Part shown: piece by piece, positions 1 to 63,149 of the stretch | Numbering within the stretch: the stretch's first letter is position 1 | How the letters are laid out: each line of letters starts with the position of its first letter | Source: Patescibacteria group bacterium | GTDB lineage: Bacteria; Patescibacteriota; Minisyncoccia; Phycocordibacterales; EsbW-18 | Length of the DNA: 63,149 nucleotides | NCBI GenBank assembly: GCA_038064475.1 | Contig: JBBTTA010000007.1 | Coordinates: forward strand, 1 to 63,149 | Direction: 5' to 3' | The notes under the pieces: generated by a model | What the model was told of the DNA's origin: nothing | Database searches by the model: none | The model's input: only the letters and a program-made list of their open reading frames with translations | Translations under genes and position numbers: made by a program

Positions 1-177
1 TAATGTGGACAAGACGTTCACATATTCCTATTGAAACGCACGGATAAAATCCTACTGGATTTTTCCTCGTACTCGCGCCGTCGCGCTCGCAAGTCGTTTC
101 AACAGGATAAGCTCACTCACACGTTTAATCCAAAAGGCAAAACCGTGCGTTTCACTACAGACATGCGAGAGACTTTG

Positions 178-250
178 TGGGCGCTAAGGGATTCGAACCC
201 CTGACCTTCTCTGTGTAAAAGAGTTGCTCTACCAACTGAGCTAAGCGCCC
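178..250 (-). tRNA. tRNA-Val (anticodon UAC)
   Basis: The reverse complement folds as a 73-nt cloverleaf with acceptor GGGCGCT/AGCGCCC, T-loop GGTTCGAATCC and anticodon loop TTTACAC. CCA is not encoded. Confidence 0.9.
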
Positions 251-316
251 GACACGAAAAGTATACTGGTATTTCACATTTGGGCAACACTTCACTTTTT
301 TCTGTACAATGGGGGT

Positions 317-1039
317 ATGAAGATTCCAATTCTCTACGAAGATGACAATTTTCTGGTGATTAATAAGCCAGCAGGCCTTATGGTGCATGAGGACGGGCGA
401 AGTGTTGAACCTACACTTGTGGAGTGGATTTTGGTGAATTATCCCGACATCGCAGACGTGGGGGAGCCAACATTTTTGCAAGACGGATCACAAATTGAAC
501 GTCCGGGTATTGTGCACAGAATCGATAAAGACACGTCAGGTGTGTTGATTATCGCAAAAACAATTGATGCGTTTGTTGATTTGAAATCACAGTTTGCAGA
601 ACGACAGATAGAAAAGCAGTACGCGGCATTTGTGTACGGCAATGTTAAAGAAAATTATGACGTTATTAATCGTCCCATAGGGAAGAGCAAGAAAGATCCG
701 CGCATGTGGTCAGCGCAGCGTGGCGCCCGTGGTCAGATGCGCGAGGCCATCACCGAGTATCGTGTTCGTGTGCGCGGTAAAGATGCTTCATATATTGAAG
801 TACGACCAAAAACAGGACGCACACATCAAATTCGTGTGCACATGAAAGCAATCAACCATCCTGTTGTGGGTGATGCATTGTATGCGCCAAAGATGGAACC
901 ACTTTTTGGTTTTAAGCGACACGCACTCCACGCAGAACAAATTACATTCAAAGATCTTTCGGGAACACCCATTACCGTGAAGGCACCATTTCCTCCCGAT
1001 TTTGTGAAAGCGGAGAAAGAAATCAAGAAACAAGGCTAA
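317..1039 (+). CDS. RluA-family pseudouridine synthase
   Basis: 240-aa ORF with catalytic motif HRIDKDTSGVLIIAKT and RTHQIRVH. No S4 domain. Confidence 0.9.
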   Translation: MKIPILYEDDNFLVINKPAGLMVHEDGRSVEPTLVEWILVNYPDIADVGEPTFLQDGSQIERPGIVHRIDKDTSGVLIIAKTIDAFVDLKSQFAERQIEKQYAAFVYGNVKENYDVINRPIGKSKKDPRMWSAQRGARGQMREAITEYRVRVRGKDASYIEVRPKTGRTHQIRVHMKAINHPVVGDALYAPKMEPLFGFKRHALHAEQITFKDLSGTPITVKAPFPPDFVKAEKEIKKQG

Positions 1040-1080
1040 TGCTTGCCCGTACGCCTTCTCCGTGCTAGAGTTTAGGCCTT

Positions 1081-1569
1081 ATGGCAGTGGCAAATATCAA
1101 AGTATCGCCAGTAAACATGGCAACTCGCAAGGCGCTCGACATGCGTTCGGGGGACCATGTTCGTGTCTGGATCAAGATTGAAGAAAAGGGAAAGACACGC
1201 CTCCAAGCTTTTGAAGGTACCGTACTTGCTCGAAAAGGAGGCACAACAGCCGGCGCAATGTTCACGGTTCGCCGTGTTGCTGGGGGTTACGGTGTTGAAA
1301 AGATCTTTCCACTCTACTCTCCATCAATCGATAAGATTGAAATTCTCCGTCGCGTAAAGACACGTCGTGCAAAGTTGTATCACATCCGCGATAAGGCAGC
1401 GAAAGAAATTCGTCGTCAGATGCGTAAGATGCAGACGGTGAACATTACTGCGGGCAACGAGCCAGTCGAAGTTGAAGAGGCTCCCGCCTTCGCCGAGGCT
1501 TCGGCGGGCAAGCCAGTTGAAGAAACTCCAATGAACGAGCCCGAAGTAGTAGTTGAAGAAATAAAATAA
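1081..1569 (+). CDS. rplS: 50S ribosomal protein L19 with acidic C-terminal tail
   Basis: GDHVRVWIKIEE..RLQAFEGTVLARKG..FTVRRV..GVEKIFPLYSP matches L19. Confidence 0.95.
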   Translation: MAVANIKVSPVNMATRKALDMRSGDHVRVWIKIEEKGKTRLQAFEGTVLARKGGTTAGAMFTVRRVAGGYGVEKIFPLYSPSIDKIEILRRVKTRRAKLYHIRDKAAKEIRRQMRKMQTVNITAGNEPVEVEEAPAFAEASAGKPVEETPMNEPEVVVEEIK

Positions 1570-1575
1570 AACGAA

Positions 1576-1620
1576 ACAGCCCAGCCCCAGTTTTACAAAA
1601 CTGGGGCTGGGCTGTTTTTT
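1576..1620 (+). terminator. Intrinsic terminator after rplS
   Basis: 15-bp stem ACAGCCCAGCCCCAG/CTGGGGCTGGGCTGT followed by TTTTTT. Confidence 0.85.
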
Positions 1621-1708
1621 GTAAGTATTGACTAAAAGGGTTCTCGAGAGCAGTATTTCCGGAGACGTAGTTTTCTATAAAGCCAACCACGAGAGAGGAG
1701 ACAGGGGT

Positions 1709-1945
1709 ATGAGCTACAGTGTTCCAGAAAGCTTGAAACCGGGGAAGACAGAGTATCTCTACGAGGATAGGGATACGCAAGCGGTTTGCTGGGTGGAAGA
1801 GAATCGAAGCAGTCCGGCGTACATCGCGTACAAGTTAGTTGCGATTCGCATCGACAAAGGGAGCCTCATCCCCGGGGGCCGTTTCGAAAGACGCATTCTT
1901 CGCGAGTATCGAGACAACTCTGTTTGGGGTCTCCGGATCGCGTGA
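1709..1945 (+). CDS. Hypothetical 78-aa protein (SD-led cassette)
   Basis: An internal ATG of track ORF 1628..1945 is preceded by GAGAGGAGA. Third codon positions are G/C-rich and the ORF has its own terminator. No family recognised. Confidence 0.6.
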   Translation: MSYSVPESLKPGKTEYLYEDRDTQAVCWVEENRSSPAYIAYKLVAIRIDKGSLIPGGRFERRILREYRDNSVWGLRIA

Positions 1946-1961
1946 TTTTCACGAAAACTCC

Positions 1962-1998
1962 GCGCCCGGCTGCAGTATGCAGCCGGGCGCTTTCTCTT
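1962..1998 (+). terminator. Intrinsic terminator
   Basis: GCGCCCGGCTGCA..TGCAGCCGGGCGC followed by TTTCTCTTT. Confidence 0.8.
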
Positions 1999-2008
1999 TA
2001 TCTATCTG

Positions 2009-2092
2009 TGCGCAGGAGAGGACTCGAACCTCCAAGCCCTTGCGGGCGTTACCACCTCAAGGTAATGCGTCTACCAATTTCGCCACCTGCGC
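2009..2092 (-). tRNA. tRNA-Leu (anticodon GAG)
   Basis: 84-nt cloverleaf on the reverse strand with a long variable arm, anticodon loop TTGAGGT and T-loop GGTTCGAGTCC. Confidence 0.9.
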
Positions 2093-2216
2093 GTGCGGGC
2101 AGTATAAACTAAAGTAGTAGTGTAGAAAAGGGAGCATAGAAAATGAGGAGGACTCCATTTGCTATAGTGAAGTATCTATTTGTAACCGACACGAGTGCAC
2201 GTGTCATTCATGGGTC

Positions 2217-2963
2217 ATGAAAACATCAACGCTTATTATCATACTTATTATTGGACTTGCGCTTTTAGGCGGTATGTATTTTTTCTTTCCACCAAACACG
2301 TCGGTAGAGGGAGACGAGATAACGACGTTTGAAGAATGTGCGGCGAAGTATCCAGTCATGGAATCGTATCCAGAACAGTGTAGAACACCTGACGGAAAAC
2401 ATTTCACGAGGGACATTGGCAATGAACTCGAGAAAATGAATCTCATTCGCATCAACACACCTCGTCCCGGAGAAACAATTGAAAGTCCGCTTACGATTAC
2501 AGGGGAGGCACGTGGCTACTGGTTTTTTGAAGCAAGTTTTCCCGTTGTACTTTTGAATGCGAACGGTCAAGAAATCGCGACAGGTATTGCACAAGCGCAG
2601 GGTGAATGGATGACGGAAGATTTTGTTCCGTTCTCTACAACACTTACGTTTACGAACGACACTACGCAGAAAGGCACATTCCTTTTGAAAAAAGATAATC
2701 CATCAGGTCTTCCAGAAAATGAAGATAGGCTTGTTGTGCCTGTGATTATTCCTGTCACGGTTAGCGAACCTGTATCAGCGGATGGTTGTTATGTCGGTGG
2801 TTGTTCAAGTGAAGTGTGTTCAGAAGATCCAGGGGCAGTAAGTCCATGTATGTATCGTCCAGAGTATGGTTGTTACCAAAATGCGGTATGTGAACGTCAA
2901 TCGACGGGCGCATGCGGTTGGACGCAGACGAATGAATTAGTACAGTGTCTCGCGGTGATGTAA
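2217..2963 (+). CDS. Secreted protein with Gmad2-like Ig domain and C-terminal 8-Cys cluster
   Basis: N-terminal TM/signal segment. INTPRPGETIESPLTITGEARGYWFFEASFPVVLL resembles Gmad2. C-terminal Cys cluster CYVGGCSSEVCSED..CGWTQ. Confidence 0.75.
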   Translation: MKTSTLIIILIIGLALLGGMYFFFPPNTSVEGDEITTFEECAAKYPVMESYPEQCRTPDGKHFTRDIGNELEKMNLIRINTPRPGETIESPLTITGEARGYWFFEASFPVVLLNANGQEIATGIAQAQGEWMTEDFVPFSTTLTFTNDTTQKGTFLLKKDNPSGLPENEDRLVVPVIIPVTVSEPVSADGCYVGGCSSEVCSEDPGAVSPCMYRPEYGCYQNAVCERQSTGACGWTQTNELVQCLAVM

Positions 2964-2968
2964 TTGTC

Positions 2969-4051
2969 ATGCGCGATACGCTTAAAAACCTTAAGCCGTT
3001 CTTTGATAAATACGAGCGTTCTATTTCTGCTGCGGCGCTCTTTATTGGATTTGTCATCGACTCTCTAACGCTTCGTCGGATCGATCTCCTTTTTGAAAAT
3101 ACGATTCTTATTACATATTTGTTGGTTGCGGGACTGTGTATTATTCTCCTCAACCTTCGAGACAAAGACATTTGGAAGCATCCGTGGTTTGCGTGGGTGA
3201 TGACGGTGGTGCCGTTCGTGATGCAAATCGCATTTGGTGCGCTCTTCAGCGGCTTTGCGGTATTTTATTTTCGTAGTGCGTCACTTTCTGCAAGTTGGCT
3301 CTTCATGCTTTTCATTTTCGGCATGCTTGTGGGAAACGAAATATTTCGTCCGTACTACGAACGTCTCGTCTTTCACATCGGCGTGTATTTTTTCGCAATT
3401 CTTTCATACTGTGTTTTTGCTGTGCCGATTGTATTGCACACGATGAACACATACGTCTTCATCGCAAGTATTCTTGCGAGTCTTCTCGTGGTCTCTGGCT
3501 TCATTTTTACGCTCTCATTCTTTATACGAAAAGCCGTAGAACATTCCCTTCCACGTATTGCGCAGTGCATCACAGCAATTGCCGCAATTGTATTGTTCGC
3601 ATATCTCACGAACATTATTCCTCCCGTACCGTTGTCGCTCAAGGAATCGGTTATTGCGCACAATGCGGTGCGCGCGGGGGATACCTACTCAATGTCAGTT
3701 GAGCACCGATCGCTCTTTGATTCTTTTTCTCCAGTGAAAACATATCACCGTCTCCCTGTTGAGCCAGTGTACGTGTGGGTGTCGGTGTTTGCACCAACAA
3801 ATCTCTCAACCGCAATCGTGCATGAGTGGCAACAGAAACAAAACGGTTCGTGGGTGACGATGAATCGTGTCGCTTTTCCAATTCGTGGCGGGCGTGACGC
3901 AGGATTTCGCGGATACTCGGTAAAAAATAATATTACGGAAGGAGAATGGCGCGTATCGGTTGAAACAGAGCGTGGGCAAGTGATTGGTCGTGTGCGGTTT
4001 AATGTTGTTGATGTGTCGGTGCGGCCCGAGCTTGTTTCAATCGTGCGGTAA
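2969..4051 (+). CDS. Multi-pass membrane protein with DUF2914-like C-terminal domain
   Basis: Hydrophobic N-terminal half. C-terminal WVSVFAP..HEWQ..GGRDAGFRGYS..GEWRV. Start set at the ATG just after the upstream stop; the track ORF starts at 2945. Confidence 0.7.
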   Translation: MRDTLKNLKPFFDKYERSISAAALFIGFVIDSLTLRRIDLLFENTILITYLLVAGLCIILLNLRDKDIWKHPWFAWVMTVVPFVMQIAFGALFSGFAVFYFRSASLSASWLFMLFIFGMLVGNEIFRPYYERLVFHIGVYFFAILSYCVFAVPIVLHTMNTYVFIASILASLLVVSGFIFTLSFFIRKAVEHSLPRIAQCITAIAAIVLFAYLTNIIPPVPLSLKESVIAHNAVRAGDTYSMSVEHRSLFDSFSPVKTYHRLPVEPVYVWVSVFAPTNLSTAIVHEWQQKQNGSWVTMNRVAFPIRGGRDAGFRGYSVKNNITEGEWRVSVETERGQVIGRVRFNVVDVSVRPELVSIVR

Positions 4052-4205
4052 AGGTTCCTCGGAACAAGCCCAAGATAGTGAACCTATATTGGCTCCTCGG
4101 CTCGGAAAAGAAAATGTAGCCACTTTCTTTTCACTCGCTCCACGTCGCCAATAGCCCTCCTTCGCAGAAGCACACATTTCTGTTACAGTGTCAGTGTTTT
4201 TATAT

Positions 4206-4281
4206 GGTGCCTATGGTGTAACGGTTAACACTGGAGCTTGTGGAGCTCTCAATTCGGGTTCAATTCCCGATAGGCACCCCA
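4206..4281 (+). tRNA. tRNA-His (anticodon GUG) with encoded G-1 and CCA
   Basis: GGTGCCTA..TAGGCACC-CCA with anticodon loop TTGTGGA and T-loop GGTTCAATTCC. It is the only tRNA in the window that encodes CCA. Confidence 0.9.
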
Positions 4282-4332
4282 ATGAGAGGTAGGTTCTAGT
4301 ACACGATGGGAGTATTTTGGTATAGTGGAAAT

Positions 4333-4821
4333 ATGAAAAAAGTATTTCTTATTCTTCTCATACTCATAATTCTTGCAATTGCCTACTGGCTTGTCTCGCC
4401 ACTTTTTATCGATAAACGTGTTTCTGAAGAGTTTCCTTCCGCAGAGAAATACACAGCAACTTCTTCTAACCAAACCGCTCCCGTGACTCCAGAAATAGTT
4501 GCAACAGGAACATTCTCTGGTTTTGACAGAATACATTACGGATCAGGTGACGTACGTCTTATCAAAACAGAAATGGGATACGTCATTCGTTTTGAAGAGA
4601 ATTTTGAAGTTGCGAACGGCCCCGATCTTTTTGTTGGTTTAGGCAAAGATGGCGTGTACAAAGAAGAAGCTCAACTTGAACATCTCAAAGGAAATATCGG
4701 CTCACAAAATTACCTGATTCCTGAACACATTGATATTGATGCGTACAATGAGGTGTGGGTATGGTGTCGGGCATTTTCTGTACCGTTTGCAAAAGCATCC
4801 TTGCTCCCTTCAGGTTTCTAG
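4333..4821 (+). CDS. DM13-domain secreted protein
   Basis: Signal-like MKKVFLILLILIILA. GSGDVRLIK..GYVIRFEENFEVANGPDLFVGL..VWVWCRAFSVPF resembles the DM13 domain. Confidence 0.7.
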   Translation: MKKVFLILLILIILAIAYWLVSPLFIDKRVSEEFPSAEKYTATSSNQTAPVTPEIVATGTFSGFDRIHYGSGDVRLIKTEMGYVIRFEENFEVANGPDLFVGLGKDGVYKEEAQLEHLKGNIGSQNYLIPEHIDIDAYNEVWVWCRAFSVPFAKASLLPSGF

Positions 4822-4875
4822 AAGACTATATACGGGATATACTGTCAGTGGATTTACAAAACATAGTTTTTTCGT

Positions 4876-5466
4876 ATGCAAATGAACACAAAAGACTTTC
4901 AAAAGCAAAACGCAAATGTGCCGTATAACAGCGCAGGGGGCTTTTCGGGGAAGGTAGTTCCACCATCGGCGCCGACGCCTCCGGCAGCTCCCGTGACACC
5001 ATCACGACCGACTCCTCCAATGAAGAGCGGATCTTCTCAGCCAGAGGGCATGAATAAAAAAATGTTGTGGTGGGGGATTTTACTTATTGCAGTTGTCGTC
5101 GCAGGATTTTTCCTATTTGGTCGTTCTGCGTCCACTCCGGACAGCGTTGACACTGACGATGTTACTGATACTACTGATGATAGTGCTGATACCGCAGATA
5201 CTACTGACGACGATGCGGTAACAATTTCGCAGGGAATAACAGGCATTGTTGTGTCGCGCTCTGCCGATCTTTCCGCACATGCGAAGGTCATGGCGGGGGC
5301 AACAGTTCTCGAGGAGTTTGATGTGACGCTTGAATCGTATTCCGATGTTACGCCAGTTTTGACGTATATCGTGGACAAGTACGGAAAAGACGATTCAACG
5401 ATTACATATATGTCGATGCTTGACGTGATGACGTTTGTGGATGTCAGCCGTCCTGCGGGGCAGTAA
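4876..5466 (+). CDS. Hypothetical single-pass membrane protein (Pro-rich N-terminus, Thr/Asp-rich linker)
   Basis: 196-aa ORF with one TM segment (WWGILLIAVVVAGFFLF). Followed by a terminator. Confidence 0.55.
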   Translation: MQMNTKDFQKQNANVPYNSAGGFSGKVVPPSAPTPPAAPVTPSRPTPPMKSGSSQPEGMNKKMLWWGILLIAVVVAGFFLFGRSASTPDSVDTDDVTDTTDDSADTADTTDDDAVTISQGITGIVVSRSADLSAHAKVMAGATVLEEFDVTLESYSDVTPVLTYIVDKYGKDDSTITYMSMLDVMTFVDVSRPAGQ

Positions 5467-5485
5467 GAGCATATAGAACATATCC

Positions 5486-5514
5486 AAAAAAACCGGCTAT
5501 GGCCGGTTTTTTTG
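5486..5514 (+). terminator. Intrinsic terminator
   Basis: AAAAAAACCGGC-TAT-GGCCGGTTTTTTT. Confidence 0.85.
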
Positions 5515-5533
5515 TTGGAGGAGACGACGATGC

Positions 5534-5560
5534 TTGACATATACCCCGTGGGGGTATAAA
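5534..5560 (+). promoter_or_regulatory. Promoter with embedded CsoR-type operator
   Basis: TTGACA (5534-5539), the palindrome ATACCCCGTGGGGGTAT (5541-5557) and TATAAA (5555-5560) lie immediately upstream of csoR-copA. Confidence 0.7.
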
Positions 5561-5568
5561 CTCTCCAC

Positions 5569-5835
5569 ATGAATAAAAATATCCAAACAAGTGTTAATAA
5601 TCGTCTTAAGCGTATTGAAGGACAGGTGCGCGGCCTTCAAAAAATGATTGCGGAAGAGAAATATTGTATTGATGTTATTACGCAATCGTCAGCGATTCGA
5701 AATGCACTCGCTTCGGTTGAAGATTTGATGTTGCAGAATCATTTGACACAACACGTGGTGCATCAGATGAAACACGGCAAGGAGGACGTGGCAGCAAAAG
5801 AAATTCTTAAGGTATACAAACTTCAGCGCAAATAA
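5569..5835 (+). CDS. csoR: CsoR/RcnR-family metal-sensing repressor
   Basis: LKRIEGQVRGLQKMI..KYCIDVITQSSAIRNAL..HL matches the DUF156 fold, including the conserved Cys. Confidence 0.9.
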   Translation: MNKNIQTSVNNRLKRIEGQVRGLQKMIAEEKYCIDVITQSSAIRNALASVEDLMLQNHLTQHVVHQMKHGKEDVAAKEILKVYKLQRK

Positions 5836-5838
5836 TCT

Positions 5839-8139
5839 ATGAACACGCCACAAACATACACCGTGAAGGGAATGCACTGCGCCTCATGCGCGATTACGAT
5901 CGAAAAAACATTCAAAAAAACCGAAGGCGTACATTCGGCGGAAGTGAATTACGCTACGGAAACTGCAAAAGTGAGCTTTGATGAGACCAAGACAACACCA
6001 GAGAATCTTTCGAAGAAAATTGAGCCATTTGGATATTCTCTTTTGCTCGGAAACTCAACCGCAGAAGCAATGGGCATGTCAGAGAGCGAACATGCGGCAC
6101 ACCTTGGTCTCAATCAGTCAAAACAAGAAAAACTCGCCGAAATTGAGGGCATGAAACTAAAAGTGATGTCGGCAATCCCTTTGGCGGTTGTGAGCATTAT
6201 CGTTATGGCATGGGGTGTTTTGACGCAATTTGAGATTGTTGCACCTCCTAATGAAGTACTTGAAAAAACTTTCTCCTATCTGTTACCGCTGTTTGCGACG
6301 TACATGCTGTTGGTTGTGGGGAAGCCCTACCTTCTCGGTGTGTACCGCTTTTTACGCTATGGCAAGGCAAACATGGATACGCTCATTGGTATTGGTACGT
6401 CGGTCGCATATCTCTATAGTTTTGCATTGATTGTTTTTGAAGGGACGCTACGCGGGTATGTTGACGTTACGCAAAGTTATTTTGATGTGACCATCATCGT
6501 TATCGCATTTATCGCGCTTGGAAAATATCTTGAAGCACGATCAAAAATTAAAACAGGTGATGCCATCGAAAAACTTTTGAATCTACAGGCAAAAACGGCG
6601 CTCGTACTGCGTGATGGAGCAGAAAAGGAAGTTGCCATCAACGATGTTGTGCATGGGGACGTGGTTATCGTGAAGCCGGGGGGAAAGATTCCCGTTGACG
6701 GTGTCATTGTCGAAGGCATTTCCTTTATTGATGAATCGATGGTCACCGGTGAGCCGATGCCAGTACAAAAAAAGGAAGGAGACACCGTTGTAGCGGGAAC
6801 GATTAATACGAATAGCTCGTTTTCATTCCGCGCGACAAAGGTTGGTTCGGAAACACTTTTGGCGCATATCATTCGAATGGTTGAGGAAGCACAAGGAAGT
6901 CGTGCACCCATTCAAGCGTTGGCTGACAAGATATCGGGCGTGTTCGTTCCTGTGGTGCTTGTGATTGCGTTTCTAACACTCGGTCTCTGGCTTCTTATTG
7001 GTTCGCAGTATCTTGGATTTTCACAAGCATTGTCGTTTGGTCTCACATCGTTTGTCGGTATTCTTGTTATTGCATGTCCCTGCGCATTAGGGCTTGCAAC
7101 GCCGACGGCTATCATTGTCGGTGTTGGAAAAGGTGCACGCGAAGGCATTCTCATCAAAGATGCGGCAACACTGGAAAAACTACACAGCGTTGATACGCTC
7201 GTTGCCGACAAAACAGGCACAATCACGAAAGGAAAACCCGAGCTTGCAAGTGTCACGACATATTCAAACAAAGATGAGTCGCAGATTATTGCACTTCTTG
7301 CATCACTTGAAAACAAGTCGGAACATCCAATTGCACACGCCATCACTGAATACGCTCGTGTGAAGAATATTTCTCTTTCGCGTGTGGAAGATTTTGAAAA
7401 TATTAAAGGAAAGGGTGTGAAAGGTGTCATCGATGGCGTTGCGTACTTCGCAGGAAACACGAAACTCATCAAAGATCTCGGACTTACATTCGAAACAGGG
7501 ACACTTGAGGTTGAAACCTCAAAAGGAAAAACTCCCGTCATTCTCGCAACAAAAAGTGACGTCGTCGGTGTGGTGATGGTTGCGGACACAATCAAACCAG
7601 AAGCAATTGAAGCGGTAAAAAATCTTCACGCGCTCGGCATCAAAGTGGTAATGCTCACGGGAGACGATGTAAACACTGCGCGTGCCATCGCGGCAGAAGT
7701 AGGGATCGATGACGTTGTTGCGGAAGTTCTTCCAGAAGACAAGCTTACAAAGATTCGTGAACTTCAGGCGGCGGGACATGTGGTCGCAATGGCTGGGGAT
7801 GGCGTTAATGACGCACCTGCGCTTGCCGCCGCGGACGTCGGTATTGCGATGGGGACGGGAACTGATGTTGCGATTGAAACCGCAGGTATCACACTTCTTC
7901 ATGGTGACATCTCAAAATTGGTGAAGGCAATTCGTCTTTCGAAAGTGACGATGTGTGGCATCAAACAGAATCTTTTCTGGGCATTCATTTATAATATTGT
8001 TGGTATTCCGCTTGCGGCAGGGCTTTTCTATCCGATTTTCGGATGGCTCCTCTCACCAGTGTTTGCCGGTTTTGCGATGGCAATGTCGTCGGTGTCGGTT
8101 GTCGGCAATTCACTACGATTGAAGAGTAAAAAATTATAA
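5839..8139 (+). CDS. copA: Copper-translocating P1B-type ATPase
   Basis: N-terminal HMA motif GMHCASC, TM CPC motif, DKTGT, and GDGVNDAP. Confidence 0.95.
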
Positions 8140-8162
8140 AAATTTCTCGTAATAAAAAATAT

Positions 8163-8792
8163 ATGGACAACACAACAAACAAAATCTGGTTCATACTCGG
8201 TGGCATAGGGATTGGTTTTCTTTTTGCTTTCGTTTTTCTTTCCTCAACAAGATTGGGAGGGATGATGACGTGGAGAACGAGTGATAGCACACAGCCAGTC
8301 GGTCAGCAGGTGACGAATAGTGGCTCACTCGACCGCCACTTCATCGAACAAATGATTCCACATCATGAGGGAGCTGTCGCTATGGCAAATCTTGCACTTC
8401 AAAAGGCACAACACCCAGAGATTAAAACTTTAGCTGCCGCCATCATTGAAGCCCAAACAGCAGAAATTCAAAGTATGGGCGGTTGGTATCAGGATTGGTT
8501 TGGGAATGCTGTGCCGGAAGTGACCACGGGCATGATGGGTGGTGGCATGATGTCACAGAGTGGAATGCACATGGGAGGACAGGAAGACATAGCCGTGTTG
8601 AAAAACGCATCTGATTTCGATAAAGCATTTATCGAACAAATGATTCCGCATCACCAGCTAGCAATCATGATGGCGCAAATGCTTCAAGCGGGAACCAGTC
8701 GACCCGAAATGTTGGAGCTTGCGCAAAATATCATTACATCGCAGTCACAAGAGATACAGAACATGCAAGAGTGGTATCAGGCGTGGTATTAA
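8163..8792 (+). CDS. DUF305-family protein (two repeats)
   Basis: Duplicated FIEQMIPHH(E/Q)..A..MA motif, a Met/Gly-rich linker and an N-terminal TM segment. Confidence 0.8.
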   Translation: MDNTTNKIWFILGGIGIGFLFAFVFLSSTRLGGMMTWRTSDSTQPVGQQVTNSGSLDRHFIEQMIPHHEGAVAMANLALQKAQHPEIKTLAAAIIEAQTAEIQSMGGWYQDWFGNAVPEVTTGMMGGGMMSQSGMHMGGQEDIAVLKNASDFDKAFIEQMIPHHQLAIMMAQMLQAGTSRPEMLELAQNIITSQSQEIQNMQEWYQAWY

Positions 8793-8829
8793 AAATAGAG
8801 AAAAATATTTACTCATCAACACTATTTTT

Positions 8830-9096
8830 ATGGAAAAACTTTCTTTAAAATCATACGTTTGGAAATGCGTTCTCGGTGGCGAAGTCGCGTACGTGCTTTG
8901 TCTCATCGGTGGGTATATTCCGTGGCGATCGGAAGCGGTGACGGAGTTGCATCATCGACTCTTCGAGACCTTGCCAGGTTTTGTGTGGGGTAGTTTCGGG
9001 AGTTATATCCTCGGTGCGGTCTACGTGCTCGTATTCTCATTGATATTCGGCAGTTACATGGTGTGGATGCATAACTCAAGTCTGATTAGAGAATAA
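8830..9096 (+). CDS. Small membrane protein (88 aa)
   Basis: Internal ATG of track ORF 8719..9096. Two hydrophobic segments. Located in the copper locus. Confidence 0.5.
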   Translation: MEKLSLKSYVWKCVLGGEVAYVLCLIGGYIPWRSEAVTELHHRLFETLPGFVWGSFGSYILGAVYVLVFSLIFGSYMVWMHNSSLIRE

Positions 9097-9108
9097 TCAA
9101 GCAAATAT

Positions 9109-9258
9109 ATGTGTTGTTCCGGTACACACAACAAACACACAGAGCACAGTAATCAGAACGAACATCATGGGCACGATTCACGCACCATGTGGTGGATGAT
9201 GCTTCTCTGTTGTGGGCTTCCCATCCTTGTACTTATCGCATTGATGCTCTTCAAGTAA
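9109..9258 (+). CDS. 49-aa His/Cys-rich membrane-anchored peptide (absent from the ORF track)
   Basis: ATG..TAA encodes MCCSGTHNKHTEHSNQNEHHGHDSRTMWWMMLLCCGLPILVLIALMLFK. The head is rich in metal-ligand residues and the tail is one TM helix. It sits inside the copper locus. Confidence 0.55.
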   Translation: MCCSGTHNKHTEHSNQNEHHGHDSRTMWWMMLLCCGLPILVLIALMLFK

Positions 9259-9274
9259 AAATCTGTATACCTCC

Positions 9275-9685
9275 ATGAAATTTCCGTTCAAAAAAAACAT
9301 CACCGTACTCCTTCTTGCCTCTCTTCTTACCGTGGGGCTTTTCAGCTTTACGATGGCGTTGCACGGATCGAACGGGGAGATGGAGGGTGACTGCATATTC
9401 TCGACGATGGGGGCGAACCTCTGTCCCCAAGATGCTCTTACGAAACTTGCGCACCACCTCTCTGCCTACCATGAATTTTTTAATGTGCCCGTGACACCCT
9501 TTGTCATCGTTCTGATGTTCCTTGTGTTGGAACTCGTCATCCGGCTTCTTGTTTTTGTTTTTTCGCCACCGCTTCTGGAACCAAGCTACATTCAAATCCA
9601 TCGCCGCAATACCCCTCGTAGCTCATATAAAAAGAAAATAACGCACTGGTTGTCATTGTTTGAGAACAGCCCTGCATTTGTGTAA
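9275..9685 (+). CDS. Hypothetical membrane protein with Cys/His motifs
   Basis: 136-aa ORF with a signal-like N-terminus, GDCIF..LCPQD..HHLSAYHEFF and a C-terminal TM segment. Hairpins follow it. Confidence 0.55.
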   Translation: MKFPFKKNITVLLLASLLTVGLFSFTMALHGSNGEMEGDCIFSTMGANLCPQDALTKLAHHLSAYHEFFNVPVTPFVIVLMFLVLELVIRLLVFVFSPPLLEPSYIQIHRRNTPRSSYKKKITHWLSLFENSPAFV

Positions 9686-9782
9686 CGACACCCGAAGCAG
9701 TCTTGCTCTTCGGGTGCCGCGCTCGCGTTTGTACCGCGGGTTTTTATCATGTCTACAACTTTCAACCTAATAAAAAACAATC

Positions 9783-10301
9783 ATGAAACATCAAACTATT
9801 ACCACAGTACTTCTCACGATTCTCGCCATTATGGGTCTCTTCGTGTGGGGATATGCTAATCGCGGCGTAGCCGACACGTCTGTTCAAAATGTCGCCGGTG
9901 AAGGCGCTTCGATCGGCTCGCTTTCTGCGCAAGAGACATTCTTTGACTTCGGAACCATCTCGATGAAAAATGGCAACGTCTCGAAAGAGTTCACCGTTAC
10001 GAATCAATCTGCCGAAGACATTCTCGTGTCATCACTCGTGACATCGTGCATGTGCACGACGTCATTCATCGTCGCACCTGACGGAAGCGTGAAGGGACCT
10101 TTCGGCATGCCTGGACACGGAAGAAGTGTGCCTCCGGCAAACGAAATGATTCCTGCGGGGGAGAGCCGGAGTATCCGCGTCGTGTTTGATCCGAACGCGC
10201 ACGGCCCAGCCGGCGTCGGCAGTATCGAACGCACGGTGACACTTACTGAAGATAACGGAGCGACACTTGAACTTGAGTTCAAGGCAGTCGTCACACCCTA
10301 G
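9783..10301 (+). CDS. DUF1573-like secreted protein
   Basis: N-terminal TM segment. FDFGTISMKNGNVSKEFTVTN is typical of DUF1573. Contains a CMC motif. Confidence 0.7.
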   Translation: MKHQTITTVLLTILAIMGLFVWGYANRGVADTSVQNVAGEGASIGSLSAQETFFDFGTISMKNGNVSKEFTVTNQSAEDILVSSLVTSCMCTTSFIVAPDGSVKGPFGMPGHGRSVPPANEMIPAGESRSIRVVFDPNAHGPAGVGSIERTVTLTEDNGATLELEFKAVVTP

Positions 10302-10303
10302 AT

Positions 10304-11083
10304 ATGAAACGACTCGTTATCACCGTGGGTGCGCTTCTTCTTGCACTCGGAAGCATCATTGCTCTCAAATATATTCCAGGATTTGCTGATGTCCTCTGGG
10401 GCGCGAGTGAGGGTGGGGCATGGCTTCTGCCGCTCGTAGTGTTCTCGGCGCTTCTCGACAGCGTTCATCCGTGCTCGTTCTCGATTCTGCTTATCACCAT
10501 AGCGTTCTTGTTCGGTCTGCAACTTCCGCGGAAGAAAATCTTGCAGATTGGCGGTATCTACATCGCTGGCATCTTCGCGGCGTACTTCACAATCGGCGTC
10601 GGACTTCTCAAGGTGCTCCACATCTTCAATGTGCCACACTTCATGGGCAAGCTTGGCGCAGGAATGCTCATTGTGTTCGGCATTCTGAATCTTCTCGGGT
10701 CTTTGTTCCCAAAGTTTCCGGTGAAGCTGAAGATTCCTGACGCGGCGCATCGTTCCATAAGCAATCTCATCAACGTGGTGTCCATACCAGCGGCATTTGC
10801 TCTTGGTCTTCTCGTCGGTCTCTGTCAGTTTCCGTGCATGGGTGGCCCCTACCTTATGGTGGTTGGTCTCTTACATGACGGCGGGGCATACGCGTCCGGA
10901 TTCGGCTATCTCTTGTTCTACAACGTCATTCTCATCGCGCCCTTGGTGGCGACACTTATTGTCGCGGCGGATCCTGCATTTGTAGACAAAATGCAGGAAT
11001 GGCGAAAGACGCAGATGAAAGACGTACACCGATGGGTCGGCATCGCGATGATTATCATCGGTATTCTTATCTTCTATCTCTAA
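10304..11083 (+). CDS. CcdA/DsbD-like thiol-disulfide membrane transporter
   Basis: Six or more TM segments. Membrane-embedded Cys residues in DSVHPCSFSILL and LCQFPCMGGP. Confidence 0.65.
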   Translation: MKRLVITVGALLLALGSIIALKYIPGFADVLWGASEGGAWLLPLVVFSALLDSVHPCSFSILLITIAFLFGLQLPRKKILQIGGIYIAGIFAAYFTIGVGLLKVLHIFNVPHFMGKLGAGMLIVFGILNLLGSLFPKFPVKLKIPDAAHRSISNLINVVSIPAAFALGLLVGLCQFPCMGGPYLMVVGLLHDGGAYASGFGYLLFYNVILIAPLVATLIVAADPAFVDKMQEWRKTQMKDVHRWVGIAMIIIGILIFYL

Positions 11084-11084
11084 T

Positions 11085-11471
11085 ATGGCACCACTGAAAA
11101 AAATCTGTCCGATCTGTGTTCTCGTAGCATGTACGTGGGTGACGATGTTTGTGCTGAGGCAGTTCGGGTACAACGTTGACGAAGGGCTTCTCGCCATGCT
11201 CATGGGCGGTAGCGCAGTCGGCGTCTCATACGCACTCGGCACGCGTCTCAAAACCAGCTCCCGTTCTGTATCGATGGTATGGAAGTTCATTGCGATTCCA
11301 CTCGGATTTTCTGCGATGTACGCGCTCCTGCGGTTTTCGTGGGGGTATGCGGTCGCGGCGACGATTGTGTTTGTTCTTGCATGGGTACTCTTTCACGGAG
11401 TGTCTGCAAGAAAAAAAGACGAACGGCGCGTGGATGACATTAGCAAAGCATTAGACGCATGTTGCGAATAA
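11085..11471 (+). CDS. Membrane protein with N-terminal CxxC and C-terminal CC
   Basis: MAPLKKICPICVLV.. with four hydrophobic segments, ending in ..DACCE. No family recognised. Confidence 0.6.
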   Translation: MAPLKKICPICVLVACTWVTMFVLRQFGYNVDEGLLAMLMGGSAVGVSYALGTRLKTSSRSVSMVWKFIAIPLGFSAMYALLRFSWGYAVAATIVFVLAWVLFHGVSARKKDERRVDDISKALDACCE

Positions 11472-11476
11472 AACCT

Positions 11477-12397
11477 ATGGAAAACGAAACAAACCCTATG
11501 GAAAACGAAATAATTAAAAAAGAAAGTCCGTTCCTTATTCCGCTAGCTCTGATTTTCGCGGCGGCGATGATTTCGGGTGCGTGGGTGTATAGTTCGCGAA
11601 ACCCAAAAGACATCATCCAGAAAACGGAGGAAGATCGAGCCGAGGAGCTCGCTAACGCCGTAGTGCCCGTGGAGGGTGTGGTGTTGCCGACTGTGTGGGG
11701 GAATCTCGGTAGTAAACTCGTAGAGGCTGGGGCAATCGATGGTGAGCGCTTCAGGGCGCTTTATGGAGGGCGTGGACAATGGAGTGATGAACTCGAACAG
11801 ATGCTTTCTGGACAGACGAACAACAATATTGTCATCACGCGAGAAAATGCGGAGTACCTTCTCAATATGTTCTGGGCGCTCGGGCTTGCCAACAAAAACG
11901 AGATACTTGAGACGGGGGAGATGATGACGAGAACTAACGGCGATGTGTCAGGATTCGCCTCTACCGCAGGGTGGACAATGGCTGTTGGTGATGCGATGAG
12001 CCATTACAGCATGCATCAACTCTTCGATTTGACGCCGGAGCAACAACAGATGGTCGACATAATGTCGCGCGGCATATTCCGTCCGTGTTGCGGGAATTCA
12101 ACACATTTACCCGATTGCAATCACGGCATGGCGATGCTCGGATTCCTCGAGCTCATGGCGTCTCAAGGTGCGACAGAAGAAGAAATGTGGAACGCGGCAC
12201 TCGCTGTCAATTCCTACTGGTTCCCAGACATGTACCAAACGGTCGCATCCTATATCGAGGCGCAAGGTCTTGCATGGACAGATGTTTCGGCACGCGAATT
12301 GCTCAGTGCAACATACTCGAGCGGCTCTGGTTTCGCGAACATCAAATCAAAATCGGTTCAACCAGCGAAATCTGGCGGTGGTGGATGCTCGGTATAA
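11477..12397 (+). CDS. Membrane-anchored exported protein with PCCGNSTHLPDCNHG motif
   Basis: One TM anchor, then a soluble domain with clustered Cys/His residues and a C-terminal GGGGC. The start falls inside a 21-nt tandem duplication; the track ORF starts at 11459. Confidence 0.6.
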   Translation: MENETNPMENEIIKKESPFLIPLALIFAAAMISGAWVYSSRNPKDIIQKTEEDRAEELANAVVPVEGVVLPTVWGNLGSKLVEAGAIDGERFRALYGGRGQWSDELEQMLSGQTNNNIVITRENAEYLLNMFWALGLANKNEILETGEMMTRTNGDVSGFASTAGWTMAVGDAMSHYSMHQLFDLTPEQQQMVDIMSRGIFRPCCGNSTHLPDCNHGMAMLGFLELMASQGATEEEMWNAALAVNSYWFPDMYQTVASYIEAQGLAWTDVSARELLSATYSSGSGFANIKSKSVQPAKSGGGGCSV

Positions 12398-12467
12398 ACC
12401 AATGCACTCTGTTGGTCGGTCACACAACGCCTCACGTCGGGGCGTTGTGTGATAAAATGGCACATCT

Positions 12468-13502
12468 ATGACATCGCCCAACAGTACAACCTACATATTT
12501 CACGTTAACGGCATGCACTGTGCGTCCTGTGTTGTTCTCACCGAGAGTGAACTTTCAGATGTTCCCGAAGTATCTCGTGTGAAAGCTTCCTTGAAGCATC
12601 GTACTGTAGAGGTGACAGGGGACTTTGGTGATAAAACACCCGAACATGTCGCCAAAGACCTCTCAAGTATTCTTGAGCCGCACGGCTATACGCTTTCAGT
12701 TGAGAAAAAAACACACGTAGCTACGTGGTCTGATTTTAAGATTGCTATTCCAGTTGCAGCTGCATTCATTGCGTTTTTTATCATTCTCCAAAAACTTGGA
12801 ATCGTGAATCTTGTGTCTGGAACGAACGTCGGCTACGGCACAGCGTTTGTTGTCGGTCTTATTGCATCAGTTTCAACATGTATGGCAGTTGTGGGCGGAC
12901 TTGTGCTTTCTATGTCAGCGAATTTTGCGAAAGAAAATGACAAAGTGCGCCCGCAGGTGCTCTTTCATGTTGGCCGACTCGTTTCATTTTTTGTACTCGG
13001 TGGTGTTATTGGTGCCGTTGGCTCAGCATTCCAACTTGGTGTCACAGGAACATTTGTGTTGAGTCTGCTTGTCGCGCTCATTATGCTCATTCTTGGTCTT
13101 AATCTTCTTGATGTATTTCCGTGGGCAAAAAAACTACAGCCGATGATGCCAACATTTATCGGCAAACACGTGCATGGATTAAAAAATATGAATCACACGC
13201 TCACACCTCTCATTGTTGGTGTCGCGACATTCTTTTTGCCATGCGGTTTTACGCAGTCAATGCAAATCTACACGCTTGGTGCGGGAAGTTTTTGGACGGG
13301 GGCATTCATTATGTCTGCGTTCGCGCTCGGCACACTGCCTGTGCTCGCATTGTTGTCGTTTAGTTCGTTGGGCATTCACACAAAAGCACGCTCAGGTATC
13401 TTCTTCAAGACGGCGGGCCTCGTTGTGCTGTTCTTCGGGGTGTTCAATCTCATTAATAGTCTTGTGGTGATTGGGCTCATCCCACCTGTCTTTGATTTCT
13501 AG
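12468..13502 (+). CDS. HMA-domain fused to a DsbD_2/TauE-like membrane protein
   Basis: N-terminal GMHCASC heavy-metal-associated fold. Membrane Cys motifs SVSTCMAV and FFLPCGFTQ. Confidence 0.8.
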   Translation: MTSPNSTTYIFHVNGMHCASCVVLTESELSDVPEVSRVKASLKHRTVEVTGDFGDKTPEHVAKDLSSILEPHGYTLSVEKKTHVATWSDFKIAIPVAAAFIAFFIILQKLGIVNLVSGTNVGYGTAFVVGLIASVSTCMAVVGGLVLSMSANFAKENDKVRPQVLFHVGRLVSFFVLGGVIGAVGSAFQLGVTGTFVLSLLVALIMLILGLNLLDVFPWAKKLQPMMPTFIGKHVHGLKNMNHTLTPLIVGVATFFLPCGFTQSMQIYTLGAGSFWTGAFIMSAFALGTLPVLALLSFSSLGIHTKARSGIFFKTAGLVVLFFGVFNLINSLVVIGLIPPVFDF

Positions 13503-13515
13503 TATACTCACGCAT

Positions 13516-13905
13516 ATGAAAAGCATTTTTCTAGCACTCATTCTTGCAGGGCTCTTCATCACGGCGGGAATTGTGTTTTCACCGAAGAATACAGGAACAG
13601 AAGATGGCGCCCCCATCAACAGCGTGAGCATTGTTGATGGAACACAATTTATAAATCTCACCGCAAAAGGAGGATACACGCCAAAGAAAAGTGTCGCACA
13701 AGCAGGCATTCCCACGATTCTTCGATTCACTACGAAGGGAACGTTTGATTGTTCCGCCGCACTTCGCATTCCAAGCCTAGACATTAGCGCAAATCTTACT
13801 CCTTCAGGAACAAAAGAAATTGATATTGGAAGCCCAGAGGCCGGGGTGCTTCAGGGGACATGTGGCATGGGCATGTACCCATTTGAGATTGAATTTCAGA
13901 AATAG
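13516..13905 (+). CDS. Cupredoxin_1-like small exported protein
   Basis: TM anchor. C-terminal GTCGMGMYPFEIEF is typical of the cupredoxin-like domain paired with HMA membrane proteins. Confidence 0.65.
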   Translation: MKSIFLALILAGLFITAGIVFSPKNTGTEDGAPINSVSIVDGTQFINLTAKGGYTPKKSVAQAGIPTILRFTTKGTFDCSAALRIPSLDISANLTPSGTKEIDIGSPEAGVLQGTCGMGMYPFEIEFQK

Positions 13906-14009
13906 CGCATTCTTTGTAGCGAAATACCTCACAGCGTAGGTGTTTTTTCACTTTTCATACATGCATGACGCGGTATACTGTGAGTAGCACATTATTCATA
14001 CAACATTTT

Positions 14010-14921
14010 ATGAACCGCACATACATCTTTGGTTTTCTTTCAGTAGCACTTATTAGCATCACGCTCTTCGCTGCAACACCTGCGCACGCAGCAGTGACCT
14101 GTACGTTTACGCGCGATCTTTCACTGGGTGTTACAGGAGAAGATGTTCGTTGTCTTCAGCAATACTTGAACGACGCCGGAATTATTGTCGCAACAGAAGG
14201 TCCGGGTTCTCCAGGTAACGAAACAAGCCTCTATCGCGAAAAAACAGTCGAGGCGGTCAAAAAGTGGCAGTCATCAAAAGGTATAAGTCCAGCAACAGGA
14301 ACATGGGGGCCATTGTCGCGCGGTTTGTATGAAAAATTAATCACGCTTGTGATGCCACCTGTTGTTGTACTGCCAACAACGCCGGTTGTGACGACGCCAT
14401 CTCAATCATCCGCTGAAAAATCTGCACGAACGAGCCTCAAAGCGGCCGTAACGGCACTTACAAAAGCCATTGATGATCTTGAAGAAGCAGAAGAGGATGG
14501 AGATGATACAGGGGATGCAGAGGAATTTGTTGATGATGCACAAGAAAACATCCTTGAGGCATTTGCTTCATTCCTTGCGGGCGACTTTGAGGACGCAAAA
14601 GACTCTGCTGACAGCGCACGAAGTGATGCAGAAGATGCACAGGATGAACTTGGCACTGAAGATGACAATAATGAAGTAGATGAGGACGATGCAGAGGATG
14701 CAATTGCAGATGCAGAAATACTCATAGATGAACTTGATGAAGCAATTGATGACGAAGAAGATGAGGGGGACGATGTTGATGAAGCAGAAGACCTTATTGC
14801 AGAAGCTAGGGACCTCCTTGAAGAAGCAGAAGAGGCACTCGATGACGAAGACTATGAAGACGTGATTGATCTTACAGAAGAAATCGAAGATCTCGTTGAT
14901 GAAGCGTACGAAACGTTCTAA
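14010..14921 (+). CDS. Peptidoglycan-binding-domain protein with a long Asp/Glu-rich tail
   Basis: Signal peptide. PG_binding_1-like LSLGVTGEDVRCLQQYLN..VKKWQSSKGISPATG. About 190 aa of acidic low complexity follow. Confidence 0.75.
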   Translation: MNRTYIFGFLSVALISITLFAATPAHAAVTCTFTRDLSLGVTGEDVRCLQQYLNDAGIIVATEGPGSPGNETSLYREKTVEAVKKWQSSKGISPATGTWGPLSRGLYEKLITLVMPPVVVLPTTPVVTTPSQSSAEKSARTSLKAAVTALTKAIDDLEEAEEDGDDTGDAEEFVDDAQENILEAFASFLAGDFEDAKDSADSARSDAEDAQDELGTEDDNNEVDEDDAEDAIADAEILIDELDEAIDDEEDEGDDVDEAEDLIAEARDLLEEAEEALDDEDYEDVIDLTEEIEDLVDEAYETF

Positions 14922-14926
14922 CAAAG

Positions 14927-15643
14927 ATGTTTAAAAGATATTTTCTCCTTATTGGGGCGCTCTTGGTTGTTGCGGGGGCAATTTTCTATGTGCGTGGCGG
15001 CACATTTTCACCATCGTACGGCGCACACGAAGAAAAAAGTACGTACGTGATTGATGTATCGGTTCCACGAACGACAAATAACGCGCTCAATGAAGCGGTT
15101 ACTGCATATGTGAATGCGCGCGCGAAAGAATTTGCCGAAATGTACGCGCCCGAAATGTTTTCGGAAGCAGACCTCGAAAATCTTGGTTTCAACGATGGTC
15201 GGCAGTATGAACTTAGCATTACAGGCGAAGCGTGGGACTATAACAACCTCTCGGGTATAAGTGTGTTGGTGTACACATACACGGGTGGCGCGCATGGTTC
15301 TACGGTCTATGTTCCTTTTATGAATGATGATGTGGGTACACCTGTGTCACTCCGTGATCTCTTTGTGCCGAACGCTCCGTACCTTGAGCGTATCGCAGGT
15401 GATATACAGCCAACGCTACGAGAAGAACTTGAGGAAGGCGACATGTATGTTGAAGAATTCTTTATAGAGGGAACGAAACCAAGCGAAGGAAACTTTTTTG
15501 TTGATCAAATTGATGATGGGGGGATTACGTTCGTGTTTCAGGAGTATCAAGTCGCTCCCTATGCAGCGGGTACACCACGCACAACGGTTTCTCTGACGTC
15601 ACTTACAGACATTCTCAACCCAACATACTTTGGGAAGAATTAA
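14927..15643 (+). CDS. DUF3298/DUF4163-like (RsiV-like) envelope protein
   Basis: TM anchor. YTYTGGAHGST and FQEYQVAPYAAG motifs. Confidence 0.75.
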   Translation: MFKRYFLLIGALLVVAGAIFYVRGGTFSPSYGAHEEKSTYVIDVSVPRTTNNALNEAVTAYVNARAKEFAEMYAPEMFSEADLENLGFNDGRQYELSITGEAWDYNNLSGISVLVYTYTGGAHGSTVYVPFMNDDVGTPVSLRDLFVPNAPYLERIAGDIQPTLREELEEGDMYVEEFFIEGTKPSEGNFFVDQIDDGGITFVFQEYQVAPYAAGTPRTTVSLTSLTDILNPTYFGKN

Positions 15644-15732
15644 TGAAGACAGACTTGACGTCGCGTGCTAAGAAACAGATACTAGAGCACTACAGGGTTT
15701 TTGTTCGATAATTACAACTATATTTTTATTGT

Positions 15733-16425
15733 ATGTCAGGAAAATTTTTAATTATTCTTCTTATTATCGGGCTTGGTTTGGGATTTTTGGTGTACTCACG
15801 ACGTAACAAGACAGAAGACACATTGGTGCCTCCTGTGACAACAACGACAGACGGAACAGCAATCATGATGGAAGATGGTGCGGGTGGGCCACCAACTACC
15901 TACACTGACGGCACATACACACTCGACACAAACGCAAGTTCTATTGCATGGACAGGATCAAAAACACTTATTAAGAATTACGAAGACCACGGCACACTTT
16001 CTTTCTCGGGGGGCACAGTCGCAGTTGAAAGTGGCGTTGTAACCTCGGGCACGTTCACGGTTGATATGAATTCATTTAATGTGACAACAACAGGACGTGG
16101 CTCGGGCAACGATATGCTTGAAGGGCACCTCAAATCAGAGGACTTCTTTGAAGTAGCAACATATCCAACAGCAACAATTGAGTTAGTGAGCGTTGCGAAC
16201 GGTAGTGTGACAGCGGATGTGACTATTAAGGGCATTACAAAGCAAGTAACATTCCCTGCAACAATTTCAGAAGACGGTACAGCGCTTGTGGGTAATGCAA
16301 GTCTCGTGATTGACCGTACCAACTGGGATATTCAGTACGGTTCAACGAAATTCTTCGGTAACTTGGGAGACAACGTCATAGACGACAAAGTAACGTTGGT
16401 ATTAACCCTCCGCGCAACACGATAG
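15733..16425 (+). CDS. YceI-family protein
   Basis: SSIAWTGSK..TVDMNSF..LEGHLKSEDFFEVATYPTATIEL..VTIKGITKQVTFPA. Confidence 0.85.
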   Translation: MSGKFLIILLIIGLGLGFLVYSRRNKTEDTLVPPVTTTTDGTAIMMEDGAGGPPTTYTDGTYTLDTNASSIAWTGSKTLIKNYEDHGTLSFSGGTVAVESGVVTSGTFTVDMNSFNVTTTGRGSGNDMLEGHLKSEDFFEVATYPTATIELVSVANGSVTADVTIKGITKQVTFPATISEDGTALVGNASLVIDRTNWDIQYGSTKFFGNLGDNVIDDKVTLVLTLRATR

Positions 16426-16450
16426 TAATGGAGTAGTAGTAACTTTTTAC

Positions 16451-16486
16451 AAAGGTCGTACCATATAGATGGCGGTACGACCTTTT
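16451..16486 (+). terminator. Intrinsic terminator
   Basis: AAAGGTCGTACC..GGTACGACCTTT followed by TGTTG. Confidence 0.75.
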
Positions 16487-16520
16487 GTTGTATTAAAAAA
16501 TTATTTTTCTAATCATTTCT

Positions 16521-17375
16521 ATGTTTGATAACCTATTAGTGCAACGTTTACTCAAGTTCGGTGGTGTGTTGCTTGCCGTACTTACTGTGTACGTTGGAGC
16601 GCTCGCTTTGAATACATTTAAAGAAAACAAATATATCGGTGGCGGCGTTCCTGCGGGCAACGTCATCACGGTATCAGGTGAAGGAGAGGCTTTTGCAATT
16701 CCTGACATCGCAGAGATATCACTTGAAGTTGTTGCTGAAAAAGCAACAGTAGCGGAAGCACAAGAAGAAGTGACAACAAAGATGAATGCGATCATTGCAT
16801 ACCTCAAGGATCAAGGTATTCCCGAGCGTGATATTAAAACAACAAACTACAGTTCAAACCCTCGTTATGAATGGCACGACGGTCCAGTACCACTTCCAGC
16901 AGTCATGATGGAGGGTGGAAGTGCGGGTGGTGCAAGCGACGCGATGATGTCGTATCCGTACTACGATGGCGGCGATAACCGCGTACTCGTTGGATACGAA
17001 GTTCGTCACAGCATTACAGTAAAGATTCGTGATACCGAAAAAGCAGGAACAATTGTTGCTGGCGTTGGAGATTTAGGCGCAACAAATATGTATGGTCCAA
17101 ACTTTACGATCGATGATGAAGACGCACTTATGCGCGAAGCACGTGAAGACGCGATCCAAGATGCAAAAGAGAAGGCAGAGCAACTTGCCGAGGATCTCGA
17201 CGTACGACTGGTTCGCATCGTTTCATTCTCAGAAAACGGCGGCGGCTACTACCCGATGTATCGGGGACTCGAAATGGCCGCATACGATGAAGCAAGTGTA
17301 AAAGTGGCTCCAGAATTGCCAGAAGGTGAGCAGACCGTGAATGCGTACGTTTCAATTACGTACGAGATTCGCTAA
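16521..17375 (+). CDS. SIMPL-domain (DUF541) protein
   Basis: ITVSGEGEAFAIPDIAEISLEV..GYEVRHSITVKIRD..VNAYVSITYEI. Confidence 0.8.
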   Translation: MFDNLLVQRLLKFGGVLLAVLTVYVGALALNTFKENKYIGGGVPAGNVITVSGEGEAFAIPDIAEISLEVVAEKATVAEAQEEVTTKMNAIIAYLKDQGIPERDIKTTNYSSNPRYEWHDGPVPLPAVMMEGGSAGGASDAMMSYPYYDGGDNRVLVGYEVRHSITVKIRDTEKAGTIVAGVGDLGATNMYGPNFTIDDEDALMREAREDAIQDAKEKAEQLAEDLDVRLVRIVSFSENGGGYYPMYRGLEMAAYDEASVKVAPELPEGEQTVNAYVSITYEIR

Positions 17376-17390
17376 ATAAACTCCTTGATG

Positions 17391-17416
17391 AAAAGTCCGC
17401 TTCGGCGGGCTTTTTC
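17391..17416 (+). terminator. Intrinsic terminator
   Basis: AAAAGTCCGC-TTCG-GCGGGCTTTTT. Confidence 0.85.
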
Positions 17417-17446
17417 ATTGTGTATGAAGTGCTACACTAAAAGCAT

Positions 17447-19198
17447 ATGTACATCGATACGAAACAAGTAGAACGCTTTTTACTTGAAACGAAACTCCTT
17501 TCGAAGGCAAAACTCGAAGAAGCAGTTGATATTGCAAAAGAAAAAGATCAAAGCGTTGAAGATGTGCTCGTCTCAGAAGGTGTGGTTTCAGACGATGACA
17601 TGCGCCGAGCGAAAGCGCACGTGCTTGGTATTCCTTTTGTTGAACTCAAAGATCAAAAAATTGATTTTGCTGTTCTCTCGATGATTCCCGAGCCCGTTGC
17701 GCGTAACAACAATATTATTGCGTACAATCAGCGACCTGAAGGACTCGATGTTGCGATGCTCGACGTGGATGATCTTCAAGCAATCGACTTCGTGAAGAAA
17801 AAGACAGGGCTTGCTATCGTGCCGCATCTCACGGACACCGAATCAGTGAAACAGGCGTTGCTCTTGTACCAGCGAAGTCTTAAGGCGGAGTTCGGGGACA
17901 TCATCAAAGACGAAGCGGCTGCGTTTACAACGATTGCCGACACAAACGGAGAGGGAGAGGTGACGGGAGAAGATCTCAAAAAACTCGCCGAAGATCTTCC
18001 TATCGTGCGCATTGTGGACACACTCATTAAACACGCCGTCCTGCAGGGTGCATCCGACATCCATATTGAGCCGATGGAGAAACAACTTCTTATTCGGTAC
18101 CGCATCGATGGACTTTTGCATGATGCGATGACGTTGCCGAAGGCCGCCATCTCGGGTATTAGCGCGCGCATCAAAGTGCTTTCGAATTTGAAGCTCGACG
18201 AAAAACGTCTTCCACAAGACGGCCGTTTCAAGATTGATCTCGGCGGGGAGAGGGTGAGTTTCCGTGTCTCAACACTGCCAACATATTACGGTGAGAAAGT
18301 CGTCATGCGTATTTTGCGCGAAGGTGCATCCGGTTTCACACTCGAGTCACTCGGTTTTCATGGTGATGGACTTGAAGCACTTCACTGGGCAACAAAACAA
18401 GCGACAGGAATGATTTTGACAACAGGTCCGACAGGATCCGGTAAGACGACAACACTCTATACGCTCTTGGATATTTTGAATCAGCCTGATGTGAATATCT
18501 CAACGGTTGAAGATCCAATCGAGTATCAGATGGCACGTGTGAATCAAACGCAGGTGAAGCCAGAAATTGGTATGACATTCGGTAACGGGCTTCGCGCTCT
18601 TGTTCGTCAGGACCCCGACATCATCATGGTGGGTGAAATTCGTGACACTGAAACAGCATCACTTGCGGTAAACGCATCACTCACGGGCCACCTGGTGCTT
18701 TCAACATTGCACACAAACTCATCTGCAGGTGCAATGCCGCGCTTGCTTGATATGAACATCGAGCCATTTCTTTTGGTGTCGACGATTAAGGTCATCATTG
18801 GTCAGCGTCTCGTGCGCGTGCTCACCAAAGACAAAGAGGAATACTTTTTGACTGAAGATGAGGTTACATCCCTCGGAAAATCAATCGATCTTGATCGTAT
18901 GCTCGATTTTTTGAAAAAAGAAAATATTGTTGCATCGAGCGCAACGTGGAAGAAAGTCCCGTTCTATCGTCCAAAAGAAGGAGCAGAAGGGGGCGGATAC
19001 AAGGGACGTATCGGTATCCATGAAATACTCAAATTATCTTCTGCGACAAAGGAACTCATTATGAAGAACGCGCCATCAGACGCTATTGAGGTACAGGCAA
19101 AGTCAGAGGGTATGATGACGATGCTTGAGGACGGTATTTTCAAGGCCGTACAGGGCGTGACAACGCTTGAGGAAGTACTTCGTGTTGTTACGGAATAG
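17447..19198 (+). CDS. pilB: GspE/PilB-family type IV pilus / type II secretion ATPase
   Basis: N-terminal GSPII_E-like domain, Walker A GPTGSGKTTT, VGEIRD, and HLVLSTLHTN. Confidence 0.9.
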   Translation: MYIDTKQVERFLLETKLLSKAKLEEAVDIAKEKDQSVEDVLVSEGVVSDDDMRRAKAHVLGIPFVELKDQKIDFAVLSMIPEPVARNNNIIAYNQRPEGLDVAMLDVDDLQAIDFVKKKTGLAIVPHLTDTESVKQALLLYQRSLKAEFGDIIKDEAAAFTTIADTNGEGEVTGEDLKKLAEDLPIVRIVDTLIKHAVLQGASDIHIEPMEKQLLIRYRIDGLLHDAMTLPKAAISGISARIKVLSNLKLDEKRLPQDGRFKIDLGGERVSFRVSTLPTYYGEKVVMRILREGASGFTLESLGFHGDGLEALHWATKQATGMILTTGPTGSGKTTTLYTLLDILNQPDVNISTVEDPIEYQMARVNQTQVKPEIGMTFGNGLRALVRQDPDIIMVGEIRDTETASLAVNASLTGHLVLSTLHTNSSAGAMPRLLDMNIEPFLLVSTIKVIIGQRLVRVLTKDKEEYFLTEDEVTSLGKSIDLDRMLDFLKKENIVASSATWKKVPFYRPKEGAEGGGYKGRIGIHEILKLSSATKELIMKNAPSDAIEVQAKSEGMMTMLEDGIFKAVQGVTTLEEVLRVVTE

Positions 19199-19216
19199 TT
19201 TTGTATACTGGTATAC

Positions 19217-21244
19217 ATGAAATACTTCAAGATACTTTTTGCTGTAAGTACTTTTTTGGTGCTTCCGTCACTTGCGTTAGCAACGGTTGTTCCAGTATTT
19301 GACTGGGTCGCTGCGTACAACAGTACGGCCGTAAACCATGGCACTATTAAGGCAGTAACAGTCGATTCTGACGGAAACGTTTATGCGGGGGCTGGTTTTA
19401 CGGGAAGTGGAACCGACCTTGACCCTTCTGGGGGGACAGATACGTTTACATCTCTGGGTGGTCGCGATGCGTTTATTACAAAATTTGATACAAATGGTGC
19501 ATATGAATGGTCAAAGACGTGGGGTGGAAGTGCTACAGATGATGTGTATGAGGTAAAGGTTTTTCCAGAAGGGGCAATCATTACAGTTAGTGCGTTTCAA
19601 GGAACCGTCGACTTTGATCCTGGTGTTGGATCATCGCTCGCAACATCAACAGGGAGTAAAGATATTGCGCTTAGTTTTTTTGATGGGGACGGAACACTCA
19701 CATCTTTTTTGGCATATGGAGGCACAGGGGAAGATTCACCTATTGACGTTGGTCTTGGAGAAGATGTGGTGTATATATACGGAAGCTTTGAAGGTACGAC
19801 GGACTTTGATCCAGGGATTGGAACAGCCTTTGGGACATCAAACGGTTCTATTGACTACGCTCTCAGCGCCCTTTCTTCTGACGGGGCGTTTCAGTGGGTG
19901 AGGACATGGGGAAATGCTGGATTTGATATAGCAACACGTATGTATGTGTCAGGAGTGGGGGACGTGTTTGTTATGGGGGCTTTTTCTGGAACGGTGGATT
20001 TTGATCCAAGTGAGAACACAAACAGCCTTGCTTCGAATGGGAGCTATGATCAGTTTATTTCGAAATTCTCATCAGATGGAACGTATGAATGGACAGCGGT
20101 TGCTGGTGGTTCAGGATTTGAGTATCCCGGACAAACGACGGTGGATTCTGATGGCGGGGTGTATCTTATGTCTCAATTTTTAAGCACGGTGGATTTTGAT
20201 CCGGGTGGTGGCACGGCACTTGCAACATCTGCAGGATCTTCGGATGTTGTTCTCCTAAAGCTTACGTCAGAGGGGGATTTTGTATGGGTAAAGACATGGG
20301 GTGGTACTGATGAAGATATAGGGAATGAAGTTTTTATTGATGAAGAAGGGAATCTTATTGCCGTTGGGCATTTTAATGGTACCGTCGACTTTGATCCGGA
20401 TGTGGGCACGAACTCAATAGCGTCAGTTGGTGGAAGAGATGTATTTATAAATGCATTTACCACTGATGGTGACTATATTTCTACACGAACCTACGGAGGA
20501 AGTGGGAGCGAGTGGCTTGACGGTGCATTTTTGAACGATGAAAAACTTTCTATCGTTGGTGTATATCAAAGTGCTCCAACAGATTTTGATCCGTCAGTTG
20601 AAGTACAGAACAAGTCATCAGATGGCAATGATATGTACCTCCTCTCTCTTGATCTCGAGGAAGCGTCGATTAATTTCAGCAACGATGATCTTTCACTCCA
20701 TGAAGGTATCGCAGACCAAGCAACGTCATATACACTTGAGCTTTCTGCGCCTCCTGTGCACGATGTGACGATAGCTATTGATGCGGGCGTAGACATGACC
20801 ACGGATGTATCTGAGATAACCTTTGCATCAACAACGTGGGATGTGCCACAAACAGTTGTTGTTTCTGTTGTAAATGATGAAGAAATTGAAGGAACAGACA
20901 CACGAACGATTATACATACTGCGTCATCAACTGACGGAGCATTCGATGAGTTGACCGCACAAGTTTCTGTTGAGATATCGGATGATGATCATGATAATGA
21001 CGGGTCTTCATCTGGCGGGGTGCGTTCGTCAGGTGGGGGATCGTCTGGAGGAGATGGTGAAGAGGAAGATGATGAACCAACGCTTCCAACCGAATCTGTG
21101 CTCCCTGATCAAGCGGCAGAGATTGCACAGCAATTAACCGAGAGGATTCTTGAACTCCGCGCACAACTCATCGAGCTTTTAACACAGCGTCTTGAAGAAT
21201 TACGCGCACAACTCGCCGAACTTCTCGCAGAACAGGGTCAATAA
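19217..21244 (+). CDS. Secreted seven-repeat beta-propeller (SBBP-like) protein with Ig/Calx-like domain and coiled-coil tail
   Basis: Signal peptide. Seven repeats of about 50-60 aa centred on G(T)(V/T)DFDP(G/S). Then VHDVTIAID..VVVSVVNDEEIEG, a Gly/Ser linker and LRAQL(I/A)ELL heptads. Confidence 0.8.
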   Translation: MKYFKILFAVSTFLVLPSLALATVVPVFDWVAAYNSTAVNHGTIKAVTVDSDGNVYAGAGFTGSGTDLDPSGGTDTFTSLGGRDAFITKFDTNGAYEWSKTWGGSATDDVYEVKVFPEGAIITVSAFQGTVDFDPGVGSSLATSTGSKDIALSFFDGDGTLTSFLAYGGTGEDSPIDVGLGEDVVYIYGSFEGTTDFDPGIGTAFGTSNGSIDYALSALSSDGAFQWVRTWGNAGFDIATRMYVSGVGDVFVMGAFSGTVDFDPSENTNSLASNGSYDQFISKFSSDGTYEWTAVAGGSGFEYPGQTTVDSDGGVYLMSQFLSTVDFDPGGGTALATSAGSSDVVLLKLTSEGDFVWVKTWGGTDEDIGNEVFIDEEGNLIAVGHFNGTVDFDPDVGTNSIASVGGRDVFINAFTTDGDYISTRTYGGSGSEWLDGAFLNDEKLSIVGVYQSAPTDFDPSVEVQNKSSDGNDMYLLSLDLEEASINFSNDDLSLHEGIADQATSYTLELSAPPVHDVTIAIDAGVDMTTDVSEITFASTTWDVPQTVVVSVVNDEEIEGTDTRTIIHTASSTDGAFDELTAQVSVEISDDDHDNDGSSSGGVRSSGGGSSGGDGEEEDDEPTLPTESVLPDQAAEIAQQLTERILELRAQLIELLTQRLEELRAQLAELLAEQGQ

Positions 21245-21258
21245 TTTCCTTTTTTCGT

Positions 21259-21285
21259 TACACGTTACAGGCTACACGCTACAGG
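21259..21285 (+). promoter_or_regulatory. Tandem 13-nt direct repeats at the -35 position of the 21310 gene
   Basis: TACACGTTACAGG (21259-21271) and TACACGCTACAGG (21273-21285) are 10 nt upstream of TATACT (21296-21301). Confidence 0.45.
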
Positions 21286-21309
21286 TTTCTTGGGGTATAC
21301 TAGGCCGTC

Positions 21310-21867
21310 ATGGGGAATATAGCTAAATTGTTTGGAGGACCGACAGCAACACGACTCGCACGTTGGTTTTTGTTTCATCCTGAAACATCAGCAACAAGAG
21401 CGACATTAAAAGAAAAGACAAAATCATCGTCAGACCAAGTACGAAAAGGGCTACGTTTACTTGTATCTGCCGGTCTTGTAAAGAAGCGTGGGGCACGCTT
21501 TGTGTTGAATAAAGAATTTCCAAACCTTCGTCCACTCAAAGAATTTTTGATTGGGGAACTCCTTACGACAACAAATGTGTCTAGCCGCATGCGTTCTGTT
21601 GGTTCGGTGCGCATGTTATGTGCGGCAGGTATTTTTATTGGCAATAACGAGTCGCGTACCGATCTTCTTATCGTGGCGGATAAAATTAAAGCAGCAACAC
21701 TGCAGAAAATAATCAATACACTTGAAGCAGATGTAGGAACGGATATTCGCTACACTGCGCTTACCACCGAGGAATTTAAGTACCGTATGGCATTTAATGA
21801 CAAACTTGTCCGCGATATCCTCGATTTCCCGCACGAAGCGCTTGTCAATAAACTCGCAGTTGTATAG
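21310..21867 (+). CDS. Hypothetical protein with N-terminal winged-helix-like region
   Basis: 185-aa ORF. ATLKEKTKSSSDQVRKGLRLLVSAGLVKKRG resembles a wHTH recognition helix and wing. Confidence 0.6.
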   Translation: MGNIAKLFGGPTATRLARWFLFHPETSATRATLKEKTKSSSDQVRKGLRLLVSAGLVKKRGARFVLNKEFPNLRPLKEFLIGELLTTTNVSSRMRSVGSVRMLCAAGIFIGNNESRTDLLIVADKIKAATLQKIINTLEADVGTDIRYTALTTEEFKYRMAFNDKLVRDILDFPHEALVNKLAVV

Positions 21868-21899
21868 AAAAAACGGCCCCACATGGCCGTTTTCTCTTT
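21868..21899 (+). terminator. Intrinsic terminator
   Basis: AAAAAACGGCC-CCACAT-GGCCGTTTTCTCTTT. Confidence 0.8.
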
Positions 21900-22082
21900 G
21901 TTTTGCCCGAATACCCACATGAAGTCATTATGATAGTTTTCCACATGCCAATATTGGGGTGTACAAGCGAGTGTTATCATAAAATCATTAAAAGTCGAAA
22001 AAAACGTTGGTATGTAAGTACCACTGGACGCACTGAAACCCGCGTTCACATAAAATTAAAATATATAAAAATTTAGCTGTAC

Positions 22083-22781
22083 ATGTACACCGCACAATTT
22101 GCTAACACAGGCAATGTCATCGCAAACTCACTTGCGAACCTCTGGGCAGGGGTCATCGGATTCCTTCCAGAATTGATTATTGCTATCCTTATCTTCATTA
22201 TTGGATGGGTAATCGCTTCATTGCTTGCACGTGCTGTTGATCAAGTTATCAAGGCAGTTAAGCTTGATAGCGCACTTCGTGGAGCTGGTCTTGAGCAGAC
22301 ACTCGCACGCGCAGGATTCTCATTAAACTCAGGACGATTTTTGGGGGCTCTCGTTAAATGGTTCGTTATTATCGTGTTTTTGGTTGCCGCACTTGAAGTG
22401 TTGCGCCTTGATCAGGTAACAATGTTCCTCCGCCAGGTTGTTTTGGGATACTTGCCACAAGTTATTGTTGCAGTTCTCATCATGATCGTGGCTGTTGTTC
22501 TCGCCGAAGCTATGCGCAAACTCGTTGTTGCATCAGCAAAAGCAGCACACATCCACTCAGCAGGATTCTTGGGGGCCCTCACAAAGTGGGCAATCTGGAT
22601 TTTCGCACTTCTCGCTGCACTCTTGCAGTTGGGTATCGCAGTTGCATTCCTCCAGACACTCTTTACCGGAGTTATCGTAGCGCTTTCACTAGCGTTCGGT
22701 CTCTCATTCGGTTTGGGTGGTCAGGGTGCTGCAGCTCGCTACTTGGACAAAGTTTCTTCAGAAATGAAGGAACACGACTAA
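22083..22781 (+). CDS. Conserved-TM-helix-repeat membrane protein (small mechanosensitive-channel-like)
   Basis: Repeated TM modules with LPELIIAILIFIIGWVIA / LPQVIVAVLIMIVAVVLA patterns. Confidence 0.7.
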   Translation: MYTAQFANTGNVIANSLANLWAGVIGFLPELIIAILIFIIGWVIASLLARAVDQVIKAVKLDSALRGAGLEQTLARAGFSLNSGRFLGALVKWFVIIVFLVAALEVLRLDQVTMFLRQVVLGYLPQVIVAVLIMIVAVVLAEAMRKLVVASAKAAHIHSAGFLGALTKWAIWIFALLAALLQLGIAVAFLQTLFTGVIVALSLAFGLSFGLGGQGAAARYLDKVSSEMKEHD

Positions 22782-22787
22782 TAAGAA

Positions 22788-22811
22788 AACAGAGAACAGA
22801 GAACAGAGAAC
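22788..22811 (+). repeat. (AACAGAG)x3 microsatellite-like word array
   Basis: Three perfect 7-nt units plus AAC begin 7 nt after the stop codon. The same word recurs at 29199-29210 and 33704-33712. Confidence 0.9.
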
Positions 22812-22833
22812 AAATCCGCCAGCTGGCGGACAG

Positions 22834-22865
22834 AAAACGCGTCTGCCGTAGGTAGACGCGTTTTT
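22834..22865 (+). terminator. Intrinsic terminator, preceded by hairpin TCCGCCAGCTGGCGGA (22815-22830)
   Basis: AAAACGCGTCTGCC..GGTAGACGCGTTTTT. Confidence 0.8.
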
Positions 22866-22927
22866 GTGTGGTATAATGTTTTCGGACGCACATTTGGGTT
22901 TTCACAAACACAAAAAGGAGAAGAGAC

Positions 22928-23491
22928 ATGACGTATCGGATGTTGAGAGAGTGGGTGAAGGGGTTGAAGTTTCTTGAGGCTCTTACGGCGGCTTGTCTTG
23001 CTGTAGCACTCTACATGTTTGGTACAAACGCGTCGATGGCCCCCTTTCCCTACATTGTTGTGATTTTCGTCTCAACATCTCTCACTATTATTCTCGATCT
23101 TGTGAGGGTGCGGTTCAAGATGCATCTCGCGACGCTCGAGGAAAAATGGGAAAAGCAATTCGATTCTTTTTCATTTCTCATGAATGCAACCGCACACGTT
23201 CTGAAAGGACACGAGCAGAAACTTCTCATCTACACATGGGCACGTCGTCCTCTCGACGAACGAGTTACGTTCAAGGAACTTCTAACCGCACACGCAGATT
23301 CAGGAGAAGTGCTCGTTATGCTCATTGCCCTTGTTAGGGGTCTGCAGTTGAGAGGTGTTCTCGACCGAAATGGCGCGGGCCGATTCGGTGTTCGTGAGGG
23401 GTTGGTTATGCTTGCGAAAGCAAAAGCACCTCTCAACGAGTTTCCGACCGGACGACTCACTTCTGCCTTTTTCAAAACCGAATACGCCTAA
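22928..23491 (+). CDS. Hypothetical membrane-anchored protein (SD-led cassette)
   Basis: 187-aa ORF. AAAGGAGAAGAGAC-ATG Shine-Dalgarno, extended -10 TGGTATAAT (22869-22877), and a terminator at 23503-23546. Confidence 0.65.
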   Translation: MTYRMLREWVKGLKFLEALTAACLAVALYMFGTNASMAPFPYIVVIFVSTSLTIILDLVRVRFKMHLATLEEKWEKQFDSFSFLMNATAHVLKGHEQKLLIYTWARRPLDERVTFKELLTAHADSGEVLVMLIALVRGLQLRGVLDRNGAGRFGVREGLVMLAKAKAPLNEFPTGRLTSAFFKTEYA

Positions 23492-23546
23492 ACAAAGGTA
23501 TGTCCGCTTCCCACTGCGTTTCGCGAGGGAGGCGGGCTTTTCTTTT

Positions 23547-23583
23547 TGTCAAACACTCAGTGTTAGACACTGAGTGTTTGACA
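23547..23583. promoter_or_regulatory. Perfect 17-bp-arm palindrome carrying TTGACA on both strands
   Basis: TGTCAAACACTCAGTGT-TAG-ACACTGAGTGTTTGACA. Confidence 0.5.
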
Positions 23584-23625
23584 AAAACCTTATACACAGC
23601 AAATTCACACATAGAGCCATATTAT

Positions 23626-23654
23626 TTGACTCAACAAAAATTGCTGTGTACAAT
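23626..23654 (+). promoter_or_regulatory. Sigma70-type promoter for tuf
   Basis: TTGACT, a 17-nt spacer, then TACAAT preceded by TGTG. Confidence 0.7.
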
Positions 23655-23672
23655 AGCAAAGCTTTAGTGGGA

Positions 23673-23692
23673 AACGCTTTAGAGCGTTTTTT
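23673..23692 (+). promoter_or_regulatory. Promoter-proximal terminator-like hairpin (candidate attenuator)
   Basis: AACGCT-TTAG-AGCGTT followed by TTTT, about 20 nt downstream of the -10 element. Confidence 0.5.
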
Positions 23693-23765
23693 ATATCGAA
23701 ACGCCCCCTATCTTTGGATAAGGAGTGTCGAAAAAAGTTACTACAAGATTAATAAAAACAATATT

Positions 23766-24965
23766 ATGACAGATTTTGATCGTTCAAAGCCGCACCTGAA
23801 CGTTGGTACCATCGGTCACGTTGACCACGGTAAGACAACGCTCACAGCCGCAATTCTTCACGTCCTCGATATGAACAAGGACAAGGGATACGGTGCGCGT
23901 GTCGAAGGTATCGACAACATCGACAAGGCGCCTGAAGAAAAGGCCCGTGGTATTACTATTTCTCTCCACCACTCAGAGTACTGGACACCATCGCGTCACT
24001 ATGCGCACATCGATGCTCCTGGTCACGCTGACTACATCAAGAACATGATTACTGGTGCCGCTCAAATGGACGGTGCTGTACTCGTGGTTGCTGCTACTGA
24101 CGGCGTGATGCCACAAACTCGTGAGCACATTCTCCTTGCACGGCAGGTGGGGGTTCCAAAGATTATCGTTTTCCTCAACAAATGTGACATGGTTCCAGAT
24201 CAGGATCTCATTGATCTCGTTGAAGAAGAAATTCGCGATATCTTGAACAAGTACAACTTTGATGGTGCAAACACACCGATCATCCGTGGTTCAGGTTTGA
24301 AGGGTCTCGAAGCAAAATCTGCTGACGATGAATGGGCAGGAAAGATCATGGAGCTCATGAACGCAATTGATACCTACATCGAAACTCCAGTTCGTGAAAC
24401 AGACAAGCCATTCCTCATGCCAGTTGAAGACATCTTCTCAATTGAAGGACGTGGTACGGTGGTAACCGGTCGTATCGAGCGCGGTATGATCAAGGTTGGT
24501 CAGGACGTTGAAGTGGTAGGACTTCACGACACACAGAAGACAACAGTTACTGGTGTTGAAATGTTCAACAAATCACTTGATTCAGGTATGGCCGGCGACA
24601 ACGCAGGACTCCTCGTTCGTGGTTTGAAGAAAGAAGACATTACTCGTGGTCAGGTGCTTGCTGCTCCTGGCTCAGTAAAACCTCACACAGACTTTGAAGC
24701 AGAAGTATACGTGCTTTCAAAGGAAGAAGGAGGTCGTCACACACCATTCGTTTCAGGTTACAAGCCACAGTTCTACGTACGTACAACGGACGTAACAGGT
24801 GAAGTAACATTGGCTGAAGGTACACAGATGGTTATGCCTGGCGACACGGTAAAGTTCAATGTGAAGCTCGTAGCACCAATCGTGCTCGAAGAACAACAGC
24901 GCTTTACGGTTCGCGAAGGTGGTAAGACTGTCGGTGCCGGTGTTGTTACAAAGATCACTGCCTAA
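23766..24965 (+). CDS. tuf: Elongation factor Tu
   Basis: [26 protein letters not shown] and NKCD motifs. Start at an internal ATG; the track ORF begins at 23574. Confidence 0.97.
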
Positions 24966-25052
24966 GGAAGGTTAGGGTCTAGATAGACAGGTTCTCTTGC
25001 AAAGTTGCCAGGGAACCTGTAATCTGCACCTCGATAGCTAAGAGAACGTACC

Positions 25053-25421
25053 ATGACAACCAAAGAAAAAGGAAAGGCAAAAGGAAAGACGAAAGCAAAA
25101 GCAAAAGAAGAAGCGCCTGCAAAGCTCCGCATCCGCGTTCGCGCGTACGAGAGCAAGCTCCTTGATGCATCAGTAAAGCAGATTCTCGATACTGCGATTC
25201 GTTACGATGCAACGGTTGTCGGTCCTATTCCACTTCCAACGGAGAAAACAAAGTACACGGTTATCCGCGGTGCGTTCATCGACAAAAACTCACGCGAGCA
25301 ATTTGAAATGCGCGTACACAAGCGTGTGTTGGATATTTTGAACCCAGCACCGAAAGTGATTGAAGCATTGACGTCACTCTCACTCCCATCCGGGGTAAAC
25401 ATCGAAGTAAAGATGATGTAG
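25053..25421 (+). CDS. rpsJ: 30S ribosomal protein S10 with Lys-rich N-terminal extension
   Basis: LRIRVRAYESKLLD..VVGPIPLPTEK..FEMRVHKRVLDI. Confidence 0.95.
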   Translation: MTTKEKGKAKGKTKAKAKEEAPAKLRIRVRAYESKLLDASVKQILDTAIRYDATVVGPIPLPTEKTKYTVIRGAFIDKNSREQFEMRVHKRVLDILNPAPKVIEALTSLSLPSGVNIEVKMM

Positions 25422-25479
25422 ACGCGGATCCGCCAACTGGCGGATCGCGGAACGTACGCGGACAGACGCGGAAAAGAAG

Positions 25480-25515
25480 AAAGGCCCCCTTCGCCAGCTG
25501 GCGAAGGGGGCCTTT
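25480..25515. terminator. Bidirectional GC-rich terminator
   Basis: AAAGGCCCCCTTCGCCAGCTGGCGAAGGGGGCCTTTT sits between rpsJ and the convergent ORF 25534..25818. Confidence 0.85.
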
Positions 25516-25533
25516 TGCTCTTGTTGTCAGAGA

Positions 25534-25818
25534 TCAAAAACTGATAGGAGGGATGGTCTGTTGTGCACGAACTCCGCGACCGATCTGGATACCGATTTTG
25601 ATGTATGAACCGATTCGTCGATCTTTTTCTCGCGAAAGTTCACGGTTGCCGAACGTTTGCATCAAGCGTACTTCTTCCGGATCGAGCTGCAGTTGAACTT
25701 CTTCAACTCTGAGATCTTGAGGAAGAGCGGCTTTACGCTGTTTAAAACCCTCTGCACTTGGGGAAGCAATGAATCCGGCAACTTCACCGTTGGAGTGGAA
25801 CACTAAACCAAATTTCAT
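25534..25818 (-). CDS. Hypothetical 94-aa protein (SD-led cassette)
   Basis: AGGAGGTTTAA-ATG on the reverse strand. Ends at the bidirectional terminator. No family recognised. Confidence 0.65.
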   Translation of the reverse strand: MKFGLVFHSNGEVAGFIASPSAEGFKQRKAALPQDLRVEEVQLQLDPEEVRLMQTFGNRELSREKDRRIGSYIKIGIQIGRGVRAQQTIPPISF

Positions 25819-25966
25819 TTAAACCTCCTGATTTTGCACTTTGTGTACTGAATCTGGAATGACTATACGTGCGGGGGATTGTCAATGTTCAAAGGGTGTG
25901 GTAGAGTCCTCAGTCGCGCGTTCTTTCGGGGAATACTCCCCACAAATCACACGGAGGAGAAGCACG

Positions 25967-26206
25967 ATGTCCTTTGCTCAAGCGATACCGCAAGAGGAGA
26001 GTGCCCGTTGTCGTGTGACAGTGCAGGAGGATGACCCTATCAGAGGATACACCCTCCTTCAGACCGGCTGCGGCATGAAGGACATGCTCCTTCGCAAGAA
26101 CCCCCAGAAAAAGTGCGGCAACTGCAGGAAGCCCCTCGAATTTCCGGAAGACCTCTCCACGAGATCTTTCGGAGGCAGCGCGATACGGCTCGTTGCCGTT
26201 GCCTAA
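25967..26206 (+). CDS. Hypothetical 79-aa protein with CxxC (zinc-ribbon-like) (SD-led cassette)
   Basis: An internal ATG of track ORF 25841..26206 is preceded by ACGGAGGAGAAGCACG. Promoter TTGTCA-17-TAGAGT lies upstream. Contains the motif CGNC. Confidence 0.6.
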   Translation: MSFAQAIPQEESARCRVTVQEDDPIRGYTLLQTGCGMKDMLLRKNPQKKCGNCRKPLEFPEDLSTRSFGGSAIRLVAVA

Positions 26207-26212
26207 TCGTTC

Positions 26213-26247
26213 AACCCCACTTGGAAGCGAAGCTTCCAAGTGGGGTT
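26213..26247 (+). repeat. Palindromic hairpin, copy 1 of a 25-nt repeat
   Basis: The core CACTTGGAAGCGAAGCTTCCAAGTG (26218-26242) is identical to 54954-54978. It acts as the stem-loop after ORF 25967..26206. Confidence 0.85.
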
Positions 26248-26259
26248 TCCTTATACCTC

Positions 26260-26287
26260 TTGCAGAAAAAAATTGCTCGTGTATAGT
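26260..26287 (+). promoter_or_regulatory. Sigma70-type promoter re-initiating the rplC unit
   Basis: TTGCAG, a 16-nt spacer, then TATAGT. Confidence 0.6.
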
Positions 26288-26305
26288 GTCTTCTACTTGC
26301 GCCAT

Positions 26306-26378
26306 GTCCCGCCCTCTCGGAGAGGGCGGGACCTCTGGACACCAATGAGCCCCAGCTCGGACGTGTCCGAGCTGGGGC
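26306..26378 (+). promoter_or_regulatory. Two GC-rich hairpins in the rplC leader (candidate leader or sRNA)
   Basis: GTCCCGCCCTCTC-GGA-GAGGGCGGGAC (26306-26332) and GCCCCAGCTCGGAC-GT-GTCCGAGCTGGGGC (26349-26378). Confidence 0.5.
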
Positions 26379-26400
26379 ATCAATGTAAAAATAAGCACCA

Positions 26401-26510
26401 AACACGAAGCACGAAACTCGAAACAATATCAAAATCCAAATATCAAATTTCAAAACATTTGAATTTTGGTCATTCGGATTTGTTTCGGATTTCGATATTC
26501 GGATTTCGAA
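26401..26510 (+). repeat. About 110-nt intergenic repeat element, copy 1 (upstream of rplC)
   Basis: Starts AACACGAAGCAC and ends with TTCGGATTTCGATATTCGGATTTCGA, which is 26 nt identical to 36246-36271. Tandem TTCGGATTTCGA units face degenerate inverted copies. Confidence 0.85.
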
Positions 26511-26513
26511 TTT

Positions 26514-27122
26514 ATGAAGTTTGCAATCGGTACAAAGCAGAACATGACACAAATCTTCGACGAGAAGGGTATTGCATATGCCGTTACCGTTATTGCGATT
26601 CTCCCCATGTCAGTCACACAAGTGAAGACAACTGAAAAGGACGGCTACACTGCCGTTCAGATTGGTGGCGGCGCGAAAAAAGAATCAAAAGTGAACAAAG
26701 CACAGAAAGCGAAAGGAAATTTCAAAGCATTCAAAGAATTTCGCATGGATGATACAACTGCTCATACGGTTGGTCAGACACTCGATGTATCTGCATTTGC
26801 AGTCGGCGACTCACTTGAGATTGCAGGGCTTACAAAGTCAAAAGGTTTCCAGGGTGTCGTGAAGCGCCACGGTTTCCACGGAGGTCGTCGCACACACGGT
26901 CAGAAGCACTCTGAGCGTGAACCAGGTTCTATTGGTGGTGCAGGACGTTCAGGAGGTCGCGTGGTTCTTGGTATGCGCATGGCGGGTCGCATGGGTGGAA
27001 CTCGTGTGACAGTTAAGAACCTTAAGGTGATGCAAATTGATAAAGAGAATGGTTTTATTCTCGTGTCGGGCGCTGTACCGGGGCGACGCGGTACACAACT
27101 TGAACTCACCGCGTCCCGTTAG
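26514..27122 (+). CDS. rplC: 50S ribosomal protein L3
   Basis: MKFAIGTKQNMTQIFDEKG..GFQGVVKRHGF.GG..HG. Start at an internal ATG of track ORF 26466. Confidence 0.95.
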   Translation: MKFAIGTKQNMTQIFDEKGIAYAVTVIAILPMSVTQVKTTEKDGYTAVQIGGGAKKESKVNKAQKAKGNFKAFKEFRMDDTTAHTVGQTLDVSAFAVGDSLEIAGLTKSKGFQGVVKRHGFHGGRRTHGQKHSEREPGSIGGAGRSGGRVVLGMRMAGRMGGTRVTVKNLKVMQIDKENGFILVSGAVPGRRGTQLELTASR

Positions 27123-27214
27123 AAGTGGGGATTGTACGAACATAAAGAGTTCCTCATACAAATTATATGCAAGCAAAAACTTTAAATAAAAAAGAGACAA
27201 AAACTTCTAACGGG

Positions 27215-27883
27215 ATGAGTGCATCTGTCTACAACACACAAGGAAAAGAAGTACGCACAATCGACCTCCCCGAGAACATTTTTGATGTGCCAATGAACAA
27301 CGACCTCATTCACCAAGTGGTGACCTCAATGCAGTCAAACGCACGTGCTGGTGGGCCTCTCGCACACACAAAGGATCGCAGTGAAGTTCGTGGTGGTGGT
27401 AAGAAGCCATGGCGCCAGAAGGGAACAGGACGTGCACGTCACGGTTCATCACGTTCTCCAATTTGGATTGGTGGTGGTATCACACACGGCCCTCGCAATG
27501 ACAAAGACTACTCACGTCGTATTCCAAAGAAAATGCGTATGAAAGCTTTGACAACAACATTGTCACAGAAATTCCGCGCAGGCCACGTTCTCTTTGTTGA
27601 TAGCATTTCATTTGCTGCTCCAAAGACAAAGGACGCAAAGGTGGTACTCGCAGCACTCGCAGGTATCTCAGGTTTCGAAAAGATCACAACAAAGAAGAAC
27701 AATGCCGTTGTGTTGGCGCTTGCAAAGAACGATGCAAACACAAAGAAGAGCTTTGCAAACTTCGGCAACGTTTCCGTTGAAGAAATTCGTAACTTGAATC
27801 CGATTGATGTGATGTCAGCAACGTATCTCATCATTGAAAACCCAGACGAGGCAATCGCATTTCTTTCAACAAAATCAAACTAA
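27215..27883 (+). CDS. rplD: 50S ribosomal protein L4
   Basis: NNDLIHQVV..GGGKKPWRQKGTGRARHGS. ATG preceded by TCTAACGGG. The track ORF starts at 27167. Confidence 0.9.
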   Translation: MSASVYNTQGKEVRTIDLPENIFDVPMNNDLIHQVVTSMQSNARAGGPLAHTKDRSEVRGGGKKPWRQKGTGRARHGSSRSPIWIGGGITHGPRNDKDYSRRIPKKMRMKALTTTLSQKFRAGHVLFVDSISFAAPKTKDAKVVLAALAGISGFEKITTKKNNAVVLALAKNDANTKKSFANFGNVSVEEIRNLNPIDVMSATYLIIENPDEAIAFLSTKSN

Positions 27884-27884
27884 T

Positions 27885-28331
27885 ATGCTGTTCAAGAAAA
27901 AAGACAACGCAGAATCATCGAAGGCAAAAAACGCACTCTTTGCGAAGAAGAGCAAGGTGGTTGTTGATGATGCAGGGGCAAAGCCAGTCAGCATGAAGGG
28001 TGAAACGAAGGCGCGCGAAACGAAGGCACTTAAAACAACAATTGCATCAGGCAAGGTTGGTGCACACATTCTCCGCAACCCACGCATTACTGAAAAGGCT
28101 TCAATGGCAGCTTCAAACAACGTGTACGTCTTTGATGTTTCAAAAGACTCAACAAAGAACAGCATCAAGGCTGCAATCAAGGACGTGTACAAAATCACAC
28201 CAGTAAAAGTTCGTGTTGCCGCAATTCCAACAAAGACAGCAACAAACCGCCGCGGCATGACGACAACGACAGGTGGTGGTAAAAAAGCATACGTCTACCT
28301 CAAGAAAGGGGACACCATCGAACTCATCTAG
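27885..28331 (+). CDS. rplW: 50S ribosomal protein L23 with Lys-rich N-terminal extension
   Basis: LRNPRITEKA..NVYVFDV..KIAIK.VY.. pattern. Confidence 0.9.
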   Translation: MLFKKKDNAESSKAKNALFAKKSKVVVDDAGAKPVSMKGETKARETKALKTTIASGKVGAHILRNPRITEKASMAASNNVYVFDVSKDSTKNSIKAAIKDVYKITPVKVRVAAIPTKTATNRRGMTTTTGGGKKAYVYLKKGDTIELI

Positions 28332-28340
28332 TATTTATTT

Positions 28341-29192
28341 ATGAAACATCACAAACCTACAAGCGCAGGACGTCGTGACTCGGTAAGCATCAACTACCGC
28401 GAGTTTTTGACACCAAACATAAAGCCAACGAAGGCACTCGTAAAAGGAGGCAAGCGAAGCACAGGCCGCAACGCATTCGGCCGTCTCACGACACGCTCGA
28501 CTGGTGGAGGACACAAGCGTCGCTTCCGTGATGTTGACTTCATGTACGACAAACGCGACATCAAGGCGCGCGTTGAAAGTGTTGAGTACGATCCAAACCG
28601 ATCAGGTTTCATCGCACTTGTTCTCTACGCTGATGGTGAACGCCGTTATATTCTCGCTCCACAATCTTTGAAAGTTGGGGACTCAGTTATCACATCAGAG
28701 AATGCAGCGTTTACTCCGGGTAACCGTCTTCCCCTCGCAAAGATTCCTGTTGGTACATTTGTATACAACATTGAGCTCAAACCAAAGGGTGGTGCAAAAG
28801 TCGCACGCTCTGCCGGCAATTATGCTGAAGTTGTTGCGCACGACGGTGACTACACACTCGTAAAGATGCCATCAACTGAAATTCGTAAGTTCTCAGAACA
28901 CGCATGGGCATCTATTGGTGAAGTTTCAAATCCAGAAGCAAAGCTCGTAAACCTCGGTAAGGCAGGACGCTCACGATGGCTCGGTATCCGTCCAAAGGTT
29001 CGTGGTACAGCGATGAACCCAGTTGATCACCCACATGGTGGTGGTGAAGGACGTCAGGGCCGTGGTCACCGTCGCGCACGCACACGTCACGGTAAGAACA
29101 CAGGAAAGGGGCACAAGACACGCAAACCAAAGAAATACTCAAACTTCCTTATTGTTTCTCGCCGAAAAGTTGGCAAGAACCGCAAGAGTTAG
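28341..29192 (+). CDS. rplB: 50S ribosomal protein L2
   Basis: KPTSAGRR..VEYDPNRSGFIALV..RGTAMNPVDHPHGGGEGR. Confidence 0.97.
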   Translation: MKHHKPTSAGRRDSVSINYREFLTPNIKPTKALVKGGKRSTGRNAFGRLTTRSTGGGHKRRFRDVDFMYDKRDIKARVESVEYDPNRSGFIALVLYADGERRYILAPQSLKVGDSVITSENAAFTPGNRLPLAKIPVGTFVYNIELKPKGGAKVARSAGNYAEVVAHDGDYTLVKMPSTEIRKFSEHAWASIGEVSNPEAKLVNLGKAGRSRWLGIRPKVRGTAMNPVDHPHGGGEGRQGRGHRRARTRHGKNTGKGHKTRKPKKYSNFLIVSRRKVGKNRKS

Positions 29193-29218
29193 AAAACACA
29201 GAACAGAGAACAAAAAAC

Positions 29219-29284
29219 ATTCGATTTGCCAGTTGGTGAATCGAATATACGTACCATCATTCCTACGCCTGTAGGAATGATGGT
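29219..29284 (+). terminator. Two consecutive hairpins ending the rplC-rplB unit
   Basis: ATTCGATTTGCCAGTTGGTGAATCGAAT (29219-29246) and ACCATCATTCCTAC-GCCT-GTAGGAATGATGGT (29253-29284), followed by CGTTTAT. Confidence 0.65.
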
Positions 29285-29323
29285 CGTTTATACATACTTT
29301 TTCATTAGAAAATCAACCAAATG

Positions 29324-29355
29324 AAAAAGGCGCCGTTAGGTATGCGGCGCCTTTT
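29324..29355. terminator. Bidirectional terminator
   Basis: AAAAAGGCGCCG..CGGCGCCTTTT. It serves minus-strand ORF 29382..29564. Confidence 0.8.
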
Positions 29356-29381
29356 GAACTGCAGTACTGCGCGGGGCTTCT

Positions 29382-29564
29382 TCAGGTCGAAATGGGGAAG
29401 AGCGCGATGGCTGTCAGGCTGAGCAACAGCCTTTGCCCCTGGAATCTCCCTTCGAGCGGCTTCACCTCCACGATCTTGGAGGTGGCGGAAGGCTGGACGT
29501 GGGCTCGGCACGATCCGAGAAAGGCTGCTTCCACTCGGTATTGCCCCTTTTTGATACTGTCCAT
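29382..29564 (-). CDS. Hypothetical 60-aa protein (SD-led cassette)
   Basis: TTGGAGGGCCCGTCAG-ATG on the reverse strand. Upstream promoter TTGCCA-16-TACAAT. G/C-rich third positions. Chosen over the overlapping track ORF 29305..29580, which runs through the terminator. Confidence 0.55.
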   Translation of the reverse strand: MDSIKKGQYRVEAAFLGSCRAHVQPSATSKIVEVKPLEGRFQGQRLLLSLTAIALFPIST

Positions 29565-29713
29565 CTGACGGGCCCTCCAACAGTCAACCCCCCGAATTGG
29601 GAGTATGGCTTACATAGGAAAACCGCATTAACGAACTTCTAAAATGGATTGTACGCTGATATAAAAATTTGGCAAGGGGAAGTGGATAAATGAGCCCACA
29701 GCACGAGGCTCGT

Positions 29714-29741
29714 TTGACAATGCTCTACTTTTTGCTATTAT
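29714..29741 (+). promoter_or_regulatory. Sigma70-type promoter re-initiating the rpsS unit
   Basis: TTGACA, a 16-nt spacer, then TATTAT. Confidence 0.7.
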
Positions 29742-29748
29742 CTTATCC

Positions 29749-29768
29749 GAGCCGAACGGCTCCTTTTT
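29749..29768 (+). promoter_or_regulatory. Promoter-proximal terminator-like hairpin
   Basis: GAGCC-GAAC-GGCTC followed by CTTTTT, 8 nt after the -10 element. Confidence 0.5.
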
Positions 29769-29782
29769 AGTCCGTCTCCATG

Positions 29783-29907
29783 ATCCCGTTAGAGATGTTA
29801 AAGTCTCAAAACGGGGTATAAAGATGAAATAAAGGTTTTTGAAATGCTGTAAAGGTATTTTGGAATAATCACGGAAACGCAAAGCGTTTCCTGTCTCTAA
29901 CGGGATG
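29783..29907 (+). promoter_or_regulatory. Structured leader element, copy A (sequesters the rpsS start codon)
   Basis: ATCCCGTTAGAGA (29783-29795) is complementary to TCTCTAACGGGAT (29894-29906), which contains the AT of the ATG. Competing local hairpin CCCGTT..AACGGG (29785-29815). Hairpin GGAAACGC-AAA-GCGTTTCC (29873-29891). The paralogue is at 48983-49105. Confidence 0.7.
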
Positions 29908-30264
29908 ACACGATCACTCAAAAAAGGCCCCTACATTAACGAACGACTCATGCAGAAAGTCGCGAAGCGAAAAGCTGCAGATGGCGTTATTAAAACGTGG
30001 GCACGACCAAGTGTTATCACACCAGAAATGGTTGGATACACATTTGGTGTACACAACGGAAAGACACACGTTGATGTTTTTGTGACTGAAGAAATGGTAG
30101 GACACCGCTTGGGTGAGTTTTCTCCAACACGCACATTCCGCCGTCACGGTGGACAAATGCAAAAGGCGCTCGACCAAGCCAAGAAGGATGCCGAAATTGC
30201 TGCAGCTAAGTCAGCAAAGGGTGCTGCTGAGGGCGCGCCTGCTCCAAGTGGGGAAAAGAAGTAG
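29905..30264 (+). CDS. rpsS: 30S ribosomal protein S19 with Ala/Lys-rich C-terminal tail
   Basis: [34 protein letters not shown]. Confidence 0.95.
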
Positions 30265-30322
30265 AAGCAAGAATCAAGAATCAAAACTTCTAAACTTCAA
30301 ACATCAAAACTTTAAACTAACC
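30265..30322 (+). repeat. Word array (AAGAATC)x2 plus AAACTTC-type units
   Basis: GAAGCAAGAATCAAGAATCAAAACTTCTAAACTTCAAACATCAAAACTTTAAACTAACC fills the rpsS-rplV spacer. Confidence 0.85.
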
Positions 30323-30814
30323 ATGAAGGCTTACCTTAAAAACTACCGTCAATCTCCACGAAAAGTTCGCCTCGTCTCTGATCTCATCAAAGGGAAGCCA
30401 GTTGACCGAGCACTCCTTATTTTGGATACAACACCAAAGCGCGCAACACTGCAGTTGAGCAAACTTGTTCGTTCAGCAATTGCGAATGCAAAATCACAAG
30501 GCGTCGAAGCAAAAGATCTTTTTGTACAAGAAATTCGCGTTGACAAAGGTTTGACGATGCACCGCTACATGCCAAAGGCACATGGTCGCGCATCACGTTT
30601 TGATAAACACTCAAGCAACATCATTTTGGTGCTTGCAAACAAGAGCGAGATGGGAGCAAAGCGAAAGAACATTGAGAAGAGCTTTGGAAAAACATCTGCT
30701 GCAATGAAGCCTGAAGCAGGAATCAAGGTAGAAAAAACAGAAAACAAAGAACAGAAAACAGAAAAGAAAACAACAAAAAAGGTCGCAAAGAAATCTACTA
30801 AAGCAAAAGCATAA
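30323..30814 (+). CDS. rplV: 50S ribosomal protein L22 with Lys/Thr/Glu-rich C-terminal tail
   Basis: MKAYLKNYRQSPRKVRLVSDLIKGKPV..A.GRASRF.K..S.I. Start at an internal ATG of track ORF 30113. Confidence 0.93.
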   Translation: MKAYLKNYRQSPRKVRLVSDLIKGKPVDRALLILDTTPKRATLQLSKLVRSAIANAKSQGVEAKDLFVQEIRVDKGLTMHRYMPKAHGRASRFDKHSSNIILVLANKSEMGAKRKNIEKSFGKTSAAMKPEAGIKVEKTENKEQKTEKKTTKKVAKKSTKAKA

Positions 30815-30838
30815 TTCTTGATTCTATCTTCTTGATTC
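30815..30838 (+). repeat. (TTCTTGATTC)x2, inverted relative to the array upstream of rplV
   Basis: TTCTTGATTC occurs at 30815-30824 and 30829-30838. It is the reverse complement of GAATCAAGAA at 30271-30280. Confidence 0.85.
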
Positions 30839-30845
30839 TACCTAT

Positions 30846-31535
30846 ATGACACACCGAGTTCATCCATTTGCACACCGATTGGGAATCCTACGAGACTGGC
30901 GCTCACGATGGTTTGCGCACTCGGGTGACTATCAGAAATTTCTCCGCACGGACGTGCTTATTCGGGGTTTCTTGAAAAAGGCGCTCGACAACATGTACGT
31001 TGCTGACACGCTCATTGAACGACACGGTAAACAACTTAAGATTACGGTCAAAACATCACGCCCAGGTCTTATCATTGGACGTTCAGGTGAAGGAATTGCA
31101 AAGCTCAAGAAAGAGCTCGATATCTTTGCGCGCAAGCAAAACCTTGTTGGCGCAGATCAAATCAAAATTGAAATCGAAGAAGTTCGCTCACCAGAATCAC
31201 AAGCAGCAATTGTTGGAGCAATGGTAAAAGAGGGAATTGAAAAGCGTATGCCATTCCGTCGCGTGTTGAAGCAGACGGTTGAAAAAGTTATGGCAAACCG
31301 TGATGTACAAGGTGTACGTATTCACCTTTCAGGACGTTTGGGTGGTGCTGACATGGCACGTCGTGAACAAATGAAGCGCGGTCGTATTCCACTTCAGACG
31401 TTCCGTGCCGACATCGACTACGCACACATCGAAGCGCACATCCCACAAGGACAGATTGGTATTCGTGTATGGGTGTACCGTGGAGAAGTGTTCGCAGATC
31501 GTCCGACAACTAACGAATCACGTCAAAACGCATAA
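30846..31535 (+). CDS. rpsC: 30S ribosomal protein S3
   Basis: HRVHPFAHRLGILRDWRSRWF, KH domain, and GRLGGADMAR. Confidence 0.97.
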   Translation: MTHRVHPFAHRLGILRDWRSRWFAHSGDYQKFLRTDVLIRGFLKKALDNMYVADTLIERHGKQLKITVKTSRPGLIIGRSGEGIAKLKKELDIFARKQNLVGADQIKIEIEEVRSPESQAAIVGAMVKEGIEKRMPFRRVLKQTVEKVMANRDVQGVRIHLSGRLGGADMARREQMKRGRIPLQTFRADIDYAHIEAHIPQGQIGIRVWVYRGEVFADRPTTNESRQNA

Positions 31536-31544
31536 TAAATTTCT

Positions 31545-31961
31545 ATGTTGTTTCCTAAAAAAGTAAAACACCGAAAATGGCACACAGCCCGACGCAACCC
31601 AAAGCGCGTTGGTATCGCTTCACGTGGAACGAAACTTGCCTTCGGGGGTTTTGGCTTGAAAGCAATGGCCGCTGGTCGTATCAACTCAAACCAAATCGAA
31701 TCATCACGTCGCGTGATGCGTCGTGCACTTGGTAAGAACGGTACAATCTGGACACGTATTTTCCCTGACCGACCATTTACAGCAAAAGGTTCAGAAGTTG
31801 GTATGGGTAAAGGAAAAGGAGACCCACAGGGCTTTGTAGCTCTTGTAAAGCCAGGTAGCCTTCTCTTTGAGGTGGACGGTGTGTCAAAGGAAATCGCAGC
31901 AGAGGTACTTCGCAAGGGTGGCGCAAAGATGCCCGTAAAGACGAAGATTGTTGTTCGCTAA
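31545..31961 (+). CDS. rplP: 50S ribosomal protein L16
   Basis: MLFPKKVKHRK..G..LAFG.FGLKA..RI. Confidence 0.97.
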   Translation: MLFPKKVKHRKWHTARRNPKRVGIASRGTKLAFGGFGLKAMAAGRINSNQIESSRRVMRRALGKNGTIWTRIFPDRPFTAKGSEVGMGKGKGDPQGFVALVKPGSLLFEVDGVSKEIAAEVLRKGGAKMPVKTKIVVR

Positions 31962-31985
31962 TTGCGAAAACAGCTCATAAGAGAT

Positions 31986-32189
31986 ATGGTATCAAACACT
32001 ATGCAGACGAAAGACTTACAAAAGAAAACAGACAGCGAACTCCAAAGCTTCATTCAGGGCGCTCGTGAGGCTATGCGCCAGCAGCGCTTTGCTGTTGCCG
32101 GTAGTAAGGGCCGCGATGTGAAGAAGATGCGCGAAGATCGCCGTAGCATCGCACGTGCGCTTACGGAACTTCGTTCACGCACAAACTAA
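31986..32189 (+). CDS. rpmC: 50S ribosomal protein L29
   Basis: [15 protein letters not shown]...RE...QRF pattern. The track ORF begins at a TTG at 31962; the first ATG was chosen. Confidence 0.85.
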
Positions 32190-32194
32190 TTTTT

Positions 32195-32437
32195 ATGACT
32201 GCAACACCACACAAAAAGAAAGTACTCCAAGGAGTTGTTACTTCAGACAAGATGAAGGACACCGTTGTTGTGCTTGTTGAACGTTACGTAAAACACCCAA
32301 CGTACGGCAAGTTCATTTCAAAGCGCAAGAAGTATCAAGCGCACGATGCAGGCAACACAAAGAAAATTGGAGATAAGGTGACGATCGAAGAGACACGCCC
32401 AATTTCAAAGAACAAACACTTCCGAATAGTTGAGTAG
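32195..32437 (+). CDS. rpsQ: 30S ribosomal protein S17
   Basis: [30 protein letters not shown]. Confidence 0.95.
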
Positions 32438-32460
32438 TGTATAGTCACGCTACGCTCTAG

Positions 32461-32513
32461 TTCAGAAGTTCAAAACCAACAAACTTCCAAACCTCAAAAC
32501 CATTAACTAATTT
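32461..32513 (+). repeat. A/C-rich word array that shares 14-mer and 10-mer words with the 16S expansion
   Basis: TTCAAAACCAACAA (32469-32482) followed by ACTTCCAAAC (32483-32492). The same two words occur in swapped order at 62914-62937. Confidence 0.85.
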
Positions 32514-32885
32514 ATGATCCAGCCACGCTCAATCGTACAAATCGCAGATAACTCAGGTGCCAAAATCGGCCGCGTATTCAAAGTACTTGGCGGCTCAAAG
32601 CGCCGCTACGCTTCTATTGGAGACGTTGTCGTGATGTCAATTCAAATTGCTGAACCTCGCAAGCAAACAAAGAAGAAGGATGTCGTAAAGGCCGTTGTTG
32701 TTCGTCAGGTTAAGGCATTCCGCCGCAAGGATGGCTCGTATGTTCGCTTCGACGAAAACGCAGTGGTGATCATTGAAGGTGTGAAGAAGGAACCAAAAGC
32801 AAACCGTATCTTCGGTCCGATTCCTCGTGAGCTCGCAGAACGCGGATTCCAGAAAATCGTGTCACTTGCCCCTGAGGTTGTATAA
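32514..32885 (+). CDS. rplN: 50S ribosomal protein L14
   Basis: [17 protein letters not shown]...V...GGS.RRYA.IGD. Confidence 0.97.
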
Positions 32886-32895
32886 CTATATTTCT

Positions 32896-33111
32896 ATGCA
32901 CGTAAAAAAAGGAGACAAAGTAACAGTAATTGCCGGAGCCCACAAAGGATCAACAGGATCTGTGGTGAAGGTATTTTTGAAAGACGATCTCGTTGTTGTT
33001 GAGGGCGTTAACAAGGTGAAGCGTCATCAGCGTGCACGTAAGGGCTCAGCAAAGGGTCAGATTATCGAAAAAACGATGCCACTCCACGCATCAAACGTTC
33101 GCAAGGCATAA
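32896..33111 (+). CDS. rplX: 50S ribosomal protein L24 (short)
   Basis: MHVKKGDKVTVIAGAHKGSTGSVVKV (KOW motif). Internal ATG of track ORF 32827. Confidence 0.93.
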   Translation: MHVKKGDKVTVIAGAHKGSTGSVVKVFLKDDLVVVEGVNKVKRHQRARKGSAKGQIIEKTMPLHASNVRKA

Positions 33112-33121
33112 CAACGAATAT

Positions 33122-33688
33122 ATGAAAACGGTAAAAGAAAAACAGAGCAAGGCATACGAGAACCTTCACGAGGCACTCGGCACAAAGAGCAAAATGGCAA
33201 TCCCACGTTTGGTGAAGGTGGTTGTGTCTGTTGGTACGGGTTCAGTGAAGGACAAAAAGCGCATTGAAGTGATTGAATCACGCCTTCCAAAAATCACAGG
33301 ACAGAAAGCATCTCCACGTCCTGCAAAGAAATCAATCGCATCATTCAAACTCCGCGAAGGACAGGTGATTGGCTACCAAGTAACGCTCCGTGGCCCACGC
33401 ATGTACGATTTCCTTGATCGTCTTATCAACATCTCACTTCCTCGCACACGTGACTTCCGTGGTATCTCACGCGCATCGATTGATCCAATGGGGAACCTCT
33501 CAATTGGTATCCGTGAACACAACATTTTTCCAGAAACAGCTGACGAAGACACAAAGGACGTATTCAGCCTTTCAATCACGATTGTTACAACAGCAAAGGA
33601 CAGGGTATCAGCAGAAAAATATTTCGAATACATTGGCATTCCATTCAAGCGACTCGAAGACGAAGTGAAGAAGAAACGAGGACGTTAA
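33122..33688 (+). CDS. rplE: 50S ribosomal protein L5
   Basis: IPRLVKVVVSVG.G..KLREGQVIGYQVTLRG.RMYDFLDRLI..LPR.RDFRG. Internal ATG of track ORF 33032. Confidence 0.95.
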   Translation: MKTVKEKQSKAYENLHEALGTKSKMAIPRLVKVVVSVGTGSVKDKKRIEVIESRLPKITGQKASPRPAKKSIASFKLREGQVIGYQVTLRGPRMYDFLDRLINISLPRTRDFRGISRASIDPMGNLSIGIREHNIFPETADEDTKDVFSLSITIVTTAKDRVSAEKYFEYIGIPFKRLEDEVKKKRGR

Positions 33689-33724
33689 GGCACATAACAA
33701 AAAACAGAGAACAGGAAAACAAAA

Positions 33725-33751
33725 AACATGCGATATATCGCATGTTTTTTT
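33725..33751 (+). terminator. Intrinsic terminator ending the rpsS-rplE unit
   Basis: AACATGCGATATATCGCATGTT followed by TTTTT. A second palindrome GTTCGATATATCGAAC follows. Confidence 0.8.
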
Positions 33752-33813
33752 GTTCGATATATCGAACATGTGCACTTTATATTTTCTTGAGCACGAATAT
33801 GTACACTCATGTA

Positions 33814-34206
33814 ATGGAAAAAGATTTTGGTGGTTGGAATGAAAGGAAAAAACTTTTACAGGCAAGAACAATACCACAATTTGTACATGAAAGAGAAATA
33901 TGGTGGTGTTCGTTTGGCATGAATATTGGTGATGAAGAAGATGGAAAGAATAACTTATTTGAAAGGCCGGCACTTGTTATAAGAAAGTTTAATAGGAGTG
34001 TTGTTTTAGTTGCCCCACTGACTACGAAAGCAAAAAGCAGCCCATATTATTTTTGTTTTACGCACGACAACACAACCTTTGCTGTTATTCTTTCGCAATT
34101 GCGTCTTGTAAGCACAAGGCGACTTAATCGGAGGATTAGAAAAATAAACTCGACTCTTTTTAGCGAGATAAAAAAGAAAATTATAGACGTTGTAATTACC
34201 CCCTAA
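33814..34206 (+). CDS. PemK/MazF-family toxin-like protein (orphan)
   Basis: EKDFGGWNERKK..REIWWCSFGMNIGDEEDGK...RPALVIRKFN..VVLVAPLTTK resembles solitary PemK/MazF-like proteins. Visibly A/T-rich. The start is uncertain (33799 or 33814). Confidence 0.65.
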   Translation: MEKDFGGWNERKKLLQARTIPQFVHEREIWWCSFGMNIGDEEDGKNNLFERPALVIRKFNRSVVLVAPLTTKAKSSPYYFCFTHDNTTFAVILSQLRLVSTRRLNRRIRKINSTLFSEIKKKIIDVVITP

Positions 34207-34421
34207 TAACAAACGATCCCCGCCTTATGGCGGGGTCTCCGGGGCCATGTGGCCATTTGTACTAATATACTAACACTTTCAAAACATGATGCAAGCTACG
34301 TATTGATTAAAAATTAATCTCTGCGTAAAACAATGCTGGAAATGCGTTCTGACTCCATGACGCTATTTACTGGAACTACCGATTCGGTTGAATACTATTC
34401 AACAGGCGCATTATGGAACTA

Positions 34422-34449
34422 TTGACATTATAATATAAAAGTGTATAAT
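34422..34449 (+). promoter_or_regulatory. Near-consensus sigma70 promoter
   Basis: TTGACA, a 16-nt spacer, then TATAAT. Confidence 0.75.
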
Positions 34450-34482
34450 ACACGCATACGTTCTTTCACAAGGAATTGCAAA

Positions 34483-34534
34483 ATTGACCGTGGCTTTGAG
34501 ATCTTTTTATTGAGATTTCACAACCGCGGTCAAT
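34483..34534 (+). promoter_or_regulatory. 11-bp inverted repeat in the 5' leader of ORF 34581
   Basis: ATTGACCGTGG (34483-34493) pairs with CCGCGGTCAAT (34524-34534), with one mismatch. The inner sequence has TGAGAT direct repeats. Confidence 0.5.
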
Positions 34535-34580
34535 TGAGACTTGCGGAATGCTCCGGGCAACGAAGCCCAAGGAGAACACC

Positions 34581-35180
34581 ATGAGTTGGATGACCAAGGA
34601 TTGGACGCAGGGCGAGCTGAATGCGCTGGTGAAGAAGATCGGCGGCGAGGAAGTCGCTCGCGGCGTCCTCAACGACAGCCTTCTCTTCAAGATCGAGAAG
34701 TCGACGGTTCCGCCTCTTCTCGACGTCATCGGTACTCACCTCGTGTTGGCGACCACCTCGCCGATTTTCGGGATCGAGAAGTTCAAGCTGAAGAAGGACG
34801 GGGGAATCTGCTCCTACCTCGGCGACAATTTCCGCTCCTGGTTCCTCGGAAAGACCGAGGACCCCAAGAGCGAGACCACGCTCCGCTCCGCCAGACTCAC
34901 AAGGAACTCGCCCGACAAGCCAATCCTCGAGACGCTCGGCGACAAGGCGGAGACCAGTCTCGCGGAGATGTTCGCGATGATGGAAGTGCAGGCTGATGGT
35001 AAGGGGGGCAACCTCCTCGTCAACGGCTACGCCAACATCTTCTACGTGAAGGACTCCACCGGCATGCTTCGCGCGGTCTACGCGCACTGGTTCGGCGTGG
35101 GCTGGGGCGTGCACGCGGGCTCCGTCGGGGGCCCGAGCGGGTGGCGCGACGGCGGTCGGGTCTTCTCTCGCAATTCCTGA
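34581..35180 (+). CDS. Hypothetical 199-aa protein, strongly G/C-rich at third positions (SD-led cassette)
   Basis: CAAGGAGAACACC-ATG inside track ORF 34548..35180. Codon usage is unlike that of neighbouring r-protein genes. No family recognised. Confidence 0.7.
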   Translation: MSWMTKDWTQGELNALVKKIGGEEVARGVLNDSLLFKIEKSTVPPLLDVIGTHLVLATTSPIFGIEKFKLKKDGGICSYLGDNFRSWFLGKTEDPKSETTLRSARLTRNSPDKPILETLGDKAETSLAEMFAMMEVQADGKGGNLLVNGYANIFYVKDSTGMLRAVYAHWFGVGWGVHAGSVGGPSGWRDGGRVFSRNS

Positions 35181-35221
35181 GGAACTAAGGCATCTTCAAG
35201 ACCCTTTGATTCTCAAACTCT

Positions 35222-35261
35222 CTGGCCCTTCGAACGCTTTCGCGTTTGAGGGGCCAGTTTT
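35222..35261 (+). terminator. Intrinsic terminator
   Basis: CTGGCCCTTCGAACGC-TTTC-GCGTTTGAGGGGCCAG followed by TTTT. Confidence 0.8.
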
Positions 35262-35326
35262 CATTTATGAACATATCAGGGACTTTTACGGAAAGGGAAT
35301 ACGATGAAGCTCAAGAACAAGCTCTT

Positions 35327-35355
35327 TTGACAAAGGACCAAGTATTTGCTATACT
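35327..35355 (+). promoter_or_regulatory. Sigma70-type promoter re-initiating the rpsN unit
   Basis: TTGACA, a 17-nt spacer, then TATACT. Confidence 0.75.
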
Positions 35356-35362
35356 CCTCGTA

Positions 35363-35382
35363 GCTCTCAGGAGCGCTTTTTT
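35363..35382 (+). promoter_or_regulatory. Promoter-proximal hairpin plus U-tract
   Basis: GCTC-TCAG-GAGC followed by GCTTTTTT, 8 nt after the -10 element. Confidence 0.45.
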
Positions 35383-35481
35383 ATCCAGCACTTAGTTTGG
35401 CATTGTCTTTCCCGGTTGCGGTTTGACCACAAAACGTGGTTAAAAAAGACAGATGCAACTATGCCAAACTAAGTGCTGGAT
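35383..35481 (+). promoter_or_regulatory. Long structured leader upstream of rpsN-rpsH
   Basis: A perfect 21-bp inverted repeat, ATCCAGCACTTAGTTTGGCAT / ATGCCAAACTAAGTGCTGGAT, encloses inner helices TGTCTTT/AAAGACA and ACCAC/GTGGT. It ends 13 nt before the ATG. Confidence 0.7.
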
Positions 35482-35494
35482 TTATCGAAATACC

Positions 35495-35764
35495 ATGGCT
35501 CGCAAAGCAATCATCGCAAGAGACAAGAAGCGAAAAGTAATGATTGAGCGTGCGAAAGACAAGCGGGAGGCCCTCAAAATGGCCCACGACTACGAAAAAT
35601 TGCAGTCGTTGCGCAAAAACGCATCTCCAGTCCGCACTAAGAATCGTTGCTTTAAATGTGGTCGTCCACGTGCATACATGCGCGATTTTGGATTGTGCCG
35701 CATCTGTTTCCGCGAACTCGCGAACAAAGGTATGATTCCAGGTGTTAAGAAGTCATCATGGTAA
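35495..35764 (+). CDS. rpsN: 30S ribosomal protein S14 (89 aa, retains CxxC..CxxC)
   Basis: [13 protein letters not shown]...[23 protein letters not shown]. Internal ATG of track ORF 35453. Confidence 0.95.
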
Positions 35765-36150
35765 CCGATCCAATCTCAAACTTCATCATCAGCCTCAAGA
35801 ATGCAGCGAACACAGGAAAGCCTCTCGTTCGTGTTCCGCACTCTCGCATGAAGCAATCTATTGCTGAAGTGCTTGAGCGCGAGGGCTTCATCGCTTCGAT
35901 TGATCGCAAGGGTAAAAAAGCGCGTACGTTCATCGAAGTTGAACTCGCATTTGATAATGGAATTCCTCGTGTGCACGACGTGAAGCGTCTTTCAAAGCCT
36001 TCAAAGCGTGTGTACTACTCAGTGCGCGACATTGTTCCTGTAAAGAATGGCTACGGTCACATCGTCCTTTCAACACCACAGGGAATCATGACGGGTGTTG
36101 AGGCGCGCAAAGCAAAGGTCGGCGGTGAAGCGCTTTTCCTCATCTGGTAG
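35758..36150 (+). CDS. rpsH: 30S ribosomal protein S8
   Basis: [13 protein letters not shown]...EREGFI...[20 protein letters not shown] overlap with rpsN. Confidence 0.97.
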
Positions 36151-36161
36151 CATGAGGAAAA

Positions 36162-36271
36162 ACACGAAGCACTAAATTCGAAATCCGAAACAAATATGAA
36201 ATCGAAAATTCAAAATAAAAAGAAAACAGAATTCATGAATCTTTTTCGGATTTCGATATTCGGATTTCGAG
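36162..36271 (+). repeat. About 110-nt intergenic repeat element, copy 2 (upstream of rplF)
   Basis: AACACGAAGCAC..TCGAAATCCGAAA..TTCGGATTTCGATATTCGGATTTCGA. The left and right arms are inverted copies of the TTCGGATTTCGA unit. Confidence 0.85.
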
Positions 36272-36283
36272 ATTAATACATTT

Positions 36284-36820
36284 ATGTCACGAATCGGCAA
36301 ACAAAAAATCGCTCTTCCACAAGGCACAACAGCAACTGTTGATGGGTTGACGGTAACCGTAAAAGGTCCGTTGGGAGAACTCACACGTACATTTACACCA
36401 CAGATTGTCATTCACCTTTCTCCCGAAGAAGGTCTTTCAGTTACACCAGTGAAAGAATCACAAGAAGTATCTGCAATTTGGGGAACAACAGCAGCACACC
36501 TCGCAAACATGGTAGCCGGCGTCAACAAGGCATACGTTAAGAAACTCATTCTCGAAGGTGTTGGTTATCGCGTTGAATTGAAGGGAACACAGCTCGTTAT
36601 GCAGCTCGGTTTCTCACACCCTGTTCTACTCGACATTCCAAAAGGCATTACGGCGACTGTTGATAAGAACAACATCACTATTTCAGGATTTGATAAGGAA
36701 CTTGTTGGTCAGTTTGCAGCCCTCATTCGTGATCAGAAAAAACCTGAACCGTACAAGGGTAAGGGCATGCGTTACGATGACGAAATAATTCGCCGCAAGG
36801 AAGGTAAGCGCGCTGCCTAA
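36284..36820 (+). CDS. rplF: 50S ribosomal protein L6
   Basis: MSRIGKQKIALPQG..V..GPLGEL...GVGYR..PEPYKGKG.RY. Confidence 0.97.
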   Translation: MSRIGKQKIALPQGTTATVDGLTVTVKGPLGELTRTFTPQIVIHLSPEEGLSVTPVKESQEVSAIWGTTAAHLANMVAGVNKAYVKKLILEGVGYRVELKGTQLVMQLGFSHPVLLDIPKGITATVDKNNITISGFDKELVGQFAALIRDQKKPEPYKGKGMRYDDEIIRRKEGKRAA

Positions 36821-36823
36821 CGC

Positions 36824-36848
36824 AGAATCAAGAAGTTAGAATCAAGAA
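36824..36848 (+). repeat. (AGAATCAAGAA)x2 word array
   Basis: AGAATCAAGAA occurs at 36824-36834 and 36838-36848, directly upstream of the rplR ATG. Confidence 0.85.
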
Positions 36849-36850
36849 TC

Positions 36851-37189
36851 ATGGAAACAAAACGAACAAAACGAATACGACGACACGCTCGAGTCCGCTC
36901 TCAAATTAAGGGGACACCAAAGCGTCCACGTTTGGCAGTATTCAAATCAAATCGCTTTGTGTACGCACAGGTGATTGATGACACAAAAGGTGTCACACTT
37001 CTCTCAGCAACGTCACAGGGCATGAAAGGAATACCTTTGAAGAATGCACGTGCTGTCGGTGAGGCAATCGCAAAAGCAACACTTGCAAAGAAAATCGATA
37101 CAGTTGTCTTCGATCGTGGGGGATTCCGCTATGGAGGATCGATCAAAGAAATTGCAGACGGTGCACGTGAAGGAGGATTGAAATTTTAA
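36851..37189 (+). CDS. rplR: 50S ribosomal protein L18
   Basis: RRHARVRSQI.G...PRLAVFKSNRFVYAQVIDD...FDRGGFRYGG. Confidence 0.97.
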   Translation: METKRTKRIRRHARVRSQIKGTPKRPRLAVFKSNRFVYAQVIDDTKGVTLLSATSQGMKGIPLKNARAVGEAIAKATLAKKIDTVVFDRGGFRYGGSIKEIADGAREGGLKF

Positions 37190-37198
37190 TATACGAGT

Positions 37199-37891
37199 AT
37201 GACGGACGAAACAAACACAAAAATAAACGAAGGAGACGAAACAATTCCGCCTGCGGAAGGTGTTGACGTGCCTGTTGAGGCCGTTGCTGCCGTTGCTGCT
37301 GTTGTGGCAGAAGTTTCCGCACCACGCGAAGAGGAAGCCCCTCGTGGCCGTGGACGTTTCTCAAAGAATCCTCGTCGTGCATCTCGTTCACGTCCTGAAC
37401 GCGTGAAGCCAGAATTCGACAGCCGTATCATCGACATTCGTCGTGTGACACGTGTGGTTGCTGGTGGTCGCCGTTTTAGCTTCAGTGTCTGTGTTGTTGC
37501 GGGTAACCGCCGTGGTTCAGTTGGGGTTGGTATGGGAAAGGCAGGTGACACAGCACTCGCTGTGGAAAAGGCATACCGCACCGCACTCAAGCATAGGGTG
37601 ACGGTCCCTCTTACAAAGGACGGAACAATTGCTCACGAAGTGAAAGCAAAGTACTCAAGCGGTATTGTCTTCATCTACCCAGCAATCGGACGCGGAGTTG
37701 TTGCCGGAGGTGCAGTGCGTGACGTGCTTGAGCTTGCCGGCATGCACAACATCGGTGCAAAGATTCTCTCACCATCAAAAAACAAATTGAATATTGCACA
37801 AGCAGCGATTAAGGCATTGAGCATGGCTCGTCCTGCAAAAGAAAACAAGCGCGACACCAATACACGAATGAAAACGAATGACACGAATTAA
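37199..37891 (+). CDS. rpsE: 30S ribosomal protein S5 with N- and C-terminal extensions
   Basis: IIDIRRVTRVVAGGRRFSFSVCVVAGN..G.VG.G.GKA. The C-terminal tail is encoded by ACGAATG-type word repeats. Confidence 0.95.
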   Translation: MTDETNTKINEGDETIPPAEGVDVPVEAVAAVAAVVAEVSAPREEEAPRGRGRFSKNPRRASRSRPERVKPEFDSRIIDIRRVTRVVAGGRRFSFSVCVVAGNRRGSVGVGMGKAGDTALAVEKAYRTALKHRVTVPLTKDGTIAHEVKAKYSSGIVFIYPAIGRGVVAGGAVRDVLELAGMHNIGAKILSPSKNKLNIAQAAIKALSMARPAKENKRDTNTRMKTNDTN

Positions 37892-37927
37892 AACATCAAA
37901 CTTTCAAACTTCTAACTAATACCTACC

Positions 37928-38356
37928 ATGCAGCTACACGAACTCAAACGAACAACAAAGAATCGATCAAAGAAGCGCGTCGGACGTGGTGGTAAGCGCG
38001 GTAAGACATCAGGACGTGGTCACAAGGGGCAGAAGGCACGTTCAGGTCACCGCATTCGTCCAGAAATCCGCGATATGATTAAGAAGATTCCAAAGCAACG
38101 TGGATACGGTAAACACCGTGCAACAAGCGTTCGTGGCGACCGCATTCCACAGGTTGTCATCAACATCGGCACAATCGACAAATACTTTGCTGACGGCGCA
38201 GTTATTTCTCCAGCAACACTCCATGAGAAAGGACTCATTAAGATGCGCACAGGTAAGTTGCCAAGCGTAAAGATTCTTGGTAAAGGAAAACTCACAAAAA
38301 AGGTAACATATGAGGGGGTGAAGCTCTCAGGAAAAGTAAGCGGAGCAACAAAATAA
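37928..38356 (+). CDS. rplO: 50S ribosomal protein L15
   Basis: MQLHELK....RSKKRVGRGG..GKTSGRGHKGQKARSG. Confidence 0.97.
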   Translation: MQLHELKRTTKNRSKKRVGRGGKRGKTSGRGHKGQKARSGHRIRPEIRDMIKKIPKQRGYGKHRATSVRGDRIPQVVINIGTIDKYFADGAVISPATLHEKGLIKMRTGKLPSVKILGKGKLTKKVTYEGVKLSGKVSGATK

Positions 38357-38360
38357 TTCT

Positions 38361-39632
38361 ATGGACGGTTTTCTTCAAAAAATACACACAATCTTCGGTG
38401 ACCGTCAGCTTCGCAATCGCATCCTCTTTGTCTTGGGGGCGCTTCTCCTTACACGTCTTCTTTCGGCAATTCCAATTCCAGGTATCGACACGATTGCGCT
38501 TGAGCAATTTATTGCCAACAACCAATTCTTTGGGTTGGTGAACCTTTTCTCAGGGGGAGGTCTTTCAGGACTTTCAATTGTGATGCTCGGTGTTGGTCCC
38601 TACATTACTGCGTCAATCATCATGCAGCTTTTGACGCTTGTATCTCCTCGTTTGAAATCAATGTACCACGAGGAAGGGGAAGCAGGACGTCGCAAAGCAT
38701 CTCAGTACGCACGCACGCTCACGATTCCATTGGCAGCACTTCAGGCTTTTGGTTTCATCACACTTTTCCAGCGCAACGGTATTATTCCGCCATTGGAAAT
38801 ATTTGATCTTGTGGCGAACGTTATCATCATTACAGGTGGTGCGCTTCTCTTGATGTGGATCGGTGAACTTATTGGTGAGTTTGGTATCGGCAACGGCATG
38901 TCAATCGTTATCTTCTCAGGTATCGTCGCAAGCCTCCCAGGCGCATTACAGCGTGTTGCACTTTCATTCACACCAGATCAGATTCCGATGTACCTTGGTT
39001 TCGCGCTTGTCGCACTGCTTGTTATTCTCGGCGTTGTTATCGTCACCGAAGCAGAACGTCCGATACCGGTGACGTATGCAAAACGCATGCGTGGCAACAA
39101 GGTGTACGGCGGTGTCTCAACATACATTCCACTTCGCGTGAACCAAGCCGGCGTGATGCCAATCATCTTTGCGCTTTCAATTCTTCTCTTCCCACAAATG
39201 ATTGTGAACTTCCTTGCGAACTCAACAAACGCAATCATACAGGGTGTCTCAGCATTTATTTCAAATGTGCTTGCAAACCAAATGCTCTACGGTATCTTGT
39301 ACTTCGGTTTGGTATTCCTCTTCACGTACTTCTACACGGCGGTAACGTTTGATCCAGATGCAATCTCACAAAACCTCCAGCGTAGCGGTGCATTTATCCC
39401 AGGTGTACGCCCCGGCCAATCAACAGCACAGTACATCGGAGATATTTTGACTCGATTGACGCTTCTCGGCGCGCTCTTCTTGAGTACTATTGCTATCTTG
39501 CCGCTCCTTATGCAGTCAGCAACAGGGATCACGACGCTTGCAATTGGTGGTACAGGGGTGCTCATCGTTGTATCAGTGGTTATTGATCTTCTTAAAAAGG
39601 TTGAGGCACAGATCACAATGCGCGAATACTAA
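38361..39632 (+). CDS. secY: Preprotein translocase subunit SecY
   Basis: Ten TM segments. LF.GG.L...SI..LG..PYITASIIMQLL. Confidence 0.97.
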   Translation: MDGFLQKIHTIFGDRQLRNRILFVLGALLLTRLLSAIPIPGIDTIALEQFIANNQFFGLVNLFSGGGLSGLSIVMLGVGPYITASIIMQLLTLVSPRLKSMYHEEGEAGRRKASQYARTLTIPLAALQAFGFITLFQRNGIIPPLEIFDLVANVIIITGGALLLMWIGELIGEFGIGNGMSIVIFSGIVASLPGALQRVALSFTPDQIPMYLGFALVALLVILGVVIVTEAERPIPVTYAKRMRGNKVYGGVSTYIPLRVNQAGVMPIIFALSILLFPQMIVNFLANSTNAIIQGVSAFISNVLANQMLYGILYFGLVFLFTYFYTAVTFDPDAISQNLQRSGAFIPGVRPGQSTAQYIGDILTRLTLLGALFLSTIAILPLLMQSATGITTLAIGGTGVLIVVSVVIDLLKKVEAQITMREY

Positions 39633-39735
39633 AATCACGTGGCACGAAACACGTAGCACATAACAAAAACAGGACGCAGACAAACGCGGATAATGAAAAC
39701 AAAAAGTTCCTCAGTCAAAGATTTTTGAAAGCACG

Positions 39736-39757
39736 AAAACCGCCTGTTGGCGGTTTT
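39736..39757. terminator. Bidirectional terminator
   Basis: AAAACCGCC-TGTT-GGCGGTTTT between secY and the convergent ORF. Confidence 0.8.
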
Positions 39758-39778
39758 TGCTTGAAGCAAGAGCGGTGA

Positions 39779-39991
39779 CTAATGAGATCCGAGGACTATC
39801 ATGATTTCACGATAGCCACTAAACATCTTGCCGTCGACTGTTGCAAATGGCTGTTTTGAGAAGGTCGTTCTTCTCTCAACACGGTAACCCTTGTTTTCAA
39901 TTGACTGGGCGAGAACATCTATTCGCGCCGCATCCTCACCCCAAAGTGTAACAGTCATCAGCTTTTCTTCTTTGTCTGTTTTAGTTGGCAT
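39779..39991 (-). CDS. Glutaredoxin/NrdH-fold-like 70-aa protein lacking the CxxC
   Basis: GAGGAGAGTGCG-ATG on the reverse strand, at an internal Met of track ORF 39779..40051. VTLWGEDAARIDVL...KGY.VE....PFATVDGKMFSGY resembles a thioredoxin fold without redox cysteines. Confidence 0.5.
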   Translation of the reverse strand: MPTKTDKEEKLMTVTLWGEDAARIDVLAQSIENKGYRVERRTTFSKQPFATVDGKMFSGYREIMIVLGSH

Positions 39992-40155
39992 CGCACTCTC
40001 CTCAGTAGTCTTTTCTATATACAAGACTACCTTCTTACTGGAAATATGCAATATTAGGAAGGAGCCAATGGAAGGCGTTGCCTTGCCTGTTTCCTGGGAT
40101 ATATCGCAGGAAACACTCTTGATTCATGATTCTTAATTCCTGATTCTTTGCTATT

Positions 40156-40758
40156 ATGGGTTTCATGACCGCCCCCTTCATACTTTTCTTGGGAAAACCC
40201 GGTTCAGGCAAAGGTACCCAAGCGGAACTTCTTGCAACGAAAACGGGTTTTTCTCTTTTTAAAACAAGCGCACAACTACGCGAACTTGCAGAGAAGAACG
40301 TGCATCTCCACGACAAGATTCTTGATGCGATGAAGAATGGACATTTGGTTCCGTCGTGGCTCGTGATGTATTTATGGCTCAAGGATGAACTCGAGAGCTC
40401 TGACATGAAAGGGGGCATCATTGATGGGGCAGTGCGACATGAAGAGGAAGCACTCTTATTCCATGACGTTGCGACATGGTTCGATCGTCCCTACGTTGTG
40501 CTTTTTTTGAGTGTGTCGGATGAAGAAATGAAAAAGCGTATCGAGAAACGCGCAACAATTGAGAATCGTACGGACGATACAAAAGAAGCGCTCATGAAAC
40601 GTATGCAGGAATATGATGAGCACACACAACCTGCGATATCTTTTTTCAAAAATAAAGGACTCTTTTTTGAAGTTGACGGCGAAGGATCAATTGAAGCTAT
40701 TCACGATCGCGTGATAAAGACAGTACATGAGCGTTTTCCTGATTTGTCTCATGAGTAA
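40156..40758 (+). CDS. adk: Adenylate kinase
   Basis: GKPGSGKGTQ P-loop, G.LVP, and DG..R motifs. Confidence 0.88.
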   Translation: MGFMTAPFILFLGKPGSGKGTQAELLATKTGFSLFKTSAQLRELAEKNVHLHDKILDAMKNGHLVPSWLVMYLWLKDELESSDMKGGIIDGAVRHEEEALLFHDVATWFDRPYVVLFLSVSDEEMKKRIEKRATIENRTDDTKEALMKRMQEYDEHTQPAISFFKNKGLFFEVDGEGSIEAIHDRVIKTVHERFPDLSHE

Positions 40759-41518
40759 TATCAAAACAGCAGAAGAAATTGAAGTACTGCGCGAGGCGGG
40801 CCGCCGCCTCGCGCGTGTTATGGAAGAGTTACGCAAAGCTGTTCGTCCAGGGATTTCAACGTTTGAACTTGACGCACTTGGCGAAAAACTTATTCGTGAT
40901 GGCGGAGACACACCGGCATTTAAAAACTACAAACCGCAGGGTGCACGTATCGCATTTCCTGCGACAGTGTGCATTTCAATAAACAACGAAGCGGTGCATG
41001 GTATCCCAAAAAAAGAGCGCACGCTTGAGACCGGCGACATTGTAAGCCTCGACGCCGGCCTCATACATCAGGGCCTTATTTCTGATATGTGTATTACGGT
41101 ACCCGTTGGTGCAATCGATGCAACGGCACACACACTTATTGAAACGACACGAGAAGCACTTATGGCTGGTATTGCCGCGGCACGTGGTGGTGCACAGACG
41201 GGAGACATTGGTGCAGCAATTGAAAAAGTAATTTCCGGATCAGGTTTTGCAATCGTGAAAGAATTAGGAGGACATGGTGTTGGGCACAACGTGCACGAAG
41301 AACCGCATATTGCGCACTTTGGAAAACAAGGAACAGGTAAAATGCTCCTACCCGGTATGGTAATCACTATCGAGCCGACGATTTCGGAAGGAACAGGTGA
41401 AGTACTATTGGGAAAAGATAGATTTACCTACGAGACAGTTGATGGCGCACGTACGGCACAGTTTGAGCACACTATTGTTATCACCGACGGAGAACCAGAA
41501 ATACTGACGGTGGTGTAG
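40751..41518 (+). CDS. map: Type I methionine aminopeptidase
   Basis: IKTAEEIEVLREAG...HGIP...D.G....G...D...T..VG...GHG.G...HE.P. Overlaps the adk stop by 8 nt. Confidence 0.93.
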   Translation: MSNIKTAEEIEVLREAGRRLARVMEELRKAVRPGISTFELDALGEKLIRDGGDTPAFKNYKPQGARIAFPATVCISINNEAVHGIPKKERTLETGDIVSLDAGLIHQGLISDMCITVPVGAIDATAHTLIETTREALMAGIAAARGGAQTGDIGAAIEKVISGSGFAIVKELGGHGVGHNVHEEPHIAHFGKQGTGKMLLPGMVITIEPTISEGTGEVLLGKDRFTYETVDGARTAQFEHTIVITDGEPEILTVV

Positions 41519-41527
41519 AATAAAGGG

Positions 41528-50176: not shown

Positions 50177-50543
50177 TGGAGATGGGCGGGTTGAACCGCC
50201 GTCCATTATGTGATGTCGTGCGAGTCTACGTAGTCTAGACTCTCTTTGTATCTCACGACATGGCTCTAAGAGAAACCAAATACCATGTCGCCAGCTTCTT
50301 TATTTTGAGATGTAGCCGAAACAGGAAACATCCCTAGTTTGAATTGGTTTACACTCGATAACACTTCTCAAACAAAAGTGTTAGAAAGCGTCGCTTACGC
50401 TAATGCGAAGGCGAAGTCACGTGCTGTGAAGTACGGACTTTTTGCTGCAGAGTTTGCAGGTATGTGTGCACTTTGGTGAGGGAGTAGTACGCTCCCACCA
50501 CGCACGCATGACAATCGTCATAATGTCGAAACAAGACATCCCC
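50177..50543 (-). ncRNA. ssrA: tmRNA (SsrA)
   Basis: Minus strand starts GGGGATGTCTTGTTTCGACATTA and ends GGACGGCGGTTCAACCCGCCCATCTCCA (tRNA-like T-arm and acceptor). Tag frame ..GCA AAC TCT GCA GCA AAA AGT CCG TAC TTC ACA GCA CGT GAC TTC GCC TTC GCA TTA GCG TAA. Adjacent to smpB. Confidence 0.9.
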
Positions 50544-50661
50544 GCGCAAAGCGCAATGACCAATATCAAATTCCAAATAACAATTTGATATTTGAAATTT
50601 GTTATTTGATATTACGCACAGTGTGCTCTCTGCAGGTGCGTCTTGTTCTGTTGTCAAAGAA

Positions 50662-51108
50662 CTACGATTCGCGACGTAACGTTTTCTGTATGTCGCGGTC
50701 GGCCTCCCGACGTTTCAAAGTTTCTCGCTTGTCGGCTTTTTTCTTTCCCCGAGCAACCGCAATCGAAACCTTAATATATCGTCCTTTATTATACACTGAT
50801 TGTGGCACTATTGTCAAGCCCTTCTGGTGCTCCTCTCCAGCTAGCGTGTCTATTTCTTTGCGTGCAAGGAGAAGGCGGCGTGGGCGAAGGGGATCGTAGT
50901 CTTCGGGTGTGTTTTTGGGTTGGTAGGGAGCGATATGCATGCCCACGAGATAGGCCTCATTGCCGCGTACAATGACGTACGCACCATCGAGCGTCGCCTG
51001 ACCTTTGCGGAGGGATTTTACTTCAGCACCCGTCAATTCGAGGCCAGCCTCAAAACGCTCGAGCATCTCGAAATCAAAGCGTGCTTTTCTGTTCTCTATG
51101 AGAGCCAT
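50662..51108 (-). CDS. smpB: SsrA-binding protein SmpB
   Basis: IENRKARFDFEMLERFEAGLELTGAEVKS.R...A.L..AYV. Confidence 0.95.
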   Translation of the reverse strand: MALIENRKARFDFEMLERFEAGLELTGAEVKSLRKGQATLDGAYVIVRGNEAYLVGMHIAPYQPKNTPEDYDPLRPRRLLLARKEIDTLAGEEHQKGLTIVPQSVYNKGRYIKVSIAVARGKKKADKRETLKRREADRDIQKTLRRES

Positions 51109-51194
51109 GCGGTGAGTATACTATACAATGATTGACTTTTCTATTTTACATGGTATTTTCATTTCAGGTGTACTTCTCATTGAAAGGGGAAAGA

Positions 51195-51413
51195 ATGCTA
51201 CTACTCCGTCGGTTTCTTGTTTTCGTCATCAACGTTTTCTGCTTCACAGTAACAGCAGCAATGCTTGCCGCTGGCTGTTACTACATGGCGCTGTTCAATG
51301 AACGGGATCTCGACTTCGCTCTCTACTTCAAAAACACCTGGTGGGCAATGCTCATCATCTGGGCTCTCATCAGATTGCTTGAGTTTCTCACTGGCAAGAA
51401 ATGGTTGCGGTAG
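51195..51413 (+). CDS. Small membrane protein 1 of 3 (72 aa)
   Basis: AAAGGGGAAAGA-ATG inside track ORF 51132. Two TM segments. Promoter TTGACT-16-TATTTT upstream. Confidence 0.55.
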   Translation: MLLLRRFLVFVINVFCFTVTAAMLAAGCYYMALFNERDLDFALYFKNTWWAMLIIWALIRLLEFLTGKKWLR

Positions 51414-51423
51414 AAAGGAGTAG

Positions 51424-51765
51424 ATGATGACGATTCTGAATTTCCTCATGGGTTGGCTCGAGGTGCCGGTGATGTTCATCCAAGACAACTGGGGGACTTT
51501 TTTGATCTTCGCAAGTCTGCCACTTCTGTCAGGTGCGGTCAACAGAAAATTCGAAGACAGGATTCCGCGTTGGGCTCGAGTGCTCGGCATGTCCACGGGG
51601 GTCTTTCTGTGGGTACTTCTCGTGTATTTGCGCGAGGTGTTTCCCGGAAACTACTTCTACTGGCTGGGTCTCGAGATTTTTCTCTGGATACTACCGGTGA
51701 TCATGGTGGCTGTCTTCGAGAGAGATAGCACGGTCACTGCCGCTGAAGCTGGGAAGGGGTATTGA
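51424..51765 (+). CDS. Small membrane protein 2 of 3 (113 aa)
   Basis: GAAAGGAGTAG-ATG. Three to four TM segments. Confidence 0.6.
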   Translation: MMTILNFLMGWLEVPVMFIQDNWGTFLIFASLPLLSGAVNRKFEDRIPRWARVLGMSTGVFLWVLLVYLREVFPGNYFYWLGLEIFLWILPVIMVAVFERDSTVTAAEAGKGY

Positions 51766-52067
51766 TGAATTTCTTTCTCAAAATACTCCAATCCCACTTC
51801 CTCTTCGCTCTTGCATCCCTCGGTCTTGCGCTCCTCGTCACAATTCTTGTGTACTGGGTATGCAGAGTCATGCTCCCCGATTTTCTTGGTCGAGGAATGG
51901 GATGTTTGTGTGGAGCGCTGAGTTTTACCGCCGCATTCGTAGTCCAGAACGTGGGGTACGCCTCTACGCCAAACCAGTTTTCTTTTTGGTTTTGGATTCT
52001 TGCTGTGGTGTCGTGGCTAATCCTAATCACCGGTGGGCTTGCCTATTGGAAGATTTCAGGAGGATAA
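51762..52067 (+). CDS. Small membrane protein 3 of 3 (101 aa)
   Basis: ATGA start-stop overlap with the previous ORF. GGGAAGGGG upstream. Three TM segments. Confidence 0.6.
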   Translation: MMNFFLKILQSHFLFALASLGLALLVTILVYWVCRVMLPDFLGRGMGCLCGALSFTAAFVVQNVGYASTPNQFSFWFWILAVVSWLILITGGLAYWKISGG

Positions 52068-52133
52068 TAGTAACAAAGTTCTTCGCGCGCCCTCCTGGGC
52101 GCGCTTTGCTTTTTGCGTGTATACTATTCGCGT

Positions 52134-54074
52134 ATGCAGAAGCAAAAGAAGCAACCACAGCATCAAAAACCTCCGCAAGCCCCAAAACAGGAACAAAAAC
52201 GGACTCCAAAAATGCGATTGCCACAAGGGCGTTCATTCTGGTTCAACATTGGTATCGCTATTCTTGTTTTTTTCATCATTTCCTCGATTTACACCGCGAT
52301 TTCTGAGACACAAAGTGATGACAAGGTGATACCGATATCCGATGTCGCGCGCGAAGTTATTTCAGGTAGCGTGACGGCAATCATCGCAGAGGGTGATGTG
52401 CTCACCGTGACGCTCAAAGATGGTCCAGAAAAAGAATCACACAAAGAAGCAGGTGTTGGCGTTCCAGAACTTTTGACATCGTACGGTGTGACACCAGAAC
52501 AACTTGCCGTTGTTCGGCTTGAGGTGAAGGGTGAATCAGGATTTCTCTTTTGGTTTTTCAATATTATGCCAATACTCCTGCCACTCTTGCTCATTGGTTT
52601 GTTTATTTGGTTTTTGACGAGGCAGGTAAAGGGTGCAGGCATGCAGGCGCTTTCGTTCGGACAATCACGCGCGCGATTTTTTGATCCAAAAGACAAACAA
52701 CGTGTGACGTTCAAGGATGTTGCGGGTGTCAAAGAGGCAAAAGAAGAACTTTTGGAGATTGTGGACTTCCTTAAGAATCCAAAAAAATTCTTAGACATTG
52801 GTGCACAAATTCCAAAGGGAGTGTTGCTCATGGGTTCTCCGGGTACAGGAAAAACATTGCTTGCGCGTGCTGTTGCGGGGGAAGCGGGCGTACCATTTTT
52901 CTCAATTTCAGGTTCTGAATTCGTTGAGATGTTTGTGGGTGTGGGTGCATCGCGTGTGCGTGATCTTTTCCAGACAGTGAAGCAAGCAGCCCCTGCGATT
53001 ATTTTTATTGATGAGATAGATGCGGTAGGACGCACGCGCGGTGTCGGATTGGGAGGAGGGAATGACGAACGCGAACAAACCTTGAACCAAATTTTGGTTG
53101 AGATGGACGGATTTGAACCAACAGAGAAGGTGATTGTGATGGCGGCGACAAACCGTCCTGATGTACTCGACCAAGCACTTCTTCGTCCAGGACGTTTTGA
53201 TCGTCGTGTGCGTCTTGATTTGCCAGACCGCAAAGATAGAGAAGAAATTTTATCAGTTCACGCTCGTAGCAAGCCTCTCACTGAAGATGTAGCGCTTAAA
53301 CTTATCGCAGAACGCACGCCGGGATTTTCGGGAGCTGATTTGCAATCACTCATGAACGAAGCGGCGATTCTCGCGGCGCGCGAAAACCGCCAGAAGGTGT
53401 CGCAATTTGACCTCATTCGCTCAATTGAGAAAGTGCTTCTCGGTCCTGAACGAAAGAGTCATATTCTCTCGGACCGTGAAAAGAAAATAACCGCCTATCA
53501 CGAAGCGGGGCATGCTCTCGTTGCGTCAGTTCTTCCAAATGCCGATCCTGTACACAAGGTGTCTATCATTGCGCGCGGTCATGCGGGAGGCTACACGCTC
53601 TCACTTCCACTTGAAGAAAATCGTTTGCTCTCACGTGCGGCATTTATTGATCGCTTAGCAATGACATTAGGTGGGTATGCTGCAGAGATGCTCATCTTCA
53701 AAGATGTTACAACAGGCCCATCACACGATCTCGAAACTGCAACAGCACTCGCACGCGATATGGTGATGCGCTATGGAATGTCGGAGAAGATTGGACCCTT
53801 GGCACTTGCATCAGACGACCCACGTTCTGGTATGAAAGGATTTGAAGAACGCGAATACTCAGAAAAAATTGCGGCGATTGTTGATGAAGAAGTAAACATG
53901 CTTATGACGAATGCGCGTACGACAGCAGAGCGTGTGCTAAAGGAACACGACAAGGCGCTTGAAGCAATTGTTGCGCACCTTCTTGATAAAGAGACCATAG
54001 AACAGCCTGAATTTGAGTCCATTTTGCGCTCTCACGGTATCAAGGTGAAGAAAGAAGAGACTGTGATAGCATAA
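52134..54074 (+). CDS. ftsH: ATP-dependent zinc metalloprotease FtsH
   Basis: [31 protein letters not shown] region, and zinc motif HEAGHAL. The track ORF starts at 52113. Confidence 0.96.
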
Positions 54075-54099
54075 AGGTACAAAACTAAATCAAAAACAT

Positions 54100-54495
54100 A
54101 TGTTTAAGTTTGAAAATATTTTTAATCGAGAAGCAAAAGACGAATCAAAAGAAGCGCATCTCAACACAGGACGTTCTGAAGAGGTAACAGAAGATATTTC
54201 TGAAACGCAAGAAAAAATAACAGAGAGTAACGAGCGTTTCGACAAAATAACTGACGGCGTTGAAAAAATAATGCCGGAGATACTTGAGATGATGAAAAAA
54301 GACGGGGCTCAAATCGAAAACATAATGGACTACGAGAAACATTTTGTTGATAAACTTCAAGAAAATGGTTTCATAACAGCGAGCGATATGAGCTTTGCTT
54401 CGATAGATGATGCGGTGCGTCAGGCAATCAAAAAAGTGACTCGATCTGGCTACGATAGATGGAGAAAAGAGCTCACTGAGCGAGAAGCCGCATAG
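54100..54495 (+). CDS. Hypothetical acidic 131-aa protein
   Basis: ORF with native-like composition and no SD. No family recognised. Confidence 0.55.
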   Translation: MFKFENIFNREAKDESKEAHLNTGRSEEVTEDISETQEKITESNERFDKITDGVEKIMPEILEMMKKDGAQIENIMDYEKHFVDKLQENGFITASDMSFASIDDAVRQAIKKVTRSGYDRWRKELTEREAA

Positions 54496-54560
54496 CCTTG
54501 ACACCCTTATTTTTTCAGGTATTTTTGCTGTAGAACGTTTTTCCCCGAAAGGGGTGACGT

Positions 54561-54854
54561 ATGAGTTCAATTCGTGGGTCTTGTCTCAAAGCACATCAAT
54601 CTTCACAACGCAGGTTTCGTTTGGTGAAGGGGGTCGCTCCGGATCCCCCCGAGCTTCCCGAGCTCTCCGAGCAGGAAGAGAAGGTGTCTTTACTTCTCAA
54701 GAAGCACAATCTCAACCCAGCGTGCGCGGGTCGAGCATCGGGGTTTTTTGTGGAGTTGCGCGGGACCATACCCAACATGACCGAAGAGACGTACCAGAAG
54801 ACGCTCCGTGCTGTGGATGCTGACTGGGAAGCTCGTCGGAAGGGACGAAGGTAG
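54561..54854 (+). CDS. Hypothetical 97-aa protein (SD-led cassette)
   Basis: AAAGGGGTGACGT-ATG. Promoter TTGACA-16-TATTTT at 54498-54525. This frame is G/C-rich at third positions, unlike the overlapping frame 54554..54823. Confidence 0.55.
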   Translation: MSSIRGSCLKAHQSSQRRFRLVKGVAPDPPELPELSEQEEKVSLLLKKHNLNPACAGRASGFFVELRGTIPNMTEETYQKTLRAVDADWEARRKGRR

Positions 54855-54880
54855 AATGTCGAGAAGTCTCGACGAATAAC

Positions 54881-54907
54881 GGCAGGTACCGAAAGGTCCT
54901 GCCTTTT
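54881..54907 (+). terminator. Intrinsic terminator
   Basis: GGCAGGTACC-GAA-AGGTCCTGCC followed by TTTT. Confidence 0.8.
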
Positions 54908-54946
54908 CATTTACATGCCTGTCGAATCTGAAGGTTTAATCTTCGG

Positions 54947-54985
54947 AGTCCCTCACTTGGAAGCGAAGCTTCCAAGTGAGGGACT
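54947..54985. repeat. Palindromic hairpin, copy 2 of the 25-nt repeat (18-bp perfect stem)
   Basis: AGTCCCTCACTTGGAAGC-GAA-GCTTCCAAGTGAGGGACT. The core is identical to 26218-26242. Confidence 0.85.
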
Positions 54986-55028
54986 CCGTGCGACGCTCAG
55001 CGTCGCACGGAATAACTGCAAACGTCCG

Positions 55029-55102
55029 TCCGCCCCCTTGGAATCGAACCAAGAACCGCCGAGGTATAAGCTCGGTGCTCTAACCAATTGAGCTAGGGGC
55101 GG
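55029..55102 (-). tRNA. tRNA-Ile (anticodon UAU)
   Basis: Reverse-strand 74-nt cloverleaf with acceptor CCGCCCC/GGGGCGG, D-arm GCTCAATTGGTTAGAGC, anticodon stem CCGAG/CTCGG with loop CTTATAC, and T-loop GGTTCGATTCC. Confidence 0.85.
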
Positions 55103-55164
55103 ACGCACACTTTCAATACTCCTCCTTGGGGATGGAGATGAAGCCATTGTGATATTATTGTCGA

Positions 55165-56946
55165 ATGAATGCAACACCAGTGCCACAACCCAAGGCCGGT
55201 TCATCCGTAAAGGCGAGCCGCATTCTTAAAGTTTTTCTTGAACACTCAAAGGGCCACTCTCTGTCTTTGGGGGTTATTGTTATTTGTCTCCTTGCAACAA
55301 GTATTCTTGAGGCCGTTGTTCCACTTTTTTATAAAGATTTTTTTGATGCACTTACTGGTTCTGGAGCAACACAAATCGCCTTTGTCGCTTTGGTATGGGG
55401 GCTCTCATTGAAGGGTCTTGGGTGGGCGTTATGGCGTCCAATATCATTTTTTACATCCTGGATTCAGACACATGTGATGGCTGAGCTTTCGAATTTTGCA
55501 TTCGCTAAGATTCTTAGGCATTCGTATAAGTTTTTTACAGACTCGTTTGTGGGATCATTGACCCGCAAGGTAAACCGCTTTGCATCAGCATACGAAACGA
55601 TATTTGATCAGCTTGTGGGTAACTTAATCCCCATACTTGTCAAAACAGTGGCAATGCTTTTTGTTTTGTTTTGGCGTTCAACCGCAATTGGGTTTTCAGT
55701 TCTCGTTTGGTTCATTGTTCTTCTCTATTTCAATTACCGTGCTCTCAAATGGAAGCAGAAGTATGAAGAAGAACGAGCCCTTGCAGATACAAAAGCGGGG
55801 GGTGTCCTAGCTGACAGCATCACGAACAGCACAACAATAAAACTCTTTTCTTCTTTTACACATGAGGGGGCTCTTTTTGGATCTGTTATTGAGGCGGTTC
55901 GCAAGATACGCCTCTTTACGTGGAACTTGAATGAAATTATACGCGCCGTACAGGGGCTTCTTACTATTTTAGTAGAAGTTGTGGTGATGTTCGTGTCGTA
56001 TAAGTTGTATAACCAAGGTCTTATCACTATTGGTGATATCGTTTTGTTCCAAACATATATCATCACTCTTGCTGCTTCGTTGTGGGGTCTTGGCTGGGTA
56101 TTGAAGGCTCTCTATCAGGCTTTTGCGGACGCAAAAGAAATGGTGGAAATCATTGATAAACCTCTTGATGTGCAGGATGCGCCGGACGCAACAACACTTT
56201 CGGTTGCTGACGGAAAGATTGAGTTCAAAAATGTTTCTTTTAACTTTAACGAAACACGAGCCGTGTTTGAAGATCTTTTTCTCACAATTGCTCCGAGAGA
56301 AAAAGTTGCATTTGTCGGTTCTTCAGGAGCAGGAAAAACGACAATCACAAAACTTATTCTCCGCTTTTATGACGTAACATCAGGAGAGATTGCTATCGAT
56401 GGTCAAAATATTGCACATGTTACACAGGACAGCTTGCGAGATGCCACTGCGCTTGTTCCACAAGAACCAATTCTCTTCCACAGAAGTTTGATGGATAACA
56501 TTCGCTATGGCCGACAGAATGCAACAGACGAAGAAGTTATGGAGGCTGCGAAGAAAGCACACTGTCATGAATTTATTACATGGCTTCCTGAGGGGTACAG
56601 CACATTAGTGGGAGAGCGCGGGGTTAAACTGTCTGGTGGTGAGCGTCAGCGTGTTGCGATTGCGCGCGCGATTCTCAAGAACGCTCCAATTTTGATTCTT
56701 GATGAAGCAACATCAAGTCTTGATTCTGAATCAGAGCACCTCATTCAGGATGCTCTTAAAGTTCTTATGGAGGGTAAGACCGTTATTGTTATTGCACACC
56801 GCCTCTCAACAATCATGAAGATGGATAGGATTATGGTCGTTGAAGGTGGAAAAATTCGTGCGTCGGGCAAACACGAAACACTTCTTACAAAGGACGAGCT
56901 CTACAAGAAGCTTTGGTCTATTCAGGTGGGCGGATTTCTTCAGTAA
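55165..56946 (+). CDS. ABC exporter, fused permease and ATPase (MsbA-like)
   Basis: Six-TM N-terminal half. Walker A GSSGAGKTT, signature LSGGERQR, and Walker B ILILDEATS. Confidence 0.92.
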   Translation: MNATPVPQPKAGSSVKASRILKVFLEHSKGHSLSLGVIVICLLATSILEAVVPLFYKDFFDALTGSGATQIAFVALVWGLSLKGLGWALWRPISFFTSWIQTHVMAELSNFAFAKILRHSYKFFTDSFVGSLTRKVNRFASAYETIFDQLVGNLIPILVKTVAMLFVLFWRSTAIGFSVLVWFIVLLYFNYRALKWKQKYEEERALADTKAGGVLADSITNSTTIKLFSSFTHEGALFGSVIEAVRKIRLFTWNLNEIIRAVQGLLTILVEVVVMFVSYKLYNQGLITIGDIVLFQTYIITLAASLWGLGWVLKALYQAFADAKEMVEIIDKPLDVQDAPDATTLSVADGKIEFKNVSFNFNETRAVFEDLFLTIAPREKVAFVGSSGAGKTTITKLILRFYDVTSGEIAIDGQNIAHVTQDSLRDATALVPQEPILFHRSLMDNIRYGRQNATDEEVMEAAKKAHCHEFITWLPEGYSTLVGERGVKLSGGERQRVAIARAILKNAPILILDEATSSLDSESEHLIQDALKVLMEGKTVIVIAHRLSTIMKMDRIMVVEGGKIRASGKHETLLTKDELYKKLWSIQVGGFLQ

Positions 56947-57003
56947 GCTATACTACATACATCAAAACCCGTAACTTTTGAGGGGTACGGGCACATACAT
57001 CAC

Positions 57004-57543
57004 ATGGATGAAACGAAAAAGCGCGAGCTCAAGGCACTCGTAGAAAAGGTCGGTACAGGCGACCAGGAGGCCTTTCGCGTATTGTATGAAAGTCTCATTG
57101 GGCGACTCTTCAACTACGTGCGTCAGCGCACGAGTTCGGAAGAGGACACCAACGATCTTTTACAGGATATTTTTCTTGATTTGTGGAACGCATTTCAGCA
57201 TTTTGAGTATCGAACCGAGGGACATTTCTACGCATTTATTTTTATCGTTACGAAACGTCGTCTTGCGCGCCACTACAAAACAAAACGATCGCATGACTCA
57301 CTCGATGATTTGTTGCCCTCACAACATCCGCGCGTAGATGCCGAGCTCAATGATCCCGATGGCATGAAGCCGCTTGTCGCTCGCTTGTCTCCAAAATATC
57401 GTGATGTCATGACGCTTCGGTATTGGTCGGGACTTGGGTTTGCTGAGATTGCCGACATGCTTGGTACGAATGAGAACACGGTTAAGGTACGTCATCATCG
57501 CGCATTGAAACAGCTTCGCAATCTTATGGCAGAACACACATAA
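57004..57543 (+). CDS. ECF-type sigma-70 family sigma factor
   Basis: Region 2 DLLQDIFLDLW and region 4 RDVMTLRYWSGLGFAEIADMLG..ENTVKVRHHRALKQLR. Confidence 0.88.
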   Translation: MDETKKRELKALVEKVGTGDQEAFRVLYESLIGRLFNYVRQRTSSEEDTNDLLQDIFLDLWNAFQHFEYRTEGHFYAFIFIVTKRRLARHYKTKRSHDSLDDLLPSQHPRVDAELNDPDGMKPLVARLSPKYRDVMTLRYWSGLGFAEIADMLGTNENTVKVRHHRALKQLRNLMAEHT

Positions 57544-57545
57544 CT

Positions 57546-58511
57546 ATGGAAAACAAATTTCAAAAAATTGAAGATAGTTTGAAGAAGGTGAAACCTTTAA
57601 CACTTTCAGCTGATATGAAAGCGGAGCTTTGGAGTAGGATTCAACCACGTTTTGGTGAGGCACGAGAAGTAATTCCAAGTCCATATCTCACATTCTCTTT
57701 TTACATGCACACACGTGTTTTGGTACCAGCACTTCTTGTCGTACTTCTCATTTCAACAGGTGGAACTACAGCACTTGCTGACGGTTCACGTCCGGGGGAT
57801 TTTCTCTTTGCAATTGATCGTGCCGCAGAAAGTGTACGACTCTCATTTACGTCTGACGAAAAGAGAGATGATGTGCGTGTCGCAATTGCAGAAGAGCGGG
57901 TGTCAGAGCTCGAATCACTTATCGGGGAAGAATCATCACGCCGTCTTGCGCGTGGTGGTGCCGCACGAAATGCAAAACAAGCGCCACAACCAGAAATGGC
58001 AACGTTTTCAATACAAGCAGATAGTGATGTTGCCGTAGAAAGTGGAGATGATGCAATGAATACAGACGCAACACTCATGATGCAAGCAACAGGTGAAGCG
58101 GACGCTGTTCCTCCACAAGCAGAAGAGGCAACTGAGGATAAAGATACAGAGAGTCGTAACGAAGATATTCAAACAGCACTTATGCTTTTGAGTGATATTT
58201 CTATTGAATTGAAAGAAAAGGGAAATGAGGAAGCCTACAATACTGTGGGACGCGCAATCGGTCGTTTGAATCAAAAATTAAATGAGCTTCCATACGAAGA
58301 AGGGGACTCATTCAAGGAAACAATTGAAAGAGAGATTCCTGAAGCGTCTGCTGAATTTGAAACGATTAATGTCGGCCCAACACCATCAGATGAAGGATTC
58401 ACTGGTGTTGAAAACCCACGCCCCACACTTGAAGTTGAAGTAGTTATTGATGAAGAAATTAAAATTGATGGAGGCCCTGTGCCCGAAATTCTACCCGTAA
58501 AGAGTTGGTAA
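57546..58511 (+). CDS. Membrane-anchored putative anti-sigma / DUF5667-like protein
   Basis: Starts immediately after the sigma gene. One TM segment. Extracytoplasmic helical and acidic region. Confidence 0.6.
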   Translation: MENKFQKIEDSLKKVKPLTLSADMKAELWSRIQPRFGEAREVIPSPYLTFSFYMHTRVLVPALLVVLLISTGGTTALADGSRPGDFLFAIDRAAESVRLSFTSDEKRDDVRVAIAEERVSELESLIGEESSRRLARGGAARNAKQAPQPEMATFSIQADSDVAVESGDDAMNTDATLMMQATGEADAVPPQAEEATEDKDTESRNEDIQTALMLLSDISIELKEKGNEEAYNTVGRAIGRLNQKLNELPYEEGDSFKETIEREIPEASAEFETINVGPTPSDEGFTGVENPRPTLEVEVVIDEEIKIDGGPVPEILPVKSW

Positions 58512-58567
58512 ATAAAACCACCCCGTTCTCGCAGCTCGATTGAGCGTTGAGAACGGGGCGCTGCGAC

Positions 58568-59143
58568 TCATGCCGCGAGGAACTTTTTCCACATCTCCTG
58601 GAGTTGCCAGTCGAGGAAGGATCTGCCGTACAACACGAAATCGAAGTGATTCACGATGTGGTAGTTGGCGAGCGCGATCGATCCACCCTGATCGTTGTTG
58701 CCGATCTCGGCATGGTCGCGCATCACTGCTTCTGCCGTCGTGAGAGGACGGACCGGACGACGAGATAATCGTTCGTGCCGGACGTCCGTGTCCGTGTGGA
58801 TCGCGAGAAGTTTGAACTTCTCACCGAACGTCTCCCGGAACAGGAAGACTTCGTCGCGGTTTCGGACCCCGTCGATGATGACGAGAGTATTCTCGCGAAC
58901 GAGCTCCTCGATCTTCGGGAGGGCACACTGAGCCACGGCAGCAGGGCCGAACCGAGAACGCATTTCGTCCCGGACGGCGCGCTCGGTCTCCTGAGTCTGC
59001 GGGAGACCGCGACGGTCCCTCTCTTCGAGAACGGCGCCGCCGAGGTAGTACACCTTCCCCTCAGGATGTCTCTTGAGGATGAGATCGATGACGAAACCCT
59101 TTCCAGCGCCGGGCATTGCTGCCACTCCGAGAATGCTTGCCAT
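58568..59143 (-). CDS. P-loop nucleotide kinase resembling archaeal UPF0200 / dephospho-CoA-kinase-like proteins (SD-led cassette)
   Basis: GVAAMPGAGKG P-loop. IIDGVRNRDEVFLFRETFGEKFKLLAIH....RHERL and IALANYHIVN. Strongly G/C-rich third positions. AGAGAGGTTCGCA-ATG. Confidence 0.7.
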   Translation of the reverse strand: MASILGVAAMPGAGKGFVIDLILKRHPEGKVYYLGGAVLEERDRRGLPQTQETERAVRDEMRSRFGPAAVAQCALPKIEELVRENTLVIIDGVRNRDEVFLFRETFGEKFKLLAIHTDTDVRHERLSRRPVRPLTTAEAVMRDHAEIGNNDQGGSIALANYHIVNHFDFVLYGRSFLDWQLQEMWKKFLAA

Positions 59144-59195
59144 TGCGAACCTCTCTTTCTAAGTGTGGTTGATTTGGAACAGTTTTACTGCTGGC

Positions 59196-59223
59196 ATAAT
59201 AGCACTTTTTAACTTTTTGTCAA
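59196..59223 (-). promoter_or_regulatory. Consensus-like promoter for the kinase cassette
   Basis: Minus strand reads TTGACA (59223-59218), a 16-nt spacer, then TATTAT (59201-59196). Confidence 0.7.
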
Positions 59224-61452
59224 TTATTCAAAATGAATATCAGCACGTGTAAGAACAGCCTCTCGAAGTAACGGGAGGCTTTTGAGTTCTGGGTCGCGCG
59301 CGATACAATCGCGCGCTTCATTGCGCGCCGCTTCAACCATTTTCAAATTGCGAAGCGCTTCCATACCAACGTCGGTGATACCCCATTGGCGTCCGCCGTA
59401 CAATTCTCCTGAACCACGAAGCTCTAAATCGCGTTCAGCGAGTTCGAAACCATTCATAGCTCCCGTAAGTGCTTTCAAGCGATCAACCGTTGTTTTTCCT
59501 TTTGATTCGCTGAAAAGAAAACAATATGCCTGATGTGTTGAGCGGAGCACTCGTCCGCGGAGCTGGTGGAGTTGTGAGAGACCAAAACGCTCAGCGCCTT
59601 CAATAATGATTGTCGTTGCATTTGGAACGTTTACGCCGACTTCGACAACGGATGTTGCAACGAGAATATTAATTTTTCCACGTGAAAAATCTTCCATGAC
59701 GGACTCTTTGTCTGCTGATTTCATTTTTCCGTGAAGAATTCCCAACGTGAGTTCAGGAAATACTTCTTTTGAGAGACGTTCTGCTTCTGCTTCAACTGAT
59801 TTTGCGCGAAGCGCCAATTCTTTTGTTGGATCTGGTTCATCAATGCGTGGACAAATAACGTACGCTTGTCGTCCCGTCGCAACTTCTTTTCGAATATGTT
59901 CATAAACGTCTTTTCTCTCTGAAGGTGGAACAATTTTTGTAATAATTTCTTTTCGTCCCGCAGGCATCTCATCAAGCAGTGTTAAATCAAGGTCACCGTA
60001 CACCGTGAGTGCCAATGTGCGGGGAATAGGGGTTGCTGTCATTGAAAGAAGGTGTGGCATTTTCCATGCCGTTTCATCTTTCACATCTGTTTTTCGCGCG
60101 AGCTCGGCGCGTTGGCGCGTACCAAAGCGATGCTGTTCGTCGATAATGACGTATGCGAGGTGTTTGAACTTAACTGCTTTTTGAATGAGCGCATGTGTGC
60201 CGATGAGAATTGGAATTTCGCCGTTTGCCACCCATTTCAAAAGCTGTGGGCGGGAGATATCTGTCCAACCATTCGGATTTAATTTCGAAGGGAATTTTTT
60301 GCATCCAGACGAAGTAAGAAGTCCAATTTGAATAGGAAGATCGCGGAAGTATTCAATAAATGATTCGAAATGTTGTGTTGCAAGAATTTCTGTTGGTGCC
60401 ATATAGGCAACTTGGAGGTTTCCGAAGTCTTTGTTCGCATCAGGGCGGCTTGTCACGACTGCATGTGCTGTTGTTGCCGCAACAAAGGTTTTTCCGCTTC
60501 CCACATCACCCTCAAGTAATCGTGACATTGCATGTGGTTTTAAAAAGTCATCAGTGATTTCATTCACTGCACGTGATTGACCTTTTGTTGGTGTGAAAGG
60601 GAAGCGACTAACGAACTCTTTTGTTTTTGTTTCATCAACTTTAACGTTCCATGTTGGCAAACTGTCGTTGTTTGCACGCTCCTGTTGTTTTTTGAGTTGT
60701 ATTAAAAACACTTCCTCAAATGCGAATCGTTTTCGTGCCGCAATACTGTCTTTTTCATTCTTTGGTGTATGAATCCAAACGAGCGCTGTCTTTAAGCTCG
60801 GCAAACTATATCGTTTAAGAATGTCTTCAGGGATTGGGTCTTGTACGACATCTGTTGATCCTGTCGAGAAGAGTTTTTGAAGTGCGTGGTATATCCAACG
60901 TGACGTGATGCCGCGTGTTTCGGGATAGACCGGAAACAATTCCCCTGAAGTTTTCAGAGACTCGGTCTCTGGGGCAGAGACCGAGTCTCTGAAAAGGCCT
61001 TTTGGTGTGATGGCACCGGCGGGGATTACTTCAATTTCAGGATTGATGATTGAACGACTACCGTTTTTCTCTGATAACTTTCCCGATACTTTTACGGAGG
61101 AACCTTCAGGAATCATTTTTGCGATGTATGGCTGATGCATCCATATTAATTTTATTTTTCCTGTGCCATCGTCAAGCATACCCTCTGCCATAGGAATTCT
61201 GCTACGAAATCCTTTTCGTATCTTGAGTTTTGTCACCGTGCCAAAAAATGTTGCTTTGTTTCCGGTAATTGCTTCAGTGACTGTTGTTCCATCACCCATA
61301 GAAACGTAGCGAGCAGGGAAGTGATAGAGAAGGTCAGACACAGTTTCAATGCCGAGACGCTTCAAAGCCTTTTCTTGTGGTTCAAGAATACGTACATGTT
61401 GTTTGAGGCGGTCATCAGCGTGCATGTGAGTATTGTACGTGAATGACATCAA
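59224..61452 (-). CDS. recG: ATP-dependent DNA helicase RecG
   Basis: Wedge/OB N-terminal domain. GDVGSGKT, DEQHRFG, SATPIPRT and QLRGRV motifs. Confidence 0.95.
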   Translation of the reverse strand: MMSFTYNTHMHADDRLKQHVRILEPQEKALKRLGIETVSDLLYHFPARYVSMGDGTTVTEAITGNKATFFGTVTKLKIRKGFRSRIPMAEGMLDDGTGKIKLIWMHQPYIAKMIPEGSSVKVSGKLSEKNGSRSIINPEIEVIPAGAITPKGLFRDSVSAPETESLKTSGELFPVYPETRGITSRWIYHALQKLFSTGSTDVVQDPIPEDILKRYSLPSLKTALVWIHTPKNEKDSIAARKRFAFEEVFLIQLKKQQERANNDSLPTWNVKVDETKTKEFVSRFPFTPTKGQSRAVNEITDDFLKPHAMSRLLEGDVGSGKTFVAATTAHAVVTSRPDANKDFGNLQVAYMAPTEILATQHFESFIEYFRDLPIQIGLLTSSGCKKFPSKLNPNGWTDISRPQLLKWVANGEIPILIGTHALIQKAVKFKHLAYVIIDEQHRFGTRQRAELARKTDVKDETAWKMPHLLSMTATPIPRTLALTVYGDLDLTLLDEMPAGRKEIITKIVPPSERKDVYEHIRKEVATGRQAYVICPRIDEPDPTKELALRAKSVEAEAERLSKEVFPELTLGILHGKMKSADKESVMEDFSRGKINILVATSVVEVGVNVPNATTIIIEGAERFGLSQLHQLRGRVLRSTHQAYCFLFSESKGKTTVDRLKALTGAMNGFELAERDLELRGSGELYGGRQWGITDVGMEALRNLKMVEAARNEARDCIARDPELKSLPLLREAVLTRADIHFE

Positions 61453-61494
61453 ATATTCCTTTACAGACTAAGGCCTAAAAGCCAGAAAGGGGGG

Positions 61495-61522
61495 TTGACA
61501 GCAAGCTTGTTTCGGCTATACT
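61495..61522 (+). promoter_or_regulatory. rRNA operon promoter
   Basis: TTGACA, a 16-nt spacer, then TATACT. A G-run lies upstream. Confidence 0.75.
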
Positions 61523-61542
61523 TACCAAGCCCTGAAAACAAC

Positions 61543-61576
61543 ACCCTGTTACCAGATGTGTTGGTAACAGGGTTTT
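61543..61576 (+). promoter_or_regulatory. Leader hairpin plus U-tract in the rRNA leader
   Basis: ACCCTGTTACCA-GATGTG-TTGGTAACAGGGT followed by TTT. Confidence 0.55.
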
Positions 61577-61754
61577 ACGTTCTTTGTCATCGCAGCATAA
61601 AGATAGAGTACAAATGTTGCCGGAAGGTGCCACCGCGCTTTCCGGCAGAAACCCGTCTATTTTCAAAACATAGACAAAAAGTGAATAAGAGAGAAATCGT
61701 TTTCGCGCTTTTTCTTTTGTTCCGTTCAATTCAAACACAGCGATGTGTTTATAT

Positions 61755-63149
<1,395 letters not shown>

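Follow-up and report, generated by a model that had tools for sequence, protein, structure and literature searches.

Is the structured sequence that ends on the rpsS start codon of this Patescibacteria group bacterium a regulatory leader of a ribosomal-protein operon, or did it arrive there from elsewhere? We addressed this question in a window of 63,149 nucleotides, by which we mean the whole stretch of DNA that was analyzed (GCA_038064475.1 JBBTTA010000007.1:1-63149), and in which Pfam confirms the identities of the genes for S19, L35, L4, L3, IF3, L20 and L2. An initial annotation had read the sequence before rpsS, together with a second copy before rpmI, as a pair of paralogous start-codon-sequestering leaders and thus as a candidate new ribosomal-protein regulatory RNA. 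The pairing that it described is exact. At rpsS, the reverse complement of ATCCCGTTAGAGA (29783-29795) is found, without a mismatch, at 29894-29906 (TCTCTAACGGGAT), and the ATG starts with the final two bases of that segment. The same arms are found before rpmI on the minus strand (49105-49093 and 48996-48984, with the ATG at 48985-48983), and the 21-nt 3' end, TTTCCTGTCTCTAACGGGATG, is identical in these two copies, which we call A and B. The features of the window to which we refer throughout are the following:

27114-27215, plus strand: copy C, between rplC and rplD; arms at 27114-27126 and 27203-27215; covariance-model match of 56.9 bits.
29714-29741, plus strand: sigma-70-like promoter of rpsS, TTGACA-16-TGcTATTAT, agreeing with 11/12 consensus positions.
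29780-29783, plus strand: left target copy ATGA at copy A; it was the start codon of rpsS and is now the beginning of a leader ORF of 13 codons.
29780-29821, plus strand: the copy A leader ORF of 13 codons, ending at the stop TAA.
29783-29796, plus strand: 5' arm of the closing helix of copy A, with an alternative local hairpin at 29785-29815.
29784-29905, plus strand: copy A, T...A, 122 nt, at the rpsS start codon; covariance-model match of 59.8 bits.
29873-29891, plus strand: 3' local hairpin of copy A, GGAAACGC-AAA-GCGTTTCC, followed by TG and then by the 3' arm.
29893-29907, plus strand: 3' arm of copy A and regenerated rpsS ATG (29905-29907), the A of which is the last base of the element.
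48981-48985, minus strand (48985-48981): right target copy ATGAA at copy B, repeating the left flank.
48983-48996, minus strand: 3' arm of copy B and regenerated rpmI ATG (48985-48983), with the Pfam L35 match running from residue 1.
48985-49104, minus strand: copy B, at the rpmI start codon; covariance-model match of 58.2 bits.
48999-49016, minus strand (49016-48999): 3' hairpin of copy B, GGAAATG-TACA-CATTTCC, 7 bp with a 4-nt loop.
49077-49109, minus strand (49109-49077): the copy B leader ORF of 10 codons, opened by the left ATGAA.
49105-49109, minus strand: left target copy ATGAA at copy B, the original rpmI start, 4 nt past the infC stop TAA (49116-49114).

Both hairpins abutting the 3' arm do exist, but that of copy B has been corrected from the 8 bp and 2-nt loop originally given to 7 bp and a 4-nt loop. 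The spacing between arm and hairpin is likewise nearly equal in the two copies, although the values are 77 and 76 nt, not 77 and 74. The statement that the rplD start codon has no upstream partner was mistaken: TCCCGTTAGAAGT (27114-27126) pairs with ACTTCTAACGGGA (27203-27215) and defines a third copy, C, whose arms differ from those of A and B by compensatory changes. All three copies have perfect 13-bp arms, and a covariance model of the family matches exactly these three in the window, with copy A scoring 59.8 bits on the plus strand versus 33.9 on the reverse strand. Allowing up to two mismatches, the 13-mer arm occurs five times in the window versus 0.87 expected, and none of 100 shuffles reached five. 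The long-range helix is part of the predicted MFE structure both of copy A (-43.2 kcal/mol, z -5.1) and of copy B (-43.4 kcal/mol, z -6.4); the local 5' hairpins also fold independently (-16.0 kcal/mol, z -5.1, in copy A; -12.4 kcal/mol in copy B), and copy C folds at -28.0 kcal/mol (z -4.0). The rpsS promoter is host sequence, outside the element, and is conserved in the closest relative, the locus L011. A TGgAATAAT-like motif was seen inside copy A. Positions 1-81 of the S19 Pfam profile align with residues 3-81 of the rpsS product. Copy B fills the infC-rpmI spacer. At copy C, the rplC stop TAG (27120-27122) falls within the 5' arm, the rplD ATG is at 27215-27217, and an in-frame internal ATG is present at 27167. 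Gene callers extend both L4 and L35 into the element.

The best matches to S19 among species-representative genomes belong to Parcubacteria/Paceibacteria-type Patescibacteria, with L011 as the closest (85% identity), and an identical S19 is encoded on a Hainich groundwater metagenome contig. Further occurrences of the motif CCCGTTAG...CTAACGGG are in the ribosomal-protein loci of L011, L013, L015, L044 and L047, at different genes. Copies lie near rpsS in only 5/80 related species' ribosomal-protein loci, and none of these 80 species has a copy at rpsS itself. In L015 there are five copies within 8.3 kb, two of them arranged in tandem with one ATGAA in common. We also scanned metagenome contigs with the pattern TCCCGTTAGA-N(75-105)-TCTAACGGGA, in which the TG of the ATG was not imposed. 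This sample, chosen by its perfect 10-nt arms, includes at least 120 contigs with copies, and the metagenome matches listed plus the relatives' loci amount to at least 150 distinct copies. Copies measure 62-154 bp, typically about 95-125 bp, and contain no transposase gene; when 655 kb of metagenome loci were swept with the covariance model, hardly any diverged copies were added. In viral contigs we found short versions (30-60 nt) that carry their own AAGGAGGT before the 3' arm. The long form was absent from the viral contigs examined and from GenBank phages, and matches to the 15-mer ATGAATCCCGTTAGA in viral contigs were mostly at chance level.

The initial annotation had advised checking whether copies elsewhere are also fused to start codons. 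They are: among the matches listed and the relatives' loci, an ATG stands directly after ...CGGG in 131/150 collected copies, and an ORF of at least 50 aa opens at 123 of those 131. The downstream genes are diverse. Pfam searches with 10 of the encoded proteins returned SSB, GlpX, guanylate kinase (Gmk), a MurC-type ligase, MnmA, NUDIX, an MraY-type protein and other unrelated families; a dehydrogenase and ThyX likewise lie downstream of copies, and FtsH, RpoB, aminoacyl-tRNA synthetases, L9, L22 and S19 were recognized by eye. The Pfam matches begin at residues 1-15, with the exception of a membrane protein and the Mur ligase (104 and 107). Since they start at or near the N-terminus, the ATG at the end of the element is the true start. 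The description of a structured, repeated module that is fused to start codons and whose helices covary is supported.

What surrounds the copies is equally regular. An exact 5-nt direct repeat of the form ATGNN flanks 87/150 collected copies (ATGAA in 57, ATGGA in 11, ATGAG in 8, ATGCG in 5, and others), with NN being AA, GA, AG, CG, AT or GG. Because NN varies with the gene, ATGNN is a target-site duplication and not element sequence. The closing pair of the element covaries: it is T..A in 141 copies, and in another 6 it is C..G, followed by TG to yield GTG starts. The element proper is thus Y-CCCGTTAGA...TCTAACGGG-R and duplicates TGNN, sometimes only TGN, so that the first base of the rebuilt start codon comes from its own last base. 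Its terminal inverted repeats are perfect and consist of TCCCGTTAGA plus three variable but complementary bases; insertion would take place at A|TGNN, preferably at ATGAA, and would duplicate TGNN, while the original ATG and the native upstream region of the gene stay at the left end of the element. In the window, the target duplication is ATGA at copy A and ATGAA at copy B; copy C has no surviving left target copy. Removing the element and one repeat from copy B leaves a compact junction, infC-TAA-GGTT-ATGAAAACG. For copy A an empty site is available: L011 shares the TTGACA-16-TATTAT promoter and the rpsS start, ATGACACGATC, and reads ...ttcaacATGACACGATCG without the element, where the window reads ...ctccATGA[TCCCG...CGGG]ATGACACGATC. 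The alignment gap of ~129 columns corresponds to the 122-nt element, the duplicated target and adjacent unalignable bases.

We conclude that copies A, B and C very probably belong to a widespread, MITE-like family of non-autonomous mobile elements of Parcubacteria/Paceibacteria-type Patescibacteria. To judge from these footprints, the usual hallmarks of a MITE are present apart from an autonomous partner. A search for pairs of arms 0.3-4 kb apart on either side of a transposase found none in ~1.5 Mb of loci or in viral contigs, and no autonomous element or transposase with these inverted repeats was seen in the window; unpaired arms in the 1.5 Mb of loci occur at chance level, none of them beside a transposase. 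We therefore infer transposition from its footprints only. Nine other contigs with an identical S19 all carry copy A, with 0-1 differences, and so provide no empty allele. An insertion of the IS200/IS605 type was considered and rejected, as these elements insert 3' of a fixed tetranucleotide without duplicating it and here the right flank repeats a variable NN. A small minus-strand gene in the rplB-rpsS gap was likewise discarded, because it is not conserved in L011.

The view of A and B as a paralogous pair of ribosomal-protein leaders does not survive these data: the element precedes >100 unrelated genes in many organisms, is flanked by target-site duplications, is missing from an orthologous rpsS site and occurs in tandem. 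The compensatory change between the hairpins of A and B, on which that view drew, is real, but it belongs to the family, in which the stem takes many different sequences. Covariation combined with fusion to start codons tempted toward a new ribosomal-protein riboregulator, and the signal stems from a mobile element family. The same annotation had anticipated that a MITE would show itself by target-site duplications and by copies at random positions. Duplications and dispersal are indeed what we observe, but the copies are tied to start codons and are not random.

This attachment to start codons requires an explanation of its own. We counted available sites in 785 kb of loci with a crude gene model and obtained 270 unoccupied ATGRR sites at predicted starts, ~1278 in non-coding sequence and 4698 in coding sequence, while 82-87% of copies sit at starts. 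Were every intragenic insertion lethal, availability would still place only a minority at starts, and simple availability is thus insufficient. Occupied starts have AA directly after the ATG in 64% of cases, versus 20% for unoccupied predicted starts, an excess that indicates a sequence preference for ATGAA. A few copies lie at ATAAA, GTAAA or CTAA-type sites, with no ORF. Although its termini are symmetric, the element also faces one way with respect to the gene, as judged from a CT junction that lies 5' of only one of the arms and makes the interior asymmetric: this junction is on the gene-proximal side in 77 copies and on the gene-distal side in 6. Start codons could be the niche of the element by mechanism and not through survival alone, by an oriented recognition of initiation sites (for instance guide-directed or linked to translation) or by bypass or excision, at the level of RNA or the ribosome, from one ATGNN site to its identical partner. 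We consider this unlikely; if true, it would mean a mobile element of ultra-compact genomes that is "translationally transparent" at the first codon of essential genes, and possibly one recruited as a translational switch.

Only the arms are conserved among the aligned copies; we found no conserved interior. In the 115 aligned copies, pairs 1-10 of the closing helix are invariant because they were imposed by the search. Pairs 11-13, which were not imposed, are formed in 114, 111 and 109 of the 115 copies with 3-4 pair types each, and pair 14 is formed in only 42/115. On the evidence of this alignment, covariation maintains the closing helix at a length of 13 bp. Separate binding of a transposase at each end would not require a covarying 13-bp helix; still, the variable arm positions might owe their perfect complementarity to the biology of DNA hairpins and not to a function of the RNA. 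In 37/121 copies, A and B included, the 3' arm is abutted by a local hairpin of 6 bp or more, with varied stems, and a local partner for the 5' arm was seen by eye in about a fifth of the aligned copies. Opening positions -12 to +12 around the rebuilt AUG is predicted to cost on average 16.6 kcal/mol, versus 8.0 at unoccupied starts of the same contigs; reversing the element in silico gives 18.0. In the window the cost is 14.7 kcal/mol for copy B and 7.2 for copy A, a value typical of ordinary starts. Against the family mean, the low cost of copy A indicates that the alternative 5' hairpin, which the initial annotation had proposed, does offset sequestration of its start codon.

How, then, are the genes behind the element expressed? 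The left ATG and the native upstream sequence are retained in 99/121 gene-linked copies, A and B included. In the frame set by the left ATG, the 5' arm contains no stop (ATG AAT CCC GTT AGA), and the other two frames run into TGA and TAG. At the far end, the 3' arm holds a TAA 4 nt before the ATG, and ATGA provides an overlapping TGA. The leader ORF remains open through the whole element in 48 of the 99 copies with an intact left ATG, compared with 12.5 +/- 3.1 when interiors are shuffled (maximum 23 in 1000), although these shuffle statistics overstate independence, since copies share ancestry. Comparable frames of the reverse complement are open in 16 and 21 copies. Twenty-five of the 48 open leaders end at the UAA of the arm (UAACGGGAUG), 18 at the AUGA overlap, and 5 are in-frame fusions; the leader ORF therefore ends at the rebuilt start, by UAA at -7 or by AUGA overlap, in 43/99 copies, much more often than chance would give. 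The short versions in viral contigs are laid out as the long form is, their leader ORFs stopping at the arm UAA or at the AUGA overlap. A conserved leader peptide can be rejected: copies with ATGAA|T and copies with ATGA|T are not read in one frame, and the peptides are unrelated beyond the ends encoded by the arms. It is thus openness that is kept, and not a protein. The left ATG is conserved at 0.94, 0.94 and 0.88 and the adjacent NN at 0.88 and 0.90. As the ATG is no better conserved than NN, there is no direct sign of selection on it. Moreover, half of the copies have early stops, including A and B, whose leaders stop about 85 and 90 nt upstream of the rebuilt ATG, and reinitiation is therefore not a universal rescue.

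We suggest the following model. In the mRNA, the inverted repeats would form a 13-bp helix that buries the rebuilt AUG. Ribosomes would load at the native initiation region, start at the left AUG and, by translating onward into the element, melt the helix. For roughly half of the copies, termination could follow at the 3'-arm UAA (UAACGGGAUG) or at the UGA that overlaps the AUG, with reinitiation on the gene; alternatively, translating ribosomes might keep the 3' arm single-stranded for a new initiation. In copies A and B, whose short leaders cover the 5' arm only and whose local hairpin competes for it, the expected outcome would be unmasking of the AUG and not direct reinitiation. In copy C, the rplC ribosome terminating at the UAG in the 5' arm would open the helix, and the ATG at 27167 could yield an N-terminally extended L4. 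The bias in orientation, the excess of open frames and the burial of the AUG, taken together, make this pass-through the simplest rescue consistent with them. That leader translation rescues expression of the host gene is a serious but tentative possibility, somewhat short of an even chance in our estimation; it is inferred, as is transposition by an enzyme.

A competing explanation is that the element is a purely selfish MITE, found at start codons only because it prefers ATGAA and because its other insertions are lost or lethal. The strength of that preference, the few non-start insertions at ATAAA, GTAAA and CTAA-type sites, and a left ATG that is not specially conserved all count in favor of this explanation. 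It leaves unexplained, however, an orientation fixed at 77:6, a four-fold excess of open leader ORFs that is confined to the forward frame, and stops in the arm in exactly the two frames that do not start from the left ATG. Furthermore, non-coding ATGRR sites outnumber start sites yet hold few copies, and insertions persist before essential genes despite an AUG buried by about 17 kcal/mol. We regard a purely selfish origin of the pattern as improbable, although the shared ancestry of the copies and the unexceptional conservation of the left ATG leave it some room.

A further possibility is that the element is an RNA-processing module, with the closing helix, stacked on inner helices, as an RNase III-type site whose cleavage would take out the hairpin and leave a short-leader mRNA to be translated directly. 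A perfect, covarying helix of fixed length and an AUG that is otherwise inaccessible fit this idea, and there is a precedent in the Correia elements of Neisseria, whose mRNA hairpins are co-transcribed with neighboring genes and processed by RNase III, with effects on the mRNA. Nevertheless, 13 bp alone is short for RNase III, and cleavage would not explain the excess of open leader ORFs that end at the AUG; we regard processing as plausible in kind but improbable.

The three remaining explanations fare much worse. According to the first, a cis-regulatory leader sensing S19, L20 or L35 would switch between the sequestering helix and the local hairpin. All three copies of the window precede ribosomal-protein genes, both the long-range helix and the alternative hairpin are predicted, and the infC-rpmI spacer filled by copy B is where the L20 operator of Escherichia coli lies. 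Yet three out of three is not significant when ~40% of the genes of the window encode ribosomal proteins. The module also precedes genes for SSB, GlpX, a Mur ligase, tRNA modification, membrane proteins and many other functions; target-site duplications are present, the orthologous rpsS site is empty in L011, no copy is found at rpsS in 80 related species, and there is no match to the ribosomal-protein leaders of Rfam. With this evidence we find a ribosomal-protein sensor very hard to believe.

The second is an intron-like excision between the ATGNN repeats, or a hopping of the initiator tRNA from the left to the right AUG, for which bacteriophage T4 gene 60 and the mitochondrial byp elements are precedents of ribosome hopping. 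Identical take-off and landing ATGNN sequences do flank a stable hairpin, and tolerance at essential genes would be explained without any open frame; but an ordinary target-site duplication accounts for the repeats, the excess of open frames would be needless, and the interior is neither conserved nor potentially catalytic, with no match to Rfam ribozymes or introns, so that we give this explanation almost no credence. The third, a portable promoter in which the AT-rich interior (~31% GC, with the TGgAATAAT-like motif in copy A) drives the downstream gene, is very improbable as well, given that promoter-like sites are found in 23 of 121 copies on the gene strand versus 25 on the opposite strand, at no preferred position.

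Rfam 15 has no match at the three copies at gathering thresholds, nor any at E <= 5 in the region 26400-30300. In the literature that we searched, whose coverage is incomplete, we found no description of this element, and its novelty is not proven. We regard it as a MITE whose niche, the start codon, is unusual and whose design apparently allows translational pass-through. Its traits are unusual for a MITE, since it settles at start codons of essential genes, restores the ATG by means of its last base and stays in a single orientation; in many copies it also retains an open frame that begins at the old ATG and closes with a stop next to the new one, in what looks like a built-in way to spare the host gene. 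If this is true, it would show how selfish DNA persists in genomes of roughly 0.5-1 Mb with almost no non-coding space, and the copies would be natural test cases for termination-reinitiation and for structure-masked initiation in bacteria that, as is the case here, have little Shine-Dalgarno signal. There are practical sides too: annotation is affected, as in the L4 and L35 calls that run into the element, and the element could be a marker for strain-level dynamics in Patescibacteria.

Several known systems share part of these properties. Ribosomal-protein leaders, such as the L20 leader, the E. coli L20 operator and the S10/L4 leader, are also structured and can occlude the initiation region, but they occupy conserved orthologous positions, mimic rRNA sites and are restricted to ribosomal-protein operons, none of which holds here. 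Small palindromic or repeated elements near genes are more similar, and include Correia/NEMIS, ERIC, the Rickettsia palindromic elements (RPE) and REP2 of Neisseria (PMC3184786). The Correia/NEMIS elements are Neisseria MITEs of about 104-157 bp and resemble ours in their small size, inverted repeats, target-site duplications and many copies near genes. However, they duplicate TA, lie at variable distances from genes and occur in either orientation, whereas the present element duplicates the TGNN of the start codon itself, contributes the A of the rebuilt ATG, lies in one fixed orientation and in many cases contains a pass-through ORF. REP2 is, like it, a dispersed repeat that stands directly before unrelated genes and is joined to their initiation codons (PMC3184786). 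In contrast to it, REP2 provides a promoter and a ribosome binding site and has no reported duplication of the start codon; the element described here shows no promoter signal, has no Shine-Dalgarno sequence in its long form, buries the start codon and is flanked by clear target-site duplications. The RPE, of 100-150 bp, survive inside expressed genes by maintaining an open frame (PMC3184786), but they lie inside coding sequences and end up as a stretch of the protein itself. Our element occupies the start codon, and the ORF that it carries usually stops just ahead of the rebuilt AUG or overlaps it; in-frame fusions account for only 5/99 copies.

For the proposed pass-through mechanism, the closest analogue is found in integrons, where the ORF-11/ORF-18 of attI1 and short ORFs in attC hairpins are translated across a structured region and bring ribosomes to a downstream start by termination-reinitiation (PMC8876359). 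The resemblance is one of mechanism: the GTTAGA of the element arms is only superficially like the attC core GTTRRRY, and we rejected a relationship with attC or integrons because the polarity of the core in the stem is opposite. The integron ORFs are moreover ORFs of recombination sites with a Shine-Dalgarno sequence of their own, whereas the ORF of the present element starts at the duplicated start codon of the host gene itself.

Tandem or partly tandem copies of the mobile hairpin element were observed at single start codons, an arrangement that fits re-insertion into the regenerated ATGAA target:

L015 5927-6163, tandem or partly tandem copies at one start codon
L097 3078-3307, likewise
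L099 2686-2927, likewise
L200 9069-9282, likewise

The rpsS start, which bears a copy in the window, also bears one in L113 (548-671), a locus in the genome of a distant relative (S19 ~60% identical, by eye) with a second copy at rplV, whereas rpsS is free of the element in L011, the locus of the closest relative (S19 85% identical). Because the distant genome has the copy and the nearer one lacks it, the sequences suggest that this start codon was struck independently in L113 and in the window.

The element also affects gene prediction. Because in-frame ATGs occur within these copies, gene callers placed the 5' ends of L4 and L35 in element sequence, and the extensions are probably annotation artifacts:

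Window 27167-27217, in-frame ATG in the rplD copy, L4 called as 238 aa
Window 49012-48983, minus strand, in-frame ATG in the rpmI copy, L35 called as 70 aa

Across the upstream flanks of 121 element copies, Shine-Dalgarno motifs were not clearly enriched before native starts (positions -20 to -1 of the left ATG, the native start codon kept upstream of the insertion), with G at -4 to -2 in only 25%-33%. This lack of clear enrichment suggests that Shine-Dalgarno use is weak in element-bearing organisms. In IMG/VR viral contigs, the element is present only in a short form of 30-60 nt, the long form not being found there; the short versions have a 5' arm with an internal pairing partner and their own Shine-Dalgarno, AAGGAGGT, upstream of the 3' arm:

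L216 10174-10216
L222 4733-4777 and 9058-9117
L227 376-418
L240 2708-2759
L232 3730-3830

The rplB-rpsS gap spans 712 nt in the window versus 532 nt in L011 (regions 29193-29779 and 3469-4000, respectively). Its length and the conserved promoter inside it indicate that the S10 operon is split in this lineage. In both sequences the promoter is followed by a small hairpin, with compensatory differences (GAGCC/GGCTC versus GGCC/GGCC), and then a U run. A minus-strand ORF in the gap (29305-29580) shows no conservation in L011. The ribosomal-protein cluster is broken up at two places, both here and in locus L001, and two RNA genes were detected in the window:

Window 29714-29741, sigma-70-like promoter, conserved in L011
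Window ~25534-26401 and L001 5630-6476, pair of minus-strand ORFs separating rpsJ from rplC
Window ~33742-34700 and L001 13838-15210, PemK-family toxin gene and reverse ORF between rplE and rpsN
Window 55028-55102, tRNA-Ile, anticodon TAT
Window 50174-50543, tmRNA of standard type, tag ANSAAKSPYFTARDFAFALA

Directly upstream of ATG 26513 (MKFAIG), likely the true rplC start, lies an imperfect hairpin of ~95 nt (26405-26501; RNA folding -35.4 kcal/mol, z -4.6). Its Rfam matches are weak and confined to miRNA-precursor families, and it may be a palindromic element of another kind than the start-codon element.

Follow-up and report, generated by a model that had tools for sequence, protein, structure and literature searches.

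The S10–spc ribosomal cluster is in wide use for phylogeny and binning. In a 63,149-nt stretch of a groundwater Patescibacteria genome (contig JBBTTA010000007.1 of assembly GCA_038064475.1; the window), the cluster is interrupted between rplE and rpsN by a 1.8-kb island that holds a MazF-like gene and a second gene very rich in GC at third codon positions (GC3). A first-pass annotation, made from the sequence alone, had described the island as a mosaic of at least two independent acquisitions. We asked what the two genes are, how they came to share one site and whether their composition points to foreign donors.

A genuine insertion between rplE and rpsN

The insert spans 33689–35494, from the rplE stop codon at 33688 to the rpsN start codon at 35495. 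Its upstream border, rplE (L5; 33122–33688, plus strand), was identified from its ORF and translation; its downstream border, rpsN (35495–35764, plus strand), encodes the 89-aa form of S14. The palindromes, MazF-like ORF, promoters, SD, terminator and leader that the first-pass annotation had described were all found where it had placed them. The L5 protein of the window was found identical on 17 public contigs, and island genes lie directly downstream of rplE in five of the six loci shown, these being all the contigs that extend past rplE. Both borders are crossed by single contigs in runs from three studies, with 0 differences and even depth, and the island sequence is 100% identical across contigs of at least five samples that were assembled independently in the three studies. 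These results exclude the chimeric assembly about which that annotation had cautioned, and confirm that the island is real.

Public gene calls report a different gene content. In the annotations of L004, L006 and L007, the variable protein described below is replaced by a 194-aa ORF on the minus strand (34530–35114). We found no family support for this antisense ORF and rejected it as an artefact, since it is the plus-strand ORF that is preceded by a consensus promoter and an SD, is followed by a terminator and shares conserved motifs with thousands of homologs. The wrong-strand call is explained by the high GC3 of the variable-protein gene; long antisense ORFs are the expected consequence of a GC3 of 0.86. 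Despite the public annotations, the probability that the antisense ORF is the real gene, or that the island is chimeric given the identical separate assemblies and flat depth, is close to nil.

The rplE–rpsN junction in Paceibacteria

Not counted among the cargo are the rpsN promoter and the long leader hairpin behind it (35327–35494, plus strand), an ancestral transcription-unit start. The promoter (TTGACA-17-TATACT with TG, 35327–35355) matches 11 of 12 consensus positions. The leader hairpin (35383–35481) is formed by a 21-nt inverted repeat without mismatches (35383–35403 and 35461–35481), folds with −59.9 kcal/mol (z = −7.1) and ends 14 nt before the ATG. No Rfam match at gathering score was found in the window for this leader, for the leader of the variable-protein gene or for the element 3′ of mazF; matches in E-value mode were to miRNA-type hairpins and were discarded as spurious.

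This promoter had been taken as new, brought in with the island. Of the roughly 17 closest Paceibacteria, however, about 10 have a promoter-like site of the form TTGAC(A/T)-16/17-TA(G/A)NAT ahead of rpsN, some of them without an insertion, and relatives also have a smaller hairpin and a U-rich leader there. Because the promoter is present in relatives without inserts, the transcription-unit boundary predates the island.

Synteny supported a lineage-specific insertion: none of 35 Patescibacteria loci has a homolog of MazF or of the variable protein after rplE. At the junction many relatives have different cargo or a break (HicAB, an MFS transporter, hypotheticals, glycosyltransferases, L10/L12), so that an interrupted spc cluster is common in the clade. 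We conclude that insertion at the rplE–rpsN junction has recurred in Paceibacteria. Insertions may be accepted there because no essential unit is interrupted, a safe-harbour logic under which accessory genes would be tolerated inside the cluster.

A solo mazF gene with a structured 3′ element

The first island gene (33814–34206, plus strand) encodes a 130-aa homolog of PemK/MazF-family endoribonuclease toxins; annotation pipelines start it at 33742, which gives 154 aa. Residues 27–126 match Pfam PemK_toxin (PF02452, E 2e-13), and the protein matches the PHROG family 'MazF-like growth inhibitor' (E 2.6e-15), with an NCBIfam MazF score far under the cutoff (22 versus 120 bits). Its gene has a GC3 of 0.30. 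Among 526 homologs, the nearest are 66–68% identical, and all organism-named matches come from Patescibacteria lineages. We found no antitoxin ORF on either side of mazF, only spurious ORFs of 20–37 aa nearby, and the upstream gap of only 125 nt is taken up by palindromes. The gene had been called an orphan, rightly on this evidence. At the homologous locus L105, mazF likewise has no antitoxin gene; the L102 and L103 loci have small upstream ORFs, which are unrelated. Judged by its sequence, the island toxin is a solo PemK/MazF-family gene with a predicted endoribonuclease product.

The two palindromes between rplE and mazF (33721–33768) share the core CGATATATCG. The first (33721–33750) is a perfect 30-nt palindrome that forms a bidirectional terminator-like hairpin with a 13-bp stem after rplE, and the second (33751–33768) overlaps a weak promoter-like site (33754–33783) before mazF. 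The shared 10-mer occurs twice in the 63 kb, both times in these palindromes, against an expectation of 0.01. We regard the palindromes as candidate operator sites.

Immediately 3′ of the mazF stop codon lies a conserved two-hairpin element of 59 nt (34206–34264, plus strand), in which an outer helix (ACRAA/UUUGU) surrounds two hairpins, one a GC hairpin whose loop varies, the other of the form GGCC-N4-GGCC. It is kept in all four loci of the family (the window, L102, L103 and L105), yet the MazF proteins of the other three are only 59–67% identical to that of the window. A covariance model of the element (R1) found it solely after mazF in 518 kb of loci scanned, and a scan of IMG/VR with the motif gave 0 matches. 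We know of no described mazEF locus with a structured element after the stop codon as one of its features; this conserved RNA-like element downstream of solo mazF genes is a lead in its own right.

Homology of the GC3-rich gene to DGR targets

The second module opens with a promoter, a structured 5′ untranslated region (UTR) and an SD (34416–34580, plus strand). The promoter (TTGACA-16-TATAAT, 34422–34449) fits the consensus at 12 of 12 positions, the 5′ UTR of about 125 nt (34455–34580) folds with −51 kcal/mol (z = −4.9) and the SD is AAGGAG (34569–34574). Homology to the closest homolog, L104, begins at this promoter. The two 5′ UTRs are about 93% identical, as read off the alignment, which is above the identity of the ORFs, and the changes in the stems are wobble-compatible.

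The ORF itself (34581–35180, plus strand) encodes 199 aa and had been labelled an ORFan. That label does not survive comparison: the protein has at least 157 close homologs and its family 3,694 representative clusters, with all organism-named homologs from Patescibacteria lineages. Homologs are accompanied by Avd, a reverse transcriptase (RT) and pairs of a variable region (VR) and a template repeat (TR). At L001, the protein P0003, 70% identical to the island protein, adjoins bAvd, RVT_1 and a TR, and its VR/TR pair has 19 mismatches at TR adenines and 0 elsewhere. L092 (P0060) has a VR/TR pair plus an RT, and L098 and L100 carry VR/TR pairs of the same family; true pairs in the family show 17–19 adenine-site mismatches against 0 at other sites. 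By homology, then, the 199-aa protein is a member of a large Patescibacteria family of targets, or variable proteins (VPs), of diversity-generating retroelements (DGRs).

No Pfam, NCBIfam, PHROG or PADLOC family matched the VP family; a Pfam Ydr279_N match (E 0.047) was discarded as noise. The AF2 model has a pLDDT of 86.7. Foldseek against PDB and BFVD returned nothing below E 0.4 (best about 0.5–1), matches to CTLD structures were weak (TM up to 0.39) and a sequence-profile search of PDB gave no match. This family exceeds 3,600 clusters and has a confident predicted fold that matched no solved structure, which makes it a lead. One member, P0005, adjoins an NYN RNase, and the L092 member lies near HigB.

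The GC3 of the VP gene (0.86) is the highest of all ORFs in the window, where host genes lie at about 0.33–0.53. The first-pass annotation had read such composition as a sign of foreign acquisition, but the trait goes with the kind of gene. All nine family members checked have high GC3 (0.64–0.88, against 0.14–0.62 in their neighbours), and so does the target beside the genome's own RT, which belongs to an unrelated family and stands next to an RT and Avd of host-like composition. Because the DGR targets examined are all GC3-rich, whatever the GC of the host, high GC3 is no indication of a foreign donor, and we rejected horizontal transfer as deduced from it. Enrichment of the whole gene may be a mechanistic requirement or a by-product of mutagenic retrohoming. 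It follows that a GC3-rich gene in a mid-GC Patescibacteria genome can be a DGR target and not a foreign gene, and that such targets are systematically overlooked, as their high GC3 makes gene callers pick the wrong strand.

Variable region and flanking elements

The 3′ part of the VP gene is a VR homologous to family TRs (35067–35170, plus strand), with hypervariable codons at 35079–35156 (residues 167–192). Against three family TRs, all of them heterologous repeats from other loci and none cognate, the island VR differs at 21–23 of 26–28 adenine sites and at 5–10 of 76–78 others (Fisher's test, p ≤ 3e-10). Family columns have an entropy of 2.49 bits where the TR codon contains A and of 0.50 elsewhere (p 2e-6).

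Downstream, an IMH-like sequence, CAATTCCTGAGGAACT (35171–35186), is followed by a hairpin and T-tract that end the module (35171–35267, plus strand). The IMH-like sequence is conserved in four VRs (the window, L001, L091 and L104) and replaced in TRs. The hairpin (35222–35257) has a 16-bp stem, a 4-nt TTTC loop and a T-tract to 35267; it is terminator-like (z = −5.4), starts 51 nt beyond the end of TR homology and is common to the same four loci, with one compensatory change from A-T to T-A. It may be a mere terminator. The island has kept all scaffold residues, along with the hairpin and the IMH-like sequence; scaffold tryptophans are missing from L104.

Template search and the resident DGR

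We found no TR in the 63-kb window (blastn, permissive scoring), no RT or Avd there (tblastn with the L001 RT and Avd) and no cognate TR in 17 kb around the genome's RT. A degenerate VR/TR pattern had 0 matches in GTDB representative genomes and IMG/VR; in metagenome contigs it matched five loci, including the window's own VR (L099), and no cognate TR. Comparison of the contigs of four runs with the VR (80% likeness) and the L100 TR (85%) gave many TR- or VR-like contigs from other organisms. A 272-nt X5 contig of suitable depth (56, genome 50) was rejected as the cognate TR for its non-adenine differences and downstream divergence, and in run X7, with a genome depth of 11, the sole TR-like contig had a depth of 3. 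Two wastewater RNA runs, with 5% of words shared, represented another organism and were left out.

The genome does have a DGR of its own (L094), with RT P0132, bAvd and its own TR/VR, about 95 kb from the island; RT P0132, bAvd and the island share one 323,904-bp Hainich contig (Hain_H41_01um_R3_14, ERZ1292624). The resident TR/VR (VR at about 6965–7085 of L094) shares no similarity with the VR of the island. Between two samples the resident VR differs at two TR-adenine positions, one of the two contigs being of low coverage (cov 5), and this DGR appears to have been active recently. The island VR showed 0 differences among assemblies of at least five samples, a comparison of contig consensus sequences that hides minority variants. 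Because a matching TR was not seen and the only DGR found has an unrelated template, we infer that the island VP is most likely an orphaned target whose VR is now static.

There is some chance, though not a large one, that the VP is instead an active remote target, with 35079–35156 still being rewritten from a second, matching TR elsewhere in the genome, served by the resident RT and Avd or by a second RT. The unbroken scaffold residues, IMH-like sequence and hairpin would suit such a role, as would the apparently recent activity of the genome's RT and Avd. Some DGRs have documented targets at distances above 100 kb (PMC5758913), and within the VP family P0004 (L091), which has no RT within 6 kb, agrees with the L001 TR of the same assembly at every non-adenine site save 2. 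Against it stand 80 kb without a cognate TR, the lack of one among the family-type TR contigs at the depth of the genome, and a VR that stayed the same in every assembly, across several years and studies. TRs moreover normally adjoin their RT, and the one beside the resident RT is unrelated.

Two cargo modules and their origin

Each island gene was found elsewhere without the other. The VP module occurs without mazF at L104 (between an SLT gene and rpmE) and L001 (next to the DGR), the MazF module occurs without VP at L102, L103 and L105, and in the island an unrelated spacer of about 150 nt lies between them. These results support two independently distributed modules. The earlier claim of two independent acquisitions gains from this separate occurrence; its argument from opposite composition falls, given that high GC3 is a trait of DGR targets.

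Taking these lines together, it is probable that two cargo modules sit at an ancestral boundary and that the VP is an orphaned, static DGR target. The terminator of rplE and the promoter of rpsN delimit a pre-existing transcription-unit boundary, one that has taken insertions repeatedly in Paceibacteria and that here holds two unrelated, self-contained modules. Module 1 (33689 to about 34265) consists of the solo toxin gene, paired palindromes at its promoter and the 59-nt 3′ element. Module 2 (about 34416–35270) is a complete expression cassette of promoter, 5′ UTR, SD, ORF, IMH-like sequence and hairpin or terminator. The C-terminal ~26 codons of the VP would be the product of adenine-specific mutagenic retrohoming, with an AAC-rich repeat as the template, putatively CTTCGCGCGGTCAACGCGAACTGGAACGAC... 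(also given as CTTCGCGCGGTCAACGCGAACTGGAACGACGA.GGCTGGAACGTGAACGCGAACTCCGTCGAGAACCCGAACAGGTGGAACGACGGCAATCGGRTCTTCTCTCG). The resident DGR would diversify its own neighbouring target and not the island VP, and the orphaned VP, for which a ligand-binding function seems plausible, would be made from the strong promoter of its own module as just one ligand-binding variant.

A different history, two recent foreign acquisitions from lower- and higher-GC donors that brought the rpsN promoter and broke a continuous operon, we consider unlikely. The contrast in composition on which it draws is real (GC3 0.30 and 0.86 versus about 0.42), the modules do occur apart and neither gene was at the junction in the relatives fetched. 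However, GC3 richness is common to the targets of two DGR families, including the one beside a host-like RT and Avd in this genome; both gene families appear Patescibacteria-specific from their organism-named matches; and insert-free relatives have an rpsN promoter and hairpin leader, so that the operon was already split.

The adjacency and shared orientation of mazF and the VP gene, together with a MazF that has no antitoxin, could also mean that the two form one functional unit, in which the hypervariable protein is a sensor or regulator and in effect the missing antitoxin; the NYN RNase and HigB neighbours of other VP members fit this idea. It is nevertheless highly improbable, given a separate promoter and terminator for each module, the unrelated spacer, and the presence of only one of the two modules at every other locus seen. 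A broader proposal, decidedly unlikely in either of its forms, is that of a sensor–effector pair, in which the diversified protein would recognise a variable ligand (a phage or host-cell component, for instance) and control MazF. In its more modest form, the 59-nt element would act as an RNA antitoxin or regulator, and MazF would be a toxin of PemK fold partnered by RNA. Either form, if true, would give Patescibacteria a new type of toxin control.

Relation to known systems

The island toxin and the VP belong to known kinds. Most DGR targets of CPR bacteria have no recognisable domain (PMC8144416). Like those of Patescibacteria/CPR (DGR clade 2, Roux et al. 2021, PMC8144416), the island VP is small and without such a domain, its C-terminal VR codons correspond to template AAC codons, its VR has constant GC-rich flanks with an IMH-like motif and an inverted repeat, and its homologs directly adjoin Avd, TR and RT. 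It differs from them in having no cognate TR or RT alongside or within 80 kb, in a VR that is invariant across samples, in forming an independent cassette that brings a consensus promoter and a conserved structured leader of its own, and in its place inside the S10–spc cluster.

Targets that are non-adjacent to the RT or remote from it have been described (PMC5758913). Like those of Treponema denticola and Legionella (Wu et al. 2018, PMC5758913), the VP lies far (about 95 kb) from RT and Avd; the documented remote targets match their TR save for A-to-N differences, whereas the TR resident in this genome is unrelated in sequence. With Mtd of Bordetella phage BPP-1 and other targets of C-type-lectin fold, the island shares a C-terminal VR followed by an IMH-like sequence and then by a hairpin whose loop is 4 nt long, and display of a ligand-binding surface as in Mtd may be a further likeness. 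Foldseek and profile searches of PDB and BFVD did not match the VP to Mtd, TvpA or other CLec-fold targets, the CTLD matches being weak. Compared with the phage DGR hairpin (PMC3240598), the island stem is longer (16 bp) and farther from the VR, and its sense-strand loop is not GRNA. DGR variable-protein genes can, it seems, exist as cassettes detached from any template, which matters for the spread of DGR targets and for how often 'hypervariable' proteins are frozen.

As in type II MazF/PemK toxins, the PemK_toxin domain spans the whole island protein, and its length is typical (127–130 aa). Unlike type II MazEF/PemIK loci, the island has no antitoxin gene beside mazF, a state shared with L105, and unlike described mazEF loci, as far as we know, it has the structured element after the stop codon, which is present at all four loci examined. 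The island has its site in common with further insertions between rplE and rpsN in Paceibacteria, which likewise consist of small accessory cargo and leave an rpsN promoter in place downstream. Their cargo differs from lineage to lineage and in none is it MazF or VP; at the Nomurabacteria locus L016, it is a HicB/HicA toxin–antitoxin pair.

The rplE–rpsN island

The window is a Paceibacteria-type Patescibacteria chromosome segment. Among species-representative genomes, the nearest L5 (69% identity) belongs to 'Candidatus Paceibacterota'. The first-pass annotation placed an island between rplE and rpsN at 33689-35494; these coordinates are exact, with rplE ending at 33688 and rpsN starting at 35495, and we found all of the elements that it named. 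Two palindromes, a perfect one of 30 nt (33721-33750) and another at 33751-33768, share the core CGATATATCG, which occurs only in these two places within 63 kb (0.01 expected). They are followed by a PemK/MazF ORF (33814-34206; GC3 0.30; Pfam E 2e-13), a 12/12 consensus promoter (34422-34449), a 199-aa ORF preceded by an AAGGAG SD (34581-35180; GC3 0.86, the top value in the window), a 16-bp hairpin with T-tract (35222-35267), and an 11/12 rpsN promoter (35327-35355) with a very stable leader hairpin (-59.9 kcal/mol, z -7.1) whose arms form a perfect 21-nt inverted repeat.

We excluded a chimeric assembly. In public runs from three studies, contigs cover the entire island without any difference and at flat depth. 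The organism is also present in Hainich H41 groundwater assemblies, and seventeen contigs encode an identical L5; the same genes follow rplE in five of the six loci shown, that is, in all that extend past rplE, and the island is 100% identical in those reaching further downstream. One Hainich contig measures 323,904 bp, and the window is its terminal 63 kb. The island is thus confirmed as real. Homologs of both of its genes were found at other Patescibacteria loci, never together, and sequence comparison shows that it is built of two independent modules, one carrying MazF and the other a variable protein.

A retroelement target gene in the ribosomal cluster

Far from being an ORFan, as it had been described, the second gene belongs to a very large family of diversity-generating retroelement (DGR) targets. 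A protein search returned 157 matches in Patescibacteria, and when 1.84 billion cluster representatives were searched with a profile, 3,694 clusters matched at E <= 1e-3 (1,018 at <= 1e-30); the family is covered by no model in Pfam, NCBIfam, PHROG or PADLOC. The second-closest homolog, P0003 (locus L001, 70% identity), is the closest on a long contig, and its gene adjoins bAvd and an RVT_1 reverse transcriptase (RT). The last 122 nt of that gene, its variable region (VR), recur 454 nt downstream as a template repeat (TR), and 19 of 19 mismatches lie at adenines of the downstream copy. Such adenine-only VR/TR mismatch is the defining signature of a DGR. P0060 (L092) and the JGI contigs L098 and L100 each had 17 mismatches, every one at an A site. 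When 60 family members were aligned, the columns with adenine in the TR codon proved to be the hypervariable ones (mean column entropy 2.49 bits versus 0.50 elsewhere, p 2e-6).

The 3' end of the window gene (VR, 35067-35170) could be aligned with the family repeats. Comparison with three heterologous TRs of the family showed differences at 21-23 of 26-28 adenine sites but at only 5-10 of 76-78 non-adenine sites (p <= 3e-10). All residues of the scaffold LRAV.V.W...GW.V.A.SV..P..W..G..VFSRNS were kept, as was the IMH-like CAATTCCTGAGGAACT, which sets VRs apart from TRs. We conclude from these alignments that the second island gene encodes a DGR variable protein. Some family members, such as P0361 (926 aa) and P0362 (379 aa), carry 2-5 tandem copies of the domain.

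Homology to L104, the contig of the closest homolog, where the gene lies between an SLT-domain gene and rpmE, begins at the promoter (about 34416) and ends just past the hairpin and T-tract (about 35270). The 125-nt 5' UTR was ~93% identical in the printed alignment, with wobble-compatible stem changes; the ORF was less conserved. The stretch homologous to L001 begins at the SD and ends with the hairpin, whose stem has one compensatory pair. These borders define the unit as a promoter with its structured leader, the ORF, the IMH and the hairpin. The L104 homolog itself (520-1152, 65% identity) has lost conserved scaffold tryptophans from its VR and looks like another orphaned copy that is decaying.

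An AlphaFold2 model of the variable protein (60 homologs) reached pLDDT 86.7, with block means mostly >90 (81-98) over residues 41-199. Foldseek gave no match below E 0.4 in PDB and BFVD, weak C-type-lectin-like matches being the only hints, and a PDB profile search gave no match. By eye, there was no obvious signal peptide or hydrophobic segment, as reported for CPR DGR targets (PMC8144416). From the biology of the family, the protein is a putative ligand binder.

High GC3 is a trait of the DGR target genes examined

The opposite GC3 of the two island genes had been taken to imply two foreign donors, an argument that fails for the variable protein. In nine family members, on contigs of 36-52% GC, target GC3 was 0.64-0.88 and that of neighbours 0.14-0.62; the unrelated target beside the genome's own RT had GC3 0.83, and that RT and Avd 0.41-0.44. 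The same ranges held, over the whole gene length, for every DGR target examined and for neighbours including adjacent RT and Avd (targets: window 34581-35180; L001 6001-6552; L002 155-748; L091 6001-6690; L092 6001-6714; L093 5737-6444; L094 6459-7121; L097, L098 and L100). High whole-gene GC3 is therefore a trait of these target genes. A literature search on DGRs yielded no explanation for this enrichment, which merits following up. At both target loci of the genome, public gene calls (Hainich and Logan assemblies) list a long antisense ORF in place of the variable protein (window 34530-35114, minus strand; L094 6375-7019, minus strand). This is likely systematic, a result of the very high GC3 of the targets.

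The search for a retroelement serving the island gene

We found no TR, RT or Avd in the window. A search with the L001 RT identified the RT P0132, encoded on the 323,904-bp Hainich contig that carries the island. Its locus, L094, is flanked by prfA and rpsB ~95 kb away from the island and holds the genome's own DGR (6459-9041): a target ending CRFLAVR, a TR (about 7475-7600), bAvd and RT. The resident TR/VR pair is canonical, the VR having one codon more than the TR. Between two Hainich samples, L094 differed at three positions in 4.5 kb, two of them in the local VR and both where the TR has adenine (GGC/GAC and GTC/GAC; TR codons AAC and GAC), so the resident DGR seems to have been recently active. 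Unlike the resident VR, the island VR was identical across all assemblies, and it bears no similarity to the resident TR/VR.

The main alternative is that an unseen second TR serves the island gene; remote DGR targets are known (PMC5758913). However, the documented cases match the TR of their own DGR (PMC5758913), whereas the island VR is unlike the resident TR. A degenerate VR/TR pattern run against the metagenome collection recovered the island VR itself and no partner TR, and among contigs aligned to a family TR, none at the genome's depth fits as the cognate one. We regard a second TR as unlikely. As these searches turned up no cognate TR and the island VR is invariant, the island gene is probably an orphaned target that is currently static. 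Stand-alone orphan target cassettes deserve further attention.

The MazF module

MazF homologs 59-67% identical to that of the window occur at L102 (between murA and def), L103 (1950-3000, between dnaK and dnaJ) and L105 (2400-3260, just before secE-nusG-rplK), never beside the variable protein. Solo mazF homologs thus also lie inside or beside housekeeping operons (L103, L105). The description of the island gene as an orphan toxin holds: there is no ORF upstream of mazF in the window or L105, and L102 and L103 have small, unrelated ones. This antitoxin-less arrangement seems typical of the subfamily. At all four loci, a 59-nt element conserved at the DNA level immediately follows the mazF stop codon (window 34206-34264; L102 2933-2991; L103 2887-2946; L105 2885-2940), with an outer helix around two hairpins whose loops vary. 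A covariance model found it only after mazF in 518 kb of loci, and Rfam held no matching family. This RNA-like element is a further lead to pursue.

The rplE–rpsN junction and other gaps

In most bacteria compared, <= about 120 nt separate the L5 stop from the S14 start. Among the ~25 closest Paceibacteria, the junction differs in many: rplE is followed by 2.3 kb with an MFS transporter in L014 (4932-6140), a HicB/HicA pair in L016 (4634-5102), hypothetical genes (0.75-1.4 kb) in L022, L023, L024 and L035, glycosyltransferases in L017 and L020, L10/L12 (rplJ-rplL) in place of rpsN in L028 (4945-5941), and unrelated genes in L027 and L033. Uninterrupted junctions, of only 70-150 nt, do occur, but many others carry inserts, and the junction is a recurrent harbour for them.

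The rpsN promoter, first annotated as new, is old. Of the 17 closest relatives, about 10 have a TTGAC(A/T)-16/17-TA(G/A)NAT site upstream of rpsN and, after it, a small hairpin and U-rich stretch; they include relatives in which rplE and rpsN are only 70-150 nt apart. The 100-nt leader hairpin of the window is an enlarged form of this small hairpin. Sites scoring >= 10/12 lie upstream of 6/29 rpsN genes, versus 0-2 for other r-protein genes tested. The promoter is therefore ancestral, and the island sits at an already existing transcription-unit boundary, which would explain why insertions are tolerated. Overall, the first-pass observation is confirmed and its interpretation partly supported.

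The rplB-rpsS gap (29193-29904) fits the proposed promoter-defined units: a bidirectional terminator (about 29325-29356) is followed by a 60-aa ORF on the minus strand (29382-29564; GGAGG, GC3 0.74) and by an 11/12 rpsS promoter with TG (29714-29741). In the rpsJ-rplC gap (25422-26510), a strong bidirectional terminator (25479-25516) precedes two ORFs, one of 94 aa on the minus strand with an SD (25534-25818) and a GC-rich one of 79 aa on the plus strand (25967-26206). A palindromic terminator (26215-26245; copy at 54951-54981) and then two GC hairpins lie between these and rplC; neither ORF had a Pfam match. The cluster lacks rpmD (L30) between rpsE and rplO (37891-37928), an absence known for CPR bacteria. 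A tRNA-Ile with anticodon TAT lies at 55028-55102 on the minus strand. A-rich ACAGAGAACA repeats lie 3' of the stop codons of three genes (22784-22812, 29191-29219 and 33685-33713), and two of the three sites, after rplB and rplE, are points of cluster interruption.
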